Below, piece after piece: positions 1 through 64,000 of a stretch of DNA of 64,000 nt. How positions within the stretch are numbered: the stretch's first letter is position 1; every line of letters begins with the position of its first letter. The stretch comes from an uncultured delta proteobacterium (lineage in GTDB: Bacteria; Desulfobacterota; RBG-13-43-22). Position numbers and translations under genes: made by a program. The notes under the pieces were generated by a model, which did no database searches, had not been told where the DNA came from, and saw only the letters and a program-made list of their open reading frames with translations. The stretch covers positions 96,001 through 160,000 of the forward strand of contig CAWBOS010000015.1 of the NCBI GenBank assembly GCA_963790475.1, read 5' to 3'.

Positions 1-1376
1 GCCTGATGGATGCTTAGAGCCATCTCTTGCATCCGATTGGTCTCTTCCACCAGAATATCCAGATATTTCTTGACAGAAGAGTCTTCTTTCAGCGGGGTTT
101 CTTTGGCCAGCAGGGTTTTCAGCCTTCTGGCGAAGCCGGCTATGGCGATGGCCGGGTTCTTGAAATCATGGAGGGTATCATCCAACTGCTCCATTCTCTG
201 GGCCTTCATAAGTTCCCGGCCTAAGAAAAGGAAGATCTCGATCTCCCACTCGCTATACCCTTGGCGCAAGTCCAAGGCATCAAAGGTCATGAAATGGGTA
301 ACTTCTTCATCCACTTTCAGGGGGACGTAAAGAATGGAGTTAATATTATGGTTGGCCGCGAACCTCTTCAGGTTATTGGAGATTTTTTGACTTTTCTGCG
401 GATCGATGATCAGGACATAGGAAGGGGTCACCACTTCATAGGGGGATTCCTCGGTTAGGATCTCCCTTCTCAGGGCGAGTTCGAAAGCCGGTTCACTTTT
501 CACCAAAAAACTCTTGCCAATTCCATGATACCCGGATGTTTCCGGGTAGCCGGCCTCAAGGACCACATGCTCGTGATCCCCTGAAACCGAGAATAGGGCA
601 CAGCTCTGGACATTGATGATATCGGCAATCTCAGGAATCACCCGGTTGAAGACCTCCTTCATCTTAACCCCTCCCCGGGAACCCATTTTCTGAAAAACCC
701 TCTGGACAATGGTCTCCTTCTTTTCGTTGACCTTGTAAAGAGAGAGAATCTTTTTCCGGGCGATAACAAAACTGAGTCTCCGGGCCATGAGTTCCGCCAT
801 CTGGATGTCGAGAGGCGGGAAGGACCGACCTTCTTCGGCATAATAGATCTGAATCACACCCACGGTCTCTCTCTCATGAGGGAAGAAGCGCGGTATGAGG
901 AAAGGGACGGCCATCAAAGAGTGGGCACCTCTGCGGGTTATAACCTCTTTATCCTGATACAGAGGTTCCCCCAGAATGCTGGGGACCAGCCAGGTTTTTT
1001 TGGTCTTGATCACTTCACCGGCAATGGTGTTTTCCAGCGGGATATAGGTGGCCCGCGCCGCCTCTTGATAGGGATGCGACCCGTAGGAAAGCATCTGACC
1101 GGTATTGGGATCGTAAATTCTGACTGCTGCCGACAAAGCCCCCAGGAACTCCACCATGTACCCAGTGACCTTGGTCAGGATCTCAGGCTCGGCCAGGTCC
1201 GGGCTTATTTCGATAATCTCGTCGACCTTATGGGAAATCTCATCTAGAAAATCGGGCAGGAAGGATTGTCTCAGGTTGACCGCCAAGTGATCCCAAAAGG
1301 CTTCATCCCGAACCGGTAAAGCCCAGGGTTCATTTCGCATAGCCTTGATCAGTTTATCGATGGAACGCCCGATCAT
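1..1376 (-). CDS. GAF-domain sensor histidine kinase (3' end outside window)
   Basis: Translated by hand from ATG at 1376 (MIGRSIDKLIKAMRNE...). The frame stays open to the window edge, so it is missing from the ORF track. Two GAF-like segments (SLMAVPF..VGVIQIY; SILYVPLKV) and a HisKA H-box LHDFKNPAIAIAGFA. Confidence 0.85.
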   Translation of the reverse strand, partial: MIGRSIDKLIKAMRNEPWALPVRDEAFWDHLAVNLRQSFLPDFLDEISHKVDEIIEISPDLAEPEILTKVTGYMVEFLGALSAAVRIYDPNTGQMLSYGSHPYQEAARATYIPLENTIAGEVIKTKKTWLVPSILGEPLYQDKEVITRRGAHSLMAVPFLIPRFFPHERETVGVIQIYYAEEGRSFPPLDIQMAELMARRLSFVIARKKILSLYKVNEKKETIVQRVFQKMGSRGGVKMKEVFNRVIPEIADIINVQSCALFSVSGDHEHVVLEAGYPETSGYHGIGKSFLVKSEPAFELALRREILTEESPYEVVTPSYVLIIDPQKSQKISNNLKRFAANHNINSILYVPLKVDEEVTHFMTFDALDLRQGYSEWEIEIFLFLGRELMKAQRMEQLDDTLHDFKNPAIAIAGFARRLKTLLAKETPLKEDSSVKKYLDILVEETNRMQEMALSIHQ

Positions 1377-1391
1377 TTCAATCCTTTTCTG

Positions 1392-2036
1392 TCAATACCC
1401 CATCGGCTCACCAACCAGCTTGACATGGATCCGGTCCTTGATCATTTGACCTTCGATAATGGACCACATATTACAGATACGGGTCGGGGTCCGGCAGTCG
1501 CTGCAGATCCCGTTTTCGACACAAGGGTTGGGCAGTCCGTAGCGGATATTGTTCAAAGGGGCGGCGTGGTGTTTGACCCGTTTAAAGGCCGTATCCAGAT
1601 CGAAGACCACTTTATTCATCCCCACTACCAAAATAACTTTTTTGGGGCCGAAGGACATGGCTGCCACCCGGTTTCCCATTCCGTCCAGATTGACCAGTAT
1701 CCCGTTTAAGGTGATGGCATTGGTGCTGGAGATCATAATGTCGGCCGAAAGTCCCTTACGGCGCTGCTCCAGTCCTTCTTCCGGGGACAATTCGGGCAGG
1801 TAAGGGTCGATGACCGTAACACCCGGAAGGGCCTTCACCGCCTCCCAGAGACCGATCTCCACCAGGGAAGTCGATCCACAACGGTAGACGATCGATCCTT
1901 TGGGAATCATCTGGAGGACCTCTTCTTTGGCCTGGTTGATAGTAGGGGCGAAACTGCCGGCCATCCGTTTTTTCCCCAGTTCGGTAATAATCTGCCGGGC
2001 AACCTGTTTCTGGTATTTCTCTTTAACCGCATCCAT
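1392..2036 (-). CDS. LUD-domain (lactate utilization) protein
   Basis: Motifs SSTNAITLNGILVNLDGMGNRVAAMSFGPKKVILVVGMNKVV and C-terminal PCVENGICSDC..RIC typical of this family. Confidence 0.8.
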   Translation of the reverse strand: MDAVKEKYQKQVARQIITELGKKRMAGSFAPTINQAKEEVLQMIPKGSIVYRCGSTSLVEIGLWEAVKALPGVTVIDPYLPELSPEEGLEQRRKGLSADIMISSTNAITLNGILVNLDGMGNRVAAMSFGPKKVILVVGMNKVVFDLDTAFKRVKHHAAPLNNIRYGLPNPCVENGICSDCRTPTRICNMWSIIEGQMIKDRIHVKLVGEPMGY

Positions 2037-2164
2037 ATTTTTCTCCTGACAAATTCTATAATAAGATTTTTCTTTTTTTTCACAAAAAATCTGGTATTAA
2101 AGTTTTATTATAGACCAAACGTTCCGATGTTCAAGTGTTATCTTACGGTAAAGGAATACATCAG

Positions 2165-2956
2165 ATGCTACCCTACCCTAACATCGATCCGGTATTGATT
2201 GCTTTCGGTCCCCTTCAGATCCGCTGGTATGGGATAATGTATCTACTGGGATTTTTATTTTCTTATATGCTGGTTCATTATCAACTGGCCCGGCAAAAAA
2301 CTAAGCTGTTGACCAATGAGCAATTGCTGGATCTTTACTTCTATTTAATCCTGGGATTGATCCTGGGAGCCCGGTTGGGATATATCCTTTTCTATAACTT
2401 GAAAGAGTATCTTCAACACCCCTGGGAATTGGTAGCCGTTTGGCATGGGGGGATGTCCTTTCACGGAGGGATGGTGGGGGTGCTGCTGGCCGCCTGGTGG
2501 TACTGTCGAAAAAGCAAAATTTCCTTTTTATCCTTGGGGGACCTCTTGGTGATTACGGCCCCTATCGGCCTGGGGCTGGGAAGGCTGGCCAACTTTATCA
2601 ACGGGGAACTTTACGGACGCATCACCACGGTCCCCTGGGGCATGGTCTTTCCTCAGGGAGGTCCAATGCCCCGCCATCCGTCTCAACTCTATGAGGCTAT
2701 TCTGGAAGGGGTTGTGCTTTTCTCCCTTTTGTGGATGAGGAAAAACAAAAAATCTTTTCAGGGGGAATTGGCAGCGGACTTTCTGATCCTCTATGGACTG
2801 TTCCGAATCTTGATCGAATTCTTTAGGCAACCGGATGTCCAGGTAGGTTACCTTTGGGGATTATTTACCATGGGCCAGTTGCTCAGCAGCCTGATGATCT
2901 TAGGGGGAGGGTGTTTCATATTTATCGGACTGCGAATCACAAAGACCCGTAAATGA
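2165..2956 (+). CDS. lgt: Prolipoprotein diacylglyceryl transferase
   Basis: IRWYG, GARLGY, WHGGMSFHGG, GRLANFINGELYGR and RHPSQLYE motifs. Start placed at ATG 2165 (MLPYPNIDP). Confidence 0.97.
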   Translation: MLPYPNIDPVLIAFGPLQIRWYGIMYLLGFLFSYMLVHYQLARQKTKLLTNEQLLDLYFYLILGLILGARLGYILFYNLKEYLQHPWELVAVWHGGMSFHGGMVGVLLAAWWYCRKSKISFLSLGDLLVITAPIGLGLGRLANFINGELYGRITTVPWGMVFPQGGPMPRHPSQLYEAILEGVVLFSLLWMRKNKKSFQGELAADFLILYGLFRILIEFFRQPDVQVGYLWGLFTMGQLLSSLMILGGGCFIFIGLRITKTRK

Positions 2957-3128
2957 TAACGGATCGATTCCATTCAAAGCAAGACTATTCCATCACCGTC
3001 TGGGTTTTTTCGACCACTCCCCTGAATGTTGAAAATAGTATTATTTTTGGATATAAAAAATCGATTAACGATAAATCCAATAACCCGGGTTTGGAAAAAA
3101 TCACCTTGGACCCGAAAGGAGCAGGCCC

Positions 3129-3547
3129 ATCAAAGACAAGAAAAAGAAACTGACCACCGGGAACGGCGCCCCAGTTGTGGACAACCAGAATACTATGACC
3201 GCGGGACCTCGTGGTCCGGTTCTGCTGCAGGATGTCTGGTATCTTGAGAAACTCACCCATTTCGATCGGGAGGTGATCCCCGAGCGACGGATGCACTGGA
3301 GAGGGCGGCGGATCATTGGAATTACCGTGAAGACGATAATGACTACTACACCCAGCCCGGCAAGCTCTTCCGTCTGATGAGCCCGGCACAGAAGAAGGTC
3401 CTCTTTGAAAACACCACTCGCTCCATAGCCGATGCGCCCAAAGAGATCAAGGTCCGTCACATCGGCAACTGCCTGAAGGCTGACGATGTCTATGGTAAGG
3501 GGGTGGCTAAAGCACTGGGAATCCCGCTGAGCGGAGTCCCCAAATAG
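3129..3547 (+). pseudogene. katA: Monofunctional heme catalase remnant with large internal deletion
   Basis: After an AGGAG RBS the start reads ATC rather than ATG, then [55 protein letters not shown]. This joins out of frame at ~3296 to the catalase C-terminus ([24 protein letters not shown]...[14 protein letters not shown], stop 3545-3547). Confidence 0.92.
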
Positions 3548-3847
3548 GGGATCAATCGACCCACTTCTAAGGAGTATAACGATCCTTCAAAATTATTTTA
3601 CTCCTTAATCCAAGAGCACCCAATGAATTTTTCCTGATCTAATAAGAATTTTAGCTATGGCTCCTTTTTAAACGTGGTTCTGGCCGGATTTGAAAACGGC
3701 CTTTTCTTAAAGAGATACGCTGGACGGTGACAAACGGATTTTCATGTTATGATTCCCTACCGAAGGGATGAGCATGGTTAGAGAAGGCCTGTTTTTCTTT
3801 AGAAAAGTGCAACAGTATAGACCTGACCCCATGCAGAAAGGTGATTG

Positions 3848-4843
3848 ATGACTTTTTCCACAAATTCAAAGCCTACTGCCCTGGTTGATCCCTCTCGAAC
3901 ACGCTTCCTCCAGTATCTTGCTGCGAAAAAGTCGGTCGATGACCGCTCCCTTAACAAGCGGGTTTGGGATACCCTCCGTCAGACCCTCGCCCCTTCAGAA
4001 TTGCAGAAACCCATCACCATCTTCGAAGCGGGATGTGGCATCGGTACCATGATAGAAAGGCTGATCGATTGGGACCTGATAACCAATGGGCATTATACTG
4101 GCGTCGATGCAGCACCCGAATGCCTGACCGAGGCGCTCGTGAGGCTTCGTCGCCATGGAGAAAAATTAAGCCTGGAAGTCATCGACGAAAGAGCCGATAG
4201 GATTGCCATTCGGAACCGGCGTTTTTCTCTGGTGATCGAACTCGTGGCTATGGACCTGGTTGATTACCTCAAAATCAACAGGGACTCCCGCTCCTTTGAT
4301 CTCATCATCGCCCACGCCTTCCTTGACCTTGTCGATCTGGAAACGACCTTGCCCCTTCTCCTCTCTTCGGTCCGCCCTGGAGGGTTGTGTTACCTTACCC
4401 TCAACTTCGATGGAATGACCGTCTTTGAGCCGGTCGTGGATCGAGCCCTGGACAAAGAGATCGAACGGCTCTACCATGAGACCATGGACAAGAGATACCA
4501 GGGCGGCCCCGGCACCGGGGGGAGCCGCACCGGCCGAACCTTGCTGACGATCTTAAGATATCACGGGGTCCGAATCATCGATTCAGGTAGTTCGGACTGG
4601 CTATGTTTTGCCCGTGATGGTGGCTACGAGGGAATGGAATCCTTTTTTCTCCACTTTATTGTGGATACCGTTAAGGAGGCCCTGTCCGGAAACCCCGGTC
4701 TTGACCAGCAGCAGTTTTTACAATGGGTGGACAAAAGGCATAAGCAAATCGACAGGGGTGAACTCATTTATATTGCCCACCAACTCGATGTTTTGGGACA
4801 GGTTATCAGGCCTCCAGAGACAATTAGGAAACCGATCCTCTGA
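3848..4843 (+). CDS. Class I SAM-dependent methyltransferase
   Basis: Motif I FEAGCGIGTM, motif II YTGVD, FDLIIAHAFLDL. Confidence 0.8.
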   Translation: MTFSTNSKPTALVDPSRTRFLQYLAAKKSVDDRSLNKRVWDTLRQTLAPSELQKPITIFEAGCGIGTMIERLIDWDLITNGHYTGVDAAPECLTEALVRLRRHGEKLSLEVIDERADRIAIRNRRFSLVIELVAMDLVDYLKINRDSRSFDLIIAHAFLDLVDLETTLPLLLSSVRPGGLCYLTLNFDGMTVFEPVVDRALDKEIERLYHETMDKRYQGGPGTGGSRTGRTLLTILRYHGVRIIDSGSSDWLCFARDGGYEGMESFFLHFIVDTVKEALSGNPGLDQQQFLQWVDKRHKQIDRGELIYIAHQLDVLGQVIRPPETIRKPIL

Positions 4844-4985
4844 CCGCTAAGCGGTCGAGTTTCACATTCCAATCCCATAAAAACCGGGTCGCTTAACACC
4901 CTATGGCACTGTGACACCCACTTCGATCTTCTTCGCGATTTGGGCCCAGAGATCAACTTAGATTGTAGCAGGGGAATCAGCAAGG

Positions 4986-5768
4986 ATGGCATCTGAGGCA
5001 TTTTTTCACCAAAGGATTATTCGGGAATTCCTTCCTCTTTACCTTATGCCTCTCTTGTTGGTAACCGGGGCCTCCGAAATCCTGTCTCTTAATTGGACAA
5101 TGGATTACGGTTTTAGGTGGGCCATGGTCACAACGACCATTTTTCTCTTTGAAATTCTTCTAGTCCATCTCGTGCGCTTTCGCCTCAATAATGCCCATCA
5201 TGAACGGCAGCGACTTGCCCTCGGCACACCGGATTACATTACCTTGACCCGGGGATTCTTTCTGGCCTGTTCCGGAGGATTTATCGCCGTCCCCAGGCCG
5301 CAGGGATGGTTGGGCTGGGCCCCTGGTCTACTCTACCTGATGGCTATCAGCGGGGACAGTCTCGATGGATATTTGGCCCGCAAGTTGAAAAGATCAACCC
5401 TTTTTGGCGAGCTTCTCGATATTCAGTTTGATGCTCTGGGAACGTTGCTGGGCACAATCCTCGCTCTTCTTTATGGGCAAATCCCCGCCTGGTATCTTCT
5501 GGTGGGCTTCGGCTATTATATTTTAATTGTAGGAACCTGGGCTCGGAGGACCTGCGGACTGAAATCATACCCGCTAACGAAAAACACCTTCAGAAGAATT
5601 GCCGGCGGTACCAATTCGATTTTCCTCTCTCTGGCCGTAACACCTGCCTTACCCCCAAGGGTTACTGCCCTCATAGCCTATCCCTTCTTGGCCTTGATGG
5701 CCACCAGCTTCTTAAAGGACTGGTTCGCGGTCATTGGCCAAGGCAAAAACCATCGGAGGTCTGCATGA
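4986..5768 (+). CDS. CDP-alcohol phosphatidyltransferase family protein
   Basis: Signature DSLDGYLAR...GELLDIQFD in a multi-TM protein. Confidence 0.88.
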   Translation: MASEAFFHQRIIREFLPLYLMPLLLVTGASEILSLNWTMDYGFRWAMVTTTIFLFEILLVHLVRFRLNNAHHERQRLALGTPDYITLTRGFFLACSGGFIAVPRPQGWLGWAPGLLYLMAISGDSLDGYLARKLKRSTLFGELLDIQFDALGTLLGTILALLYGQIPAWYLLVGFGYYILIVGTWARRTCGLKSYPLTKNTFRRIAGGTNSIFLSLAVTPALPPRVTALIAYPFLALMATSFLKDWFAVIGQGKNHRRSA

Positions 5769-5872
5769 ACACCGCCCTGGAAATCTTTTACAACCCTTTC
5801 CAAGTCACGAAGGGTTGGAGGTTATCGAGGCCTTAAGGGTCCCGTGTCTACTCCCTAATCATAGGCAGCCAA

Positions 5873-6673
5873 TTAATAGGAATAGGTGACAGCGGCTCCC
5901 ACAGAAAACCGTTCGGAATATTGTCCTTCAACATTCAGATGGAATCCCCGGGCGAGTGGCAGGTAAATACCGGCAAATCCCCCCAGGTTTGTCCCGCTAT
6001 GAATCCTGAAGTCCCCCGGTTCAGAAGTCAAACCGGGGATGTTTGAGGACGAAGATACCGTGGCTTCCGAATAGCGGGCATAAGGTCCGACATAGAGTTT
6101 CAGCCCAGGAGGAACCGTGACTTGAAAGCCAAGACCGAAATTCACATCCCATAAGTGTCTTACCTTAAATTCGGTTGCAAAGGGGGCGCCGTTAGAAGTC
6201 CCGGAAACATGATCGGTGAAATCCCCGAAATAGGTGGAACCCTGTATGAAAGCCCCGATGCCGAAAATCTCCTTGAAAGGATAGAACCCTTTTGCCCCCA
6301 TCGTACCGAACCAATTCCAGCTATCTTCAAAATCATTTTTGGAAGTCACTGTCGAAGCCTGGGTGGAACGGAAGGCATCGGAAATTTTCAAATCGGATAC
6401 CCCGATTCGCCCAAAAATTTCCCAATTTTTTTTCCCATAACCTAACTGGGAATAACCTTGATTTTGTCTGAATACCTGCTCTTTCCCATTCTGGTATTCA
6501 CCCTCGTAGTGCCAATAGCCGATAGCCGTAGCCAATCCCCCTTCTTTTTTGGAAAGGGGCTGGGGTGGGCCAAATAGTCCTTCTGCACCCGCCATCCCCT
6601 GGAGGGTAAAGAATATGAAAACGGATACCCCAATCACTTTAACCCCTTTCATCAGGAATTGCCCTTTCCTCAT
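5873..6673 (-). CDS. Putative outer-membrane beta-barrel protein
   Basis: Signal peptide, alternating aromatic/Gly beta-strand pattern, C-terminal beta-signal-like VTYSY. Last gene of the Mla operon. Start uncertain. Confidence 0.65.
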   Translation of the reverse strand: MRKGQFLMKGVKVIGVSVFIFFTLQGMAGAEGLFGPPQPLSKKEGGLATAIGYWHYEGEYQNGKEQVFRQNQGYSQLGYGKKNWEIFGRIGVSDLKISDAFRSTQASTVTSKNDFEDSWNWFGTMGAKGFYPFKEIFGIGAFIQGSTYFGDFTDHVSGTSNGAPFATEFKVRHLWDVNFGLGFQVTVPPGLKLYVGPYARYSEATVSSSSNIPGLTSEPGDFRIHSGTNLGGFAGIYLPLARGFHLNVEGQYSERFSVGAAVTYSY

Positions 6674-6750
6674 AGATTCACCCCTTCCACAACACAAAAA
6701 TCAGAGCAACGAAATGAAGGCCCGTCTGGTCGGGTGGCTTCTTTTAACCC

Positions 6751-7755
6751 TTACCTCACTCCCCCCGGTTTGGGGGGTTCGGGTTTTCCTTTCCCCGCTT
6801 CGACTTTCTTCAGCCGGTATTGGGTATAGGCATCGCGCAGCGCAACATAGGGATCAATGGCCGCCTCTTTGAGAGATTCATAGTCACCGATGCTTAAGGA
6901 GGTATCGTTCACCTCCTCGTAGGCCCTGACGGCTAACCAGTCGTACCAGGGAGTAATATAGCTGACCGGAAACAGGAAATAATCACCTACGATTCTTATG
7001 GAGTCCCTTGCGCTGTATGGACCAAGAAACGGCCAGACTATGTAGAAACCCTGTCCCACTCCATAAATTCCCAGGGTTTGACCCAGGTCGGCGTCCTGAT
7101 TCGGGATCTTGAGTTGCTCGCTTGATGAAGGATCCAAAAATCCTCCCACCCCCCAGACCGTGTTTACTAAGAAACGGCCCAGCTGTGCGGCTGCCCCTTT
7201 GAAGTCTGCCCGGAGCAGGCAACTGACGAAGCGAGCCGGGAATCCGAGATTGGAGAAAAAATTCTGCACGCCTACCCGCGCGGGCTCGGGAACGACTTTG
7301 TTGTATCCCTGGGCCACGGGTTTGAGCAACCAGAAATACAGCTTGTCGTTGAAGTGGAACATGGCCCGGTTGAAGGGCTCCAGCGGATCCGGAATCGTTG
7401 TTTGCTCTTTCTTCTCCCCTTCGCCTTCGGGATTTTCCTTGAGATCGGCACTCTCGGTTCCCGGTTGTGCTGATATCTCCGGGGAGGCGGGCGGATCGGA
7501 GATCGGGGCCGCCTCATCTCCTGCCCCCGTCAGCCCTTCCGTAAGGTTCTTCCCGCCCTCGGTGTTTCCATGCATCCTCGACACCTCAGAGGATTTCAGA
7601 CTAAGCGGCTCTGAACCGGAAGCCACCATGACCACCCTGGGCTGAGAAGGCACATCGGATGATGGAGATGAATAGGAAGGAGCAGGGGAAGGGCGGTGAG
7701 CACAGCCCAGGGTGAGAAAAGCCAAAAGTAAAACCAGAGATGAAAAACGTTTCAT
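6751..7755 (-). CDS. mlaA: MlaA/VacJ family lipoprotein
   Basis: Lipobox LTLGC, DPLEPFNRAMFHFND, RFLVNTVWGVGG, DLGQTLG, DPYVALRDAYTQ. Confidence 0.93.
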   Translation of the reverse strand: MKRFSSLVLLLAFLTLGCAHRPSPAPSYSSPSSDVPSQPRVVMVASGSEPLSLKSSEVSRMHGNTEGGKNLTEGLTGAGDEAAPISDPPASPEISAQPGTESADLKENPEGEGEKKEQTTIPDPLEPFNRAMFHFNDKLYFWLLKPVAQGYNKVVPEPARVGVQNFFSNLGFPARFVSCLLRADFKGAAAQLGRFLVNTVWGVGGFLDPSSSEQLKIPNQDADLGQTLGIYGVGQGFYIVWPFLGPYSARDSIRIVGDYFLFPVSYITPWYDWLAVRAYEEVNDTSLSIGDYESLKEAAIDPYVALRDAYTQYRLKKVEAGKGKPEPPKPGGVR

Positions 7756-7792
7756 TGTGTGTATGCCCTTCACTTTACTTCTTTCCGACCAA

Positions 7793-8383
7793 TTACTCCT
7801 TCACCTTTTTTCGCAAAATCTCAAGCAACTGATTGGGCGTATTTTTCGCCAGGATGGTGTTGAACTGGCTACGATAGTTCTGGACCAGGCTGACATTCTC
7901 AATGACCACATCATATACTTTCCAGGCGCCGTTCTTCTGGATCACTCTGTAAGAAATAGGGATTTCTTTTGAGGCACTGACCACTTTCGTCTGGACCTCG
8001 GCCTGATTGCTGGCCAGCATGTTTTCTTTAACGAAAACAATTTTCTCGTTGGTATAAGAAAGGATCTTATCAATGTAGGCCTTTTCCAGTACCTGTCGAT
8101 AGAGCTGGGTGAACTCCTGTTGCTGGGTAGAGTTCAGTTTGCTCCAATTAACCCCCAGGGTCCGCCTGGACAGTTCGACTTCATCGAACATCTGTACATA
8201 GATCGCCTCGAGTTTCTCTTTTTTGATCTTTTTGGCCGATTCGGCTTTGAGCTTTGGATCGCGAAGCACATCGAGCACTTTGTTGACATTGGTCTGAATC
8301 TGGTCAAGCGGTGCGCCGGCATAAACCGGAAGAACAGCCAGAAAGAAAAACAAAATACCCAACCATTTTAAATGTTTCATCAT
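7793..8383 (-). CDS. mlaC: MlaC/Ttg2D phospholipid-binding periplasmic protein
   Basis: WKVYDVVIENVSLVQNYRSQF motif, signal peptide, operon context. Confidence 0.93.
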   Translation of the reverse strand: MMKHLKWLGILFFFLAVLPVYAGAPLDQIQTNVNKVLDVLRDPKLKAESAKKIKKEKLEAIYVQMFDEVELSRRTLGVNWSKLNSTQQQEFTQLYRQVLEKAYIDKILSYTNEKIVFVKENMLASNQAEVQTKVVSASKEIPISYRVIQKNGAWKVYDVVIENVSLVQNYRSQFNTILAKNTPNQLLEILRKKVKE

Positions 8384-8419
8384 TTTTCCACCTTTCTGAT
8401 TTTTTAGGCCCTTTGATTA

Positions 8420-8872
8420 CTACTTCTTTACCTCACCGAAGGCATACTTGCCGATCAGGCTGGCGATATCGATGGGCGGCTGCGTTTCAATGATGGTTCC
8501 ACCGGGTCCAAGGGGTTTTCCTTCGCCCCCGGGATCTATGCTGAGATACATGTCACCAATCAACCCCTCGGTCTTGATGGAGGCAATGGCATCGTCATAG
8601 ACCTTGACCCCTTTTTGAACCCTTATTTCCACCACTGCCCTCTGATTCTTCTGGTCCATGGTGAGTCGTTCCACCCGCCCGACCTCAATCCCTAACATAC
8701 TCACGGGGCTGCCGGCTCTCAAGCCGCTCACCGTAGTGAATCGGGCGAAGAGAGAGTAGGCGTTGTCGCCCAGCAAGGAAACATGACCGAGTTTCAAGGT
8801 CATATACCCGATACAGAGCAGACCGAAAACGAGAAAGAGTCCGACGGTTGTCTCCATGGCGTACTTTTTCAT
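8420..8872 (-). CDS. mlaD: MlaD (MCE) substrate-binding protein
   Basis: N-terminal TM, GLRAGSPVSMLGIEVGRV, IKTEGLIGDMYLSIDPGG. Confidence 0.95.
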   Translation of the reverse strand: MKKYAMETTVGLFLVFGLLCIGYMTLKLGHVSLLGDNAYSLFARFTTVSGLRAGSPVSMLGIEVGRVERLTMDQKNQRAVVEIRVQKGVKVYDDAIASIKTEGLIGDMYLSIDPGGEGKPLGPGGTIIETQPPIDIASLIGKYAFGEVKK

Positions 8873-8875
8873 TGA

Positions 8876-10117
8876 CTACCTCCTCAGGTCGCACCGAATA
8901 CGGGCAATTTCTTTCTGTTGTTGTTTGGCAGAATTGATGACTTGATCCATTTCGGCACCAGGTTGGCCCTGGGCTATTCCGGCCAGGATAGAGAATTCAA
9001 TGCATAACCCGGTTGGGGCTCGCCAGCCGGCGGACCAAAAATTTTGAATTCCCTGTTCTTGAAAATCCTTAACAAAATCCTTCAGCATGGTCTCGGTCTC
9101 AGTCAGATCCGAATAGGGGAGCACCGTAACAAATTCATTGATGTGGCGGCGGGAGGAAAAACCCCCTATGGCCCCAAAATGTTTATCGATATATAGGCCC
9201 ATACGCCGGATGGCCTCCTTTGATGCTTCGTGACCTAAGCCGGAAATTATAATGTCCAGTCCTTCCAGAATAAAAACCACCACAGTATAAGTTTCCCCCA
9301 TGGCCTTCTGCTTCAACTGAGCATGATATAGTACTTTGAACTGCCGTTTGGAGTACAGGCCTGTTAATTCTTCCTGCAACCCCTCCAGGCTGTGGATGAC
9401 TTCATCTTTGAAGGGGTGGTCGAAATTTTCAAGTTCCTCCGGCGTGCCTTGAAAAACAATCTCTCGTTCATAGAGGGCCAGAATGCGGTTGGAGATAAAG
9501 TAGACACCGGGAATCTCATGGCTGACCAGGATCGCGGTAAAATTTAATTTTCTCTGATACTGAGCAATCATACTCAGGATGGCGTTTTTACGGACGGGAT
9601 CCTGGCCGGAGGTGGGTTCATCAAAGAGGACTATCTGGGGATCGGTTACCAGGGCCCGGGCCAGGGCCACCCGTTTCTGCATACCTCCAGAGAGTTCGGA
9701 AGGGTACTTGCCGGCCGCATCCTCGAGTTCAGTCTGTTCAACTCTGGCTATAACTTTGAGATCTATTTCATTCTTTTTCAGGTTTGTCGTTTCCCGGAGG
9801 GGCAGCGCGATATTGTCATAGACGGTCATGGAGTCGAAGAGGGCGTTGTCTTGAAACATGTAACTGATCCGGGCCAGCTGGGTGGACTTTTCTTTTTTGG
9901 TCATCCGGTCGAGGGGCTTACCCCGGAAGAAAATAGTCCCTTCATCGGGTTTAAGCAGCCCGATGATATGTTTGAGGAGCACGCTCTTTCCTGAACCACT
10001 GAGGCCGATAATCGTCGTGACCTGTCCTTCATAGATCTGCAGGTTAACCCGATCGAAGACGGTTCGGGATCCGAAGCGCTTGGTGACATCCTTGAATTCA
10101 ATCAACGGGGTATCCAT
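8876..10117 (-). CDS. mlaF: MlaF-type ABC ATPase with C-terminal degenerate GGDEF-like domain
   Basis: Walker A GLSGSGKS, LSGGMQKRVALARAL, DEPTSGQDP. About 165 extra C-terminal residues with ELTGLYSKR...GHEASKEAI...RRHINEF...SILAGIA. Confidence 0.88.
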   Translation of the reverse strand: MDTPLIEFKDVTKRFGSRTVFDRVNLQIYEGQVTTIIGLSGSGKSVLLKHIIGLLKPDEGTIFFRGKPLDRMTKKEKSTQLARISYMFQDNALFDSMTVYDNIALPLRETTNLKKNEIDLKVIARVEQTELEDAAGKYPSELSGGMQKRVALARALVTDPQIVLFDEPTSGQDPVRKNAILSMIAQYQRKLNFTAILVSHEIPGVYFISNRILALYEREIVFQGTPEELENFDHPFKDEVIHSLEGLQEELTGLYSKRQFKVLYHAQLKQKAMGETYTVVVFILEGLDIIISGLGHEASKEAIRRMGLYIDKHFGAIGGFSSRRHINEFVTVLPYSDLTETETMLKDFVKDFQEQGIQNFWSAGWRAPTGLCIEFSILAGIAQGQPGAEMDQVINSAKQQQKEIARIRCDLRR

Positions 10118-10123
10118 GGATCC

Positions 10124-10972
10124 TCATATCAGCAGGGAAGTCACAATATAGTCCGCGACCAAAATAAGAACACAGGAGAGCACGACGGCCGAGGTGGTGG
10201 ACAGGCCGACGGCCTTGGCCCCACGGCTATCCGCTCGCAGGTGCGCGAAATAACCTTGATAACAGCAGACCGTGGAGACGATCACCGCAAAAACAATAGC
10301 CTTGATGAATCCATCGGTAACATCTTTCATCTCCGTGCTGGCCTGAACGCGATGGAGATAGGTGCCCGCATTCGCACCCAGGAGCAATACCCCTGAGAAG
10401 TAGCCGCCGATAATGCCGACGAGGTCAAACAGGGCGGTGAGCAGGGGAAAGCTGATGATGGAGGCCGTGATTCTTGGACTGACGAGGTATTTGAGCGGAT
10501 CAATGCTCATGGTGTCCAGGGCATCAATCTGCTCGGAAATACGTAGGATGCCAATCTCTGCGGAGATCGCTGAGCCGGCCCTGGCCGCAATCATGATGGC
10601 GGTAAGAACGGGCCCCATTTCCCTGATTAGCGATAGAGTCACCAGGGTGCCAAGCGCCCCTTCCGCACCGACTTTAACCAGGGCATGGTAGGATTGGAGA
10701 CCCAAGACCATGCCGGTGAACAGGCCGACGAGCATGATGATCATCGTCGACCTGGCCCCGATATAATAAATCTGTTGAAGGATCTTGGGCAGTTGCTTGG
10801 CTCGAAAGGTCATCAGCAAGGCCAGAAAGAGAAAAATCAAGGCGGCGCCCAAATGGTTGACCCAACCGATCGCTCCCCTCCCGATGACCGCGAACGGCCC
10901 GGTTAATAAAGTACTGGGCGACTTCTCTCCAAGGTCTTCAGACAGGCTCGGTTGGGTTCCATTCATCGTCAT
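10124..10972 (-). CDS. mlaE: MlaE permease
   Basis: REMGPVLTAIMIAARAGSAISAEIG, EQIDALDTMSIDP, GAKAVGLSTTSAVV. Confidence 0.95.
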   Translation of the reverse strand: MTMNGTQPSLSEDLGEKSPSTLLTGPFAVIGRGAIGWVNHLGAALIFLFLALLMTFRAKQLPKILQQIYYIGARSTMIIMLVGLFTGMVLGLQSYHALVKVGAEGALGTLVTLSLIREMGPVLTAIMIAARAGSAISAEIGILRISEQIDALDTMSIDPLKYLVSPRITASIISFPLLTALFDLVGIIGGYFSGVLLLGANAGTYLHRVQASTEMKDVTDGFIKAIVFAVIVSTVCCYQGYFAHLRADSRGAKAVGLSTTSAVVLSCVLILVADYIVTSLLI

Positions 10973-11270
10973 GATTTTATAGAAAAATTTATATTTTATT
11001 AAAAAAGAATAAAATAAACCCTCGCAAAAGTCAATAAAGTCAAAAGGGTATTTTTTAAGAAAAATATCAGTATTGTTTAGGAAAAATAAGGAAGACCATC
11101 AGATAATTAGATGACATTTTGACCTATCGGTCGATTTTATTACTTTGGTTTAAGTTGTTATCTTTTTCTGGAATCCGGGGTCAGGATCTGCTGATTCCCA
11201 AACCTTAAAATCTATCCTAAAAGTGAAATGGCCCCCCGAAATCAGTGTTTGACTTTTATTCGGGCTTTTG

Positions 11271-11290
11271 ATATGTCATTTTTGACATAT
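11271..11290. promoter_or_regulatory. Palindromic operator ATATGTCA-TTTT-TGACATAT
   Basis: Perfect 8-bp inverted arms. Same core recurs at 19440-19457. Upstream of the aldehyde-oxidation cluster. Confidence 0.7.
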
Positions 11291-11371
11291 AAAACCAATA
11301 ATGGATCGCAATCCTATCTATCCGAGATTCACATAGTTACAGACACAACCCCTAAATTAGAAGGAATACCC

Positions 11372-12190
11372 GTGGAACATCAGGAAATATTAATGGATTC
11401 ATGGAGAAAGATCAAGGTTAAGAATGATCTCATTTTGCATTTCAATTACCTATTAAATAAGCGATCAAATTATTACTCTCTCAATGAAAGCGCCCTGGAG
11501 GATCTCATAGAACAATTGGATCATCTGGTCTATGTCAAAGATATTTCCTATTGGTTGACCCTGGCCCGTATCAATGAACTGGCCCTCCTCTGTACTGAAA
11601 ATTATGCCAATAACGGTGAATTGGCCCTGGTGGGAGACCTTCTGTTCAACCCAAGATTGATCCTGCTTCATATCCGAGGGGAGAATCGGCCAGTGGCCAA
11701 GAAACGCCACCCTCTCTTAACCGAACAATTCCGATTTGCCGGGGAAACCGTTCAAGACGTTATTGAATGGCTGAAAACGGAAACCTGTTTGGAAATTAAG
11801 AAGGAGGCCTTGCTGCCCTACCTTCACCAGAGGTTGGAAAAATCGGGCTATTTCAGAAAAGAATATTTCGAGTCGGTGACCCGACGAAAGATAAAGATTG
11901 CCGAATTAACCGGATTCATTTCCGGTATCGTGCCATCCGAAAGTTCCGATTTTTACCAATGGCTTCAAAAGGCCGGCCCCTCGGACCGGGAATTGCTAAA
12001 ATCCAAACTCTGTCCCTGTAATCGTGATTTCTATTTCGAATTGGGCAGCAGGGTGATGAACATTGCCCAGGGTCCTTTGTTGCCCACCGGGTTTCAACAT
12101 CACGAATCCGCCGAAACCAATGGAGGAATGATCTATGTCGAAAGTGTCCCTGAGTATCAATGGACGATCCGTACAAACGGAATCGGGTAA
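11372..12190 (+). CDS. Hypothetical protein
   Basis: Long ORF. GTG at 11372 follows an AAGGA RBS and lies downstream of the operator. No family recognised. Confidence 0.6.
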   Translation: MEHQEILMDSWRKIKVKNDLILHFNYLLNKRSNYYSLNESALEDLIEQLDHLVYVKDISYWLTLARINELALLCTENYANNGELALVGDLLFNPRLILLHIRGENRPVAKKRHPLLTEQFRFAGETVQDVIEWLKTETCLEIKKEALLPYLHQRLEKSGYFRKEYFESVTRRKIKIAELTGFISGIVPSESSDFYQWLQKAGPSDRELLKSKLCPCNRDFYFELGSRVMNIAQGPLLPTGFQHHESAETNGGMIYVESVPEYQWTIRTNGIG

Positions 12191-13199
12191 CAGCATCTTA
12201 CAAGCCGCGACTGAGGAAGGGATTTTCATCCCGACCCTGTGTCAACATCCCTTGTTGAAACCGGAGGAGGCCTGCCGGATCTGCGTTGTGGAAGAGGCTT
12301 TTGCCGGCGGGCAATTCGGTATCAAAGCGGCTATTACTAGCGAGGCCGTCACGGCCGCCGCTGCCCTATATTTTAAACGCCCCATTCGATATATACCCAG
12401 TTTGGAAGAATCGATTCTGACCACTTCAAAAAGACACCCCTATCAGATGAAGGTAAAGCTTGGGGCAGATGAAAAAGGACGCCTTACAGTCTATTGCAAT
12501 GACTTTTTGGTTGATAAAGGCGCCTATGCCATATTGGGTCCGGTAGTTGTCTTTCGTTCCCTGTCAATGTTTTCCGGTTCCTATTATATCCCCAATATTT
12601 CAGCCCTGGAGAAAATGGTTTATACCAACAGCAGGTTCGGCGGGGCTGCCCGGGGGGCGGGACCGCCGCAAACTATCTTTGCCCTGGAAGCAGCCATGGA
12701 CATGCTGGCCGAAAAAATTGAGATGGACCCACTGGAATTCAGGCGAATCAATTCACTCCAGCCGGGTCAGGCCAAATCCACGGGTATGGTCGTCGAAGAA
12801 TGGTCCTTTCCCCGGCTTTGTGAGGCCATCAAGCCCTACTACGATAAAGCCTTGAAAGATACGGCGGCTTCCAATCTTCAAGGCGGTCCTTTAAAAAGAG
12901 GGATTGAAATTGCGGCCTCTTCATTCGGCATCGGCGGGGCGGGTGACCGGGCCAAATTGGCCCTGGAGGTTGATCCGGATGACGGCATCACGATTTATGC
13001 CCCCGTGGCCGACCCGGGTGAGGGTAATGAATCCAGGCTGACTCAAATTGCCGCCGATCAACTGGGTCTGCCCTTAGAAAAGGTACGCCTGCAGACCAGG
13101 GATACCGAAAACACTGAGGCCATGGGTCCGTCAGCCGGAAGCCGGATGACCTGGATGGCCGGGGGCTCTCTCTTGTCTTTTGTGTCCATTCCTATTTGA
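12135..13199 (+). pseudogene. Chimeric/truncated xanthine-oxidase-family (Mo) aldehyde oxidoreductase
   Basis: First ~53 aa are a NuoG/FdhA-type 2Fe-2S start (SINGRSV..ILQAA..IPTLC..ACRICVVE). This runs directly into mid-protein Mo-binding motifs (GGQFGIK, KRHP, ARGAGPPQ, GSRMT) and stops before the C-terminal Moco subdomain. Confidence 0.8.
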
Positions 13200-13365
13200 A
13201 CAAGGCCTTCGGGCAGGGCTGGACGAAACCCCGTCTGCCGACGGAACATCGGATGGTCTATCGTCTGTCCCTTTATTTCTATAACACCATCGAAGAGTGC
13301 CATATATTTCTGGAGACCTTACAGGAAATATTTGAGGAACGGAGCTATCTGGTTTAAAGAATAAA

Positions 13366-13749
13366 ATGGACCAGGCCGTCATTAAATATTATCGCAACCT
13401 GTTGAAAACCGGTTTTAAGCAGGCCGGTTCGCTGGAAAATCCTTCCCTCTTCCTGGATACGGTCAATGAAAACATACCCATCTGCGGGAATATCGGCGAT
13501 TATTTGCATCTATACGTTCATATTCTGGATGGTGTAATTGACGACATCAAATATTTATGCACCTGTGACCCTACGACCAATGTGGCCGTGGAGATTTTCT
13601 GTATTTTAGTTAAGGGTAAAATCATTAAGGAACTAAAAACCATCACCAAAGAATTATTTTTCGAGGTGTTGGAACGAAGCGAAGAATTAGGTAAAAAAGC
13701 GGAAGGTCTGATAGAGCTTTTAAACAGAGGGCTGGCCCGATTTCCTTAA
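13366..13749 (+). CDS. IscU/NifU N-terminal-like Fe-S scaffold protein
   Basis: G.LENP..PICG..GD.LHLY...IDDIKYLCTCDP pattern resembles the NifU_N fold. Confidence 0.65.
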   Translation: MDQAVIKYYRNLLKTGFKQAGSLENPSLFLDTVNENIPICGNIGDYLHLYVHILDGVIDDIKYLCTCDPTTNVAVEIFCILVKGKIIKELKTITKELFFEVLERSEELGKKAEGLIELLNRGLARFP

Positions 13750-13867
13750 AAATCTTTATTACATCAAAATTTGAGCAAACGCCTTAAACAAATCAGGGAA
13801 ATTGAAATCGTAGTTAAGACAATTTTTCGCAATATCTTAGTTATCTTTCCATGAGGAGAACAGGGCG

Positions 13868-14209
13868 ATGTCTTTTGTCAAGCTGGCCCCGGAGGCGAAA
13901 AGAGCTATTGAAACTTTCTTAGAAGAAAAAGGACTCAAAGACCCCATACGCATCGACATACAGTCCACCGGCTGTTGCGACCCATCTTTGGGCCTTTTTC
14001 TGGATCAGCGGCGCCAGGCTGATCTGGTCGAGGAGTCGGATGGACTGCAGTTCCTGATCAGTCCCGATGTTCACCAGACCGTCGGCGAGGTGACCATTGC
14101 CTTTGCAGATGATAGGGATAAAAAGGGGTTTGTGATCACATCGAGCAAACCTTTGAGTGAATGGGAGGGATTCGGGGTCTGCGAAATTCAATTCGCGGAT
14201 AAGCAATAA
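13868..14209 (+). CDS. IscA/HesB-like protein
   Basis: KLAPEAKRAI..IRIDIQSTGCCDPSLGLFLD..GFVITS...C. Confidence 0.75.
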   Translation: MSFVKLAPEAKRAIETFLEEKGLKDPIRIDIQSTGCCDPSLGLFLDQRRQADLVEESDGLQFLISPDVHQTVGEVTIAFADDRDKKGFVITSSKPLSEWEGFGVCEIQFADKQ

Positions 14210-14253
14210 GGGATAACAACTGAACTAAAATCATTAAACAAGGAGGTTCCAGT

Positions 14254-16914
14254 ATGGATCAGTACAAGCTTTTTATTGATGGTGAGTTTGTTGATGCCCA
14301 GGACGGCAGAACTTTTGAATCGATCGATCCGGGAAACGAGACGCCGATAGCCACAGTGGCCCAGGCCGGAAAAGCCGATGCCGAGGCGGCCATTGCCGCG
14401 GCCAGGCGCGCTTTCGATCAGGGGGAGTGGCCGCGCCTGATGCCGGCGGCCAGGGCGGACCGCTGTTATGATTTTGCCGATCAGATCACCCAACAAAACC
14501 TGCGTCTGGCCCTCACTGAATCCATGGATTCCGGCCAGGTTATCGGACTGGCCAAGTATTGGGGCATGCTTGGGTCAGGAATACTGCGCAATCTGGCCTA
14601 CTATGCCGCCAACGGATTCCCCTGGGAAGAAGAGATTCCCTTCTCCGGCAACGTCTTCGGCCCCGGCCGTGATTTCATCCGCCGGGAACCCATTGGGGTT
14701 TGCGTCGGCATCATCCCCTGGAATTTCCCTTCGAGCATGGCTTTCTGGAAGATTGCTCAGGCCATCATCATGGGGAACTCTATTGTCTTGAAACCGGCCT
14801 CCTATACGCCGCTGACCGCTCTCATCATCGCCGAGGCCGCCAAGGCGGCGGGCATTCCCAAGGGGGTCATTAATGTCCTCCCCGGAGCGGGCGGGGAGCT
14901 GGGAAGAATACTCTGCACCCATCCGGACGTGGACAAGATCGCCTTCACCGGCAGCACCGAGGTCGGGCGGGAGATCATGAGGATGGCCTCCGACACGGTT
15001 AAGAAAGTGACCCTGGAGTTGGGGGGCAAATCGGCCAATATCATCCTGGACGATGCCGATATGAATTTTGCGGTGGAAGGGGCCGCTTTCGGGACTTTTT
15101 TCCATCAGGGCCAGATCTGCGAATCGGGAACCCGTGTACTGGTCCCGGCCAAAATCTACGATGAGTTCATCGACAAACTGAAAAAGCGTGCCGAGGCTCT
15201 CCGGGTCGGTTATCAATTGCTGCCTAACACCCACCTGGGCCCCTTAGTCAGCGCCCAGCAACTGGCCACGGTTGATCGGTATGTCCAGATCGGAAAACAA
15301 GAGGGGGCTGAGCTCATCACCGGCGGCAAGCGCGTCGAGGCCGAAGGCATCCAGGGCGGCTTCTACTATGCCCCCACCATCTTTACCAAGGTGAACAACA
15401 AGATGCGCATCGCCCAGGAAGAAATCTTCGGCCCTGTAGTCTGCGTCATCAAATACGACAGCGATGAAGAGGCCGTGGCTATTGCCAACGATTCCATATA
15501 CGGGTTGGGGGGCAGCGTTTTTTCCAGCAGCACGGCGCGGGCCGAGCGAATCGCCAGGCAGGTTCGCACCGGTACCATGTGGATCAACAATTATCATTCC
15601 TTCGGCGATTTCTGCCCCTTCGGCGGCTACAAACAGTCCGGTGTCGGCCGGGAGCTGGGCCATAGCGGATTGGCTGAATACACGCAGATTAAAAGATATC
15701 ATGTGAGTGCCTTCGCCGCTGCCGAAAGCAATTTCAGCATGGCCATCCTTAACGATGAGGCGAAGATCAATGTTTTGCAATATAACTGTCCTACCAACAT
15801 CATCGGCGGGCATGGATGCCTTTCCGTCATCTACAAGGCGATTGTCGACCTGGGGTGCAGGCGGGCGCTGATCCTCAGCGATCCCGGGGTCCGGCAGGCC
15901 GGACTGGTCCAACTGGTTCAGGACGCTCTGGTTGATTTCTGTGTCGGCGTCTTCGACGACATCGCCCAGGACACGGACTTGGATATCGTGGATGCCGCCG
16001 TGGCTAAGGCCCGGGACCTCAAAGCCGATTGCATCGTCAGCGTCGGCGGCGGGAGCGTCATTGATACGGGGAAAGCGGTTTGCGTCACCCTGAAAAACGG
16101 CGGAAAGGCCAACGATCATATCGCCATGCAGCGTTTACAAGAAGCCCAGACGCCCCATATCGTCATTCCCACTACCTCGGGCACCGGAAGCGAAGTGACC
16201 AATGTGGCCGTCATCAAAAGCAAGATGGCGGGAAGAAAGGTTTATATCATCGATATCCATATCGTGCCCAATGTGGCCATTCTGGATCCTCGCTTTACCA
16301 TGACCTTGCCCCCCGGATTGACGGTGACCACGGCCATGGACGCCATGACCCACGCCGTCGAGGCCCTGACCAGCACCATGGCCCAGCCTATCTGCGACGG
16401 CCAGGCTATGCAGGCCATCCGTTTAATAACCAAATACCTGCCTATGGTTGTCGCTGACCCGAAAGATGAAGCAGCCCGCAACAACCTGCAGATTGCCGCC
16501 ACTATGGCCGGGTGGGCCTTCAGCATCGCCCAGGTTGGCCTGGCCCATGCCATGGCCCATACGGTCGGCATCCTGCACAATGTTCCTCACGGGGCGGCTT
16601 GCGGTATTGTGCTGCCCAAAGTCATGCGCTTCAATGTCGATTTTGCCGCTGACAAGTTGGCCATGGTCGCTCAAGCCATGGGCGTCAACACCACGGGTCT
16701 GGACAATCGTCAAGCAGCTCTGGCGGCGGCCGAGGCCATAGAAACCCTCATGAAAAAAAGCGGGCATCCCCTTCAGCTTCGTAGCGTAGGAGTTCCTGAA
16801 GAAAATCTTGCCATTTGCGCCTTCCACGCCATGGGAGACGCGGCGTCGCTGTTCAATGCGCGGCCGGTCACCGATCCGCAGGAGGTGCTGAATCTCTATC
16901 AGGAGGCCTATTGA
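14254..16914 (+). CDS. Fusion of NAD-dependent (non-acylating type) aldehyde dehydrogenase and iron-containing alcohol dehydrogenase
   Basis: ALDH: PWNFP, FTGSTEVG, LELGGKS, GQICESG, EEIFGPV, PFGGYKQSG. Fe-ADH: GGGSVIDTGK, PTTSGTGSEVT, DAMTHAVE, HAMAH..VPHG. Confidence 0.93.
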   Translation: MDQYKLFIDGEFVDAQDGRTFESIDPGNETPIATVAQAGKADAEAAIAAARRAFDQGEWPRLMPAARADRCYDFADQITQQNLRLALTESMDSGQVIGLAKYWGMLGSGILRNLAYYAANGFPWEEEIPFSGNVFGPGRDFIRREPIGVCVGIIPWNFPSSMAFWKIAQAIIMGNSIVLKPASYTPLTALIIAEAAKAAGIPKGVINVLPGAGGELGRILCTHPDVDKIAFTGSTEVGREIMRMASDTVKKVTLELGGKSANIILDDADMNFAVEGAAFGTFFHQGQICESGTRVLVPAKIYDEFIDKLKKRAEALRVGYQLLPNTHLGPLVSAQQLATVDRYVQIGKQEGAELITGGKRVEAEGIQGGFYYAPTIFTKVNNKMRIAQEEIFGPVVCVIKYDSDEEAVAIANDSIYGLGGSVFSSSTARAERIARQVRTGTMWINNYHSFGDFCPFGGYKQSGVGRELGHSGLAEYTQIKRYHVSAFAAAESNFSMAILNDEAKINVLQYNCPTNIIGGHGCLSVIYKAIVDLGCRRALILSDPGVRQAGLVQLVQDALVDFCVGVFDDIAQDTDLDIVDAAVAKARDLKADCIVSVGGGSVIDTGKAVCVTLKNGGKANDHIAMQRLQEAQTPHIVIPTTSGTGSEVTNVAVIKSKMAGRKVYIIDIHIVPNVAILDPRFTMTLPPGLTVTTAMDAMTHAVEALTSTMAQPICDGQAMQAIRLITKYLPMVVADPKDEAARNNLQIAATMAGWAFSIAQVGLAHAMAHTVGILHNVPHGAACGIVLPKVMRFNVDFAADKLAMVAQAMGVNTTGLDNRQAALAAAEAIETLMKKSGHPLQLRSVGVPEENLAICAFHAMGDAASLFNARPVTDPQEVLNLYQEAY

Positions 16915-16989
16915 TAAAAATGATTCGAAACCATTTGGAAATCAAGATTAAGAGCCGGATACTCTGAGAAAATTTTTCTCTCTCATCCC

Positions 16990-17036
16990 GGTATCAAGGA
17001 GGGTTTCTCATTCAATGTGCAGCCCTCCTTGGTACC
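16990..17036 (+). terminator. Stem-loop downstream of the ALDH-ADH gene
   Basis: GGTATCAAGGAGGG ... CCCTCCTTGGTACC inverted repeat. No clear U-tract on the + strand. Confidence 0.45.
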
Positions 17037-17179
17037 AAAAGATGTCCCTTTTCACGTACACCATCAATTCTTTTCTGGAATAATCCGACCAAACTCCCTA
17101 ACCTTTAGGCAATCAGAATCTTTTCTTGATAATTATGTTTTTTTTTAGCATATAGGCAAAAAAGAGGTTATAAACAAAA

Positions 17180-18019
17180 ATGATAAGAGGAAAAATCATG
17201 CCACTTCCAAGTCAACCCAAAAACCTCATGACTATGAAATTATTTTCCGTTTTCTTTTTACTCTTTCTAACCGGTTTTCTTTTTCTCCCCGCCCTTCAAT
17301 CGGCTGCCGGAGAAGAGCTGACCGTTTCAGCGGCTATCAGCTTAAAGAATACATTTGAGGACCTAGGCAGGCATTTTGAAAAATCCCATCCGGGAATCAA
17401 GGTGCTTTTTAACTTTGGGGCCTCAGGGGACCTGGCCAGACAGATCGAAGCCGGTGCTCCGGTGGATGTATTTGCCTCCGCAGCCCTCAAAGACATGGAT
17501 GACCTGGATCGACAAGGCCTGATCCGGCCCGGCTCCAAAACGGATTTTGCCGGAAATACTTTGGTATTGACCGTCCCGAACCGCTCACCCATTCCGGTCA
17601 AGTCCTTCCAGGACCTCCGGGACAGCCACATTCAAAGGATAGCCATAGGGAATCCCAAAACCGTCCCGGCAGGAAGATATGCCCAGGAGGTATTGACCAG
17701 ACTTCAGCTCTGGGAGATGCTGAAAAGCAAATTAATCCTGGCTGAAAATGTAAGACAGGTATTGGATTATGTGGCCCGGGGGGAAGTCGATGCCGGGTTG
17801 GTCTATTCTACGGACGCCCGCACCCGGGTTAATGAAGTGAAAACAATTTCCATCGCCCCGGAAGAAAGCCATCAACCGATCCTTTATCCCATAGGTGTTG
17901 TCCGGGGGACAAAAAAAGAAGCCTTAGCCGCTGAATTTATCGCCCTGGTCTTATCACGGAACGGGAGGAACATTTTACAGCGGTATGGATTTATAATCCC
18001 TGAGGGAAAAAGCAAATAA
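17180..18019 (+). CDS. modA: Molybdate ABC transporter substrate-binding protein
   Basis: VSAAISL, FGASGDLARQIEAGAPVDVFASA, VPAGRYA, ENVRQVL. Start could be 17198 or later. Confidence 0.95.
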   Translation: MIRGKIMPLPSQPKNLMTMKLFSVFFLLFLTGFLFLPALQSAAGEELTVSAAISLKNTFEDLGRHFEKSHPGIKVLFNFGASGDLARQIEAGAPVDVFASAALKDMDDLDRQGLIRPGSKTDFAGNTLVLTVPNRSPIPVKSFQDLRDSHIQRIAIGNPKTVPAGRYAQEVLTRLQLWEMLKSKLILAENVRQVLDYVARGEVDAGLVYSTDARTRVNEVKTISIAPEESHQPILYPIGVVRGTKKEALAAEFIALVLSRNGRNILQRYGFIIPEGKSK

Positions 18020-18684
18020 TGGATGAATCGACCTGGTTTTCTGTTCGCCTTTCGTTGCAGGTAGCCCTGACGGCGACGGGTTTTATTCTGATCATTGGGA
18101 TACCTGTCGCCTACTTCCTGGCCAAACGGGATTTTAAAGGAAAAGAGTTGATCGATGTCCTCTTTACCCTTCCCCTGGTCCTGCCGCCAACGGTTACCGG
18201 ATATTATCTGATCATCCTGTTCGGCCGGAGAGGGACCATAGGAAAGTTCCTTTACGAATGGACAGGATGGAGCGTCATGTTTACCTGGTATGGAGCCGCT
18301 CTGGCCTCCTTTGTGGTCGCCCTGCCTTTGATGATTAAAACCTGCCGGGCGGCCATGGAATCGGTGGATCGTAATCTGATCAATGCCTCCTATACCCTGG
18401 GACATTCGGAATGGGAGACCGCTTTGAGAGTCATCCTCCCCCTGGCTAAAAGAGGAATCATCGCCGGAACGGTCCTTTCCTTTGCCCGGGCCATGGGTGA
18501 ATTCGGGGCCACCCTGATGATCGCCGGAAACATCCCCGGAAAAACCAACACCCTGCCCCTTTCCATCTACACCCTGGCCGGAAGCGGAGACTGGTCCAAG
18601 GCCCATATCCTGGTCCTCTTTTTAACCCTTCTGTCCGGATTATTCCTTTATCTGGCCAACCGGTTCAGCAGGAAAACCATCTGA
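18019..18684 (+). CDS. modB: Molybdate ABC transporter permease
   Basis: LPLVLPPTVTGY, FARAMGEFGATLMIAGNIPGKT. Confidence 0.96.
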   Translation: MDESTWFSVRLSLQVALTATGFILIIGIPVAYFLAKRDFKGKELIDVLFTLPLVLPPTVTGYYLIILFGRRGTIGKFLYEWTGWSVMFTWYGAALASFVVALPLMIKTCRAAMESVDRNLINASYTLGHSEWETALRVILPLAKRGIIAGTVLSFARAMGEFGATLMIAGNIPGKTNTLPLSIYTLAGSGDWSKAHILVLFLTLLSGLFLYLANRFSRKTI

Positions 18685-19397
18685 TGGGCTTCTCCCTCAA
18701 ACTTCGCAAGCAGGTCAATGGATTTAAACTCGATGTCGAGTGGGCCATGAAAAATGAGCTGGCCGTTCTTTTTGGATTTTCCGGTGCCGGGAAATCGATG
18801 ACCCTGCAATTGATCGCCGGACTGATCCGACCGGATGAGGGATGGATATATTCGGGAAACAGAACCCTATTCGATAGCCGGTCGGGCATCAATCTCGCCC
18901 CTCAGGCCCGTTCCATTGGCTATGTTTTTCAAAACCTGGCCCTCTTTCCTCACATGACGATCAAGCGAAACATCCTCTATGGGGCCGGGGGAATAAGAAC
19001 TGAAACGAAGGATGAACAGGTACGAAAGATGATGGAAACCTTTCATCTGGTCGGGTTGGAATCCCGCTACCCTTCCGAAATTTCCGGTGGACAACAGCAG
19101 AGAGTGGCCCTGGCTCGGGCACTGATCCGCCGCCCCGATCTCATCCTCCTGGATGAACCCTTCTCCGCCCTGGATAAACCGTTGCGAATGGAAATGCAAA
19201 AATTTCTTAAGGAGGTTCGGCGAGAGTTTAATATCCCCCTGCTCCTGGTAACCCATGATCTTTCAGAGGCCTTATCCCTGGCGGATAAAATCATCGTCTA
19301 CTCCCGGGGCAGGATCGCCCAGATCGGTCCCCCCGAGAATATCGGTCTTAATCCGGTGGATGCAGAAGTAAAGTCGTTATTTTTCAATCCTTCCTAA
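18684..19397 (+). CDS. modC: Molybdate ABC transporter ATPase (no TOBE domain)
   Basis: GFSGAGKS, ISGGQQQRVALARAL, DEPFSALD. Translationally coupled to modB. Confidence 0.9.
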   Translation: MGFSLKLRKQVNGFKLDVEWAMKNELAVLFGFSGAGKSMTLQLIAGLIRPDEGWIYSGNRTLFDSRSGINLAPQARSIGYVFQNLALFPHMTIKRNILYGAGGIRTETKDEQVRKMMETFHLVGLESRYPSEISGGQQQRVALARALIRRPDLILLDEPFSALDKPLRMEMQKFLKEVRREFNIPLLLVTHDLSEALSLADKIIVYSRGRIAQIGPPENIGLNPVDAEVKSLFFNPS

Positions 19398-19431
19398 TAG
19401 ACTCCCCTAATCGGCACAATCAGATTTTTTC

Positions 19432-19459
19432 TTGACTTTTATGTCATTTTTGACATAGT
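19432..19459 (+). promoter_or_regulatory. Sigma70-like promoter overlapped by operator TATGTCA-TTTT-TGACATA
   Basis: TTGACT (19432) N16 CATAGT. The 18-bp palindrome at 19440-19457 occupies the spacer and -10. Confidence 0.7.
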
Positions 19460-19487
19460 TGGCAAAAAATCTATGAGGAGGCAGCGG

Positions 19488-20915
19488 ATGAGGAAATTTT
19501 TGATAATTTATCGACAGGTTTTGTTTTCGTTAATGATTTCAGCCCTTATTTTAATCTTTGGATCCGGCATCTCACAGGCTAAAACAGTCAATGAAAAGAT
19601 TCTGGATATTCTCTTAGAAAGCAAAATCGTTACTCCCGAAAAATACCAGGAGCTCAAGAAGCAGGTCGAGGCGGAAGAGGCTGAGGTTGCCAAAATAAAA
19701 GCCGAGGCCGAGAAGAAGGCTACCGAAGGGGCCAAGATCGATTTTAAACGAGGATTTTCCATCGAATCAGCGGATGGAGAAAATAAGCTTCGTGTGTCGG
19801 GGAGACTGCATGCCGATTATAAGCTATATTTAAACAATAACCCGAGCAACGATTCTTTCTACATTCGTCGGGCCAGACTGGACTTGATGGGGACCCTTGC
19901 TAAACATTACGATTTCTCAGTTGAACCGGAATTCGGCCAGGGCAGCGCCAAGCTGAATGATGCCTTTATGAACATCCATTATATCCCTTATGCCCAGTTG
20001 ATGTTCGGCCAGTTCAAGGTCCCTTTCCTGATGGAAGAACTCCACGCGGATAACTGGATTGATTTCATCGAACGATCCTTAGCCGACAATTTCGCACCCT
20101 CCCGGGATATCGGCCTGATGATCCACGGGAACATAGCCAAGGATCTGGTCTACTATCAAGTGGGTGTCTTTAACGGCCTCAAGCTCAATGTGACTGGTGA
20201 TGTAGATGATCAGAAGGATGTGGCCGGCCGAATCACCGTAGCCCCCTTCGCCCGTCTCGAAAATCCTTTCCTGAAGGATTTTCATATTGGCGGAGCCTTC
20301 ACCACCGGCGTTCAACATACCACCAAACCCAGCACGGACTGGTGGAAAAACGGCTTTAAAACTGCCGGCGGAGCCGGGACCACCTTTTTGCAATTCCAGG
20401 ATACGGTCACCGAGGCTGGAACCCGGACCCGTCTGGGGGCAGAGATGGCCTGGTTGGTCGGACCTGTGTCCCTCAAGTCGGAATATGTGAACCTCCAGCT
20501 AAACGACCTGCGCAACGGCAGCAAAAGCGGAAGCTTCGGTGGTAATGCGGGTTATGTGTCCTTGGGCTGGTTTTTAACCGGAGAGCATGAACCCTGGAGA
20601 AACGGCCTCCCCCAGGCCGTCACCCCCAAACATCCCTTTGTCTTCGGCAAAGGCGGGACCGGCGCCTTTTGGATCGGGGGCCGCTATGAATGGTTGGATA
20701 TGGATAAGGGTCTGCTGACCAACGGTTTCGTGGATGCCACTAAATTTACCAATAGGGCCAGCGGATACAATTTCGGTCTGAACTGGTATCCCAACGAGAT
20801 CGTTCGCTTCATGGTCAATTATACCCACACCAATTTCGATCAGAAAATCAATGTGAGCGGGATAAACATGGATTACGAAGATTTCATGCAGGTCCGATTC
20901 CAGATTGTTTGGTAA
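19488..20915 (+). CDS. OprO/OprP-family anion-selective porin
   Basis: GAGGAGG RBS, signal peptide, RRARL, GQFKVPF..E, PSRDIG, GLNWY, C-terminal RFQIVW. Confidence 0.85.
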   Translation: MRKFLIIYRQVLFSLMISALILIFGSGISQAKTVNEKILDILLESKIVTPEKYQELKKQVEAEEAEVAKIKAEAEKKATEGAKIDFKRGFSIESADGENKLRVSGRLHADYKLYLNNNPSNDSFYIRRARLDLMGTLAKHYDFSVEPEFGQGSAKLNDAFMNIHYIPYAQLMFGQFKVPFLMEELHADNWIDFIERSLADNFAPSRDIGLMIHGNIAKDLVYYQVGVFNGLKLNVTGDVDDQKDVAGRITVAPFARLENPFLKDFHIGGAFTTGVQHTTKPSTDWWKNGFKTAGGAGTTFLQFQDTVTEAGTRTRLGAEMAWLVGPVSLKSEYVNLQLNDLRNGSKSGSFGGNAGYVSLGWFLTGEHEPWRNGLPQAVTPKHPFVFGKGGTGAFWIGGRYEWLDMDKGLLTNGFVDATKFTNRASGYNFGLNWYPNEIVRFMVNYTHTNFDQKINVSGINMDYEDFMQVRFQIVW

Positions 20916-21042
20916 TTTTAGAATTCGTGTCCGTTTAATCTGATAAGAATATTAAAAGAAAACTTTGGAGATTCTCTGCCGTCCGCAAAGGTGGGCAGGG
21001 AATCTCCAAAGGGATTATCGAACGAGGAATGGAATGATAGGC

Positions 21043-21897
21043 ATGAAAAAACTTCTTACCCGTAATTTGGTGGTTCTGTTATTTATGATTCCATGTCTGA
21101 CATTTGCGGCCGAAAAAAGTCCTTTTGTTTTCATGGCCAGCACTATCGGCCCCATCGGTGCCGGGATCGTAACGGTTCTCGAGGATAAATTCGAAAAGGA
21201 AACCGGCATCTGGGTTCGCCATGTCGGGGCGGGAACCGGGGCGGCCTTGAAGATCGGCCAACAGGGAAATGTCGATTTAGTCATGGTCCATGCCAGGTCT
21301 CTCGAAGAAAGATTTATTAAGGACGGATATGGGACAAAACGCATCCCCTTTATGTACAATGACTTTGTCATCCTCGGACCGGCCGCCGACCCGGCCGAGA
21401 TCAAGGGTCTGAAAAGCGCTGGGGAGGCCCTTAGAATGATCGCCGCCCAAGGCCTGCCATTCATTAGCCGCGGGGACAGATCAGGGACCCATCTGGCCGA
21501 GATGGAACTCTGGGAGAAAACCGGCCTTAAACCGGGTGGCCCCTGGTATAAGATTTACGAGAAAGGGAGCGAAGGTAACGCAGCGACACTCAAATACACC
21601 GATCAGCAGGGCGCCTATACCTTCATCGACCGGGCCACTTTCCTCTCCCTCCAGAAGAGTATCAAACTGGTGATCCTGGTGGAAAAAGACGAAGCCCTCT
21701 TGAATTTCATTTCCCTTATTCCGGTAAATCCGGCCAGGTTTCCCAAAGTGCATTACCAGGAGGCTTTGGCCTTTGTCTCCTGGCTGACGGCTCCGGATAA
21801 GGGGCAGTTGATCGTGCGTGATTTCGGAAAAGACAAGTACGGAAGCCCCCTGTTCTTTCCCGATTCACAGGAATGGAAAGCCACCCAGAACAGGTAA
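21043..21897 (+). CDS. TupA-like oxyanion-binding protein (divergent paralogue)
   Basis: GTGAAL, DLVMVHA, MYNDFVILGP, FISRGDRSGTH, DRAT shared with TupA. The TTTS motif is replaced by STIG. Confidence 0.85.
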   Translation: MKKLLTRNLVVLLFMIPCLTFAAEKSPFVFMASTIGPIGAGIVTVLEDKFEKETGIWVRHVGAGTGAALKIGQQGNVDLVMVHARSLEERFIKDGYGTKRIPFMYNDFVILGPAADPAEIKGLKSAGEALRMIAAQGLPFISRGDRSGTHLAEMELWEKTGLKPGGPWYKIYEKGSEGNAATLKYTDQQGAYTFIDRATFLSLQKSIKLVILVEKDEALLNFISLIPVNPARFPKVHYQEALAFVSWLTAPDKGQLIVRDFGKDKYGSPLFFPDSQEWKATQNR

Positions 21898-21957
21898 TTA
21901 TTGATACAAAAACTATTGATAGCCGAATGGTCTTCCATCGGATCAAAAGGAGAAAAA

Positions 21958-22824
21958 ATGAAAAATATTTTTCTTAAATTCAGTTTAAGGATTACCCTTA
22001 TATTTTTATTGCCGGCATTTTTTCTATCTTCTTCCCTGGCGGCGGAGAAGATGGAAAAGAATATTATCCTGGCCACCACCACCAGCACCCAGGACTCGGG
22101 TCTTCTCGATGTCCTGATCCCGGTTTTTGAAAAGGATACCGGCTATTTCGTCAAAACGATCTCCGTCGGCTCCGGTCAGGCCATGAAGATGGGGGAAAAG
22201 GGGGAGGCCGATGTCCTCCTGGTCCACTCCCCGGAGGCGGAACAGGCCTTTATGGCCCAAGGATTCGGGATCAACCGGATGCTGGTCATGCATAATGACT
22301 TCATTATCGTCGGCCCCCCGGCCGATCCGGCCAAAATCAAAGGCATGAAATCGACCAAGGATGCCTTGAAGCTGATTGCCCAAGCCGGAGCCTTGTTCCT
22401 GTCCCGGGGCGATAATTCCGGAACCCATGCCAAGGAAAAGGGCCTCTGGAAGGCGGCCGGGATTGTTCCGGAGGGCCAGAAATGGTATCAGCAGACCGGA
22501 CTGGGGATGGGTCAAACCCTGAACGTAGCGGCTGAAAAGAAAGGCTATACTCTGACCGACCGGGCCACCTACCTGGCTCTGAAGAAAAACCTGGGTTTGG
22601 AAATCCTGATAGAAGGGGAACCGCTCTTGCTGAATATTTATCATGTCATAGAATTGAACCCCGCTAAATCGCCTAAAATTAACGTGACCGGAGGAAAGGC
22701 CTTTGCCCAGTTCATGGTCTCCAAGAAAACGCAGGAGATCATTTCCAAGTTCGGCGTTGACAAATATGGTTCCCCTTTATTCTTCCCTGATGCCGGCAAG
22801 AAACCGGAATCACTTGGTCTGTAA
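21958..22824 (+). CDS. tupA: Tungstate ABC transporter substrate-binding protein
   Basis: ATTTSTQDSGLL, MHNDFIIVGP, SRGDNSGTH, GLGMGQTL, DRATY. Confidence 0.93.
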   Translation: MKNIFLKFSLRITLIFLLPAFFLSSSLAAEKMEKNIILATTTSTQDSGLLDVLIPVFEKDTGYFVKTISVGSGQAMKMGEKGEADVLLVHSPEAEQAFMAQGFGINRMLVMHNDFIIVGPPADPAKIKGMKSTKDALKLIAQAGALFLSRGDNSGTHAKEKGLWKAAGIVPEGQKWYQQTGLGMGQTLNVAAEKKGYTLTDRATYLALKKNLGLEILIEGEPLLLNIYHVIELNPAKSPKINVTGGKAFAQFMVSKKTQEIISKFGVDKYGSPLFFPDAGKKPESLGL

Positions 22825-23522
22825 TGGAACTGATTCTTGACGGGATACTCAAGGCCTTTCAACTCCTGTTCACCTTCAATCCGGAGGTGATGGGGATCAC
22901 CTGGCTCTCGCTTGAGGTTTCCGGAGCGGCCACGTCCATCAGTGTCCTCTTCGGCATCTCGATAGGGGCGGTTGTGGCCTTGAATCATTTCCCAGGGAAA
23001 AGGTTCTTGGTCAGTGTAGTCAACACGGGCATGGGCCTGCCCCCGGTAGTGGTCGGGCTCTTTGTGATGATCTTCCTCTGGCGCAATGGTCCTTTGGGTT
23101 TCCTGGGGATCCTTTATACCCCGGCGGCGATGATCATTGCCCAGGCGACCATCGCCTCGCCGATCGTTATGGGCCTGACCATCGCCGCCATTCAAAACCT
23201 TCCCCCAAAACTGCGACTTCAGATCCTTTCCCTCGGGGCCACACGGCTACAGATGGTCTGGTTTCTCCTGCGGGAAGCGCGACTTCCCCTCCTGGCGGCC
23301 ATCATGGCCGGGTTCGGCGGGGTCATTTCCGAAGTCGGGGCTTCCATCATGGTCGGTGGCAATATCAAAGGATATTCCCGGGTCCTGACCACGGCAACGG
23401 TCATGGAATCCGGTATGGGGAATTTTGATATGGCCATCGCCTTGGGGATCATCCTCCTCCTGCTCACCTTTCTGGTGAACTACCTCCTTACCGTTATTCA
23501 ACAGCGGGAAAGGCCCCGATGA
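22824..23522 (+). CDS. tupB: Tungstate ABC transporter permease
   Basis: NTGMGLPPVVVGL, GFGGVISEVGASIMVGGNIKGYSRVLTTA. Confidence 0.93.
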   Translation: MELILDGILKAFQLLFTFNPEVMGITWLSLEVSGAATSISVLFGISIGAVVALNHFPGKRFLVSVVNTGMGLPPVVVGLFVMIFLWRNGPLGFLGILYTPAAMIIAQATIASPIVMGLTIAAIQNLPPKLRLQILSLGATRLQMVWFLLREARLPLLAAIMAGFGGVISEVGASIMVGGNIKGYSRVLTTATVMESGMGNFDMAIALGIILLLLTFLVNYLLTVIQQRERPR

Positions 23523-24616
23523 ATCAGTCTCCCCAAGTTATTGAAGCGGATAATCTCCGGGTGATTCGGGGGCGGGTAGAGGTCCTCGACATCCCATCTT
23601 TTAGGCTGGCCGAGCGGGAGATCCTTTCCCTGATCGGACCCAACGGGAGCGGTAAATCCTCTCTCCTGCTGACCCTCAACGGGCTGCTGAAACCGATCTC
23701 CGGCCGGATTCTCTTTCGGGGCCGAGAAATCGGTCCTGACCAGGAAGTATTGGATTACCGGCGCAGGATCGCCCTGGTTTTTCAGGAACCCCTATTGTTC
23801 GATACCACGGTTTTCAACAATGTTGCTTCAGGTCTGAAATTCAGAGGGATGCCCCGGGAGGAAATCCGAACCAGGGTCATGGAAGGACTGGAACGGTTCA
23901 GCATTGCCCATCTGGCCGGCCGCTCGGCCCGCAAATTATCCGGAGGGGAAGCCCAACGCACCTCCCTGGCCCGGGCCCTGGCCACCGGTCCGGAAGTCCT
24001 ATTCCTCGATGAGCCTTTCGCCGCCCTGGACCCCCCGACCAGGCAGTCCATCATACAGGACATGGAAAAAATAATCCGCGAGACCGGGACTGCCGTCGTG
24101 CTCGTCACTCATGACGAATCCGAGGCCTTGAGACTGTCTGACCGGATCATGGTGCTCAATGGAGGAAGGATTGTTCAGTCCGGTTCTCCGGACGAAATCA
24201 TGAATCGCCCGGTCAACCGGTTTGTAGCGGAATTTGTGGGAATGGAAAGTATCATACCGGGAACGGTTCTGAAAAACAGAGAGGGGGCCGTCTTTATCTC
24301 GGTTAACGGGGGCGACATAGAGGCCTTTGGAGATCTGCCGCCAGGGGAAAAAGTGTATTGTGGGATCCGACCGGAAAACGTGGACATTGATCTCGACGAT
24401 ATTAAGGAATTAAAAAATTACGAGAATGTTTTCCTGGGAAAAATCACCGGGATCATCTCCATCGGTCCGTTTCTTAAAATTACCCTGGACTGCGGTTTTC
24501 CCCTGGTTGCTTACCTGCCACAGAGAACATTTCCCGGTTTAAAACTGACCATTGGAAGACAAGTCGCGGCCTCATTCAAGGCGGCTGCCGTTCATCTTAT
24601 TTCCGACCAGACCTGA
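23519..24616 (+). CDS. tupC: Tungstate ABC transporter ATPase with TOBE domain
   Basis: [25 protein letters not shown]-terminal ASFKAAAVHL. Confidence 0.88.
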   Translation: MNQSPQVIEADNLRVIRGRVEVLDIPSFRLAEREILSLIGPNGSGKSSLLLTLNGLLKPISGRILFRGREIGPDQEVLDYRRRIALVFQEPLLFDTTVFNNVASGLKFRGMPREEIRTRVMEGLERFSIAHLAGRSARKLSGGEAQRTSLARALATGPEVLFLDEPFAALDPPTRQSIIQDMEKIIRETGTAVVLVTHDESEALRLSDRIMVLNGGRIVQSGSPDEIMNRPVNRFVAEFVGMESIIPGTVLKNREGAVFISVNGGDIEAFGDLPPGEKVYCGIRPENVDIDLDDIKELKNYENVFLGKITGIISIGPFLKITLDCGFPLVAYLPQRTFPGLKLTIGRQVAASFKAAAVHLISDQT

Positions 24617-24745
24617 GCTTTAGATAAAATATTCTATTGTACAGATTCTTTACCAAAAGCCCCAATCGCGGTAAGCTGCCTCCCTTTTATCTTCAAAATC
24701 AATCCTGCCGGACCCAACCGGACCAGGGCGAAATGGCGGGTGAGC

Positions 24746-25798
24746 CTATTCACTTGGTGGCAACAGCGGGACTTTGAGGGCGTCGTCAGGTATTCGTCCG
24801 GTCAAGGATTTTAAGAAAAAAACAATATCTTCCACCTGTTGGTTTGCGAGATTTTTTGCCAGCTGAACTTTGCCCATAATCCAGACGGCGTCAGGCAAAC
24901 GATCGACAGAGCCGTCATGAAAATAGGGGGACGTCATTTCAACGTTTCTTAACACAGGGACTTTAAACACATACTTGTCGCTTTCATTTTTGGTAACCAT
25001 ATATCTTCCATCGTCAACATCTTTGCTTTTGGTATACTGCCAGTAGGGTTCAAATATACCAAACTTCCGGTACATCTTGTCGCCCACATAGACGCTTGAA
25101 TGGCAGGTGATACAGCCTGTTTCGATGAACGTTCTAAGCCCCCTTTTTTGAGGGGCGGTGAGTGCGGTCTGATTCCCCTTTACAAATACGTCGAAAGGAG
25201 AAGGAGTGACTAGTGTTCTTTCAAAGGCACCCACTGCCTTGGCGTAATTATCAACGTTCACCGGATCCTTTGCTCCCGGGAAGGCCTTCTCGAATAAGCG
25301 GGCATATCCTTTTATTTCCTTGAGTTTCTTCTCCACGGCCTCATAAGACGGCATACCGAAAGAGGGCTCCCCGATCACCGCCTGTTTGGCCTGGTCTTCC
25401 ACGTCCATACGATTTCCTATCCAATGCTCTGAAATCTGGTCTGCCGCATTGAAAACGGTAGGAGCGTTCCTGGGATTTAGCCGGCAATTAGCTCCGATAG
25501 ACTTCTTTAACCCGTCAGCCGCATACAAACCGATAGGATGGCAACTCGCACAGCTGACTTTTCCGTTCAGGGAGATCCGGGTTTCATAAAAAAGTATTTT
25601 TCCGAGAGTAACCTTTTCAGGGGTAATAGGATTTTTCTCCGATATCATTGCCTTTGGCAAAGGGCCGAAAATTTGTTTGGCCTGGGTTAGCAAGGCTTCA
25701 TTTCTATTACCGGCTAATGCCAGTCCGGTAAAGGATAAAACTGAGAGAATAAAAAGGACTTTGATGCTCACTTCACTTCTTCCCTTGATCCCAGCCAT
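24746..25798 (-). CDS. Di-heme cytochrome c peroxidase
   Basis: Two heme motifs CASCH and CITCH, LGKILFYE.RIS, FKVPVLRNV..TSPYFHDGS, signal peptide. Confidence 0.93.
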   Translation of the reverse strand: MAGIKGRSEVSIKVLFILSVLSFTGLALAGNRNEALLTQAKQIFGPLPKAMISEKNPITPEKVTLGKILFYETRISLNGKVSCASCHPIGLYAADGLKKSIGANCRLNPRNAPTVFNAADQISEHWIGNRMDVEDQAKQAVIGEPSFGMPSYEAVEKKLKEIKGYARLFEKAFPGAKDPVNVDNYAKAVGAFERTLVTPSPFDVFVKGNQTALTAPQKRGLRTFIETGCITCHSSVYVGDKMYRKFGIFEPYWQYTKSKDVDDGRYMVTKNESDKYVFKVPVLRNVEMTSPYFHDGSVDRLPDAVWIMGKVQLAKNLANQQVEDIVFFLKSLTGRIPDDALKVPLLPPSE

Positions 25799-26149
25799 GG
25801 CAACCTCCTTCCTTGTAACAGAGTATTATCAAAAGTTTTTAAAGTCCTTTATCTAATTAAATTACCAGCAGTCCTTTAGAAGTTTAATAGGGTAACCATT
25901 GTATTTTATTGCTCCATAGGCCGTATTTTTATTGCCAGTCTGGCTCAAGACTCCAAGAGGCTTCGACACGATATTGTATAGGCGGAATCCCTGCCAAAAA
26001 CTAAAGCCCTCGAACTTCCCATAGACCACTCGGACTCCCGGAGAACTTTCCTATGGGGAAGCCTTGTTCGCGATCCAGGTCTATCTGTGGTATAATAAGA
26101 AAAATAAAAATTTCCCCTTTCAGCCGGAACCTCTTTTGCGGGAGGCCTT

Positions 26150-27895
26150 ATGAAAAACCAGTCAATCGCCCAAATATTTAATGAAATGGCCGAGCTTCTT
26201 GACCTCAAGGGAGAGAACGTCTTCCGGGTAAGGGCCTACCGCCGGGCGGCCCAAAATATCGACGGTCTTTCCAAGGATGTAGCCGCCTTTACCCGGGAGG
26301 ATTTGGAATCGATACCCGGAATAGGCAAAGACCTGGCCGGTAAGATTCAGGAATATCTGGACACCGGGAAGATTACCCAGCACGAAGAGCTGAAAAAACA
26401 GATTCCCCACGGAGTTCTTGAGCTGCTTCGCATCCCCGGGTTGGGGCCGAAGACGTCGATGATGCTCTATGAAGAAAAAAAGATTAAGAACATTGACGAA
26501 TTGGAAGCCCTTACCCGCGCCGGGCGATTGGCCGGCCTGCCGGGCATTCAAAAAAAAACCGAAGAGAATATTTTGAAAGGCATCGAGCAGATCAAGCACG
26601 GAACGGAACGACGGCCCCTGGGCAGGGTTTTGCCTTTAGCCGAGGACATCGTCGACCGAGTCAGGGGAAAAGCACCGGTGGACCGGATCATAGTGGCCGG
26701 GAGCATCAGGCGGCGGAAGGAAACCGTCAATGACATCGACATCCTGGCCACCTCGAAAAAGCCCGAAAAGGTCATGGAGTTCTTTGTCAAACTCCCTCAA
26801 GTAGCTCGGGTCCTGATGCACGGGCCAACTAAATCCTCCGTCATAATTGACGAAGGAATACAGGTGGACCTGAGGATTGTGGAGGAGGCCTCCTATGGTG
26901 CGGCCCTCCAGTACTTCACCGGAAGTAAACAGCACAACATCAAACTGCGCGAGATGGCCGTCCGGGCGGGACTCAAGATTAATGAGTACGGAGTGTTTCA
27001 GGAGCCCGGGGACAAAAAGATCGGCGGGAAAAGGGAAGAGGATGTCTACCGGGCGCTCAAAATGCCTCTCATCCCGGCCGAACTTCGGGAAGACACCGGA
27101 GAGATCGAAGCGGCCCTGGAGGGAAAACTTCCCGACCTGGTGTCGATCGAAGACATCAAAGGAGACCTCCACGTTCACACCAAGTGGTCCGACGGAAGCC
27201 ACACCCTGGAGGCCATTATCCAGGGTGCCCGGGAAAAAGGCTACCAATACATCGCCGTCACCGATCATACCAAAGGGCTGGGTGTGGCCCACGGTCTGGA
27301 TCAAACAAGGCTGGCCGAGGAGATCAGGGCCATCGACGAAGCCAATAAGAAATTAAGCGGCTTTAAAATACTAAAGGGAACGGAGGTGGACATCAGGTCT
27401 GACGGCAGTCTCGATTTGTCCGATGAAGCCCTGTCCGGGCTGGATATCGTGGTGGCCTCCATCCACTCGGGTTTCAAGCAATCCCGGGAACAAATTACCG
27501 GGCGGGTGCTGTCAGCCATCCGCAATCCCTGCGTGAGCATCATCGCCCATCCCACCGGCCGACTGATCGGCGAGCGCGACGCCTATGCCATCGACCTGGA
27601 AGCGGTGCTTAAAGAAGCGGCCCGTTACGGAGTGGCCATGGAGATCAACGCCTATCCTCTCCGGCTTGACCTGAACGACCTGCACCTGAAAATGGCCAAG
27701 GGCTACGGCGTATCTTTGGCCATCAACACCGATACCCATGTACTCGATCAATACAATTTTATGACCTATGGGGTGTCCGTGGCCCGAAGAGGATGGGTGG
27801 AGAAAAAAGACGTCCTCAACGCCCTGGATGTTGATTCACTCATCAGGAGGCTCAAATCGTGCCGGACCGGAAAGGCCAGACAGGGCAAACGATAG
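26150..27895 (+). CDS. polX: DNA polymerase X with PHP domain
   Basis: [42 protein letters not shown]. Confidence 0.95.
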
Positions 27896-27914
27896 GTGGT
27901 TTCCGGGCTTGCGG

Positions 27915-28562
27915 TTAAGTCCTGAAAAGACGACGCTCCTTCTCTCTGATGAGTTCCATCAATTCCCGGGCATTCTTGGGGGCATAGCCGTAAGCGTCGT
28001 TATTGAAATACATAAAGACCTCCTTGCCGTCCCGGATATAACCCCTTATCCGCCGGGTATCTTTTCTTAAAGCCTTCAGGGAATAGTCCGCGGCATAACT
28101 TCCCCCTGCCCCATGGCGTCTGAGATAGACAAAGTCAGAGGTGACCGGCAAGTCATCGATAAAATCCGGCCAATCGGCCATACAAAGGTTTATATTATGT
28201 CCTTGACAGAGGGTAATAACCTCGGCCCTTATCCAGCTTTCGTGACGAAATTCGAGGGTATTTCTGACTGGATATTTTTCAAAAAACCGCTCAAGAGGTT
28301 CTTCCACTTCCGTCAGTCTTTTGATATGGGTGATATACCGGCTCCCCTTGAGAGAAAAGGCAAATCCCGGGGGTGTCTGATCACCCCATTTGATAAAGGT
28401 ACTTAACAGAGGCAGCCGATAAAAGGTCACATTCAATTCCACGGTGGAGAAGATGGTGCTGTAGTATTCTAACCATCTCCGCTGGGGTAAATCGCGGGGA
28501 TAAAAGTTTTCCTTCCAATCTCGGTAGCTAAAGCCGCTGCAGCCGATCCATGGTTGGGCCAT
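27915..28562 (-). CDS. DUF72 family protein (appears internally shortened)
   Basis: IGCSGFSY.DW, TVELNVTFY, EFRHESW, YLRRHG, YFNND. The usual L.QLPP segment is absent. Confidence 0.85.
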   Translation of the reverse strand: MAQPWIGCSGFSYRDWKENFYPRDLPQRRWLEYYSTIFSTVELNVTFYRLPLLSTFIKWGDQTPPGFAFSLKGSRYITHIKRLTEVEEPLERFFEKYPVRNTLEFRHESWIRAEVITLCQGHNINLCMADWPDFIDDLPVTSDFVYLRRHGAGGSYAADYSLKALRKDTRRIRGYIRDGKEVFMYFNNDAYGYAPKNARELMELIREKERRLFRT

Positions 28563-28910
28563 GAATGAATTGTATCATATCGTTAAAAATTCTCATCAAG
28601 AAATTCCTTGCCCCAGACACAAAATTAAGGCCTGGCGGATCTTATTCCTTGTGCCCATAGCGGCCGAACCCCGAATAGAGACATCTCCTCCCTCCTGCTT
28701 ACTCCGGTCAACCTAAAAAAATTTCCTCTTTTTATCCTGTTTTCTCTTGACCCCTCTTGACCCCCCATTTATACTTTTTATATTTCGGCCCTGAGCAGCG
28801 CCTGGCAGCATGAAAATATTTACAGTGAACTCCGAACTTTATTCTAGTGTTGAGATCTTTTCTTTACCAATGAACTTCGATCCCCTTTATACATCAGTTT
28901 CCACCAGGCC

Positions 28911-30002
28911 ATGAAACTCGACACCAAAGTTCTGGTAGTCGGCGGCGGGCCGGCAGGAGCCACGGCGGGCCGGTTGCTCGCTGGAAGCGGAAAGGAAATT
29001 ATCCTTCTGGAGGGAAATCTCTCCTATGACAAACCTTGCGGTGGAGGAATTCCTCTCAACATCTTCGACGAATTTAACCTCTCCAAGACTTCAATAAAAA
29101 GGGAAGTCCACGGCCTCCGAATCGTATCTCCCCGGGGGAATAGGGTTGAGATTAATCTGAAGGATCATAGCCTGGCCATTGTCGAGCGGAGGGAATTTGA
29201 TAAAGCCCTCCGCCAAGGGGCGGAGGCCCAAGGTGCCAGGATCATCGAAGGGAAATTTCTCCGGGTTGTGGATGATAAGAAATGCAGGGTTGAAGCTCTT
29301 ATCGGTAAAGAAAAGGTTGAAATCGTTTCCGAATATATCATTGCCGCCGATGGTGTGAATTCCAGAGTCAGGACCTCCCTGGGAATCAAACCTCTTTCGA
29401 CTCTGCTGACCATCTCGGAAAGGGTTCCCGGTCCGGACCTTGATTATTGTGAATTCTGGTTTGGTTCTTCCCGGTCGCCTTATTCCTATTCCTGGGTGTT
29501 TCCGGCCGGGAACGGTCTTTCCATCGGAACGGGTGTTTTTGAACCGAAAAAAATCAATGGCCTGTTTCAACAATTCAAGGTGCGGGCCGGCCTGGTTTCT
29601 CAGGGGAAAAGGAAAGTATATCCGATCCCGGCCTGGGAAGGAGAGCTCTACAACAAAAACAGGATCCTTTTTGCCGGAGATTCGGCCGGACAGGTATTGC
29701 CCCTCTCTTATGAAGGCATTTATTATGCCCTGAAGGCCGGAGAAATGGCCGCCAGGGCGATTCTGGAAGAAAAAGTTGGAAATTATAAAAAAATGTGGAA
29801 AAGCCGTTTTCAAAAAAGATTTATTCTTATGAATAAACTTAATACCTATTTTTTAAAAGACGATAACCACGCTGAAAAACTAATTGCTTTGCATAGAAGA
29901 CCGGAAGTGCAGGAGGCCTCCTTGTTGCTTTGGCTCAGGAAGGACAAAAGCAGACAAAGCCTTATGCACTATCTGAAACTCTTTGGAAAGTTTTTACACT
30001 AG
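28911..30002 (+). CDS. Geranylgeranyl reductase family FAD-dependent oxidoreductase
   Basis: VVGGGPAG, KPCGGG, AADGVNS, YSWVFP, GDSAG..EGIYYA. Confidence 0.88.
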   Translation: MKLDTKVLVVGGGPAGATAGRLLAGSGKEIILLEGNLSYDKPCGGGIPLNIFDEFNLSKTSIKREVHGLRIVSPRGNRVEINLKDHSLAIVERREFDKALRQGAEAQGARIIEGKFLRVVDDKKCRVEALIGKEKVEIVSEYIIAADGVNSRVRTSLGIKPLSTLLTISERVPGPDLDYCEFWFGSSRSPYSYSWVFPAGNGLSIGTGVFEPKKINGLFQQFKVRAGLVSQGKRKVYPIPAWEGELYNKNRILFAGDSAGQVLPLSYEGIYYALKAGEMAARAILEEKVGNYKKMWKSRFQKRFILMNKLNTYFLKDDNHAEKLIALHRRPEVQEASLLLWLRKDKSRQSLMHYLKLFGKFLH

Positions 30003-30068
30003 GGGTGATTGGGAAGGGGCGGGAAAAAACAATAAAAGGTAAAGGCAGGTGCGGATAGGGAAGATGCT

Positions 30069-30221
30069 GAGACCTTTGCAAAATGTTCAATTTTGTCCAA
30101 GGTCGAGAAAGACGATCCCGCCCTGGCGGGATTAACCACAGTAATACATTTAGTATTTCGAGGATTAAAATTTGAGTCTGACGCAGAGATTGGCCAAAAG
30201 GGGGCGTTTTTCAAAGGTCTC
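30069..30221. mobile_element. ~150-bp MITE-like element, copy 1
   Basis: Terminal inverted repeats GAGACCTTTGCAAAA ... TTTTTCAAAGGTCTC. Non-coding. Diverged reverse-orientation copy at ~47055-47196. Confidence 0.75.
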
Positions 30222-30225
30222 AGGG

Positions 30226-30691
30226 TTATTTCACGTTGGCTTGATTGTCATAGCCCTGCCTTTCCCAAAACCCCTGATAAGGTTTATCGGAAAGCTCGAT
30301 CCGGGTCACCCATTTGACCCACTTATAGCCCAGCTTGGATTCAGCCACGACCTGAAAAGGGAATCCCCGTTTGGCATCCAGAGTTCGCCCGTTTATTTCA
30401 GAGGCCAGCAGTAGATCAAGCCGTTCAATTTCTTTAAAGGACAGGGAAGAAGAGTAGCCGTCCGCCGCATAAAAAATGACCGTCGCAACCCCGGGCTTCA
30501 CCTTAGCCCGGTCCAATAAATCCTTTAATGGGATTGTCATAAGCCCTATCAAAAACATCCAGATGTTTCCCCTGATAATCTCTGACCTCTCTCGCCTGGG
30601 AACCTAGGGTAGCTGTAAATAAAACGGTGGGGAAAATCAATAAGGAAACAGCCATAAAAAGAGACCAGCCAAAATAAAATCGTGGTTTCAT
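30226..30691 (-). pseudogene. Sulfite-oxidase/MsrP-like molybdopterin oxidoreductase with internal deletion and frameshift
   Basis: Signal peptide and EVRDYQG..YDN in one frame. PLKDLL..ADGYSSSL..RGFPFQVVAESKLGYKWVKWVTRIEL..GFWE in another. The segment carrying the Mo-ligating Cys is missing. Confidence 0.8.
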
Positions 30692-30716
30692 AATTTCAGA
30701 TCCGGATGATATTTGA

Positions 30717-31304
30717 TTATTGATAGTTTTCAGGATGGAAGTGTCTCTCCACCATTTCGATTAAGATATGAAGCACTTTGATGTGCAGTTCCTGGACCCG
30801 GTCAGCGAATGCCCCCCCTGAGGTGCAGATACACACATCGGACGCATTTTCCATTGCAGATCCGGATTTGCCGGTTAAGGCAATCACCTTGATTCCTAAA
30901 GACCGAGCGGTTTCAATCGCCATAAAGACATTCAGGCTTTTCCCACTGGTGCTGATGGCCAAAAGACAATCTCCTCGGTTCCCATGACTTTCCAAAAACC
31001 GGGAAAAGACCTGATCATAACCGAAATCATTGGCTACACAGGTCAGGTGGCCCGGATCGCTGATGGCAATGGCCGGATAGCCACGCCGATTTTTTCGATA
31101 CCGGCCGGTAAGCTCTTCGGCGAAATGCATGGCATCACACATGGAGCCACCGTTTCCACAGGAGAAAACACGGCCTTTATTCTCGAAAGTTTCGATCAGG
31201 ATGGCGGCTGCCGATTCAATCTTGGCCAACGTCCTTTCGTCGGTGATCAGTCCTTCGAGGGCTCCTTTGGCCTCTTTCAGACTGCCTTTGATATGTTCGA
31301 TCAT
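30717..31304 (-). CDS. gmhA: Phosphoheptose (sedoheptulose-7-P) isomerase
   Basis: CGNGGSMCDAMHFAEEL, NDFGY, ISTSGKS, DRVQELH. Confidence 0.95.
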   Translation of the reverse strand: MIEHIKGSLKEAKGALEGLITDERTLAKIESAAAILIETFENKGRVFSCGNGGSMCDAMHFAEELTGRYRKNRRGYPAIAISDPGHLTCVANDFGYDQVFSRFLESHGNRGDCLLAISTSGKSLNVFMAIETARSLGIKVIALTGKSGSAMENASDVCICTSGGAFADRVQELHIKVLHILIEMVERHFHPENYQ

Positions 31305-31382
31305 CAGAAAATCTCCTCAGACAATATTATGGTCAGACCCTTAATAACTTCTTAAAAATATTATCAGAATTAGAATATTTTG

Positions 31383-32441
31383 TCAAACAATACCGGAAGG
31401 ATCGAGGAAGCACTGGGGGTCTTCGTCCAAAAAATTCTCTTCTCCTTTTAATTGGGAATAGGCATAAGCGATGGCCCGGCAGCCACGGCAATTGGCCCAT
31501 CGTTTACAAGAAACGCATTTCCCCTGGTATTGACTTCGATCCCTGAGGCTCTCCAGGACCGGAGAGGTCACCCATAATTCCCGCAGAGAATCTTTTCTTA
31601 TATTCCCGATAGGGACCGGGAGTCTTCGACAGGGAGTGATCGTCCCGTCAGGCAAAATTGTAAACCCCGACACCCCGGCCGCACACCCTCCCAAAGGCGC
31701 ATCTCCAAGGTCCTCAGTTTCGATGAGCGTATTCATTTGTGAGGTCAAAGGATCGCCGCTGAGAATGTTAAGACCGTCAGACTTACAGGAGAAGATTTGC
31801 CGATAGAGATCTCGGACCCTTTCCCTGGACAAGGAGTGGGATAATAATCCCGTCCCCTTTCCCGAAGGCACCAACCGGGAGAATCCCAGTCCTCTTACCC
31901 CGAGTGATTTTGATAACTCCATCATTTCTGAAATGCTTCCGGCATTGAGGTCCGACAGCGTCATGTTGAGCGTCACCGGTAATCCCACTGATATCAAATG
32001 GGCAATACCCTGGAGTGATCCGGAAAAACTCCCCTGCCCTCTGATCGAATCATGAATTTCTTCCGGCCCTTCCAAACTGATTTGAACCCCTTCCATACCC
32101 AAGTCGGCCAGTCTGGTCGCCCTTTCCCGACTGATTAATATTCCGTTGGACAGCAAATACCGCTCAAACCCTTTCCTACCCATAATCTCTAAAATCTCAA
32201 AGAGATCCGTCCTTAATAAGGGTTCTCCGCCGGTTACATTAAAACTTGGAGTAAAAGAGATTTCGTAAGCCTCCGACCAAGCCTGAAGCATCTTCCCCAC
32301 CTCTTCTATGCCTTGCCCGATTTCAGACAGGGACATCTCCCGGGAAAACGTCCCATCTTGATAGCAATGCCGGCAATTAAGATTACATCGCTCGGTCAGG
32401 TGCCATTGGACAAAAAAATCAAAAGAAGCGTTTTTAATCAT
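31383..32441 (-). CDS. Radical SAM/SPASM-domain protein, probable peptide maturase
   Basis: CNLNCRHC (CX3CX2C), TGGEP, SPASM CAAG..ILPDGTITPC..CVSC..NCRGC..DPQC. Confidence 0.93.
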   Translation of the reverse strand: MIKNASFDFFVQWHLTERCNLNCRHCYQDGTFSREMSLSEIGQGIEEVGKMLQAWSEAYEISFTPSFNVTGGEPLLRTDLFEILEIMGRKGFERYLLSNGILISRERATRLADLGMEGVQISLEGPEEIHDSIRGQGSFSGSLQGIAHLISVGLPVTLNMTLSDLNAGSISEMMELSKSLGVRGLGFSRLVPSGKGTGLLSHSLSRERVRDLYRQIFSCKSDGLNILSGDPLTSQMNTLIETEDLGDAPLGGCAAGVSGFTILPDGTITPCRRLPVPIGNIRKDSLRELWVTSPVLESLRDRSQYQGKCVSCKRWANCRGCRAIAYAYSQLKGEENFLDEDPQCFLDPSGIV

Positions 32442-32510
32442 GAAAAAAATGAATTTCTCTTTGGACCGTTTGGCTTTGATTCCTTCAGAATAGATTTTTA
32501 CGGGGAGGAA

Positions 32511-32554
32511 AAGGCGGATAAGCTTATTAGATCAAAAGCCTGCCCATCCGCCTT
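32511..32554 (-). terminator. 13-bp hairpin between peptide gene and radical SAM gene
   Basis: On the minus strand AAGGCGGATGGGC pairs with GCTTATCCGCCTT (two G-U pairs). Attenuator or mRNA-stabilising structure. Confidence 0.55.
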
Positions 32555-32561
32555 CTTTTTT

Positions 32562-32580
32562 CGCTGCTATCCAAGCAACG
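32562..32580 (-). promoter_or_regulatory. Candidate bacterial SECIS element
   Basis: Minus-strand stem CGUUGCU / AGCAGCG with loop UGGAU. Loop begins 26 nt after the first in-frame UGA. Confidence 0.55.
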
Positions 32581-32704
32581 TTCAGGATTTGCAACTCTCT
32601 CACTTGTGGCATACCTGACCAGGATTTGTATTCAAGACCTTCTTCACTTTACCCCAATAGGCAGCCTCCTTGGCCATGACCTTAGGGTTCAGCTTATTGG
32701 TCAT
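32567..32704 (-). CDS. Putative selenocysteine-containing RiPP precursor: MTNKLNPKVMAKEAAYWGKVKKVLNTNPGQVCHK(U)ESCKS(U)TLLG
   Basis: AGGAGG RBS, ATG 32704, in-frame TGA at codons 35 (32600-32602) and 41 (32582-32584) in register with Cys every third residue, TAG at 32567-32569. Immediately upstream of a SPASM gene. Confidence 0.7.
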
Positions 32705-32739
32705 CCCGATCCACCCCCTCCTATCAATAGACTGAATCT

Positions 32740-32767
32740 ATGATAGCACCTGGAGAAAGGATGTCAA
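32740..32767 (-). promoter_or_regulatory. Sigma70 promoter of the peptide-radical SAM unit
   Basis: TTGACA N16 TATCAT with an extended -10 TG on the minus strand. Confidence 0.7.
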
Positions 32768-32787
32768 AATCTTTTTTAGTCGCAATC

Positions 32788-34411
32788 TTATTTAATCCGG
32801 ATAATCTTACCTTCCTGGGTGTTAATGAAATTCACTTTGGACCAAAGAGAAAAGAATACCTCCGGTCTGAACCGTGAAAGCGGTTTAAACCCTTCCCGGG
32901 TGGCGGCGTAAAGACGGCCTTCCGCCAGCAGCTTTTCGAAAAGTTCAGCCCCGACTGCCGCTCTCTTGCCCTTGCTTCGGGCTATCTGTCAGGGCTTCTT
33001 CAAGGTCAATCGAATGGTCCTCGAAAGAGATACCCTTGAAAAAATTGATGATCCGCGTAGCAACAAAAAGGGTAAAGATATCTTCCCGCTTAACTCCATC
33101 GGTTTCCAGTCCCAGGGCGGTAAGCCGGGATTTAAAAATATCCTCTTCAGTCTGTTCCGGAAACTTTTGGGCAATGGGCGTGCGGGGAGTCAAATAAAAA
33201 GGCGAGGCCCCCAGGAGAACAGGAAGCCGGCTGTTCAGCCGCAGGGTCCTGATCATCGACGTCAGGGATTCTCCCGGTAATCCTAAAATCTGGTAGGAAA
33301 CGATCTTAAATCCCAAATGGGATGCCTCGGCTACCACTCGAAGATATTTTCCCATTCTTTGGGACCGGAGCGTTTCCTTCCGGACCACCGGATTGGAAGT
33401 CACCAGGGAAAGATTCAGATGGGTGAAACCGGCCTCCCTCATCATTCGCAATAATTCCTCATCCAGACTTTGATAGGAGATGCCGTTCATGGCCAGCAAT
33501 TGAATTTCCCCGGGAGGAAAGCCTTGCCTGATTTTTCGGCAAAGGTTTTTCATCTCCTCCTGGTCATAGGTAAGGTTGTCGTCTTCAAAATCAAAGACCC
33601 GGTAGCCTTCCCGATACCGACGTTCCATTTCTTCGAATACGTCTTGGGCGGATCTTCTTTGATAGCCGGGGAAGGTGCTGTGAACCGAACAAAATGAGCA
33701 ATGATGGGGACAACCTCGGGAGGTGAGAATAAAACACAAGGGCCGGTTTTCATATCGATAGGTCCGCCCATCCAAATCCGAAAAATCCGGCAGGGGGAGT
33801 TCTTCTATGGGGAAAGGATCGGCCTGAGGATTGAAAATCAGACGGCCTGCCTGCTTATATCCGAGGCCGGGAATCTGCTCCAATCCTTTGCCGCCTTGCC
33901 AGGCCCGGATCAATTCCACCAGGGGCCGCTCCCCCTCCCCCCGGATCACCCAATCCACTGCCGGGTCCTTAAGCATTATTTCAGGCGCAGCCGAAATATG
34001 GGATCCCCCGAGGACGATAGGGCAATGAGTTTTTTCTTTGATGGCCTTGGCCGCCTGCAGTACCTCCCGATAAAAAGGCGAGAAAAGCGAGGAGATCCCC
34101 ACCAGGTCAGGTTTTTCAAGGGCCGTTTCCCGGGCAATGGTTTCAAACGAAGCTCCGAAGTGATAGTAGTGATGGAAAAGGGAGAAAGGGCTTTGGTCCG
34201 GCCAGGGGTAGTATTCTTTCAGATAGGTCAACCCTTCAGGCAAAACAATGGTCCGTCTTCCCCGGCCCTGATGAAAATCCTTGAGGACTACCTCGACCTC
34301 AGGTAAGTGCTTTTTGACCGCCGCTTTCAAATAGGCCAGGCCTAAAGGCTGAAGCCTTACCTTGGTATCATAAAAATCCTGAATGGGAGGCTGGACAAGA
34401 ACTAGTTTCAT
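32788..34411 (-). CDS. B12-binding (class B) radical SAM protein, single-base frameshift near 32990
   Basis: LVQPP..PLGLAYL, PDLVGIS, IVLGGSH, RGEGE, TSRGCPHHCSFC. A shifted frame continues QIARSKGKRAAVGAELFEKLL...IIRIK to TAA at 32788. Confidence 0.88.
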
Positions 34412-34513
34412 GTTTAAAATTAATTCCGTTGGTCCTTTTGTGAGAACATACTATAATAGCGAGCAGAATTTCTAAATGATTTTTTTTCATCTTAACATTC
34501 CAGGAGGCTATTT

Positions 34514-35710
34514 ATGAACTACATCATTATCGGAAACGGGGTTGCCGGAACAACCGCAGCGGAAAACATCAGAAAGAACGACCCGCAGGGAGAGATCAAA
34601 ATCTTTACCGATGAGGCCTATCCCTTTTACAGCCGCATACGACTTATGGAATATCTGGCTGGAGAGGTGGAGCTTCCCAAACTGCAGATCCGCTCCAATT
34701 CCTGGTATGACAATCAAAAAATTGAGCTTTTTCTGAACAGCAAAGTGGTCGATATTGATGTCGCCAGTAAGGCCATCCAAACCCAGTCGGGGAAACGGCA
34801 CAGTTATGATAAACTTTTGTTGGCCGACGGCAGTCACTCCTTTGTACCGCCTATCAAAGGGGCGGAGAAAGAAGGGGTTTTCACCTTGCGCAACATCAAA
34901 GACGCTCAAGAGATCAAACGCTTTGCTGAGGGAAAAACTAAAGCCCTTTTGATCGGCGGTGGAATCCTGGGCCTGGAAGTGGGAAACAGTCTCCGGAAAA
35001 CCGGAATGAAGGTTTCTGTGGTTGAGTTTTTCCCCCGCCTGCTCCCCCGTCAAACCGATCCGCTATGTGCCACCCTGCTGCAAACCCGTCTGGAGCAGAT
35101 GGGTCTTCATTTTTATCTGGGGGTGTCTTCCAAAGAAATCCTCGGAGAAAATCGAGTCCAAGGACTACTACTGGAGGACGGCCGCCAAATAGAGACCGAT
35201 CTGATAATCATCTCCGCCGGGGTCAGGCCCAACCTGGAACTGGCCCAAAAATTAAACCTGAAAATTGGAAAGGGAATTTCGGTTTCGGATTACCTGGAAA
35301 CCGGGATCCCGGATATTTATGCCGCAGGAGACAGTATTGAACATAAGGGGATGCTTTACGGCATCTGGCCGGCCTCGGAAAAACAAGGGGAAGTGGCCGG
35401 TTCAAATATGGCCGGAAAACCGACCGTCTATGCCGGCACAACCCCCTCCAATCTGCTCAAAGTGGCCGGGATCGATTTGCTGGCCGCCGGTGATTTCGAT
35501 CCCGACGGCAAACTGGAAGCCTTTATCGATCAGAACCAGGAAACCGGGACTTACCGGAAGATGGTCATCAAAGAAAATCTTATTGTCGGTTGTTTGCTTT
35601 TCGGGACCCTGGAGGGAAGAAAAAATATATTAAAAGCCATGGAAGAAAAGCGGAACATTGCCGCCATCAAAGACCGCCTTTCAAGGTTTGATTTGGAAGC
35701 CTTGAATTAA
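34514..35710 (+). CDS. NAD(P)/FAD-dependent oxidoreductase (NADH:rubredoxin oxidoreductase / NirB N-terminal-like)
   Basis: IIGNGVAG, YDKLLLA.GS, IGGGILGLE, GVRPN, IYAAGD. Confidence 0.88.
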   Translation: MNYIIIGNGVAGTTAAENIRKNDPQGEIKIFTDEAYPFYSRIRLMEYLAGEVELPKLQIRSNSWYDNQKIELFLNSKVVDIDVASKAIQTQSGKRHSYDKLLLADGSHSFVPPIKGAEKEGVFTLRNIKDAQEIKRFAEGKTKALLIGGGILGLEVGNSLRKTGMKVSVVEFFPRLLPRQTDPLCATLLQTRLEQMGLHFYLGVSSKEILGENRVQGLLLEDGRQIETDLIIISAGVRPNLELAQKLNLKIGKGISVSDYLETGIPDIYAAGDSIEHKGMLYGIWPASEKQGEVAGSNMAGKPTVYAGTTPSNLLKVAGIDLLAAGDFDPDGKLEAFIDQNQETGTYRKMVIKENLIVGCLLFGTLEGRKNILKAMEEKRNIAAIKDRLSRFDLEALN

Positions 35711-36054
35711 TATATCAAAATCAGTTATAGCTCAAATCTGAAGGCTCAGAGAAACCGCTTAGGCTTTGGGCTATGAAAGCCAGAAGTCGACTTTTGGGAC
35801 ATCAACAAATGAAAAAACGTATAGCTTCCTGAAATCGTGCAAATTGCTTTTTTGGAAAATCAGAGGAGTACAAATGGAATTCGTTTAAGGATCCCCTCCA
35901 AAATGAGGGTCTCAGCCCAATGAAAAACCTTCTATTTACTATTCTTAAAATCGTGCATAATCCATTCTATCCAATGGCTAGATCAGTAAGGTAATACGTC
36001 TTCTATCATCGCCACTTTACGCTTAAGGGAGGCAAGCAGATGGAGGAATTTAAG

Positions 36055-36089
36055 AAACCCCGTTTCTCAACCGAGAGGTGGGGTTTTTT
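36055..36089 (+). terminator. Intrinsic terminator ending a structured leader
   Basis: AAACCCCGTTTCTC-AACC-GAGAGGTGGGGTTT followed by a T tract. Confidence 0.7.
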
Positions 36090-36222
36090 GTTTGCATGCG
36101 GTAAGGGTCAAATATTTGAAGCTAATACCTATAAAAAAGAGTAGTCATATCCAGTAAAACAAAATTGGGCAGTAACCTTAAGGTCATCTTTCTGTATATC
36201 ATGCAAAATAAGGAGGATTGAA

Positions 36223-36390
36223 ATGACAAAGAGCATGTTTGTCGTGCTTTACATTGTGGTGCTGATAGCCGTTGTCGTTAGTGTAGATTTACTCTTCTTT
36301 AAGAATCGATTCTGGGAACGGCTGATAGTGAACATCGGCATTGTCTTGGTGTTTGCAGCCTTCTATTTGAGATTCCTAAAGAACCCGTAA
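36223..36390 (+). CDS. Small 55-aa two-TM membrane protein (MTKSMFVVLYIVVLIAVVVSVDLLFFKNRFWERLIVNIGIVLVFAAFYLRFLKNP)
   Basis: AAGGAGG RBS 6 nt before ATG, two hydrophobic helices. Below the ORF-track length cutoff. Confidence 0.8.
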   Translation: MTKSMFVVLYIVVLIAVVVSVDLLFFKNRFWERLIVNIGIVLVFAAFYLRFLKNP

Positions 36391-36416
36391 GTTAAGCGTC
36401 GCGGCACCACCTGGTT

Positions 36417-36462
36417 GCCTAACTCCCACATCAAGTCCGACGGCTCATGTGCAACGTTAATA
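36417..36462 (+). other. Shortened attC-like integron recombination site
   Basis: R'' GCCTAAC, then CACATCAAG..CGAC pairing with GGCTCATGTG, then R'-like GTTAATA, directly after the small gene. Confidence 0.5.
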
Positions 36463-36755
36463 ACTTTCAACCCGTAATCATTCGCTTCCAATCAAGTTCC
36501 AAAACTAGAGTAGTAGGGTATGCCGTCTAAAACGTATGACTGGTCGGTTAAAGTCCGACGGTGGGAATTTGGTAGTGAACTGGTATCACATCAGAAGGGG
36601 CACAGTTTTTTGAACAGTTCGAATAGTAATCAGTAAATTTCTGTATCCCCACCCTAAAAGATTTGTAGGTGTAATGCCAGCTTCAAACTTTTACGAACAC
36701 CTCTGAGAATGTTTGATTCCTCCGTATTTTGCTGGGAGGTAGTTGATTGGCAGGT

Positions 36756-36944
36756 CTATTTGAAATCGTCCTTCCCTTGATCGATCAACTTTTGCAGAAA
36801 ATTACGATCTTGAATATCCTTGGGGCGAATTCCTAATTTGGATTTAATGAGTAAGGAAGGTTACCTACTTGATCTGATGGGCATTCAGAGGTCTTCTATG
36901 GTTGGGATTCTCGAATACTGTTTAGGATCACCATTCCCATCCAT
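36756..36944 (-). pseudogene. Nucleotidyltransferase remnant (N- and C-termini only)
   Basis: MDGNGDPKQYSRIPTIEDL then stop. About 25 nt later PSLLIKSKLGIRPKDIQDRNFLQKL..stop, the typical K..RPKD..D end of these NTases. Confidence 0.6.
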
Positions 36945-37105
36945 TGGTCGGCCTCTTCAAAAGTTCTAAACTTATAAAGACCCCTTTTGCAGACCCCCAT
37001 TCCACCCCGTAATTGATGAACTGTTTTCAACCAGCGGTCGGCTTCTTCGGGAGAAGAATTCCAACCCTTCCTCTTTCCGATTCGTTTTTGGCTGAGTTTT
37101 TCCAT
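36896..37105 (-). CDS. Small hypothetical protein, probable partner of the nucleotidyltransferase
   Basis: 69 aa with GLYKFRTFEEADQW motif. Overlaps the start of the NTase remnant. Confidence 0.65.
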   Translation of the reverse strand: MEKLSQKRIGKRKGWNSSPEEADRWLKTVHQLRGGMGVCKRGLYKFRTFEEADQWMGMVILNSIRESQP

Positions 37106-37107
37106 CC

Positions 37108-37142
37108 TTGCCTATCGCCTCGTGCCTTTTGCCTATTGCCTG
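37108..37142. repeat. Heptamer tandem array (NNGCCTN x5)
   Basis: TTGCCTA TCGCCTC GTGCCTT TTGCCTA TTGCCTG. Confidence 0.75.
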
Positions 37143-37146
37143 ATTT

Positions 37147-38625
37147 TCATTCTTCGATCTGCCAGACCGTACCTCGGGGTGTGTCTTTTAGCAGAACCTT
37201 TATTTCGATCAGGCGGTCCCGGAGGATATCGGCTCTGGCCCAATCCTTTTCTTTACGGGCCCGGTTGCGTTCGGCAATAAGCTTCTCAATGGCCTCGGCT
37301 GACAAACCTTTCTTTTCCAAAAGCCTGGTTTGCTCCTTTTCTAAAAAGGCCTGAGGCGACAGGGTCAGGATACCCAGAATTTGGCCGTACTGTTTAAACA
37401 GACCGGCAGCCCGTTTAAATTGATCGGCAAGACCTTTTATTTCTTTGGGACGCACCGTATCCATGATCCGGTTGAGCTGTCTGGCCACTTCATACAGGTG
37501 CCCGATGGCCTGGGCGGTGTTAAAATCATCCTCCATGGCCTTTTGAAAATTATCCTCAAAACCACGAATCACGTCTTCGGTCTCCTGGATCCGTTGTTGA
37601 CTCAATGATTCATTTCCTTTGGTTTGAAGCCGTCCTTCCGGGTGTTCCAAGTCCCTCAGCAAGGTATAAAGACGGCGGAGCCCCATTTGGGCTTCCTGCA
37701 TGGCCTGGTCGGAATAATCCAGGGGAGAACGGTAATGGCGGGAAAGCAGCAGGAGCCGTATTCCTTCCGGATGGAATCGCCGGGTCATTTCCTGAATGGT
37801 CAAAAAGTTTCCCAGGGACTTGGACATCTTCTCACCCTGGATGGTCACAAACCCGTTGTGAACCCAATAGCGGGCCAGGGGTTTGGAGGAAACGGCCATG
37901 GACTGAGCCAGCTCATTTTCGTGGTGAGGGAAGATGAGATCCTTCCCGCCTCCGTGAATATCAAAAGTCTCTCCGAGATAACGGACACTCATAGCCGAGC
38001 ATTCAATGTGCCAGCCGGGTCGGCCCGGTCCCCAAGGGCTGTCCCAGACCGGTTCGCCCGGTTTTCCCCGCTTCCACAGGGCAAAGTCCATTGGATGTTT
38101 TTTGCGGGGATCCACCTCGATCCTGGCTCCGGCTTGCATCTCTTCCAAAGTCCGATTGGAAAGGGCCCCATAGGATGGAAATTTTTCCACGGCAAAAAAA
38201 ACATCGCCATCCACGGCATAGGCCACATCTTGATCGATGAGTTTCTGCACCAGGCCGATAATTTCCGGAATATGAAAGGTGGCCCTGGGCTCATAGTCCG
38301 GGGTGACAACTCCAAGGTCCTTCATGTCAACTTCAAATTCTTGAATGTACTTTTCGGCCAACATCTGCGGCTCCACACCTTCTTTTTGAGCCCGGGTGAT
38401 GATCTTATCGTCGATGTCGGTAAAGTTGCGCACATAGGTAACCTGAAAACCTTGGGAACGCAGGAATCGAACAATAACGTCAAAGACGATCATCGATCGG
38501 GCGTGCCCGATATGACAGCTGTCATAGACCGTAACCCCGCAGACATAGATGCCCACCTGTGGAGGATTGAGGGGAGTGAAAGTTTCTTTTTGTTTGGTTT
38601 GGGAGTTATAAATACGAAGAGACAT
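37147..38625 (-). CDS. cysS: Cysteine--tRNA ligase
   Basis: YVCGVTVY..HIGH, GRPGWHIECS, KMSKS. Confidence 0.98.
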   Translation of the reverse strand: MSLRIYNSQTKQKETFTPLNPPQVGIYVCGVTVYDSCHIGHARSMIVFDVIVRFLRSQGFQVTYVRNFTDIDDKIITRAQKEGVEPQMLAEKYIQEFEVDMKDLGVVTPDYEPRATFHIPEIIGLVQKLIDQDVAYAVDGDVFFAVEKFPSYGALSNRTLEEMQAGARIEVDPRKKHPMDFALWKRGKPGEPVWDSPWGPGRPGWHIECSAMSVRYLGETFDIHGGGKDLIFPHHENELAQSMAVSSKPLARYWVHNGFVTIQGEKMSKSLGNFLTIQEMTRRFHPEGIRLLLLSRHYRSPLDYSDQAMQEAQMGLRRLYTLLRDLEHPEGRLQTKGNESLSQQRIQETEDVIRGFEDNFQKAMEDDFNTAQAIGHLYEVARQLNRIMDTVRPKEIKGLADQFKRAAGLFKQYGQILGILTLSPQAFLEKEQTRLLEKKGLSAEAIEKLIAERNRARKEKDWARADILRDRLIEIKVLLKDTPRGTVWQIEE

Positions 38626-38706
38626 TTTAAAAAGCTCAAAAGAAAAATCCGAAACTCAAATTTCGATTTTGTTTCCTTTCCTTTCTATCCATTAACCTGG
38701 TCCTTC

Positions 38707-39195
38707 TTACTCTTCTTTGACCAACAATGCCACGGCATAAGCCGCGATCCCTTCCTGGCGTCCTGCAAAACCCAGTCCTTCTGTTGTCGTGGCTTTTATA
38801 CTGATTTGATCAACAGAAACCTGCAATACCGGAGCCAAAGCGGCCTGCATTTTTTCTCTATAGGGAGCCAGTTTAGGCTCCTGGGCTACAATCGTGGCAT
38901 CCACGTTTCCGATTTTATATCCCTTTTGCTGGATTAAAAAAAAGATTCTTTCCAGAAGCCGCAAGCTGGAGATCCCTTTATATTGGGGATCCGAATCCGG
39001 GAAAAGACGGCCCAAGTCCCCAAGACCCGCCGCTCCCAAAAGGGCATCCCCCAGGGCATGGCTTAAAACATCGGCATCCGAGTGTCCAGCCAGGCCCTGT
39101 GGAAAGGGAATCTCAACCCCACCTAAAATCAAGGGTCTTCCCGTAGTTAACCGATGGACATCATAGCCCACCCCCATACGGAAAGCGAGACTCAT
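38707..39195 (-). CDS. ispF: 2-C-methyl-D-erythritol 2,4-cyclodiphosphate synthase
   Basis: GYDVH, GHSDADV..HA, IKATTTE.LGF. Confidence 0.97.
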   Translation of the reverse strand: MSLAFRMGVGYDVHRLTTGRPLILGGVEIPFPQGLAGHSDADVLSHALGDALLGAAGLGDLGRLFPDSDPQYKGISSLRLLERIFFLIQQKGYKIGNVDATIVAQEPKLAPYREKMQAALAPVLQVSVDQISIKATTTEGLGFAGRQEGIAAYAVALLVKEE

Positions 39196-39889
39196 TTCCC
39201 TTTTTTCTCCCTGGGGAAAAGGGCCTCAGCCAAAACCAGATCCTCGGGAGTGGTAATCTTGATATTGGAATAATCGCCCATGATCAAGGTAATCGGGTGT
39301 CCGATCCTTTCCACCAGTGAGGCGTCGTCCGTACCCAGGATATCGTCTTGATGGGCCTTTTGATAGGCATTCATCAACAGAGGGATATTGAAAGGTTTGA
39401 GGAGTCTGGGCCAGCCAGATTTCCTCCCGGGGCAGGGTTTGGACTTTTTTCCCGGCAACCGTTCTTTTGACCGTATCACGGGCCAAAACAGCTACCACGG
39501 CTGCTCCGTTTTTCTTGGCCGCTTCGATGCTTTGGGCAATCAGCCGGCGGCTGATAAGGGGACGGACCCCGTCATGAACAACAACGATTGAACATCCGCT
39601 TCGAATGGCTTTAAGCCCATTCCAAACCGAATATTGGCGTATCTTCCCACCCCTGACCACCTTAAGGACTTTTTTAAATTGATACTTTTCAACAATCTCC
39701 CTTTGAACCATATCCATCTGATCCTGGGGGACAATGACATATATTCCGTCAATAGCGGATACATTCTTCAAAAACCTGGAGTGTTTGAGCCAAAATGGGT
39801 TTGCCCCCCAAAGAAAGGTATTGTTTGGGGATCGCAGATTGCATGCGTTGGCCTTTTCCGGCCGCAGTGATCAGCGCAATAGTTTTCAT
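39192..39889 (-). CDS. ispD: MEP cytidylyltransferase, two frameshifts (~39765 and ~39385)
   Basis: [51 protein letters not shown] spread over three segments. Confidence 0.92.
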
Positions 39890-40002
39890 GTTTTTTTTGA
39901 AGCAAGTCCGGTAAGAAGTCTCAAGTTTCTGGTGTCAAGAAAAGCCTTGGGATCCTTTTATTAAAGTTCCTTCGTTACTGGTCTCTGGTCACTTAAAAAA
40001 AA

Positions 40003-40369
<367 letters not shown>

Positions 40370-40382
40370 TCTGAATTGTTAA

Positions 40383-40453
40383 AAGTGAAAGGTGACTTGT
40401 GACACGGAAAACATAAACCCAAGTCGCTCTTCTTGTCACTTGTCACTCTTCAC
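40383..40453. repeat. Inverted pair of heptamer tandem arrays
   Basis: AAGTGAA AGGTGAC TTGTGAC facing TTGTCAC TTGTCAC TCTTCAC, between rnhA and rnpB. Confidence 0.7.
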
Positions 40454-40465
40454 TGTTTGTTGTCG

Positions 40466-41014
40466 TTACTGGTCACTTTTTTTAATAGCTTCATTAGCCA
40501 TCCGGTCCGCTTCCCGGTTTTGCTCTCTCGGAATGTGTATTATAGCATACTTCGAAAATTTCAGCAAAAGATCTTGAACTTGATGAAAAAAGACAGCCAA
40601 TCTTGGATTCTTGACCCGGTAAAGCCCGTTTAATTGCCGAACCAGAAGCTCCGAATCCATCTTAATCCTTATCTCCTGAACCCCACGGGACAAAGCCCTT
40701 TGAAGTCCCAGGATCAAGGCCAGATATTCGGCCTCATTATTGGTGGCCTGGCCTAAAAATTTACACTCCTTCACCGATGTGGTCTCTTGATCGTTCATCA
40801 ACACCCACCCGGCCCCGGCCGGTCCCGGATTTCCTTTAGAGGCCCCGTCAGTAAAAAGCTGCCAGGGGGTTCGACTGATTTTGTCCTTTTGGATCGGCAA
40901 AATTTGCTCCTTTGGTGTCAGTTCAATTTTAGGAAAAATTTTTTGTTCGAAAGGATTAAAATAGGAGTTAAGGGTTGTTTTACACCGCTCTTGGAGAATC
41001 CTGGGCAGTCTCAA
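40466..41014 (-). CDS. rnhA: Ribonuclease HI family protein (start uncertain)
   Basis: FTDGASKGNPGPAGAG, TNNEAEY, DSEL, HIPREQN..AD. Confidence 0.88.
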   Translation of the reverse strand: MRLPRILQERCKTTLNSYFNPFEQKIFPKIELTPKEQILPIQKDKISRTPWQLFTDGASKGNPGPAGAGWVLMNDQETTSVKECKFLGQATNNEAEYLALILGLQRALSRGVQEIRIKMDSELLVRQLNGLYRVKNPRLAVFFHQVQDLLLKFSKYAIIHIPREQNREADRMANEAIKKSDQ

Positions 41015-41137
41015 TCTGCCTCCGGAGGAGACCTAAGCTTCCATCCGGAGAACGGTTGGGATTTTGTCTCTCTTTGGAAAAGAGATTAAAGCAATTCGGA
41101 AACTCCGTCTGATAAAAGGGTCTCCTACAGGAAATCA

Positions 41138-41863
41138 TCAGGCCTCTTTGCTTCCGCTCGGTCCGGTCAGATAAAGAATTCGAAGACAACTGGGGCAAGG
41201 AATAATTTTATCCTTGCGATGCAGTTCATTATACAATTGAGGGGGAATCTGGATGTGGCAACTCAGACAGGTTGCGTCCTTGACTTCGGCTACAGCCACC
41301 CCTTTTAAACGGTCTTTTAAAAATTCATATTGTTTTAAAAGAGGGGAATCGATCCGGGAGGTAAGTTCCTGTCTCTTTTGATTTATAGCCAAGAGTTCTT
41401 TCTCATAGGCCTGGCGTTCTTTCTCCAACTGATCTTTTTTTAGTTTTCCTTCAGCGGTCTTGGCTTCAACGGTTTTTTTCAAGGCTTTCTCTTTCTGAAT
41501 ACCTTCTTCCAACTTTTCCATCAATTCCAACAAAAGGTCCTCCTTGCCGCCCCTACTCTTTTTTAATTCATCGGTCTCGGTCAGCATCGCCTTGTATTCT
41601 TTGTTGGTTTTGACCTCCATCAACTTAACCTGACTTTTTTTGATCTTTTGATCACTCTCTTCAATTTCCCGCTCCAAACTTTTTCGTTGTTTCTTCAGGC
41701 CTTCTATCTCCTGGTTAAAGGCCTGAAAGGTTTCCTGGACCTCCTGGATTTCCTGATCGACCTGTTGCATCTTCTTGGGGTTTTCTTCCGAAGTTAAAAG
41801 AAGATCCTGAATGGATTTGTCTAGTTGCTGTAATTGAATTAAAAAGTTTAATTGTTCTTGCAT
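41138..41863 (-). CDS. Coiled-coil protein with C4 zinc ribbon (DUF164-like)
   Basis: LIQLQQLD, long coiled coil, CLSCHIQIPPQ..CPSCLRILY. Usual nif3/zinc-ribbon/rnh context. Confidence 0.88.
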   Translation of the reverse strand: MQEQLNFLIQLQQLDKSIQDLLLTSEENPKKMQQVDQEIQEVQETFQAFNQEIEGLKKQRKSLEREIEESDQKIKKSQVKLMEVKTNKEYKAMLTETDELKKSRGGKEDLLLELMEKLEEGIQKEKALKKTVEAKTAEGKLKKDQLEKERQAYEKELLAINQKRQELTSRIDSPLLKQYEFLKDRLKGVAVAEVKDATCLSCHIQIPPQLYNELHRKDKIIPCPSCLRILYLTGPSGSKEA

Positions 41864-41876
41864 GATATCTCCAAAA

Positions 41877-42995
41877 TTAAAAATATTTTATATAAGGATC
41901 ACCGGGATTCATATCTTCCAGGATTTTCATCCCCCAATCATCCAACTGACTTGCTTTTCTCAGGATCCCGGCCAAGGCCGGTATCACCCATTTTTCCGAT
42001 GGGTAATGACCGATCTCCAACAGGGTCAAGGTCTGTCCCTGTTGAGAAACCATGGGATGATAACCGATCTCTCCGCAAATAAAAACCTGCGCCCCGGTCG
42101 ACAAAGCCTCGGGAATCAAGCTGCTGCCCGATCCTCCGCAAACCGCCGCCTTTCCGATCATCCGGGGAATCACTCCGCTGACCCGCACCGAAGGAGCTTC
42201 CACATCCTGTTTCAGACGTTGAATTAAGGTCTCCCAGGAAATGGGAGGATCAAATTGACCCACTCGGCCCAGCCCCACATCGGGCGAAAGGTGTTCAACC
42301 GGATAGACATCATAGGCCATTTCTTCATAGGGATGGGCCGCACGGATCTTCTCGATCAGCTCAAAGGTCCTGGTCCTTTGGATCAAAATCTCAAAACGCC
42401 ACTCCGATGCGCGTTGAATCCGATCGATTTTCCCCAGAAAAGGATGACTGCCCTCTTCCGGAACAAAAGTCCCTTCCCCTCGGGATTTAAAGGTACATAA
42501 GCGGTATGAACCAATCCGGTTTGCTTTCGCCTTATCCAAGACCTCCAGAATTTTTTCTTCGTAACCGATGGGAATGAAAATGACCAGTTTAACATGGTCA
42601 TGGAAACGCTTTTCAAGAGGTACGAGGTTGATTAAACCCAGACGGCGAGCCAGGGCAGCGCAGACCCCATCGGGGGCGGAATCAAGGTTGGTATGCGCTA
42701 CTAAAAGGGCGATTTCTCCCTTGGCCATACTTAAAGCGGTTCGTCCAGGTTCTTGATTGCTTTTCAAAGAATCGATCGCTTGAAAAAAAAGGGGGTGATG
42801 GCAGATTAACAGCTGCAGACCGTTTTGGACAGCCCAGGAAACGGACCGGGGGGTAGCCTCCAGGGTGATCCCGACGCGTTCAACCTGTTGTTCCGGATCC
42901 CCTAATTGTAGCCCGATGTGATCCCAGGTTTCGGCCCAGCTCGGGGGGAATCGGGCTTCCATCCATTGTTGGATTTCCCTGATTTTAGCCGGCAT
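41877..42995 (-). CDS. Nif3-like dinuclear metal center protein
   Basis: WDHIGLQLGD, HHPLFF, HTNLD, HPYEEMAYD, GHYPSE. Confidence 0.93.
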   Translation of the reverse strand: MPAKIREIQQWMEARFPPSWAETWDHIGLQLGDPEQQVERVGITLEATPRSVSWAVQNGLQLLICHHPLFFQAIDSLKSNQEPGRTALSMAKGEIALLVAHTNLDSAPDGVCAALARRLGLINLVPLEKRFHDHVKLVIFIPIGYEEKILEVLDKAKANRIGSYRLCTFKSRGEGTFVPEEGSHPFLGKIDRIQRASEWRFEILIQRTRTFELIEKIRAAHPYEEMAYDVYPVEHLSPDVGLGRVGQFDPPISWETLIQRLKQDVEAPSVRVSGVIPRMIGKAAVCGGSGSSLIPEALSTGAQVFICGEIGYHPMVSQQGQTLTLLEIGHYPSEKWVIPALAGILRKASQLDDWGMKILEDMNPGDPYIKYF

Positions 42996-43002
42996 TTTCA
43001 AC

Positions 43003-43040
43003 AAAAAAAGGGTGCAGTCCCTTCGGGTGCACCCTTTTTT
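43003..43040 (-). terminator. Intrinsic terminator (bidirectional shape) after the tRNA
   Basis: AAAAAAAGGGTGCA ... TGCACCCTTTTTT. Confidence 0.75.
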
Positions 43041-43125
43041 CACTTTGAACCCCTGAGGGTTTGATTGATAGAAACTTTCTAACTCCCATAATAACGGACC
43101 ATATAATCTGCCAAAGCATTTGAAC

Positions 43126-43201
43126 TGGTGGGCCCACCTGGCCTCGAACCAGGGACCTTCCGGTTATGAGCCGGTGGCTCTTCCAACTGAGCTATGGGCC
43201 C
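43126..43201 (-). tRNA. tRNA with CAT anticodon, most likely tRNA-Ile2 (lysidine)
   Basis: GGGCCCATAGCTCAGTTGGAAGAGCCACCGG-CTCATAA-CCGG..GGTTCGAGGCC..ACCA. Paired G1-C72 and no GGG/CCC anticodon stem, so not fMet. Confidence 0.9.
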
Positions 43202-43369
43202 TGACCTTTTTTGACATAAAAAAATGATCATATTTAATTTTATAACAGAAGTCAATAAAGAACAATAAACGGAATTCGTTTTCCAGGTAAGATTCAGTCA
43301 ATAGGCCCTTAGTATTTCTATTTCTTTTCAGATACCAACAGAAATCTTATTAAATATTTTATCAAAATC

Positions 43370-45112
43370 CTACTCCACAAAGGACTTCAACCTCTTGCTT
43401 CGGCTGGGATGACGTAATTTCCGCAAGGCCTTGGCCTCGATCTGACGGATCCGCTCCCGGGTGACATCGAAATCACGCCCCACCTCTTCCAGGGTATGGT
43501 CGGCCCTTTCTCCGATACCGAAACGCATGCGCAACACCTTTTCTTCACGCGGGGTCAAGGTGGACAACACCCGTTGGGTCTGTTCGGATAGATTCAACCG
43601 GATCACGGCCTCGGACGGCGACAAAATCTTTTTGTCCTCGATAAAATCCCGAAGATGGCTGTCTTCCTCTTCTCCGATCGGGGTCTCCAGTGAAATAGGT
43701 TCCTTTGCGATTTTCAAGACCTTCCGGACTTTGTCTAAAGGGAATTCCATACGATCGGCGATTTCCTCGGGCGTTGGTTCCCGCCCCAATTCCTGGACCA
43801 GATAACGGGCCGTCCGTATCAATTTGTTGATGGTTTCGATCATGTGTACCGGAATGCGAATCGTACGGGCCTGATCGGCAATAGCCCGGGTAATGGCCTG
43901 CCGAACCCACCAGGTGGCGTAGGTGCTGAATTTATAACCCCGTTGATATTCAAATTTATCCACGGCCTTCATCAGCCCGATGTTCCCCTCCTGGATCAAG
44001 TCCAGGAATTGAAGCCCACGGTTGGTATATTTCTTGGCAATGCTGACCACCAGTCGCAGATTGGCCTCTATCAATTCGGCCTTGGCATCCCGGGCCTTGA
44101 TTTCTCCCTCATCAACCTGTTTGATAATCTTCTTAAGGGCCTTGGAGGTCATCTTGGATTCCTGTTCCACCCTTCTTATCTTCCGCTCCCCGTTGCGGAT
44201 TTTCTTGTCGATTTCTAAAAGATTATCCTTGTGAAGGCCGGTCTGGCGGGTCAGGGATCTGGCCTGACCTTCCTTCTTTAATTTGCGAAGGGCTTTTTTC
44301 AAATCCTGCAGAGCCAAGCTGGTCTTCTCGGCACAGTCTTCAATCTCCCGTTCTCCTTTTTCGATTCGATCGGCAAATCCTTTCAGTTTATTGATAATAC
44401 GATCAATCTGCCGTTTATCCAGACGAAGCTCTTTGAGCTGTTCGACAATCAGTAATTTATTGTCTTCAATCTTATCTCGGGCCTTTTTTCTGCGGGGAAG
44501 GGGGAGATCGTGATTGAGTTTCTCCATGAGCTTTCTGTTTTTTTCATATAGTTCGGCGACCTCGGCAAAAAGCTGCAACACCTTTTTTCGATGCGCTTCG
44601 GTTTCTATGAAGGGATCTTCATCATCCATATCTCGAACTATTTCTCTGAGTTTAATCACGCCTTGCTGGAACTTCTCCCCCAGCGATAGGATTTCCTTGA
44701 TCCCTACCGGGGAATCCAGGAGGGCATCGATAACCTCATGTTTTCCTTCTTCGATCCTTTTGGCGATTTCCACCTCACCCTCGCGGGTCAAGAGGGAATA
44801 AAACCCCATTTCTTTTAGATACATCTTGACCGGATCGTTGATTTTAATTCCAATTTCCGGCCCCCATTTCAGTTCCTCTTCCTCTTCCTCGATACGATCC
44901 TCATCAATCTTCTCTTTAGCCCTGACTCGAGGGGCCCCTTCCAGAATTTGAATATCCGTTTCGTCAAAAAGATAGATCATATCGTCGATCGGTTCGGTCC
45001 CGACCAGTTCGGGGGGAAGGGCTTCTTCGGTTTCCTCTAGATCGAGAAATTCCTTTTCTTTGGTCAGGGAAATCATTTTATTGAGTTCATCCATTGTGTT
45101 GTCTTTGGCCAT
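43370..45112 (-). CDS. rpoD: RNA polymerase sigma factor RpoD
   Basis: [51 protein letters not shown]. Confidence 0.98.
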
Positions 45113-45122
45113 GGGTTCTCCT

Positions 45123-46917
45123 TTATCCTTTTGAGGAGACGAGAATTTCTTTTCTCCTTTGGAGCAAATCTTTTTTCAAAACTAACAGGGATTTCAACTC
45201 TTCGGTAATCCCGGACTTTTCTTTCAACCGGATCTCACGATAAAGGGCTTTTTCCTGCTGTTGCAGTTGTCTCAAATGAATCCGTTTAATCAGGTCAAAC
45301 AAAAAAGCTTCTTCATCTTTTTGATCCACGAAAGCCCGGATGGCCAGGGAGGAAACCCGGTTTTTCAAAGCCTGATCATCGAGATAGTTGAGCAAAAGGC
45401 TGGGGTTCACCTCGCCCTGTTGCTGAAAAGTTTTCTGTATGGTTTCATAAATAGTTCTGGCTTCCGGCGACTCGAAAAAGTCCCCTCGGTCCTCATTCAA
45501 GAGTATGGAAGCGGCCTGCGGTATCCTCATGATCGCCTCGATCATATGCCACTCCAGACCGGGGACCTGTTCCTCCTTTAAGGAATTTTGAATTCGACCG
45601 GATCCCCGGCGAGGCCCCTTGGGTTCCTTCAAGGACCTCCAGAGAACTGATTCAGGGATCTTCAGTTTATCGCTCACCAGACCGGCATAATAAGCCCGTT
45701 CCACCTCCGAATTCAAGGCCTTCAGGTGGGGCACCAAACGCTCCACCATTCGGGCCTGATCCAAGACCTGCGGCCTGACCTCTTTGATCTGTTGATTAAA
45801 AAAGAAGGTCATCATAGGCTCGGCCTGTTCAATTTCGGCGGCGAATCGTTCCGGACCTACCTCTAAAAGATAACTGTCCGGATCGGTATTGGGCGGAAGG
45901 ACCTTGATCCTGGCGGTTACCCCTTCCTGTTGAAAAAGGGAAACGCTTCTTAAAGCGGCCTGAACACCAGGGGCATCGCCGTCAAAAAGGAGGAGCAGAT
46001 CCTCGGCCATCCCCTTCAGTTTCCGAATCTGAAAAGAACTCAGGGCGGTTCCAAGAGTGGCCACGGTTTGCTTGAACCCCTTCAGGTGTAAAGATAATAA
46101 GTCGAAATAGCCTTCAACGATGATCGCCTGGTTCAGCTTTCGAATCATCGGTGCGGCTTGAGACAGCCCATAAAGAACACGCCCTTTATTGAAGATGGCC
46201 GATTCCGGAGAATTGAGATACTTAGGGGTTTCCTGGCCCAAGGCCCGGCCCCCGAATCCGATCACCCGCTTCTGTTCGTCAAAGATCGGGAAAATGAGCC
46301 GGTTTCTGAATCGATCATAATGACCGCCCTTTTCCTTTTTGATGATCAAACCCGATTGTTCCCAAAGGGGAAGGGGGACTTTTTCCCGAGCAATAAATGA
46401 AACCAGTCTATCCCATCCTTCCGGGGCATATCCCAGATAAAATTCCTCGGCTATCCGGCCGTTCATCTTCCGGAACTTAAGATATTCCCGGCCTTTTTGG
46501 CCTATTTTTTCTTTCATTAAAAGATGATGATAAAATTCAGACGCCCGGACATGAAGATTTCGCAGGGCCTCTTTAATCCCTTGTCCGTCCTCGGAAACAC
46601 GATCCGGTTGCGCTCTTGGGCAACGGAATTCTCAGGCGCTCGGCGAGTTCGCTAACCGTTTCCGGAAAACTCAGATGGTGATAGTGCATGAAAAAGGTAA
46701 AGACATTTCCGCCCAGCCCGCACCCGAAACAGTGGAAAATCTGCTTTTCTTCATTGACCATGAATGAAGGGGTCTTTTCCGGATGAAAAGGGCATAATCC
46801 CTGAAAATTTCGACCCGTCTTTTTTAAGGCAACGACCTCCGAAACAACGTTTACCAAGTTGACGGCATCTTTGATCTGAGTAATAAAAGATTCAGGAAAG
46901 AAAGAAGTCTTAGGCAT
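45123..46917 (-). CDS. dnaG: DNA primase, frameshift near 46590
   Basis: [15 protein letters not shown] zinc finger in the upstream [31 protein letters not shown] in the downstream ORF. Confidence 0.95.
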
Positions 46918-47054
46918 TGCTGGCTTCCAGTAAAATGAAGATTCCCCGGCCGCCGATGGCGGGCAGGGAATCTTCAACAATGAGGAATCATTTTATCTAA
47001 ATGAAACCAGAAGGGTTAAATCGTATCCGACCATAAAAACTCAACCCCTTGATC

Positions 47055-47196
47055 GATGGCTTTTAAAAACGTCCCCTTTTGCCCAATGACGTTGATAGAC
47101 TCAACTCTTAATTCTCGAAATTCTGCAGGCCTTCCGGTCATTAAGATTCTTGTCTTCCTTGAACTTGAACAAAATTGAACTTTTTTCAAAACGCTC
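47055..47196. mobile_element. MITE-like element, diverged copy 2 (reverse orientation)
   Basis: Colinear with the reverse complement of 30069-30221: AAAAACG.CCC.TTT.G.CCAAT, AGACTCAA, TTTAAT.CTCGAAAT, ACAAAATTGAAC. Confidence 0.65.
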
Positions 47197-47270
47197 TAAG
47201 GCATCCTATTCTGCTCGAATAAGGAAATCGCAACCGAGGTCCCTTGGCGCTTCAGGAAGGATTTTTCCTC

Positions 47271-47720
47271 CTAGGTGGAGGAAAGTTTTTGTTTGACAAT
47301 GGCCTGAACCGTTTGACCTTCTGCCCGACCGGCCAGCCGAGCCATAGCCGCTTTCATAACCTTGCCCATATCCTTTATCCCTGAAGCCTCGAGCTCCAGG
47401 ATAATTTGAGCGATACTCTGTTCGATCTCCAGAGGGGTGGCCTGGACCGGCAGGAAACCGGAAAATATTTCTATCTCAGCCTTCTCTTTTTCAGACAGAT
47501 CCATTCGCCTGCCTTTTTCAAATTGTTCGACGGCCTCTTTCCCCTGCCGGATCATCCCCTTTATCACAGAAATGATTTCCTGATCGTCCAGTTTTCCGCG
47601 CCGTTCGATTTCTTTATTTTTTAAGGCCGCCCGAAGCATCCGCAGGGCGGAAAGTCTCGGTTTGTCTTGAGTCTTTAAGGCTATTTTGAAACCTTCTTCA
47701 ATGTCCTGAATCAAGCTCAT
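47271..47720 (-). CDS. GatB/YqeY domain protein
   Basis: LRMLRAALKNKEIE..AEIEI..FLP..KDMGKVM. Confidence 0.92.
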   Translation of the reverse strand: MSLIQDIEEGFKIALKTQDKPRLSALRMLRAALKNKEIERRGKLDDQEIISVIKGMIRQGKEAVEQFEKGRRMDLSEKEKAEIEIFSGFLPVQATPLEIEQSIAQIILELEASGIKDMGKVMKAAMARLAGRAEGQTVQAIVKQKLSST

Positions 47721-47779
47721 GGTCTAAAATCCGGTAAATTATGTTTAATCTTATAAGTATAAGTAGTAATTGTTAAATG

Positions 47780-48535
47780 TCAAGAGAAAATAATGGCCTG
47801 AGAGGGGGTGTTCTTTTTGAGCCAGCCGATGGCTTCCGCAAGGTTCAAGCTGCCGCTGTAAATCGCCCGGCCGGTGATCATCCCCACCAGTCCGTCGGCT
47901 CCCAGGGGGGCCAGACTTTGGACATCGGCCATATTGGCAATGCCTCCGGCGGCAATCACCGGAAGGCGGGTGGCTTGAGCCAGTCTGCGGGTGGATGAAA
48001 TGGATGGACCTTGCTGGGTTCCGTCCCGGGAGATATCTGTGAAAATGAGGGCCTTTACCCCCCAGTTTTCGTAGGACTTGACCAGATCGATGGGATCGAT
48101 ATCGGAAAGCTCGGTCCAGCCTTCCACGGCGATTCGATTGTCCCGGGCATCCAGGCTGACCATGATCTGTTCTGGGAACAACCGGCAGGCTTCCTGGACC
48201 AGCGAAGGATGTTTTAATGCGGCCGTCCCTAATATGACCTGAGCCAATCCCAGAGAAAGATAACCATCCACCGTTTTCAGGTCCCGGATCCCTCCCCCAA
48301 GCTGAACCGGTATGGGTGTTGCTTCAACGATCTCCCTGATGATGGACTTATTCCGGGGTCCTTTTTCAAAGGCCCCATCCAGATCGATGATATGAAGGCG
48401 TTCGGCCCCCTGTTCAACCCATTGCCGGGCCATTTCCTGGGGATGCTCCGAAAAAACGGTCTCGGCATCGGCTCGCCCTTCCCGGAGCCTGACACACCGG
48501 CCGCCCTTTATATCCACAGCGGGGATGATGATCAT
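47780..48535 (-). CDS. hisA: ProFAR isomerase
   Basis: IIPAVDIKGGRCVRL, HIIDLDGA, QLGGGIR, TDISRDG, GRAIY. Confidence 0.96.
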   Translation of the reverse strand: MIIIPAVDIKGGRCVRLREGRADAETVFSEHPQEMARQWVEQGAERLHIIDLDGAFEKGPRNKSIIREIVEATPIPVQLGGGIRDLKTVDGYLSLGLAQVILGTAALKHPSLVQEACRLFPEQIMVSLDARDNRIAVEGWTELSDIDPIDLVKSYENWGVKALIFTDISRDGTQQGPSISSTRRLAQATRLPVIAAGGIANMADVQSLAPLGADGLVGMITGRAIYSGSLNLAEAIGWLKKNTPSQAIIFS

Positions 48536-48587
48536 TTAAAAAATAAATAAAAACTCAAAATTTAAAGTTCAAAGTTCAAAGATGAGT

Positions 48588-48753
48588 AACTCGTAATGAG
48601 TCGCCGAAAGCCAAATTTCGTCATTCTGGTCCGCATCAAGCGCGGAATAGACTCCAGAATCCAGTATGTTAAAGCAGTTAGAATTTTCCTGGACCCCGGT
48701 GCCTGTCCCGGACCTGATACGGGATTCACCGAGGTGACGACTTTTTACGATTT
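48588..48753. mobile_element. Second MITE/REP-like element
   Basis: Imperfect TIRs AACTCGTAATGAGTCG / CGACTTTTTACGATTT enclosing REP-like hairpins (GTCATTCTGG..CCAGAATCC; CCCCGGTG..CACCGAGG). Another left end (GACTCGCGAAAAGTC) follows at ~48767. Confidence 0.6.
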
Positions 48754-48958
48754 CACAAAATTATCGGACTCGCGAAAAGTCCTCATTCCCACTCAGACGG
48801 GAACTCTGCCCAAACAATCTATTTTCAAACCTGTATTCCCGCTCCCCGGTCATGTCGAGAACAGGCTTAAGGGAAATTAAAAAAATGGGATAAAGCGGGG
48901 TCTTTTTTAGCAGACGATCAAAAATAACGAGGAGATACCCTTTCGATTATTTTCGTCA

Positions 48959-49561
48959 TCAAAGGATCCCCTTAGTCGAACGAACGGCCTTTAGGCCTGC
49001 CTGGATCTGACTGGCTTCCGCGATGGCCCGTCCAAAGCCTTTAAACATAGCTTCAATGATATGATGAATATTTTCTCCGCCCAGAACCTTCAGATGAAGG
49101 GTAAGGCCGGCCCGGTTGACCAGGGCCTGGAAAAATTCCTTGATCAAGCCCGTATCAAAACCCTCCACTCGAACTTTACGTGGTTTCCAGCCGTAAGAAA
49201 GATGGGGTCGCCTGGAGATATCAACGGCCGTCATGACCAGGGCCTCGTCCATGGGCAGAATAGAACTTCCATATCGCTTAAGCCCTTTAAAATCTCCCCA
49301 GCATTGATTGAAGGCGTCTCCCAGGCAAATACCGATATCTTCGACCGTATGATGAAACCCCACCTCAATGTCTCCCTGGGCCTTCAGATCGAGGTCCAAT
49401 AAACCGTGGTGGCTCATCAACTCCAGCATATGATTCAGGAAAGAGACCGGTGATTGTATCCGGCTTATTCCTTTACCATCCAGCACCAGTTTCAGCCGGA
49501 TTTGGGTCTCCCGGGTATCTCGCACGATAAGGGCTTTTCGTGATTTTTTAGTGTTGATCAT
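48959..49561 (-). CDS. hisB: Imidazoleglycerol-phosphate dehydratase
   Basis: RDTRETQI, HHTVEDIG, PMDEAL, NIHHIIEAMFK, STKG. Confidence 0.96.
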   Translation of the reverse strand: MINTKKSRKALIVRDTRETQIRLKLVLDGKGISRIQSPVSFLNHMLELMSHHGLLDLDLKAQGDIEVGFHHTVEDIGICLGDAFNQCWGDFKGLKRYGSSILPMDEALVMTAVDISRRPHLSYGWKPRKVRVEGFDTGLIKEFFQALVNRAGLTLHLKVLGGENIHHIIEAMFKGFGRAIAEASQIQAGLKAVRSTKGIL

Positions 49562-49674
49562 GATATCGAATTAGCTTTTGAAATTAGAAAAATTCTATTA
49601 GACAGGATTGAACCTGAGTAAAAACAAAGATATCCTGTTAATCCTGTCAGACTCGCCTATTGTCTGTTTTTATT

Positions 49675-49750
49675 TGGTGGAGATGGGGGGGATCGAACCC
49701 CCGGCCTGTACATTGCGAACGTACCGCTCTCCCATCTGAGCTACATCCCC
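49675..49750 (-). tRNA. tRNA-Ala(CGC)
   Basis: GGGGATGTAGCTCAG.. anticodon loop TTCGCAA, G3:U70 pair, encoded CCA. Confidence 0.95.
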
Positions 49751-49936
49751 ACTAAAATCAGGGGCCAAGGGTTCGAGGGCTCAGGGATTCCAGTGAAAGG
49801 CCTGGAACTATAACCCTTGAACACTGGGCTCCTTGAACCCATCTTTGTTGCCTTTTTACTATATCAAAAAAAATTGACAATTCATCAAAAAAAAACTATA
49901 ATTCATTTTTTATTTATTTTCAATGAGGAGGTTTCT

Positions 49937-50221
49937 TTGGCTAATCATCCCTCGGCCCTAAAAAGGGCCAAACAAAACAAGGTTCGCCGTTTACGGAATG
50001 CGAGCATGAAATCCAGTATAAAAACAAAGGTTAAACAATATCTTCAAACCCTGGAGACTTCACCCAAAGAATCAGCATCCCCGGCCTTGATTGAGGCTGT
50101 TTCTTTAATTAATCGAGCCGGTTCCAAAGGAATTTTACATCAGCGAACGGCCTCACGAAAGATTTCCAGGCTTTCAAAAAAACTCAACAAAATATCCGAT
50201 CAACCCGCTGCCCAAGCCTAA
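49937..50221 (+). CDS. rpsT: 30S ribosomal protein S20
   Basis: GAGGAGG RBS, TTG start, ANHPSALKRAKQ..KGILH..ASRKISRL. Confidence 0.96.
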   Translation: MANHPSALKRAKQNKVRRLRNASMKSSIKTKVKQYLQTLETSPKESASPALIEAVSLINRAGSKGILHQRTASRKISRLSKKLNKISDQPAAQA

Positions 50222-50748
50222 AAATTCTCCAGGATCGAGTTATGGATCCGTTCGGAGAGATCTTGAGCGATTTTTTTGATCGCATCTTGTTTATTCCGCT
50301 CGGTCTGATTTGGGTCGGTTGTTACCGAATAGACCTCATATCTCGACAAATTCTGGTTTTGCCAGAGGACCTTTTGATTATCTGATCGCCGGCATGTTAT
50401 TTCCAGGGTAACGGTCACCCTTCTCTGCAGGGCCTGAGTCAAGGTGGCATAAATGACCGGATCTATGGCTATGGATTTAATTTTTCCGATGATTTGGGCC
50501 TGGGCCTCCGATTCGGAAACCACCTGAAGGACTCGACTCCGGTTAAATTCATAAATCAAGGCATTGGCAAAAACTACCTCTACCCCCGCTTCGACGCTTT
50601 CATTTACAAAAACAGGAATGGATACGGCCTTGACATCAGGAGGTAGATTGTTAACTGTTCCCCGTAAACCATACCCGCAACCGGAGAAAACCATCAAAAC
50701 TAAAAATCCGGCAATTAGCCGATGACCATTCAAATAGGTTCTTTCCAC
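50218..50748 (-). CDS. lptE: LptE family lipoprotein
   Basis: Lipobox FSGCGY, IPVFVNES. Directly downstream of leuS. Confidence 0.8.
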   Translation of the reverse strand: MERTYLNGHRLIAGFLVLMVFSGCGYGLRGTVNNLPPDVKAVSIPVFVNESVEAGVEVVFANALIYEFNRSRVLQVVSESEAQAQIIGKIKSIAIDPVIYATLTQALQRRVTVTLEITCRRSDNQKVLWQNQNLSRYEVYSVTTDPNQTERNKQDAIKKIAQDLSERIHNSILENF

Positions 50749-50919
50749 AAATAATCTCCTTTTTTAATGATCAGGTGTTTAGGCTGAAGACTGAAGGTCG
50801 AAGACCAAAATACAACTCATCAAGCACGAATCAAGTCCCTCAAAACAGTCCCTGGCGCTGCGATTTAAAGTTCGATCTGGTTGAAGTCTATCAGCCTTCA
50901 GTCTATCCACCTATCCAAC

Positions 50920-53412
50920 CTATTTAACGACAATATTGACTAACCTTCTTTGAATCACAATGGTCTTGACCCATTCTTTTCCTTGAAGCCATTCCTGAAT
51001 TCTCGGCTGTTCCCAAGCCAGTTTCTTGATTTCTTCCTCGGTTACTGAAGGTCCAACCATAATCCTTGACCGGACCTTGCCGTTAACCTGGATGACAACC
51101 ACCTGTTCTTCTTCCTGCAAGGCATCGGAATCCCACCCCGGCCAGGGTTGGTCATGGATGCTCCCCTTTTTACCCAGGATCTTCCAGAGCTCCTGGCACA
51201 GATGGGGGACGATAGGCGATAGGAGGATCAGGCCGGTTTCCACCGCCCTGGTCAGCAGGGCTATTTTCTCAGGGTCATCACCAACCTCGGCTTGAAATAA
51301 ATAAAGGGCATTGACCAATTCCATAACCGCACTGATGGCGGTGTTGAAATGAAACCGGTCCTCAATGTCCTCGGTAACCTTTTTGATGGTCTGATTCAAT
51401 TTGATATATATGCTTCGACCTGAACCTTTGAAGGGGATATTTGTTTCAGAAAGGGAGTCTCCTTGTTTTACATCCCCACAATCTAAAACTAAATTCCAGA
51501 ACCGATGGAGAAACCGGAAAGCACCATCAACCCCTTGGTCACTCCATTCTAAATCCCTGTCCGGCGGAGAGGCAAAAAGGCAAAAAAGCCGCACAGTATC
51601 GGCCCCATATTTTTGGATCAAGGCATCGGGATCCACGACATTGCCCTTGGACTTGGACATTTTGGCCCCGTCTTTAATCACCATCCCCTGGGTGAGCAGA
51701 TTAAGGAAGGGTTCATCCACTTTCAGCCAGCCCAAATCCCGGAGGACCTTGGTAAAAAAACGGGAGTACAATAAGTGAAGGACCGCGTGTTCGATCCCGC
51801 CTATATATTGATCCACCGGCATCCAGTAGTTCACCCGCTTTGAATCGAGAGGCCCTTGGGTATAATCCGGGCAGGCATAGCGATCGAAATACCAGGAAGA
51901 TTCCACAAAGGTATCCATCGTATCGGTTTCCCGGCGGCCCGGACCAGCACATTTTGGACAGGTGGTTTCGAGAAATTCCTTAAGCAAGGGCAGGGGTGAT
52001 CCTCCGGCCGGGGTGATCTCAGCCTCAAGAGGCAGAAGGACCGGCAAGTCTTCTTCCCTTACCGGGACTATCCCGCATCGCTCGCAATAAATCATCGGGA
52101 TTGGCGCCCCCCAGTACCTTTGTCTGGAAACTCCCCAGTCCCGTAAACGGTATTGGACTTTTTCCCTGCCCTCCTCTTTTCCTTCTAGATAGCGAGTGAC
52201 AGCCGTTTTGGCCGCCTCATTATCCTGTCCGTTAAAGAGGCCGGAATTGACCAGTTTCCCGGGCCCCTCATAGGCCTCTTTCATGGTTTCCGGGGTCAAG
52301 GGTTCTTCTCCAACCGGCTGAATAACCACCCTGAGCGGCAAATCATATTTGTGAGCAAATTCGAAATCCCGCTGGTCATGGGTAGGTACGGCCATAACCG
52401 CCCCGGTCCCGTATGCCATCAGGACAAAATTGGCTACAAATATAGGCATCTTCTCTTGGGTAAGCGGATTAATGCAAAAGGCGCCGGTGAAAACACCTTC
52501 TTTCTCCAGATCGACATCCGAATCAGGCCGACGGTTCAACCCTTGAACTTTTTTCACGAAGGCCTTGACCTTATCTTCCTGGGGGGTGTTCCGGCATAGC
52601 TTCTGAACCATTGGATGTTCAACGGCCAGGCTCATAAAGGTGGCCCCGTAAAGGGTATCCGGCCTGGTGGTAAAAACGGTCAATTTCCCGGATCCATCTT
52701 CCAGGGGAAAATCAATTTCCGTTCCAAAACTCTTCCCGATCCAGTTGCGCTGCATGGTCAGGACCTTTTCCGGCCAGCCCGGCAGATTTTCACACCAGGA
52801 AAGCAGCTCCTCGGCATATTGAGTGATCCGGAAAAACCATTGTTCCAACTCTTTCCCTTGAACCGGCTGGTCGCAACGCCAGCATTGACCTTCTCCCACG
52901 ACCTGTTCGTTGGCTAAAACCGTTTGGCATTGATTGCACCAATTGACTAAAGACCTTCGGCGATAGACCAGCCCTTTTTCCCACATCTTCAGGAAAAAAA
53001 GTTGCTCCCATTTATAATACGTGGGATCACAGGTCGCCAATTCGCGATCCCAGTCATAGCTGAAACCCAATCGTTTCAACTGGGTCCTCATATAATCGAT
53101 ATTATCATAGGTCCAGCGGGCCGGATGGACCTTATTGGCAATGGCCGCATTTTCAGCCGGCATGCCGAAGGCGTCCCAGCCCATGGGGTGCAGGACGTTG
53201 AATCCTCTCATCCGTTTATATCGAGCCACCACATCACCGATGGTGTAGTTCCGCACATGGCCCATATGGATCCTTCCTGAAGGATAAGGGAACATTTCCA
53301 GGAGATAATATTTCTTCCGGTCCGGATCCTCAACCACCCTGAAGGCCTTGTCTTGCTCCCAGCGGGCCTGCCATTTGGCCTCAATAGCATGGGGATTATA
53401 TTTTACTTTCAT
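50920..53412 (-). CDS. leuS: Leucine--tRNA ligase
   Basis: [29 protein letters not shown]. Confidence 0.98.
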
Positions 53413-53503
53413 AAGTTAAACTGATCCTCTTTTTTGATACTGGATTCTGACTTTGGTCAGAAAAGTGAAAAGATCTAAGGGCCCGACCTATTACCGCCCC
53501 TGA

Positions 53504-54031
53504 CTAGGCTGGGTCGGGCTTTTTCCCGTCGGTCTCGGACTTTCCATATCGCTCCAAAAATATTCTGTCCAGAATGCCGTTGATAAAAGCCCCCGACTCT
53601 TCCGTGCCGTATTGTTTTCCCAGATCGATGGCTTCATTAATGGCCACCCGGGGTGGGATGTCGCTGCAATAGACCAGTTCATAAACAGCTATTCTCAAAA
53701 TATTCCGGTCTACCCCGGACATCCGCTCTATCCGCCAATTTTCGGTATACTTCTTAATGAGACGATCAATGGCTTCTTTCTGTTCCTCTACCCCAAGGAC
53801 AAGACGGGAAAAATAGGGTTGGGATCCTTCTTTTACCGGAAAGTTCTCTGAAAAAACGGCCAGGGATCCCTCATTAGAGTTAAAAGGATTCATCTCTATA
53901 AAAAACAGGGCTTGAAGAGCCGCTTCTCTTGATTTTCTTCGGCTTCCTTTGGACGGGGTCTTCGGATCAGAAGTTTGTGGTAAGTCCGATGTCTCCTTCT
54001 GCTCCTTACTTGCCTTGACAGAATTATTCAT
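53504..54031 (-). CDS. nusB: Transcription antitermination factor NusB
   Basis: [34 protein letters not shown]. Confidence 0.95.
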
Positions 54032-54494
54032 GTATTTTTTTGAGCAAATCCACCATCTCAATCGCCGCTATGGCAGCACTCCAGCCTTTATTCCCGGCCT
54101 TGGAACCGGCCCGCTCTATGGCCTGCTCCAGGGTATCGGTGGTCAACACCCCGAAAGACATGGGGACCCCGGTTTCCAGAGAGGCGTTGGCGATACCCTT
54201 GGACATCTCGGCACTGACATAATCAAAATGAGGGGTCGATCCCCGAATCACCGCGCCAAGGCAAATGATGGCATCATATTTTTTTTGTAAAGCCAAGCGC
54301 TTGGCCACCAAGGGAATTTCGAAGGCCCCCGGCACTTTAAATATTGCCAGGTCTTTATCCTTGGCCCCGTTCCGATTCAAGGCATCCAAGGCCCCTCCTA
54401 CCAGATGTTCGCTAATGAAATCATTGAAACGGCTTACCACCAGGGCGAATTTCATCCCCTCGGCCTGCAAATTTCCTTCAAATATTTTGGGCAT
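54024..54494 (-). CDS. ribH: Lumazine synthase
   Basis: [31 protein letters not shown]. Confidence 0.97.
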
Positions 54495-54638
54495 CGGCCT
54501 TCCTCCTTTAATGAAATAAGGTTCAAGGTGTAAGGCCTGCGCCTGCACGCCCGCAGGGGCAGGAGGTCCAAAGGAAAACCGTATACCTTATACCGTGGAC
54601 CTTGGACCCTTACTTGCTTGAAACCTTGAATCTTAGAA

Positions 54639-55869
54639 CTAACTTTTTACCGCTTCCACATCATCGGTACTCAGATTAAGCAGGTGTCCCATTTTTTGTC
54701 GTTTGGTTTTCAGGTAATTGATATTCTCTTTCTTGGGGAAAATTTCAATGGGTACCCGTTCGGTTACCTGGAGGCCGTATCCTTCCAATCCGATTATTTT
54801 CTTTGGGTTATTGGTCATTAGACGCATCTTTCGAACCCCCAGGTCCGCCAAGATCTGAGCCCCGATCCCGTAATCCCGAAGATCGGGCTTAAATCCCAGG
54901 GCCTCATTGGCCTCAACCGTATCTTTCCCCTGATCCTGAAGCATATAAGCCCTGAGCTTATTGACCAGACCGATTCCCCGCCCTTCCTGATGGATGTACA
55001 GCAAAACGCCGCATCCCTCTTTTTCAATCTTTTTCAAGGGCGGCCTTAAGCTGTTCCCCACAATCGCACCGTAAGGAACCGAAGACATCTCCGGTCAGGC
55101 ATTCGGAATGGACCCGGACTAAGATCTCCTGTTTAGGGTTTATTTCTCCTTTAACTAAGGCCAAATGCTGGTGTTCATCGACATCGTTCTCATAGACAAT
55201 AGCTTTAAAAGTACCATAAGGGGTAGGCAAAACAGTCTCCGCCCGTCGATGCACAAAGGATTCGTTCTGAAAACGGTATTCGATCAGGTCCTGGATGGTA
55301 ATTATCTTGAGGTCGTGCTCCCGGGAAAAAGACTCCAGGTCCGGCATCCGGGCCATGGTCCCATCATCCTTCATGATCTCGCAAATGACGCCATAGGGTT
55401 TTAGGCCGGCAAGACGGGACAGATCCACGGAACCTTCGGTTTGCCCGGTCCGTACCAAAACCCCTCCTTCTCGAGCCCGTAGAGGGAAGATATGACCCGG
55501 GCTGACCAGGTCTTCAGGTTGGGCTTTGTCGTTGATAGCCGCCAGAACAGTCGTCGCCCGGTCGGCGGCGGAAATCCCGGTAGTCACGCCCTTGCGAGCT
55601 TCAATGGATACCGTAAAGGCCGTTTTAAAGCTTGAAGTATTATGACGGACCATCATCGGCAACTGTAACTTTTCAATCTTCTCAGGTGTCAAGGAAAGGC
55701 AAATAAGACCTCGTCCGTACCTGGCCATAAAATTGATGGCTTCCGGCGTAACTTTTTCAGCAGCCATGGTCAGATCCCCTTCGTTTTCGCGATCTTCATC
55801 GTCGACCAGGATGATCATCTTGCCGGCCCGGATATCTTCCAGAGCTTCATCTATCGTTGAAATAGGCAT
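54639..55869 (-). CDS. ribBA: Bifunctional DHBP synthase / GTP cyclohydrolase II, frameshift near 55040
   Basis: [38 protein letters not shown] across two frames. Confidence 0.95.
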
Positions 55870-55888
55870 ACTCCACTCCTTCGAAAGC

Positions 55889-55958
55889 TATCAGCCATTA
55901 GTAATCAGCGGTCAGTTTCGTTTTCTTTTTGCTGAAGGCTAATTGCTGGATGCTTAGC
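55889..55958. repeat. Inverted pair of heptamer tandem arrays
   Basis: TATCAGC CATTAGT AATCAGC GGTCAGT facing GCTGAAG GCTAATT GCTGGAT GCTTAGC. Confidence 0.65.
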
Positions 55959-55965
55959 TATTCTT

Positions 55966-56622
55966 TTATAAAAATCCGTGTTCTTTTAAAAAACCCTCAT
56001 TCACCTTTGATTTTGGAGAAGGGCCGTCCTCATTTCGGCGGGATAGAAATTGGACTATATATTTCCCGATCAGATCGGTTTCCAGGTTAACCAGGTCTCC
56101 GATCTTCTTCTCCCCTAGGGTGGTTTGAGCCCCCGTATGGGGAATAATGGTCAGGTCAAAATCTTTCTCCCCAACCCTATTAACGGTTAGACTGACCCCA
56201 TCGACCGTAATAGACCCTTTTTCAACTATAAGGGGTCGTAATGAAGCCGAAAAGGATATTTTTAACAAGAATAAACCTTCCCGAATATCTTTTTTAACAA
56301 TCCTGCCGGTTCCATCAATATGACCGGTAACCCAGTGTCCGCCCAGCCGGTCGGACAGTCGCAAGGCCCTTTCCAGGTTGACTCGGTCTCCGACCTTGAG
56401 CCCCCCCAGATCCGAACGGGTCAGGGTTTCTTCCGAGGCATCAACTGAGAAGGAATTTCCCTTCCAGGCCGTGACTGTCAAACAGACCCCATTCACCGCA
56501 ATGCTTTCTCCCAGTTTCCTTTCTTCCCAGGGGAATCCCGGCTTGATCGATAACAGGGCTTTATCCCTTTCCTTTTCAATCCGGAGAACTTCCCCCTGCC
56601 CTTCAACTAATCCGGTAAACAT
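55966..56622 (-). CDS. ribE: Riboflavin synthase alpha chain
   Basis: MFTGLVE, GVCLTV, VNLERA, GHIDG, IPHT. Confidence 0.96.
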   Translation of the reverse strand: MFTGLVEGQGEVLRIEKERDKALLSIKPGFPWEERKLGESIAVNGVCLTVTAWKGNSFSVDASEETLTRSDLGGLKVGDRVNLERALRLSDRLGGHWVTGHIDGTGRIVKKDIREGLFLLKISFSASLRPLIVEKGSITVDGVSLTVNRVGEKDFDLTIIPHTGAQTTLGEKKIGDLVNLETDLIGKYIVQFLSRRNEDGPSPKSKVNEGFLKEHGFL

Positions 56623-56746
56623 ACTGGGCTATCTCGTCTGTTTCGCCATGTTGAGTCTATTTTATCTAATAGGTAAAGTGCCTTCAGCCTTCACTGTTTT
56701 GTTTTTTGCCTCTAGCCTCGTGCCTCTCTCCTGTTTTTATATTATC

Positions 56747-57853
56747 TCACGTTTCAGGATAGGCTTCCACTAAAATATCCCCGGACCAAGGTTTAACTTT
56801 CATCTCTTTAAACCGGATGGCCTCGGTCATTTGGGTTATCCCTGTCCCACCGATCATTCCTATGGCCTTTCGGCCGCCGATAAGACAAGGGGCAATAAAA
56901 ACAACCAGTTTATCTGCCTGACGTTTGGATAGGAAAGAACCGTAAACCTCGGCCCCCCCTTCAATCAAAAGACTGGTAATTCCTCTCCGGCCCAAACGGA
57001 TCAACAGCTCTTTGACTGAGATCTGTCCCTTGCGGTCAGGCAGGGAGAGGATTTCCACCCCTTTCTTTTCCAATTCCCGCTTTTTACGGATAGGCACCCG
57101 AGGCCCGGTGACCACCAGGGTCCTTCCGGGACCTGCCAGAATTCGGGCTCCTGTAGAAATACGCAAGCGAGGATCCAGGACGATCCGTAAAGGATCTTTG
57201 ATCTTTCCCCGAGCTAACCTTACGGTCAATAACGGATCATCTTTAACCACGGTCCCGATACCCACCAGAACCCCATCCACCTGGTTTCGTATTCGGTGAA
57301 CCAAAAGCCGGGAACGTTCGTTGCTGATCCATTTTGAATCGCCGGTCCTGGTGGCAATCCGACCGTCAAGGCTGATAGCCGCTTTCAAAGTGACGAAAGG
57401 AAGACCGGTAGTAATCCATTTGATATAGACTTCGTTCAGACGCCGACATTCTTTCTCCAGAATCCCCTGAACCACCTCGATCCCCTGGGAACGAAGCCGG
57501 TCAGCCCCGCCTCCTTTTACGCTGGGGTTGGGATCGGACATTCCGAAAACCACCTTTTTTATTCCACTGGCCAGGATGGCCTGGGTGCAGGGAGGGGTTC
57601 GGCCGAAATGATTGCAGGGCTCCAGGTTGACATACAGGGTCGCCCCCTTGGCTTCTTTCCCCGCTTGAGCGATGGCCATCGGTTCGGCATGGAGACCGCC
57701 GGCCTTTTGATGCACCCCCTGCCCGACAATAACCCCTTTTCGGACCACCACCGCCCCGACCATCGGGTTTGGAGAGGTCCGTCCCAGACCTTTTCGGGCC
57801 AGGTTAATGGCCTTTTTCATGTATTGGATATCTGTTAGAGCAAGCGAGGACAT
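56747..57853 (-). CDS. ribD: Bifunctional riboflavin deaminase/reductase
   Basis: PNPMVGAVVV, HAE, EPCNH.GRTPPC, SLDGRIA, IEGG. Confidence 0.96.
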   Translation of the reverse strand: MSSLALTDIQYMKKAINLARKGLGRTSPNPMVGAVVVRKGVIVGQGVHQKAGGLHAEPMAIAQAGKEAKGATLYVNLEPCNHFGRTPPCTQAILASGIKKVVFGMSDPNPSVKGGGADRLRSQGIEVVQGILEKECRRLNEVYIKWITTGLPFVTLKAAISLDGRIATRTGDSKWISNERSRLLVHRIRNQVDGVLVGIGTVVKDDPLLTVRLARGKIKDPLRIVLDPRLRISTGARILAGPGRTLVVTGPRVPIRKKRELEKKGVEILSLPDRKGQISVKELLIRLGRRGITSLLIEGGAEVYGSFLSKRQADKLVVFIAPCLIGGRKAIGMIGGTGITQMTEAIRFKEMKVKPWSGDILVEAYPET

Positions 57854-57856
57854 AAG

Positions 57857-57938
57857 GAGTGTCAAGTGGCAAGTGACAAGTGGCAAGTGACAAACTCTTT
57901 TTCGAATTTCTCGTCACCCGTCACTCGTCACTCGTCAC
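57857..57938. repeat. Inverted pair of heptamer tandem arrays
   Basis: About five AAGTG(A/G)C units (57857-57891) facing four (T/C)CGTCAC units (57911-57938). Confidence 0.85.
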
Positions 57939-58420
57939 TTTTTCTTTTTCTTCGTTTCCTTCTTCTTACGGCTCTCCAGCAGTTCTTTCAACTCCAGCAC
58001 GAAGTCACCCGGGTCTTTAAATTGGCGGTACACAGAGGCGAAACGCACATAAGCCACATCGTCCCATTCATGAAGCTTGGCCATGACCAACTCGCCGATC
58101 TCCGTGGTAGCAATCTCCTTGCGCCCGGAGTCCTGAAAAGACTGCTCCAAATAATCTATAAACTCTTCAATGGCCTCGACACTGATCGGCCGCTTCTTGC
58201 AAGCTACCTGAATCCCTTCAGCGATTTTTTCCCGTTGAAAAGGTTCTCGCCTTCCATCTTTTTTGATCACCACCGGATGGATTTCTTCTACTTTCTCATA
58301 GGTGGTAAACCGGCGCTGACAGGCATCACATTCCCTCCGCCTCCGGATCATGATCCCTTCCCGGCTAAGTCTCGAATCCACGACCTTGTTATTAAAGGAA
58401 CCACAATAAGGACATTTCAT
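57935..58420 (-). CDS. nrdR: Transcriptional regulator NrdR
   Basis: MKCPYC..VVDSR..IRRRREC..C..RFTTYE, VAYVRFASVY. Confidence 0.97.
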   Translation of the reverse strand: MKCPYCGSFNNKVVDSRLSREGIMIRRRRECDACQRRFTTYEKVEEIHPVVIKKDGRREPFQREKIAEGIQVACKKRPISVEAIEEFIDYLEQSFQDSGRKEIATTEIGELVMAKLHEWDDVAYVRFASVYRQFKDPGDFVLELKELLESRKKKETKKKKK

Positions 58421-58423
58421 GGA

Positions 58424-58885
58424 TCATTCCTTTCCGGAAAATTGGATCACCGGAACCTGGGCGACCTTCAACAAATCTTCTGAAAGGGTATCGGCATAAC
58501 CTTCCCGATAAAATATTTCGCGTATCCCGGCGTTGATCAGCATCTTGGAGCAAATGACGCAAGGGAGGTTGGTGCAATACAAAGTCGCCCCCGCAATGGA
58601 TACTCCGTGATGAGCAGCCTGAATAATCACATTTTGTTCGGCATGAATGCCCCGGCATAATTCGTGCCGTTCTCCGGAGGGGATCCCTTCCTGTTCCCTC
58701 AGGCAGCCGACATCCAGACAATGGGGAATACCGGAGGGTGCCCCATTGTATCCGGTGGCCAGTATCCTTTTCCCTTTGACGGCCACGGCCCCTACCCGTC
58801 GTCGCAGGCAGGTCGAACGCCGGGCCACCAGATCCGCAATATCCATAAAATAGACCGGCCAGGGAGGGCGCGTAGTAATAGACAT
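58424..58885 (-). CDS. dCMP deaminase family protein
   Basis: RSTCLRR.VGA, TGYNG, HAEQN, PCVIC. Confidence 0.92.
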
Positions 58886-58934
58886 AAATGATCTCTTAAA
58901 AACTGTGGGAGGGTCTTTTGGGCTTTATCATCCC

Positions 58935-60197
58935 TTATCCGGGAAAAAGGGGAAACCCCCGGCAAAAATCCCGGACTTCTTTGCGAATCTGCTTCAGGAT
59001 CCCTTTGTTTCCAGCTTGATTCAAAACCCTGGTGATAAAACCGGCCACTTGAATCATCTCGGGTTCTTTCATCCCCCTGGTCGTTAACGCTGGTGTCCCC
59101 AAACGAATCCCGCTGGTGATCTGGGGACCTCTGGTCTCAAAGGGGATGCTGTTTTTGTTGGCCGTGATACCGGCCAGGTCCAAGGCCTGTTCCGCTTCCA
59201 CCCCGGTCAATCCGCTGAAGCCGACGTCCATCAGGATCATGTGATTATCGGTTCCTTTGGATACCAATTTGAACCCTGGCTTCATCAATGCGTCGGCCAG
59301 GACCCGGGCATTGAGCACCACTTGTTCCTGATAGGTTTTGAAACCCGGGCTTAAGGCCTCTTTAAAAGCCACGGCCTTGGCGGCGATGGTGTGCATCATC
59401 GGTCCGCCCTGAATGCCGGGGAAAACCTGAGAGTCTATCATCTTACCGTATTCGGCTTTGGCCAGAATTAAACCGCCACGGGGTCCTCTTAAGGTCTTGT
59501 GGGTGGTAGAGGTGATAAAATCCGCACCGGGCACCGGAGATGGATGGAGTTCAACAGCAATCAATCCGGCAATATGGGCCATATCCACCATCAAATAGGC
59601 CCCCACTTCCCGGGCAATCCGGGAAAAGGCATTAAAATCAAGAATCCGGGTATAGGCACTGGCCCCGGCAATAATCAACTTGGGACGAATTTTTTGGGCA
59701 AGATCGGCCACTTGTTGATAATCGATTCTTTCGGTTTCCCGGTCCACACCATAAGAATGAATATGATAAAACCTTCCTGAAAAACTGACCGGACTCCCGT
59801 GAGTCAGATGCCCTCCGTGAGCTAAATCCATACTGAGGATCTTCTCCCCGGGGTTAAGGATCGAAAAAAAAACAGCCATATTGGCCTGGGAACCGGAATG
59901 GGGCTGAACATTAGCGTAGTCGGTCTTGAAGATCCGACAGACCCGTTCCCTGGCCAGGGTTTCTACCTGATCCGCGTATTCACAACCTCCATAATATCGT
60001 TTCCCAGGATACCCCTCGGCATACTTGTTGGTTAAGATGCAACCCTGGGCTTCCATAACCGCCAAGCTGGCAAAATTCTCGGAAGCAATCAGTTCTAATT
60101 TCTCGGTCTGCCGTTTCAGTTCCCCCTGAAAGGCTTTGGCCACTTCCGGGTCAACGGCTTTCAAGTAAAGGCTTGGCTTTCCGGCTCCCTTGATCAT
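58935..60197 (-). CDS. glyA: Serine hydroxymethyltransferase
   Basis: [35 protein letters not shown]. Confidence 0.98.
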
Positions 60198-60652
60198 GAA
60201 CAGCCCTTATCCATTTTCTTAATCCTTCTCAGATGCCTCCCTTTCTCAAATGGAGTTTCCAAAAAAGTCAGAACGATCTCCTGAGCCAACCCGGTTCCTA
60301 CCACCCGGCTCCCCAAAGCCAGGATATTGGCGTTATTGTGGGCCCGGGCCATCCGAACCGTATAAAGATCATTACAAAGAGCGGCCCGAACCCCGGGCAG
60401 TCTGTTGGCCGTAATGGACATGCCGATCCCGGTACCACAGATCAGGATGCCTGATTTTACCCGGCCGATCGAGACTTCCCTGGCCACTTTGAAAGCAAAA
60501 TCCGGGTAATCCACCGATTCGTCATTAAAGGTCCCGACATCTTTGAAGTGGACCCTTTTGGTTGAAAGTATTTTAAGGATGAATTCCTTTAATTCAAACC
60601 CGGCATGATCGGCAGCGATCAGGAGATCTACTTTTTTCTTTCTCTCAGGCAT
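60194..60652 (-). CDS. rpiB: Ribose-5-phosphate isomerase B
   Basis: [30 protein letters not shown]. Confidence 0.95.
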
Positions 60653-61884
60653 ATTTTTTAAAAACCAGGACAGCATTGGTTCCCCCAAAGCCGAAAGAAT
60701 TGGTCATAGCGGCACCTACAGCGGCCTTCCGGGCCTGGTGGGGTACATAATCCAGATCGCACTGGGGATCCGGATTATCTAAATTGATCGTTGGCGGGAT
60801 AAGGTTTTCCTTAATAGTCATGACCGTAAAAACCGCTTCCACTCCTCCGGCACCTCCCAGCATGTGCCCGGTCATGGACTTCGTGGAGCTGATGGCCAAG
60901 TTGCTGCTGTGGTCCTTGAAAACAGCTTTGATGGCCAGGGTCTCAGCCCTATCATTCAAATCCGTTGAGGTCCCATGGGCATTGATGTATTGAATCTGCT
61001 CCGGTTTCATCCCGGCGTCATCCAGGGCCATCTGCATGCAGCGGATTGCCCCATCTCCATCAGGGGAAGGGGCGGTCATGTGATAGGCATCCCCGGTCAA
61101 TCCATAACCCACGATTTCCCCCAGGATCGGAACGCCCCGTTCCAAAGCAAACTCCAATTCTTCCAGGACCATTATGCCGCTGCCTTCAGCGATAACAAAT
61201 CCATCCCGGTCCTTGTCAAAGGGTCGGGAGGCCTTTTCCGGTTCCTCGTTCCGGGTGGAAAGCGCCCGCATGGCATTGAATCCACCCACGGCTAAAGGGG
61301 TGATTACCGCTTCAACTCCGCCGCAGATCATGGCCTTGGCCGCTCCTCTTTGAATCAGTTTAAAGGAGTCGCCGATAGCGTGGTTGCCGGCCGCACAAGC
61401 GGTCTCGATCGATAAATTAGGTCCTTTGGCCCCATATTCAATGGCGATTTGACCTGGCGCCATATTGGCGATCAACATGGGGATAAAAAAAGGACTGATC
61501 CGGTCCGGACCGCGAGAGAGCAGGACGGTATGAGTGTCTTCAATAGTTCGGAGTCCCCCCAATCCGCAGCCCGTTATTACCCCGACTTGAGGGGCCAATT
61601 CCGGGGTAATCTTCAAGCCTGATTGTTCCATGGCCATCCGAGCCGCACCCAGGGCATAATGAACAAAGACGTCAAGCCGCCTGATCAACTTTTGGGGATA
61701 CAAAATCCTCAACTTTAAACCCTTTGATCTCACCGGCTATCCGGGTGCGAAATTTGCCGGCATCAAAGCGGGTAATCGGTCCGATCCCCGACTTGCCTTG
61801 GCACAGATTTTCCCAGGTTTCTTTCACTCCTATCCCCACCGGAGTAACCAGACCCAGGCCCGTCACCACAACTCTTTTTTTCAA
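60645..61884 (-). CDS. fabF: 3-oxoacyl-ACP synthase II, frameshift near 61690
   Basis: RVVVTGLG, TACAAG, NAHGTST, GHMLG, NSFGFGG. Confidence 0.95.
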
Positions 61885-61919
61885 AACATCGCCTCCTGGA
61901 AAAAAGAATTCACCCTTTT

Positions 61920-62153
61920 TTATTGAGTGTGGGCCTTAATATAATCTATCGCATCTTGAACGGTTTTGATATTTTCGGCATCCTCATCGGCTATTGAAAT
62001 ATTAAAGGCCTCCTCCATGGCCATGATCATCTCCACCAGGTCCAAAGAATCGGCCCCCAGATCATCAACAAAAGATGCCTTGGAAACCACGTCCTCTTCG
62101 GCAACGCTCAACTGTTCAGTAATAATGGCCTTCACTTTTTCTTCAATATTCAT
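61920..62153 (-). CDS. acpP: Acyl carrier protein
   Basis: [11 protein letters not shown]. Confidence 0.97.
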
Positions 62154-62355
62154 GGGTAATTACCCTCCTTTCCTCATTTACTTTGGTTTTAGATATCACC
62201 TGTCGGCCCTGGGCTTTCAGTCTTATCTTCATTATCTTTTCTCTGCCTGTCTTCCTGCGGCCTCCAGGCAATCATAAATAAACTGCAATGAACGATCTGT
62301 CCAGTTAAAAAAGAAGCTGGAATCCAAGAGGCAGCAGCCAAAATGAAATCCCCTC

Positions 62356-62383
62356 ATTCTGGATTCTGACTTCTGAATTCTGT
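62356..62383. repeat. Heptamer tandem array (NTTCTGN x4)
   Basis: ATTCTGG ATTCTGA CTTCTGA ATTCTGT. Confidence 0.75.
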
Positions 62384-62390
62384 TGATTTT

Positions 62391-63137
62391 TTATGTATAC
62401 ATCCCCCCGCTGATATGGATGACCTGGCCGGTAATATAGTCGGAAGCCTTTGAAACCAGGAAGGCCACCAAGTCGGCTACCTCTTCCGGTTTCCCGCTCC
62501 GGCCCATAGGGATCAAGCGCAAGAATTCCTGGCGGACCTTTTCCGGAAGCACGGAGGTCATCTCCGTATCGATAAATCCCGGGGCAACGGCATTCACCTG
62601 AATCCCCCGGGCAGCCACTTCTTTGGCGACTGATTTGGTGAATCCGATGATCCCGGCTTTGGAAGCGGCATAATTAGCCTGGCCGGGATTACCGATAACC
62701 CCGGAGACGGAAGCGATATTGACGATTTTCCCCGATTTATTTCTGATCATAGACCGGATCACCGCCTGGGTGCAATTGAAGACCCCTTTCAGATTAATGC
62801 CTATGACCCGGTCCCAGTCTTCTTCTTTCATTCGCATCAGCAGGGTATCACGGGTAATCCCGGCGTTGTTGATCAAAACGTCGATTCGGCCCCATTCCTT
62901 CAGCAGGCCATCAATCTGGGATTGCACCTCTTGAAAATCAGCCACACTAAAATAACAAATTTTTGCCTTGGCCCCTTTGGCTTCCGCCTCCCGCAAAGTC
63001 TGTTCAGCCATACCCGGCTCGGGATCATAATGGTTCAACAGCAAAACCGTTTCCGGCCCGGCCTGGCGCAGGGCAATGGCCCGGCCGATACCTCGAGAGG
63101 CGCCGGTAACCAGGATGACTTGCTGGTTTTCACTCAT
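62391..63137 (-). CDS. fabG: 3-oxoacyl-ACP reductase
   Basis: TGASRGIG, NNAGITRD, YAASK, PGFIDT. Next to acpP and fabF. Confidence 0.95.
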   Translation of the reverse strand: MSENQQVILVTGASRGIGRAIALRQAGPETVLLLNHYDPEPGMAEQTLREAEAKGAKAKICYFSVADFQEVQSQIDGLLKEWGRIDVLINNAGITRDTLLMRMKEEDWDRVIGINLKGVFNCTQAVIRSMIRNKSGKIVNIASVSGVIGNPGQANYAASKAGIIGFTKSVAKEVAARGIQVNAVAPGFIDTEMTSVLPEKVRQEFLRLIPMGRSGKPEEVADLVAFLVSKASDYITGQVIHISGGMYT

Positions 63138-63234
63138 AGTGGACTCCTTAATTCCTTGCGATTATGTCGGATACTCAATATCAACGATAATCTCATTATG
63201 TCAGACATCAGGCTTCCGGCGTTCAGCTCGGGTA

Positions 63235-64000
63235 TCAGTTTCTCCTGGCTTTTAACTGCCGGATCATCTCCGGTACGATCTCAAAAAGATCTCCCACAAT
63301 ACCATAAGAGGCCACATCAAAGATAGGGGCATGGGGATCGATATTGATGGCCACAATGGTGTCCGCCGACTGCATACCGACCAGATGCTGAACCGCGCCG
63401 GAAACCCCGATGGCAATATACAATTTGGGGGCTACGGTCTTTCCGGTTTGTCCCACCTGATGGGCATAGGAAATCCAACCGGCATCCACAGCCCCCCGGG
63501 AAGCCCCGACTGCGGCATTCAACAGTTCGGCCAATTCCCGGATCAGGGCAAAATGCTTCTCCTCCTGCAATCCCCGGCCTCCGGTTACAATCACGTCAGC
63601 CTCGGCCAGACGCACCTTCTCGGTGATTTCTTCAACGATCTCCAGCAGCCGTGTTTTGGGGGTTATTTCAGCCCAGTCCAATTCCAGCGGGACAATTTCA
63701 CCCGAACGGCCGGGTTGGGGTAGTCCTTTTTTCATGACCTTGGACCTTACCGTAGCCATCTGAGGCCGTTTTTGGGGACAGATTATGGTGGCCATAATGT
63801 TTCCGCCAAAGGCCGGACGAGTCTGGAGTAAGAGACGTTGTATCGGTATCGATGGACAGGTCCGTACAATCGGCCGTCAACCCGGTCCCGATCTGGGTAG
63901 CCACCTTGGGAATAAAGGACCGGCCGATGGAGGTGGCCCCGGCCAGGACAATTTCAGGCCGATAAGTTCGTATGATCCGGGTCAGGCATTCTCCATAGAG
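63235..64000 (-). CDS. etfA: Electron transfer flavoprotein alpha subunit (5' end outside window), frameshift near 63835
   Basis: GLTADCT, TRPAFGGNIMATI, GGRG, QVGQTGKTVAPKLY..GVSGAVQH. Confidence 0.93.

What the first reader, a model, noticed from the sequence alone, without database searches (positions are those of the whole stretch)
31383..32767. Candidate selenocysteine RiPP system: CxxUxxCxxU precursor peptide plus radical SAM/SPASM maturase
Seen: a promoter (TTGACA-N16-TATCAT) and an AGGAGG RBS precede a 45-codon ORF absent from the ORF track, MTNKLNPKVMAKEAAYWGKVKKVLNTNPGQV-C-H-K-TGA-E-S-C-K-S-TGA-T-L-L-G-TAG. The two TGA codons fall exactly in register with the two Cys, giving a C/U every third residue. 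The ORF ends about 125 bp before a same-strand radical SAM/SPASM gene. Known: SPASM enzymes commonly modify short Cys-rich peptides encoded next to them (sacti-/ranthipeptides), and a 'selenobiotic' Sec-peptide/radical SAM family has been predicted in Deltaproteobacteria. From memory, this Lys-rich leader does not resemble that family. Inference: a distinct family with up to two Sec residues, possibly forming selenoether and thioether crosslinks or a metal-binding core. Gene callers would cut it to 34 aa or miss it.
Basis: partly seen in the sequence, partly recalled or inferred. Interest (0 to 1): 0.92.

Follow-up and report, generated by a model that had tools for sequence, protein, structure and literature searches.

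The report
Selenocysteine peptide with radical SAM maturase
A tiny, unannotated gene encodes a 40-residue peptide containing selenocysteine, sits directly in front of an iron-sulfur radical enzyme predicted to bind it, and belongs to a widespread family that I could not find in the selenoprotein or peptide-family lists I was able to check.

Summary
An 11/12 sigma-70 promoter and an AGGAGG site precede a short ORF with in-frame TGAs at codons 35 and 41. A radical SAM/SPASM gene starts 125 nt after the TAG.

Comparison with 45 homologous peptide genes corrects the anatomy. The family core is C-x-K-U-K-x-U-K-x-stop:
- Codons 35 and 38 are each TGA in 45 of 46 genes and TGC once.
- Codon 41 is the family's stop, so the window's second TGA most likely terminates translation.
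- 'TLLG' is not coding. It overlaps a conserved, covarying hairpin 9-12 nt after codon 38, like the hairpin after the UGA of this genome's fdhA-like gene.

The window peptide is therefore most likely 40 aa, ending C-H-K-U-E-S-C-K-S. The genome has selA, selB, selD and tRNA-Sec, plus two orphan paralogues (C-C-U and C-U-U).

The peptide lies directly upstream of the enzyme in 37 of 40 orthologous loci across several lineages. A complex prediction supports binding (0.88 against a best control of 0.02).

No NCBIfam model fits either the peptide or the enzyme. A 2026 inventory of 119 selenoprotein families lists nothing like it.

Best reading: a second, distinct family of natural selenocysteine peptides matured by a radical SAM enzyme. 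The chemistry is unknown.

The parts
32740..32767 (-). Sigma-70-type promoter, TTGACA (32767..32762), 16-nt spacer, TATCAT (32745..32740), with TG before the -10 hexamer
   Evidence: 11 of 12 matches, and the only site found in 32300..33000. The same hexamers stand before both orphan paralogues.
32717..32722 (-). Ribosome-binding site AGGAGG, 12 nt before the ATG
   Evidence: Read directly. It is conserved in both paralogues.
32585..32704 (-). Precursor peptide coding sequence, 40 codons. Leader residues 1-31 carry the conserved K-E-A-A-[FY]-W motif. The core is C32-H-K-U35-E-S-C38-K-S.
   Evidence: The frame, length and core are conserved in 46 genes.
32600..32602 (-). TGA codon 35, read as selenocysteine
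   Evidence: TGA in 45 of 46 homologues and TGC in 1, the own-genome paralogue C10a. Coding conservation continues downstream of it.
32591..32593 (-). TGC codon 38, Cys in the window copy. This position is selenocysteine in the rest of the family.
   Evidence: TGA in 45 of 46 homologues. The window is the single TGC.
32582..32584 (-). TGA codon 41, most likely the true stop codon
   Evidence: Codon 41 is TAA in 15, TAG in 3 and TGA in 11 of 46 genes. Another 16 stop one codon later and 1 stops two codons later. Close relatives L019 and L104 have TAA here. The hairpin starts 1 nt after it, which is too close for SECIS-directed decoding (inference).
32562..32580 (-). SECIS-like hairpin: 7-bp stem (CGUUGCU / AGCAGCG, with one G-U pair) and loop UGGAU. 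It starts 10 nt after codon 38 and 19 nt after codon 35.
   Evidence: A hairpin is present in 46 of 46 genes, with compensatory changes at 4 of 6 stem pairs and a spacer of 9-12 nt in 44 of 46. The own-genome fdhA-like and selD genes have comparable hairpins 12 and 11 nt after their UGA.
32509..32556 (-). Second, 15-bp hairpin followed by UUUUCC. It looks like a terminator or attenuator between the peptide gene and the enzyme gene.
   Evidence: fold (whole 118-nt stretch -34.6 kcal/mol, z -2.15). Orthologues have a hairpin plus a clear T-run at this place, for example L028, L031, L035, L043 and L047. The simple terminator scan did not call it in the window.
31383..32441 (-). Radical SAM/SPASM enzyme, 352 aa, the presumed maturase. 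It has the CxxxCxxC motif (C19, C23, C26) and seven invariant Cys in the SPASM half (C253, C271, C309, C312, C318, C321, C344).

Best explanation
The locus is a two-gene cassette.

The first gene, with a strong promoter, makes a 40-residue peptide. It has a roughly 31-residue helical leader (K-E-A-A-F/Y-W motif) and a nine-residue lysine-rich C-terminal core. In the family the core is C-x-K-U-K-x-U-K-x; in the window copy it is C-H-K-U-E-S-C-K-S.

Selenocysteine is inserted at UGA 35, and at UGA 38 in most family members. Insertion is directed by a single SECIS hairpin that lies just past the stop codon, in the 3' untranslated region. The window's second TGA (codon 41) is the stop.

The second gene encodes a radical SAM enzyme with a SPASM domain carrying two auxiliary iron-sulfur clusters. 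I infer that it docks the leader on its own surface, without a separate recognition domain, and places the Cys/Sec core next to an auxiliary cluster.

The proposed chemistry, by analogy with sacti- and ranthipeptide maturases, is as follows. The selenolate or thiolate binds an auxiliary-cluster iron. The 5'-deoxyadenosyl radical abstracts a hydrogen from a nearby residue. A carbon-selenium or carbon-sulfur bridge then forms. No protease or exporter accompanies the cassette, so the product probably acts inside the cell as a redox-active or metal-binding selenopeptide or cofactor.

Status of each step:
- Shown by comparison: coding through the UGAs, Sec/Cys interchange, the SECIS hairpin, the Sec machinery, and the peptide-enzyme linkage.
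- Supported by a model only: binding.
- Inferred: the cross-link chemistry and the cellular role.
For: Decoding of the UGAs:
- In 46 peptide genes, codons 35 and 38 are each TGA 45 times and TGC once. The 46 are the window, 2 own-genome paralogues, 37 species-genome loci and 6 metagenome loci.
- The codons after the TGAs behave as coding sequence. K39 is AAG 36 times and AAA 10 times. Position 40 is Ser through both AGY and TCY codons, 31 of 46 in all. There are no frame-breaking indels. The terminator stands at codon 41, 42 or 43 in 29, 16 and 1 genes.

SECIS:
- A hairpin follows in 46 of 46 genes, 9-12 nt after codon 38 in 44 of them.
- Double compensatory changes occur at 4 of 6 stem pairs.
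- Loops are G-rich: GGUC or GGUC plus one base in 30 of 46.
- In the same genome, the fdhA-like selenoprotein gene has a 12-nt spacer and a GGUCU-loop hairpin. selD has an 11-nt spacer and a hairpin.

Sec machinery:
- selB, selA, selD (itself with one in-frame TGA) and tRNA-Sec are all present.
- selB is over its cut-off in 5 of 5 other cassette-bearing genomes tested, out of 40.

Linkage of peptide and enzyme:
- The peptide gene lies directly upstream, on the same strand, in 37 of 40 orthologous enzyme loci at 45-76% identity. The record titles name Nitrospirota, Desulfobulbaceae, Geobacter, 'delta proteobacterium' and Dehalococcoidia.
- No other neighbour is conserved.

Binding:
- Complex prediction gave a score of 0.88 against a best of 3 controls of 0.02. 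That mark was reached by 58 of 80 solved complexes and 2 of 110 mismatched pairs. The runs agree in at least 63% of contacts, and the partner pLDDT is at least 70.
- Conserved leader residues E13 and A14 (invariant) and W17 (at least 90%) touch enzyme residues W55, R287 and W290 (invariant) and Y59 (at least 90%).
- Core residues 30-36 touch 250-254 (including C253), C271 and C321, which are SPASM cysteines.

Enzyme type:
- The nearest solved structures are peptide- or protein-modifying SPASM enzymes: SkfB 1.2e-27, PqqE, anSME and CteB.
- PapB and Tte1186 accept Sec in place of Cys, show Se-Fe contact at an auxiliary cluster, and form Se-C links (abstract of PMC10177961).
Against: - No chemistry was observed. 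No mass, expression or selenium data exist for this locus, and no RNA run holds the stretch.
- The UGA at codon 35 sits 17-21 nt from the hairpin in 38 of the 40 genes measured (25 nt in 2; 19 nt in the window). That is about 9 nt beyond the 11-12 nt spacing seen at this genome's own selD and fdhA-like genes. How one hairpin serves both UGAs is unexplained. The window copy keeps only this far-positioned Sec.
- The window copy departs from the family consensus in the core (K36E and U38C), so it could be a drifting copy.
- The enzyme has no RRE/PqqD domain, and no protease or transporter lies nearby. That is atypical for exported RiPPs.
- Its best NCBIfam scores are to tetrapyrrole-modifying AhbD and NirJ2, though far below their cut-offs.
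- The complex was modelled with the paralogue's 37-residue table-11 product, which lacks the Sec positions. It also used my own alignments and had ligands riding along, which the tool says is unlike its calibration. The tool states that a pass supports binding but does not show it.
Confidence: 0.7

Rival explanations
1. The peptide is not a substrate but a small selenoprotein subunit of the enzyme. It docks permanently and offers Sec/Cys ligands or a redox relay to an auxiliary iron-sulfur cluster. The enzyme itself would work on another substrate, for example a tetrapyrrole as its AhbD/NirJ-like relatives do.
For: The best NCBIfam scores of the enzyme are AhbD (175.7 bits) and NirJ2 (168.7 bits). 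Some sources label relatives 'AdoMet-dependent heme synthase'. The complex model shows only binding, with the core next to cluster cysteines. There is no protease or exporter nearby.
Against: - The AhbD and NirJ2 scores are far below their 500-bit cut-offs.
- The peptide has its own strong promoter, and a terminator-like hairpin stands before the enzyme gene. That layout suggests the peptide is made in excess, which fits a substrate better than a subunit.
- The genome has three peptide genes for one enzyme gene.
- The nearest solved structures act on peptides or proteins.
Confidence: 0.13
2. The short ORF is mainly a selenium-sensing leader peptide. Ribosome progress through the two UGA codons would depend on the Sec-tRNA supply and would decide whether the downstream hairpin terminates transcription before the enzyme gene.
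For: The layout fits: a short ORF with rare recoded codons, then a strong hairpin with a T-run in many orthologues, then the enzyme gene 26-423 nt downstream.
Against: - The leader sequence is conserved at the amino-acid level across phyla: E13, A14 and C32 are invariant, and W17 and K34 are at least 90% conserved. An attenuator peptide does not need that.
- Two orphan copies keep the promoter, ORF and hairpins with no intact enzyme gene behind them.
- The conserved leader residues form the predicted interface with the enzyme.
- This reading could coexist with the main one.
Confidence: 0.05
3. The peptide is a free-standing small selenoprotein, for example a metal or redox buffer. It would need no modification and would merely be a genomic neighbour of the enzyme.
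For: Orphan copies exist away from any enzyme gene. C/U-x-x-U motifs occur in redox and metal-binding selenoproteins listed in Table 1 of PMC13188914. Pyridine nucleotide-disulfide oxidoreductase genes lie near two of the three copies in this genome.
Against: - The peptide is adjacent to the enzyme gene in 37 of 40 loci across distant lineages, while every other neighbour changes.
- One orphan still carries a remnant of the enzyme gene's 5' end, so the orphans derive from the cassette.
- The complex prediction passes far above its controls.
Confidence: 0.08
4. The TGAs are plain stops. A 34-residue peptide or no peptide is made, and the downstream conservation is RNA-level only.
For: Gene callers produce 34-residue products. 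Codons 36 and 39 are highly uniform at the nucleotide level: AAG in 42 and 36 of 46.
Against: - TGC replaces TGA once at each position.
- Ser at codon 40 switches between AGY and TCY codon families.
- The real terminator keeps a fixed in-frame distance, whereas the distance from the stop to the hairpin varies out of frame.
- A SECIS-type hairpin and the complete Sec machinery are present.
Confidence: 0.03

Closest known systems
Thio(seleno)oxazole ('selenobiotic' / 'selenobacteriocin') system: precursor family TIGR04081 with radical SAM maturase SbtM (TIGR04082)
   Same: Both have a short precursor with UGA-encoded selenocysteine followed by a SECIS element, next to a radical SAM/SPASM-type enzyme. 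Both occur in anaerobic Sec-decoding bacteria. (Passages in PMC11002830 section 14; Table 1 of PMC13188914.)
   Different: - The peptide has no match to TIGR04081 at E up to 10 in 7 of 7 family members tested.
- The Sec motif listed for that family is SGUG. Here it is K-U-K.
- The enzyme scores 140.7 bits against a cut-off of 350, and it aligns only to model positions 199-516, so it lacks SbtM's N-terminal 200 residues.
- The product chemistry here is unknown.
- The primary paper (Lewis et al. 2021) is not held. I know it only through these two reviews.
Sactipeptide and ranthipeptide maturases (SkfB, CteB with SCIFF peptides, PapB, Tte1186)
   Same: These are radical SAM plus SPASM enzymes acting on short Cys-rich peptides encoded immediately upstream. 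SCIFF is likewise a two-gene cassette of about 45 residues without a transporter (recalled). SkfB is the best PDB match at 1.2e-27, and CteB also matches. PapB and Tte1186 can form Se-C links when given Sec peptides (abstract of PMC10177961).
   Different: - Natural substrates of those enzymes contain Cys, not Sec.
- Those enzymes mostly carry an N-terminal leader-recognition domain (recalled). None is detected here.
- No NCBIfam model of these families is reached: StsB 83 bits against 625, SkfB 69.4 against 300, PapB 61.7 against 340.
'UXX-star' and related C-terminal selenoproteins (NF041114, NF041211; Haft and Tolstoy 2025, as listed in PMC13188914 Table 1)
   Same: Selenocysteine stands three codons before the stop, so the SECIS must lie in the 3' untranslated region. 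Here the C-terminus is U-K-x-stop in 29 of 46 genes.
   Different: No HMM match for 7 of 7 peptides. Those are listed as Grx-like proteins, not 40-residue peptides, and are not listed with a radical SAM partner. The source paper is not held.
AhbD / NirJ tetrapyrrole-modifying radical SAM/SPASM enzymes
   Same: These give the highest-scoring NCBIfam models for the enzyme. 'AdoMet-dependent heme synthase' is the name some sources give to its relatives.
   Different: The scores are 175.7 and 168.7 bits against cut-offs of 500. Those enzymes have no peptide partner (established knowledge, recalled).

Membership tests
Bacterial selenoprotein gene (UGA decoded as Sec) | In-frame UGA conserved among homologues, with coding conservation downstream | tested here: met
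   TGA in 45 of 46 genes at both codon 35 and codon 38. K39 is present in 46 of 46 with synonymous AAG/AAA variation. Ser40 uses both AGY and TCY codons. The terminator distance is fixed and in frame.
Bacterial selenoprotein gene (UGA decoded as Sec) | Cys/Sec pairs: UGA aligned with Cys codons in homologues | tested here: met
   Codon 35 is TGC in own-genome paralogue C10a. Codon 38 is TGC in the window. That is only one case at each position.
Bacterial selenoprotein gene (UGA decoded as Sec) | SECIS hairpin at the proper distance downstream of the UGA | tested here: met
   A hairpin follows in 46 of 46 genes, 9-12 nt after UGA 38 in 44 of them, with 4 of 6 stem pairs showing compensatory changes. 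It matches the spacing and loop type at the own fdhA-like and selD genes. For UGA 35 the spacing is 17-21 nt in 38 of the 40 genes measured and 25 nt in 2. Whether that works is not shown.
Bacterial selenoprotein gene (UGA decoded as Sec) | selA, selB, selC and selD in the genome | tested here: met
   selB 390.6 bits, selA 629.5 bits and selD 394.1 bits are all over their cut-offs. tRNA-Sec is on contig C6.
Selenobiotic / thio(seleno)oxazole system (TIGR04081 + TIGR04082 SbtM) | Precursor matches the TIGR04081 model | tested here: not met
   No hit at E up to 1 or up to 10 for 7 of 7 diverse family peptides.
Selenobiotic / thio(seleno)oxazole system (TIGR04081 + TIGR04082 SbtM) | Enzyme reaches the TIGR04082 cut-off over its full length | tested here: not met
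   140.7 bits against a cut-off of 350. Only model positions 199-516 of 516 are aligned.
Selenobiotic / thio(seleno)oxazole system (TIGR04081 + TIGR04082 SbtM) | Loss of four hydrogens and oxazole-type ring formation at Cys/Sec | not testable with these tools
   This needs mass spectrometry and NMR of the enzyme-treated peptide.
Radical SAM/SPASM peptide maturase with adjacent precursor (RiPP-type cassette) | CxxxCxxC radical SAM motif and a SPASM domain with seven conserved Cys | tested here: met
   Pfam Radical_SAM 76.2 bits and SPASM 39.8 bits. C19, C23, C26, C253, C271, C309, C312, C318, C321 and C344 are invariant in 37 sequences.
Radical SAM/SPASM peptide maturase with adjacent precursor (RiPP-type cassette) | Short Cys-rich precursor gene conserved next to the enzyme gene | tested here: met
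   37 of 40 loci have it directly upstream on the same strand. The misses are L026, L033 and L037.
Radical SAM/SPASM peptide maturase with adjacent precursor (RiPP-type cassette) | Leader-recognition (RRE/PqqD-like) domain in the enzyme or in a neighbour | tested here: not met
   No such Pfam domain was found in the enzyme or in the nine neighbouring proteins scanned. This feature is common in such cassettes but not obligatory.
Radical SAM/SPASM peptide maturase with adjacent precursor (RiPP-type cassette) | Physical binding of the precursor to the enzyme | tested here: inconclusive
   A model only: score 0.88 against a best control of 0.02. The tool says this supports binding but does not show it.
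Radical SAM/SPASM peptide maturase with adjacent precursor (RiPP-type cassette) | Enzyme-dependent covalent modification of the peptide | not testable with these tools
   This needs biochemistry.
SCIFF / ranthipeptide (TIGR03973 peptide) | Peptide matches the SCIFF model | tested here: not met
   No NCBIfam hit for 7 of 7 peptides. The SCIFF maturase model is not among the 25 best of the 87 families listed for the enzyme.
AhbD heme b synthase (TIGR04545) | Score over the curated cut-off | tested here: not met
   175.7 bits against a cut-off of 500.

The most novel reading that the evidence does not exclude
This would be a widespread and so far unannotated class of natural selenopeptides. A roughly 40-residue precursor carries two selenocysteines three residues apart. 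Both are decoded from a single SECIS hairpin placed after the stop codon. A leader-domain-less radical SAM/SPASM enzyme then matures the peptide into an intracellular selenium-bridged peptide or cofactor. It would be the second natural Sec-RiPP family, and a case of one bacterial SECIS serving two UGA codons 9 nt apart.
Probability: 0.5. Interest if true: 0.88.

Novelty: new variant of a known kind. Interest (0 to 1): 0.82.

Why it matters
Only one family of natural selenocysteine-bearing, radical-SAM-matured peptides appears in the inventory I could read: 'Selenobacteriocin', TIGR04081, among the 119 families of PMC13188914 Table 1.

This locus defines a second, unrelated family:
- It is found in at least 44 loci from MAGs whose record titles name Nitrospirota, Desulfobulbaceae, Geobacter, 'delta proteobacterium' and Dehalococcoidia.
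- The enzyme family is large. 1955 protein clusters score E <= 1e-60, although only the best 8000 candidates were scored and not all need belong.
- The peptide is almost invisible in protein databases. Two clusters hold it, both truncated to 34 aa.

It offers three things:
- A natural substrate for studying Se-C bond formation, or other selenium chemistry, by SPASM enzymes.
- A test case for how a 3'-UTR SECIS can decode two closely spaced UGAs.
- A reminder that RiPP and selenoprotein mining miss short ORFs that read through stop codons.

Selenium is retained at both positions in 45 of 46 genes. That argues the selenium itself is needed for function.

Tried and rejected
- Rfam: an evalue-mode search of 32400..32800 gave only three chance-level hits (E 2.6-9.3), none a SECIS family.
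- Terminator scan: it called nothing in 32300..33000. The hairpin has an 18-nt loop and a weak T-run, so I describe it only as terminator-like, from the fold and from orthologues.
- RNA evidence: no RNA holder is listed for window 32380-32800, and 20 DNA-type rows were returned.
I used a degenerate DNA pattern instead. My automatic leader filter flagged 0 of 80 because its regular expression was wrong. The six were picked by eye from the printed translations, and four of them were confirmed by the enzyme's N-terminal motif downstream.
- Alignment A1 contained one wrongly placed reference (the own paralogue C10a) and ragged loops. I did not use it for any count. Hairpin counts come from scripts.
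- The idea that the downstream genes define the pathway: rejected as unsupported. The downstream neighbour varies: a SIS-domain protein in the window, YceI-like in 10 of 41 loci, PEMT/ICMT-like in 4 of 41.
- Literature: 'selenobiotic' gave 0 papers. Six other searches found no description of this family. One search was wasted on an ambiguous acronym. Lewis et al. 2021 (PMC8935624) and Haft and Tolstoy 2025 (PMC12013261) are not held. I know their content only through PMC11002830 (passages) and PMC13188914 (section 7, parts 1 and 2, plus further passages found by term search). Supplements were not consulted. If either unseen paper or its supplements lists this family, the novelty rating falls.
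- Papers as seen: PMC10177961, abstract, outline and reference passages. bioRxiv 10.1101/2022.07.06.499078, one passage. All others, search listings only.


Full report
WHAT IS THERE

The finding lies on the minus strand.

- A sigma-70-type promoter, TTGACA-16-TATCAT, matches 11 of 12 positions and has a TG extension. It stands at 32767..32740 and is the only such site in 32300..33000.
- AGGAGG precedes the ATG by 12 nt.
- The ORF 32441..31383 encodes a 352-residue protein with Pfam Radical_SAM and SPASM domains.
- Table-11 ORF calling sees only a 34-residue ORF at 32704..32600.

THE GENOME CAN DECODE SEC

The window's genome (6.34 Mb, 20 contigs) carries the full machinery:
- selB at 390.6 bits
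- selA at 629.5 bits
- selD at 394.1 bits, itself with one in-frame TGA
- a tRNA-Sec gene

THE PEPTIDE IS A FAMILY

A tblastn of the peptide against the own genome found two further copies on contig C10. One has the core C-H-K-C-K-S-U-K-S. The other has C-H-K-U-K-S-U-K-S.

A scan of one genome per prokaryotic species with the enzyme returned 51 loci, 40 of them close relatives at 45-76% identity (L018-L057). In 37 of these 40 a homologous short ORF lies directly upstream on the same strand. The three exceptions (L026, L033, L037) have a membrane-protein gene there instead. A degenerate-pattern scan of metagenome contigs added six more members among 80 listed loci, the rest being chance hits.

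Across the resulting 46 genes:
- Codon 32 is always Cys.
- Codon 35 is TGA 45 times and TGC once.
- Codon 38 is TGA 45 times and TGC once, the single TGC being the window.
- Lys follows at codon 36 in 44 genes and at codon 39 in all 46, with AAG/AAA variation.
- Codon 40 is Ser through both AGY and TCY codons in 31 genes.
- There are no frame-breaking indels.

This is the classic signature of Sec decoding with purifying selection on the residues beyond the UGAs.

WHERE THE PEPTIDE ENDS

The terminator stands at codon 41 in 29 genes (TAA 15, TGA 11, TAG 3). It stands at codon 42 in 16 (TAA 15, TAG 1) and at codon 43 in one.

The window's second TGA is at codon 41. Its close relatives L019 and L104 share the same leader type and the same downstream hairpin, and both have TAA there. 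Where codon 41 is TGA in other lineages, read-through gives unconserved tails of very different lengths.

I conclude that codon 41 is the stop. The window's product is then 40 residues ending C-H-K-U-E-S-C-K-S. It carries one Sec, whereas the family norm is two.

'TLLG' IS A SECIS HAIRPIN

Immediately after the stop every gene has a hairpin. In a fixed six-pair register, all 46 form at least 5 of 6 pairs.

- Pairs 1, 2, 3 and 6 show double compensatory changes: G-C/A-T, U-A/C-G, U-A/C-G, and C-G/U-A/A-U.
- Loops are GGUC (18), GGUC plus one base (12), GGUUC (4), UGGAU (5, the window's clade), GGGAC (1) and CGUGN (6, Dehalococcoidia).
- The stem starts 9-12 nt after UGA 38 in 44 of 46 genes.

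In the same genome, the fdhA-like selenoprotein gene has a 12-nt spacer and then a hairpin with a GGUCU loop. selD has an 11-nt spacer and a hairpin with a G-rich loop.

A spacing of about 11 nt and a GGUC-type loop are, from memory, the features of the well-studied enterobacterial and Moorella SECIS elements. That comparison is recalled, not tested here.

In the window the hairpin is 32580..32562 and overlaps ACG-TTG-CTT-GGA-TAG. This explains the apparent conservation of 'TLLG' even after a TAA.

UGA 35 lies 9 nt further upstream, 17-21 nt from the stem in 38 of the 40 genes measured and 25 nt in 2. How one hairpin serves both UGAs is unexplained. It matters for the window, whose only Sec is at that far position.

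THE SECOND HAIRPIN

A 15-bp hairpin at 32556..32509 is followed by UUUUCC. In many orthologues the equivalent hairpin has a clear T-run. This suggests partial termination between the peptide gene and the enzyme gene.

THE ENZYME

The enzyme has the CxxxCxxC motif and seven invariant cysteines in the SPASM half.

No NCBIfam model is reached:
- AhbD 175.7 bits against a cut-off of 500
- NirJ2 168.7 against 500
- SbtM 140.7 against 350, aligned to the C-terminal 318 model positions only

Public names for its relatives are generic, or 'AdoMet-dependent heme synthase'. A profile of 37 family members finds SkfB (1.2e-27), PqqE, anSME and CteB as the nearest solved structures. No RRE/PqqD domain is detected.

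LINKAGE AND BINDING

Apart from the peptide, no neighbour is conserved. Downstream on the same strand are a SIS-domain gene in the window, a signal-peptide-less YceI-like gene in 10 of 41 loci, and a PEMT/ICMT-like membrane methyltransferase in 4 of 41. No protease or transporter was seen.

The own genome has one enzyme gene but three peptide genes. One orphan is still followed by a remnant of the enzyme's first 22 or so codons. The orphans are therefore partial duplications of the cassette.

A complex prediction used the enzyme alignment, the leader alignment headed by the paralogue's 37-residue table-11 product, three 4Fe-4S clusters and SAM. Results:
- Score 0.88 against a best of 3 controls of 0.02.
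- That mark was reached by 58 of 80 solved complexes and 2 of 110 mismatched pairs.
- The runs agree in at least 63% of contacts, and the partner pLDDT is at least 70.

The tool warns that its calibration did not include riding ligands or my own alignments, and that a pass supports binding but does not show it.

The interface pairs conserved leader residues E13 and A14 (invariant) and W17 (at least 90%) with enzyme residues W55, R287 and W290 (invariant) and Y59 (at least 90%). It puts core residues 30-36 against 250-254, C271 and C321.

HOW IT MOST LIKELY WORKS

I read the cassette as a RiPP-like system. The peptide is made in excess from its own promoter, with Sec inserted through the 3'-UTR SECIS. 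The enzyme binds the leader directly and modifies the Cys/Sec core at an auxiliary cluster.

The specific chemistry is inference by analogy. PapB and Tte1186 accept Sec peptides, show Se-Fe contact at an auxiliary cluster, and form Se-C bonds (abstract of PMC10177961). SbtM instead makes thio(seleno)oxazoles (PMC11002830, section 14).

The lack of export and cleavage genes suggests an intracellular product. The near-absolute retention of Sec, 45 of 46 at each site, suggests that selenium is functionally required.

Rivals are given with odds in their own section: a Sec-bearing small subunit of the enzyme, a selenium-sensing leader peptide, a free-standing selenoprotein, and plain stops.

COMPARISON WITH WHAT IS KNOWN, AND NOVELTY

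Seven of seven diverse family peptides, read with U passed as C, hit no NCBIfam model at E up to 10, apart from two chance-level matches.

The May 2026 inventory of 119 prokaryotic selenoprotein families (PMC13188914, Table 1, read) lists a single peptide-type entry: 'Selenobacteriocin', TIGR04081, motif SGUG. It lists nothing resembling a C-x-K-U-K-x-U-K peptide.

The 5.8-billion-protein collection holds only two clusters of the peptide. Both are truncated to 34 residues, and the only name given is 'hypothetical protein'. My literature searches found no description. Two relevant papers could not be read.

selB is present over its cut-off in 5 of 5 other cassette-bearing genomes tested, out of 40.

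I rate the locus a new variant of a known kind. It is the same general idea as the selenobiotic system, a Sec precursor plus a radical SAM enzyme. But it has an unrelated peptide, a different enzyme clade and architecture, a double-Sec core, and a post-stop SECIS.

VERDICT

- Observation: confirmed.
- Interpretation: right in substance, corrected in detail. There is one Sec, not two, in this copy. The second TGA is the stop. 'TLLG' is the SECIS.
- Confidence that this is a Sec-decoded peptide: about 0.9.
- Confidence that it is the substrate of the adjacent enzyme: about 0.7.
- Confidence that the product contains Se-C or S-C cross-links: about 0.3.

Noticed in passing
Own genome contig C10: L070 3851..3985 (+) and L069 4090..3956 (-): There are two orphan paralogues of the peptide gene, each with the same promoter hexamers, RBS, SECIS-like hairpin and second hairpin. 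The L070 copy is followed at about 4157..4222 by a remnant of the enzyme gene's 5' end (M-L-T-H-H-S-F-D-F-F-I-Q-W-H-L-T-...). That remnant runs into a Pyr_redox_2/Pyr_redox_dim oxidoreductase gene (4227..5642). The orphans therefore arose by partial duplication of the cassette.
   Followed up: partly
L025, L028, L030, L031, L035, L036, L038, L039, L043, L045 (directly downstream of the enzyme gene); L069 3195..3767 (+): A YceI-like gene (Pfam PF04264), without an evident signal peptide in 8 of the 10 printed N-termini, follows the enzyme gene on the same strand in 10 of 41 loci. Another lies convergent to the orphan peptide in L069. In 4 other loci (L020, L023, L024, L034) the downstream gene is a PEMT/ICMT-like membrane methyltransferase. 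Both families are associated with isoprenoid-type ligands (recalled). A functional link is possible but was not tested.
   Followed up: partly
Own genome contig C13 443305..444664, versus contig C20 490..1848: selA is found twice. One copy is intact, on a 3.2-kb contig (629.5 bits). The other is broken into four pieces with a TAA, on C13. It could be a pseudogene, an assembly error, or a sign of the 9.68% contamination reported for the assembly.
   Followed up: no
window 32945..34411 (-) and 34514..35710 (+): Immediately upstream of the cassette lie a B12-binding radical SAM protein (488 aa) and, divergently, a rubredoxin-reductase-like Pyr_redox_2 protein (398 aa). The latter recurs near the cassette in L018 and L019, and on the downstream side in L038.
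   Followed up: no
window 30226..30558 (-): A 110-residue ORF matches only the C-terminal part (positions 74-169 of 169) of the Oxidored_molyb domain. It may be a truncated or mis-started gene.
   Followed up: no
L026, L033, L037 (upstream of the enzyme gene): In the three orthologous loci that lack the adjacent peptide, the enzyme gene is instead preceded by a small multi-pass membrane protein gene. Whether those genomes carry the peptide elsewhere was not checked.
   Followed up: no
L049-L055 (MAGs labelled Dehalococcoidia): A shorter peptide variant of about 35 aa occurs here. The leader lacks the Trp, the core is S-C-L-[AS]-U-K-S-U-K-[NG]-K, and the hairpin has a CGUGN or GUC-type loop. 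The peptide gene ends only 39-58 nt before the enzyme gene, with no second hairpin.
   Followed up: partly
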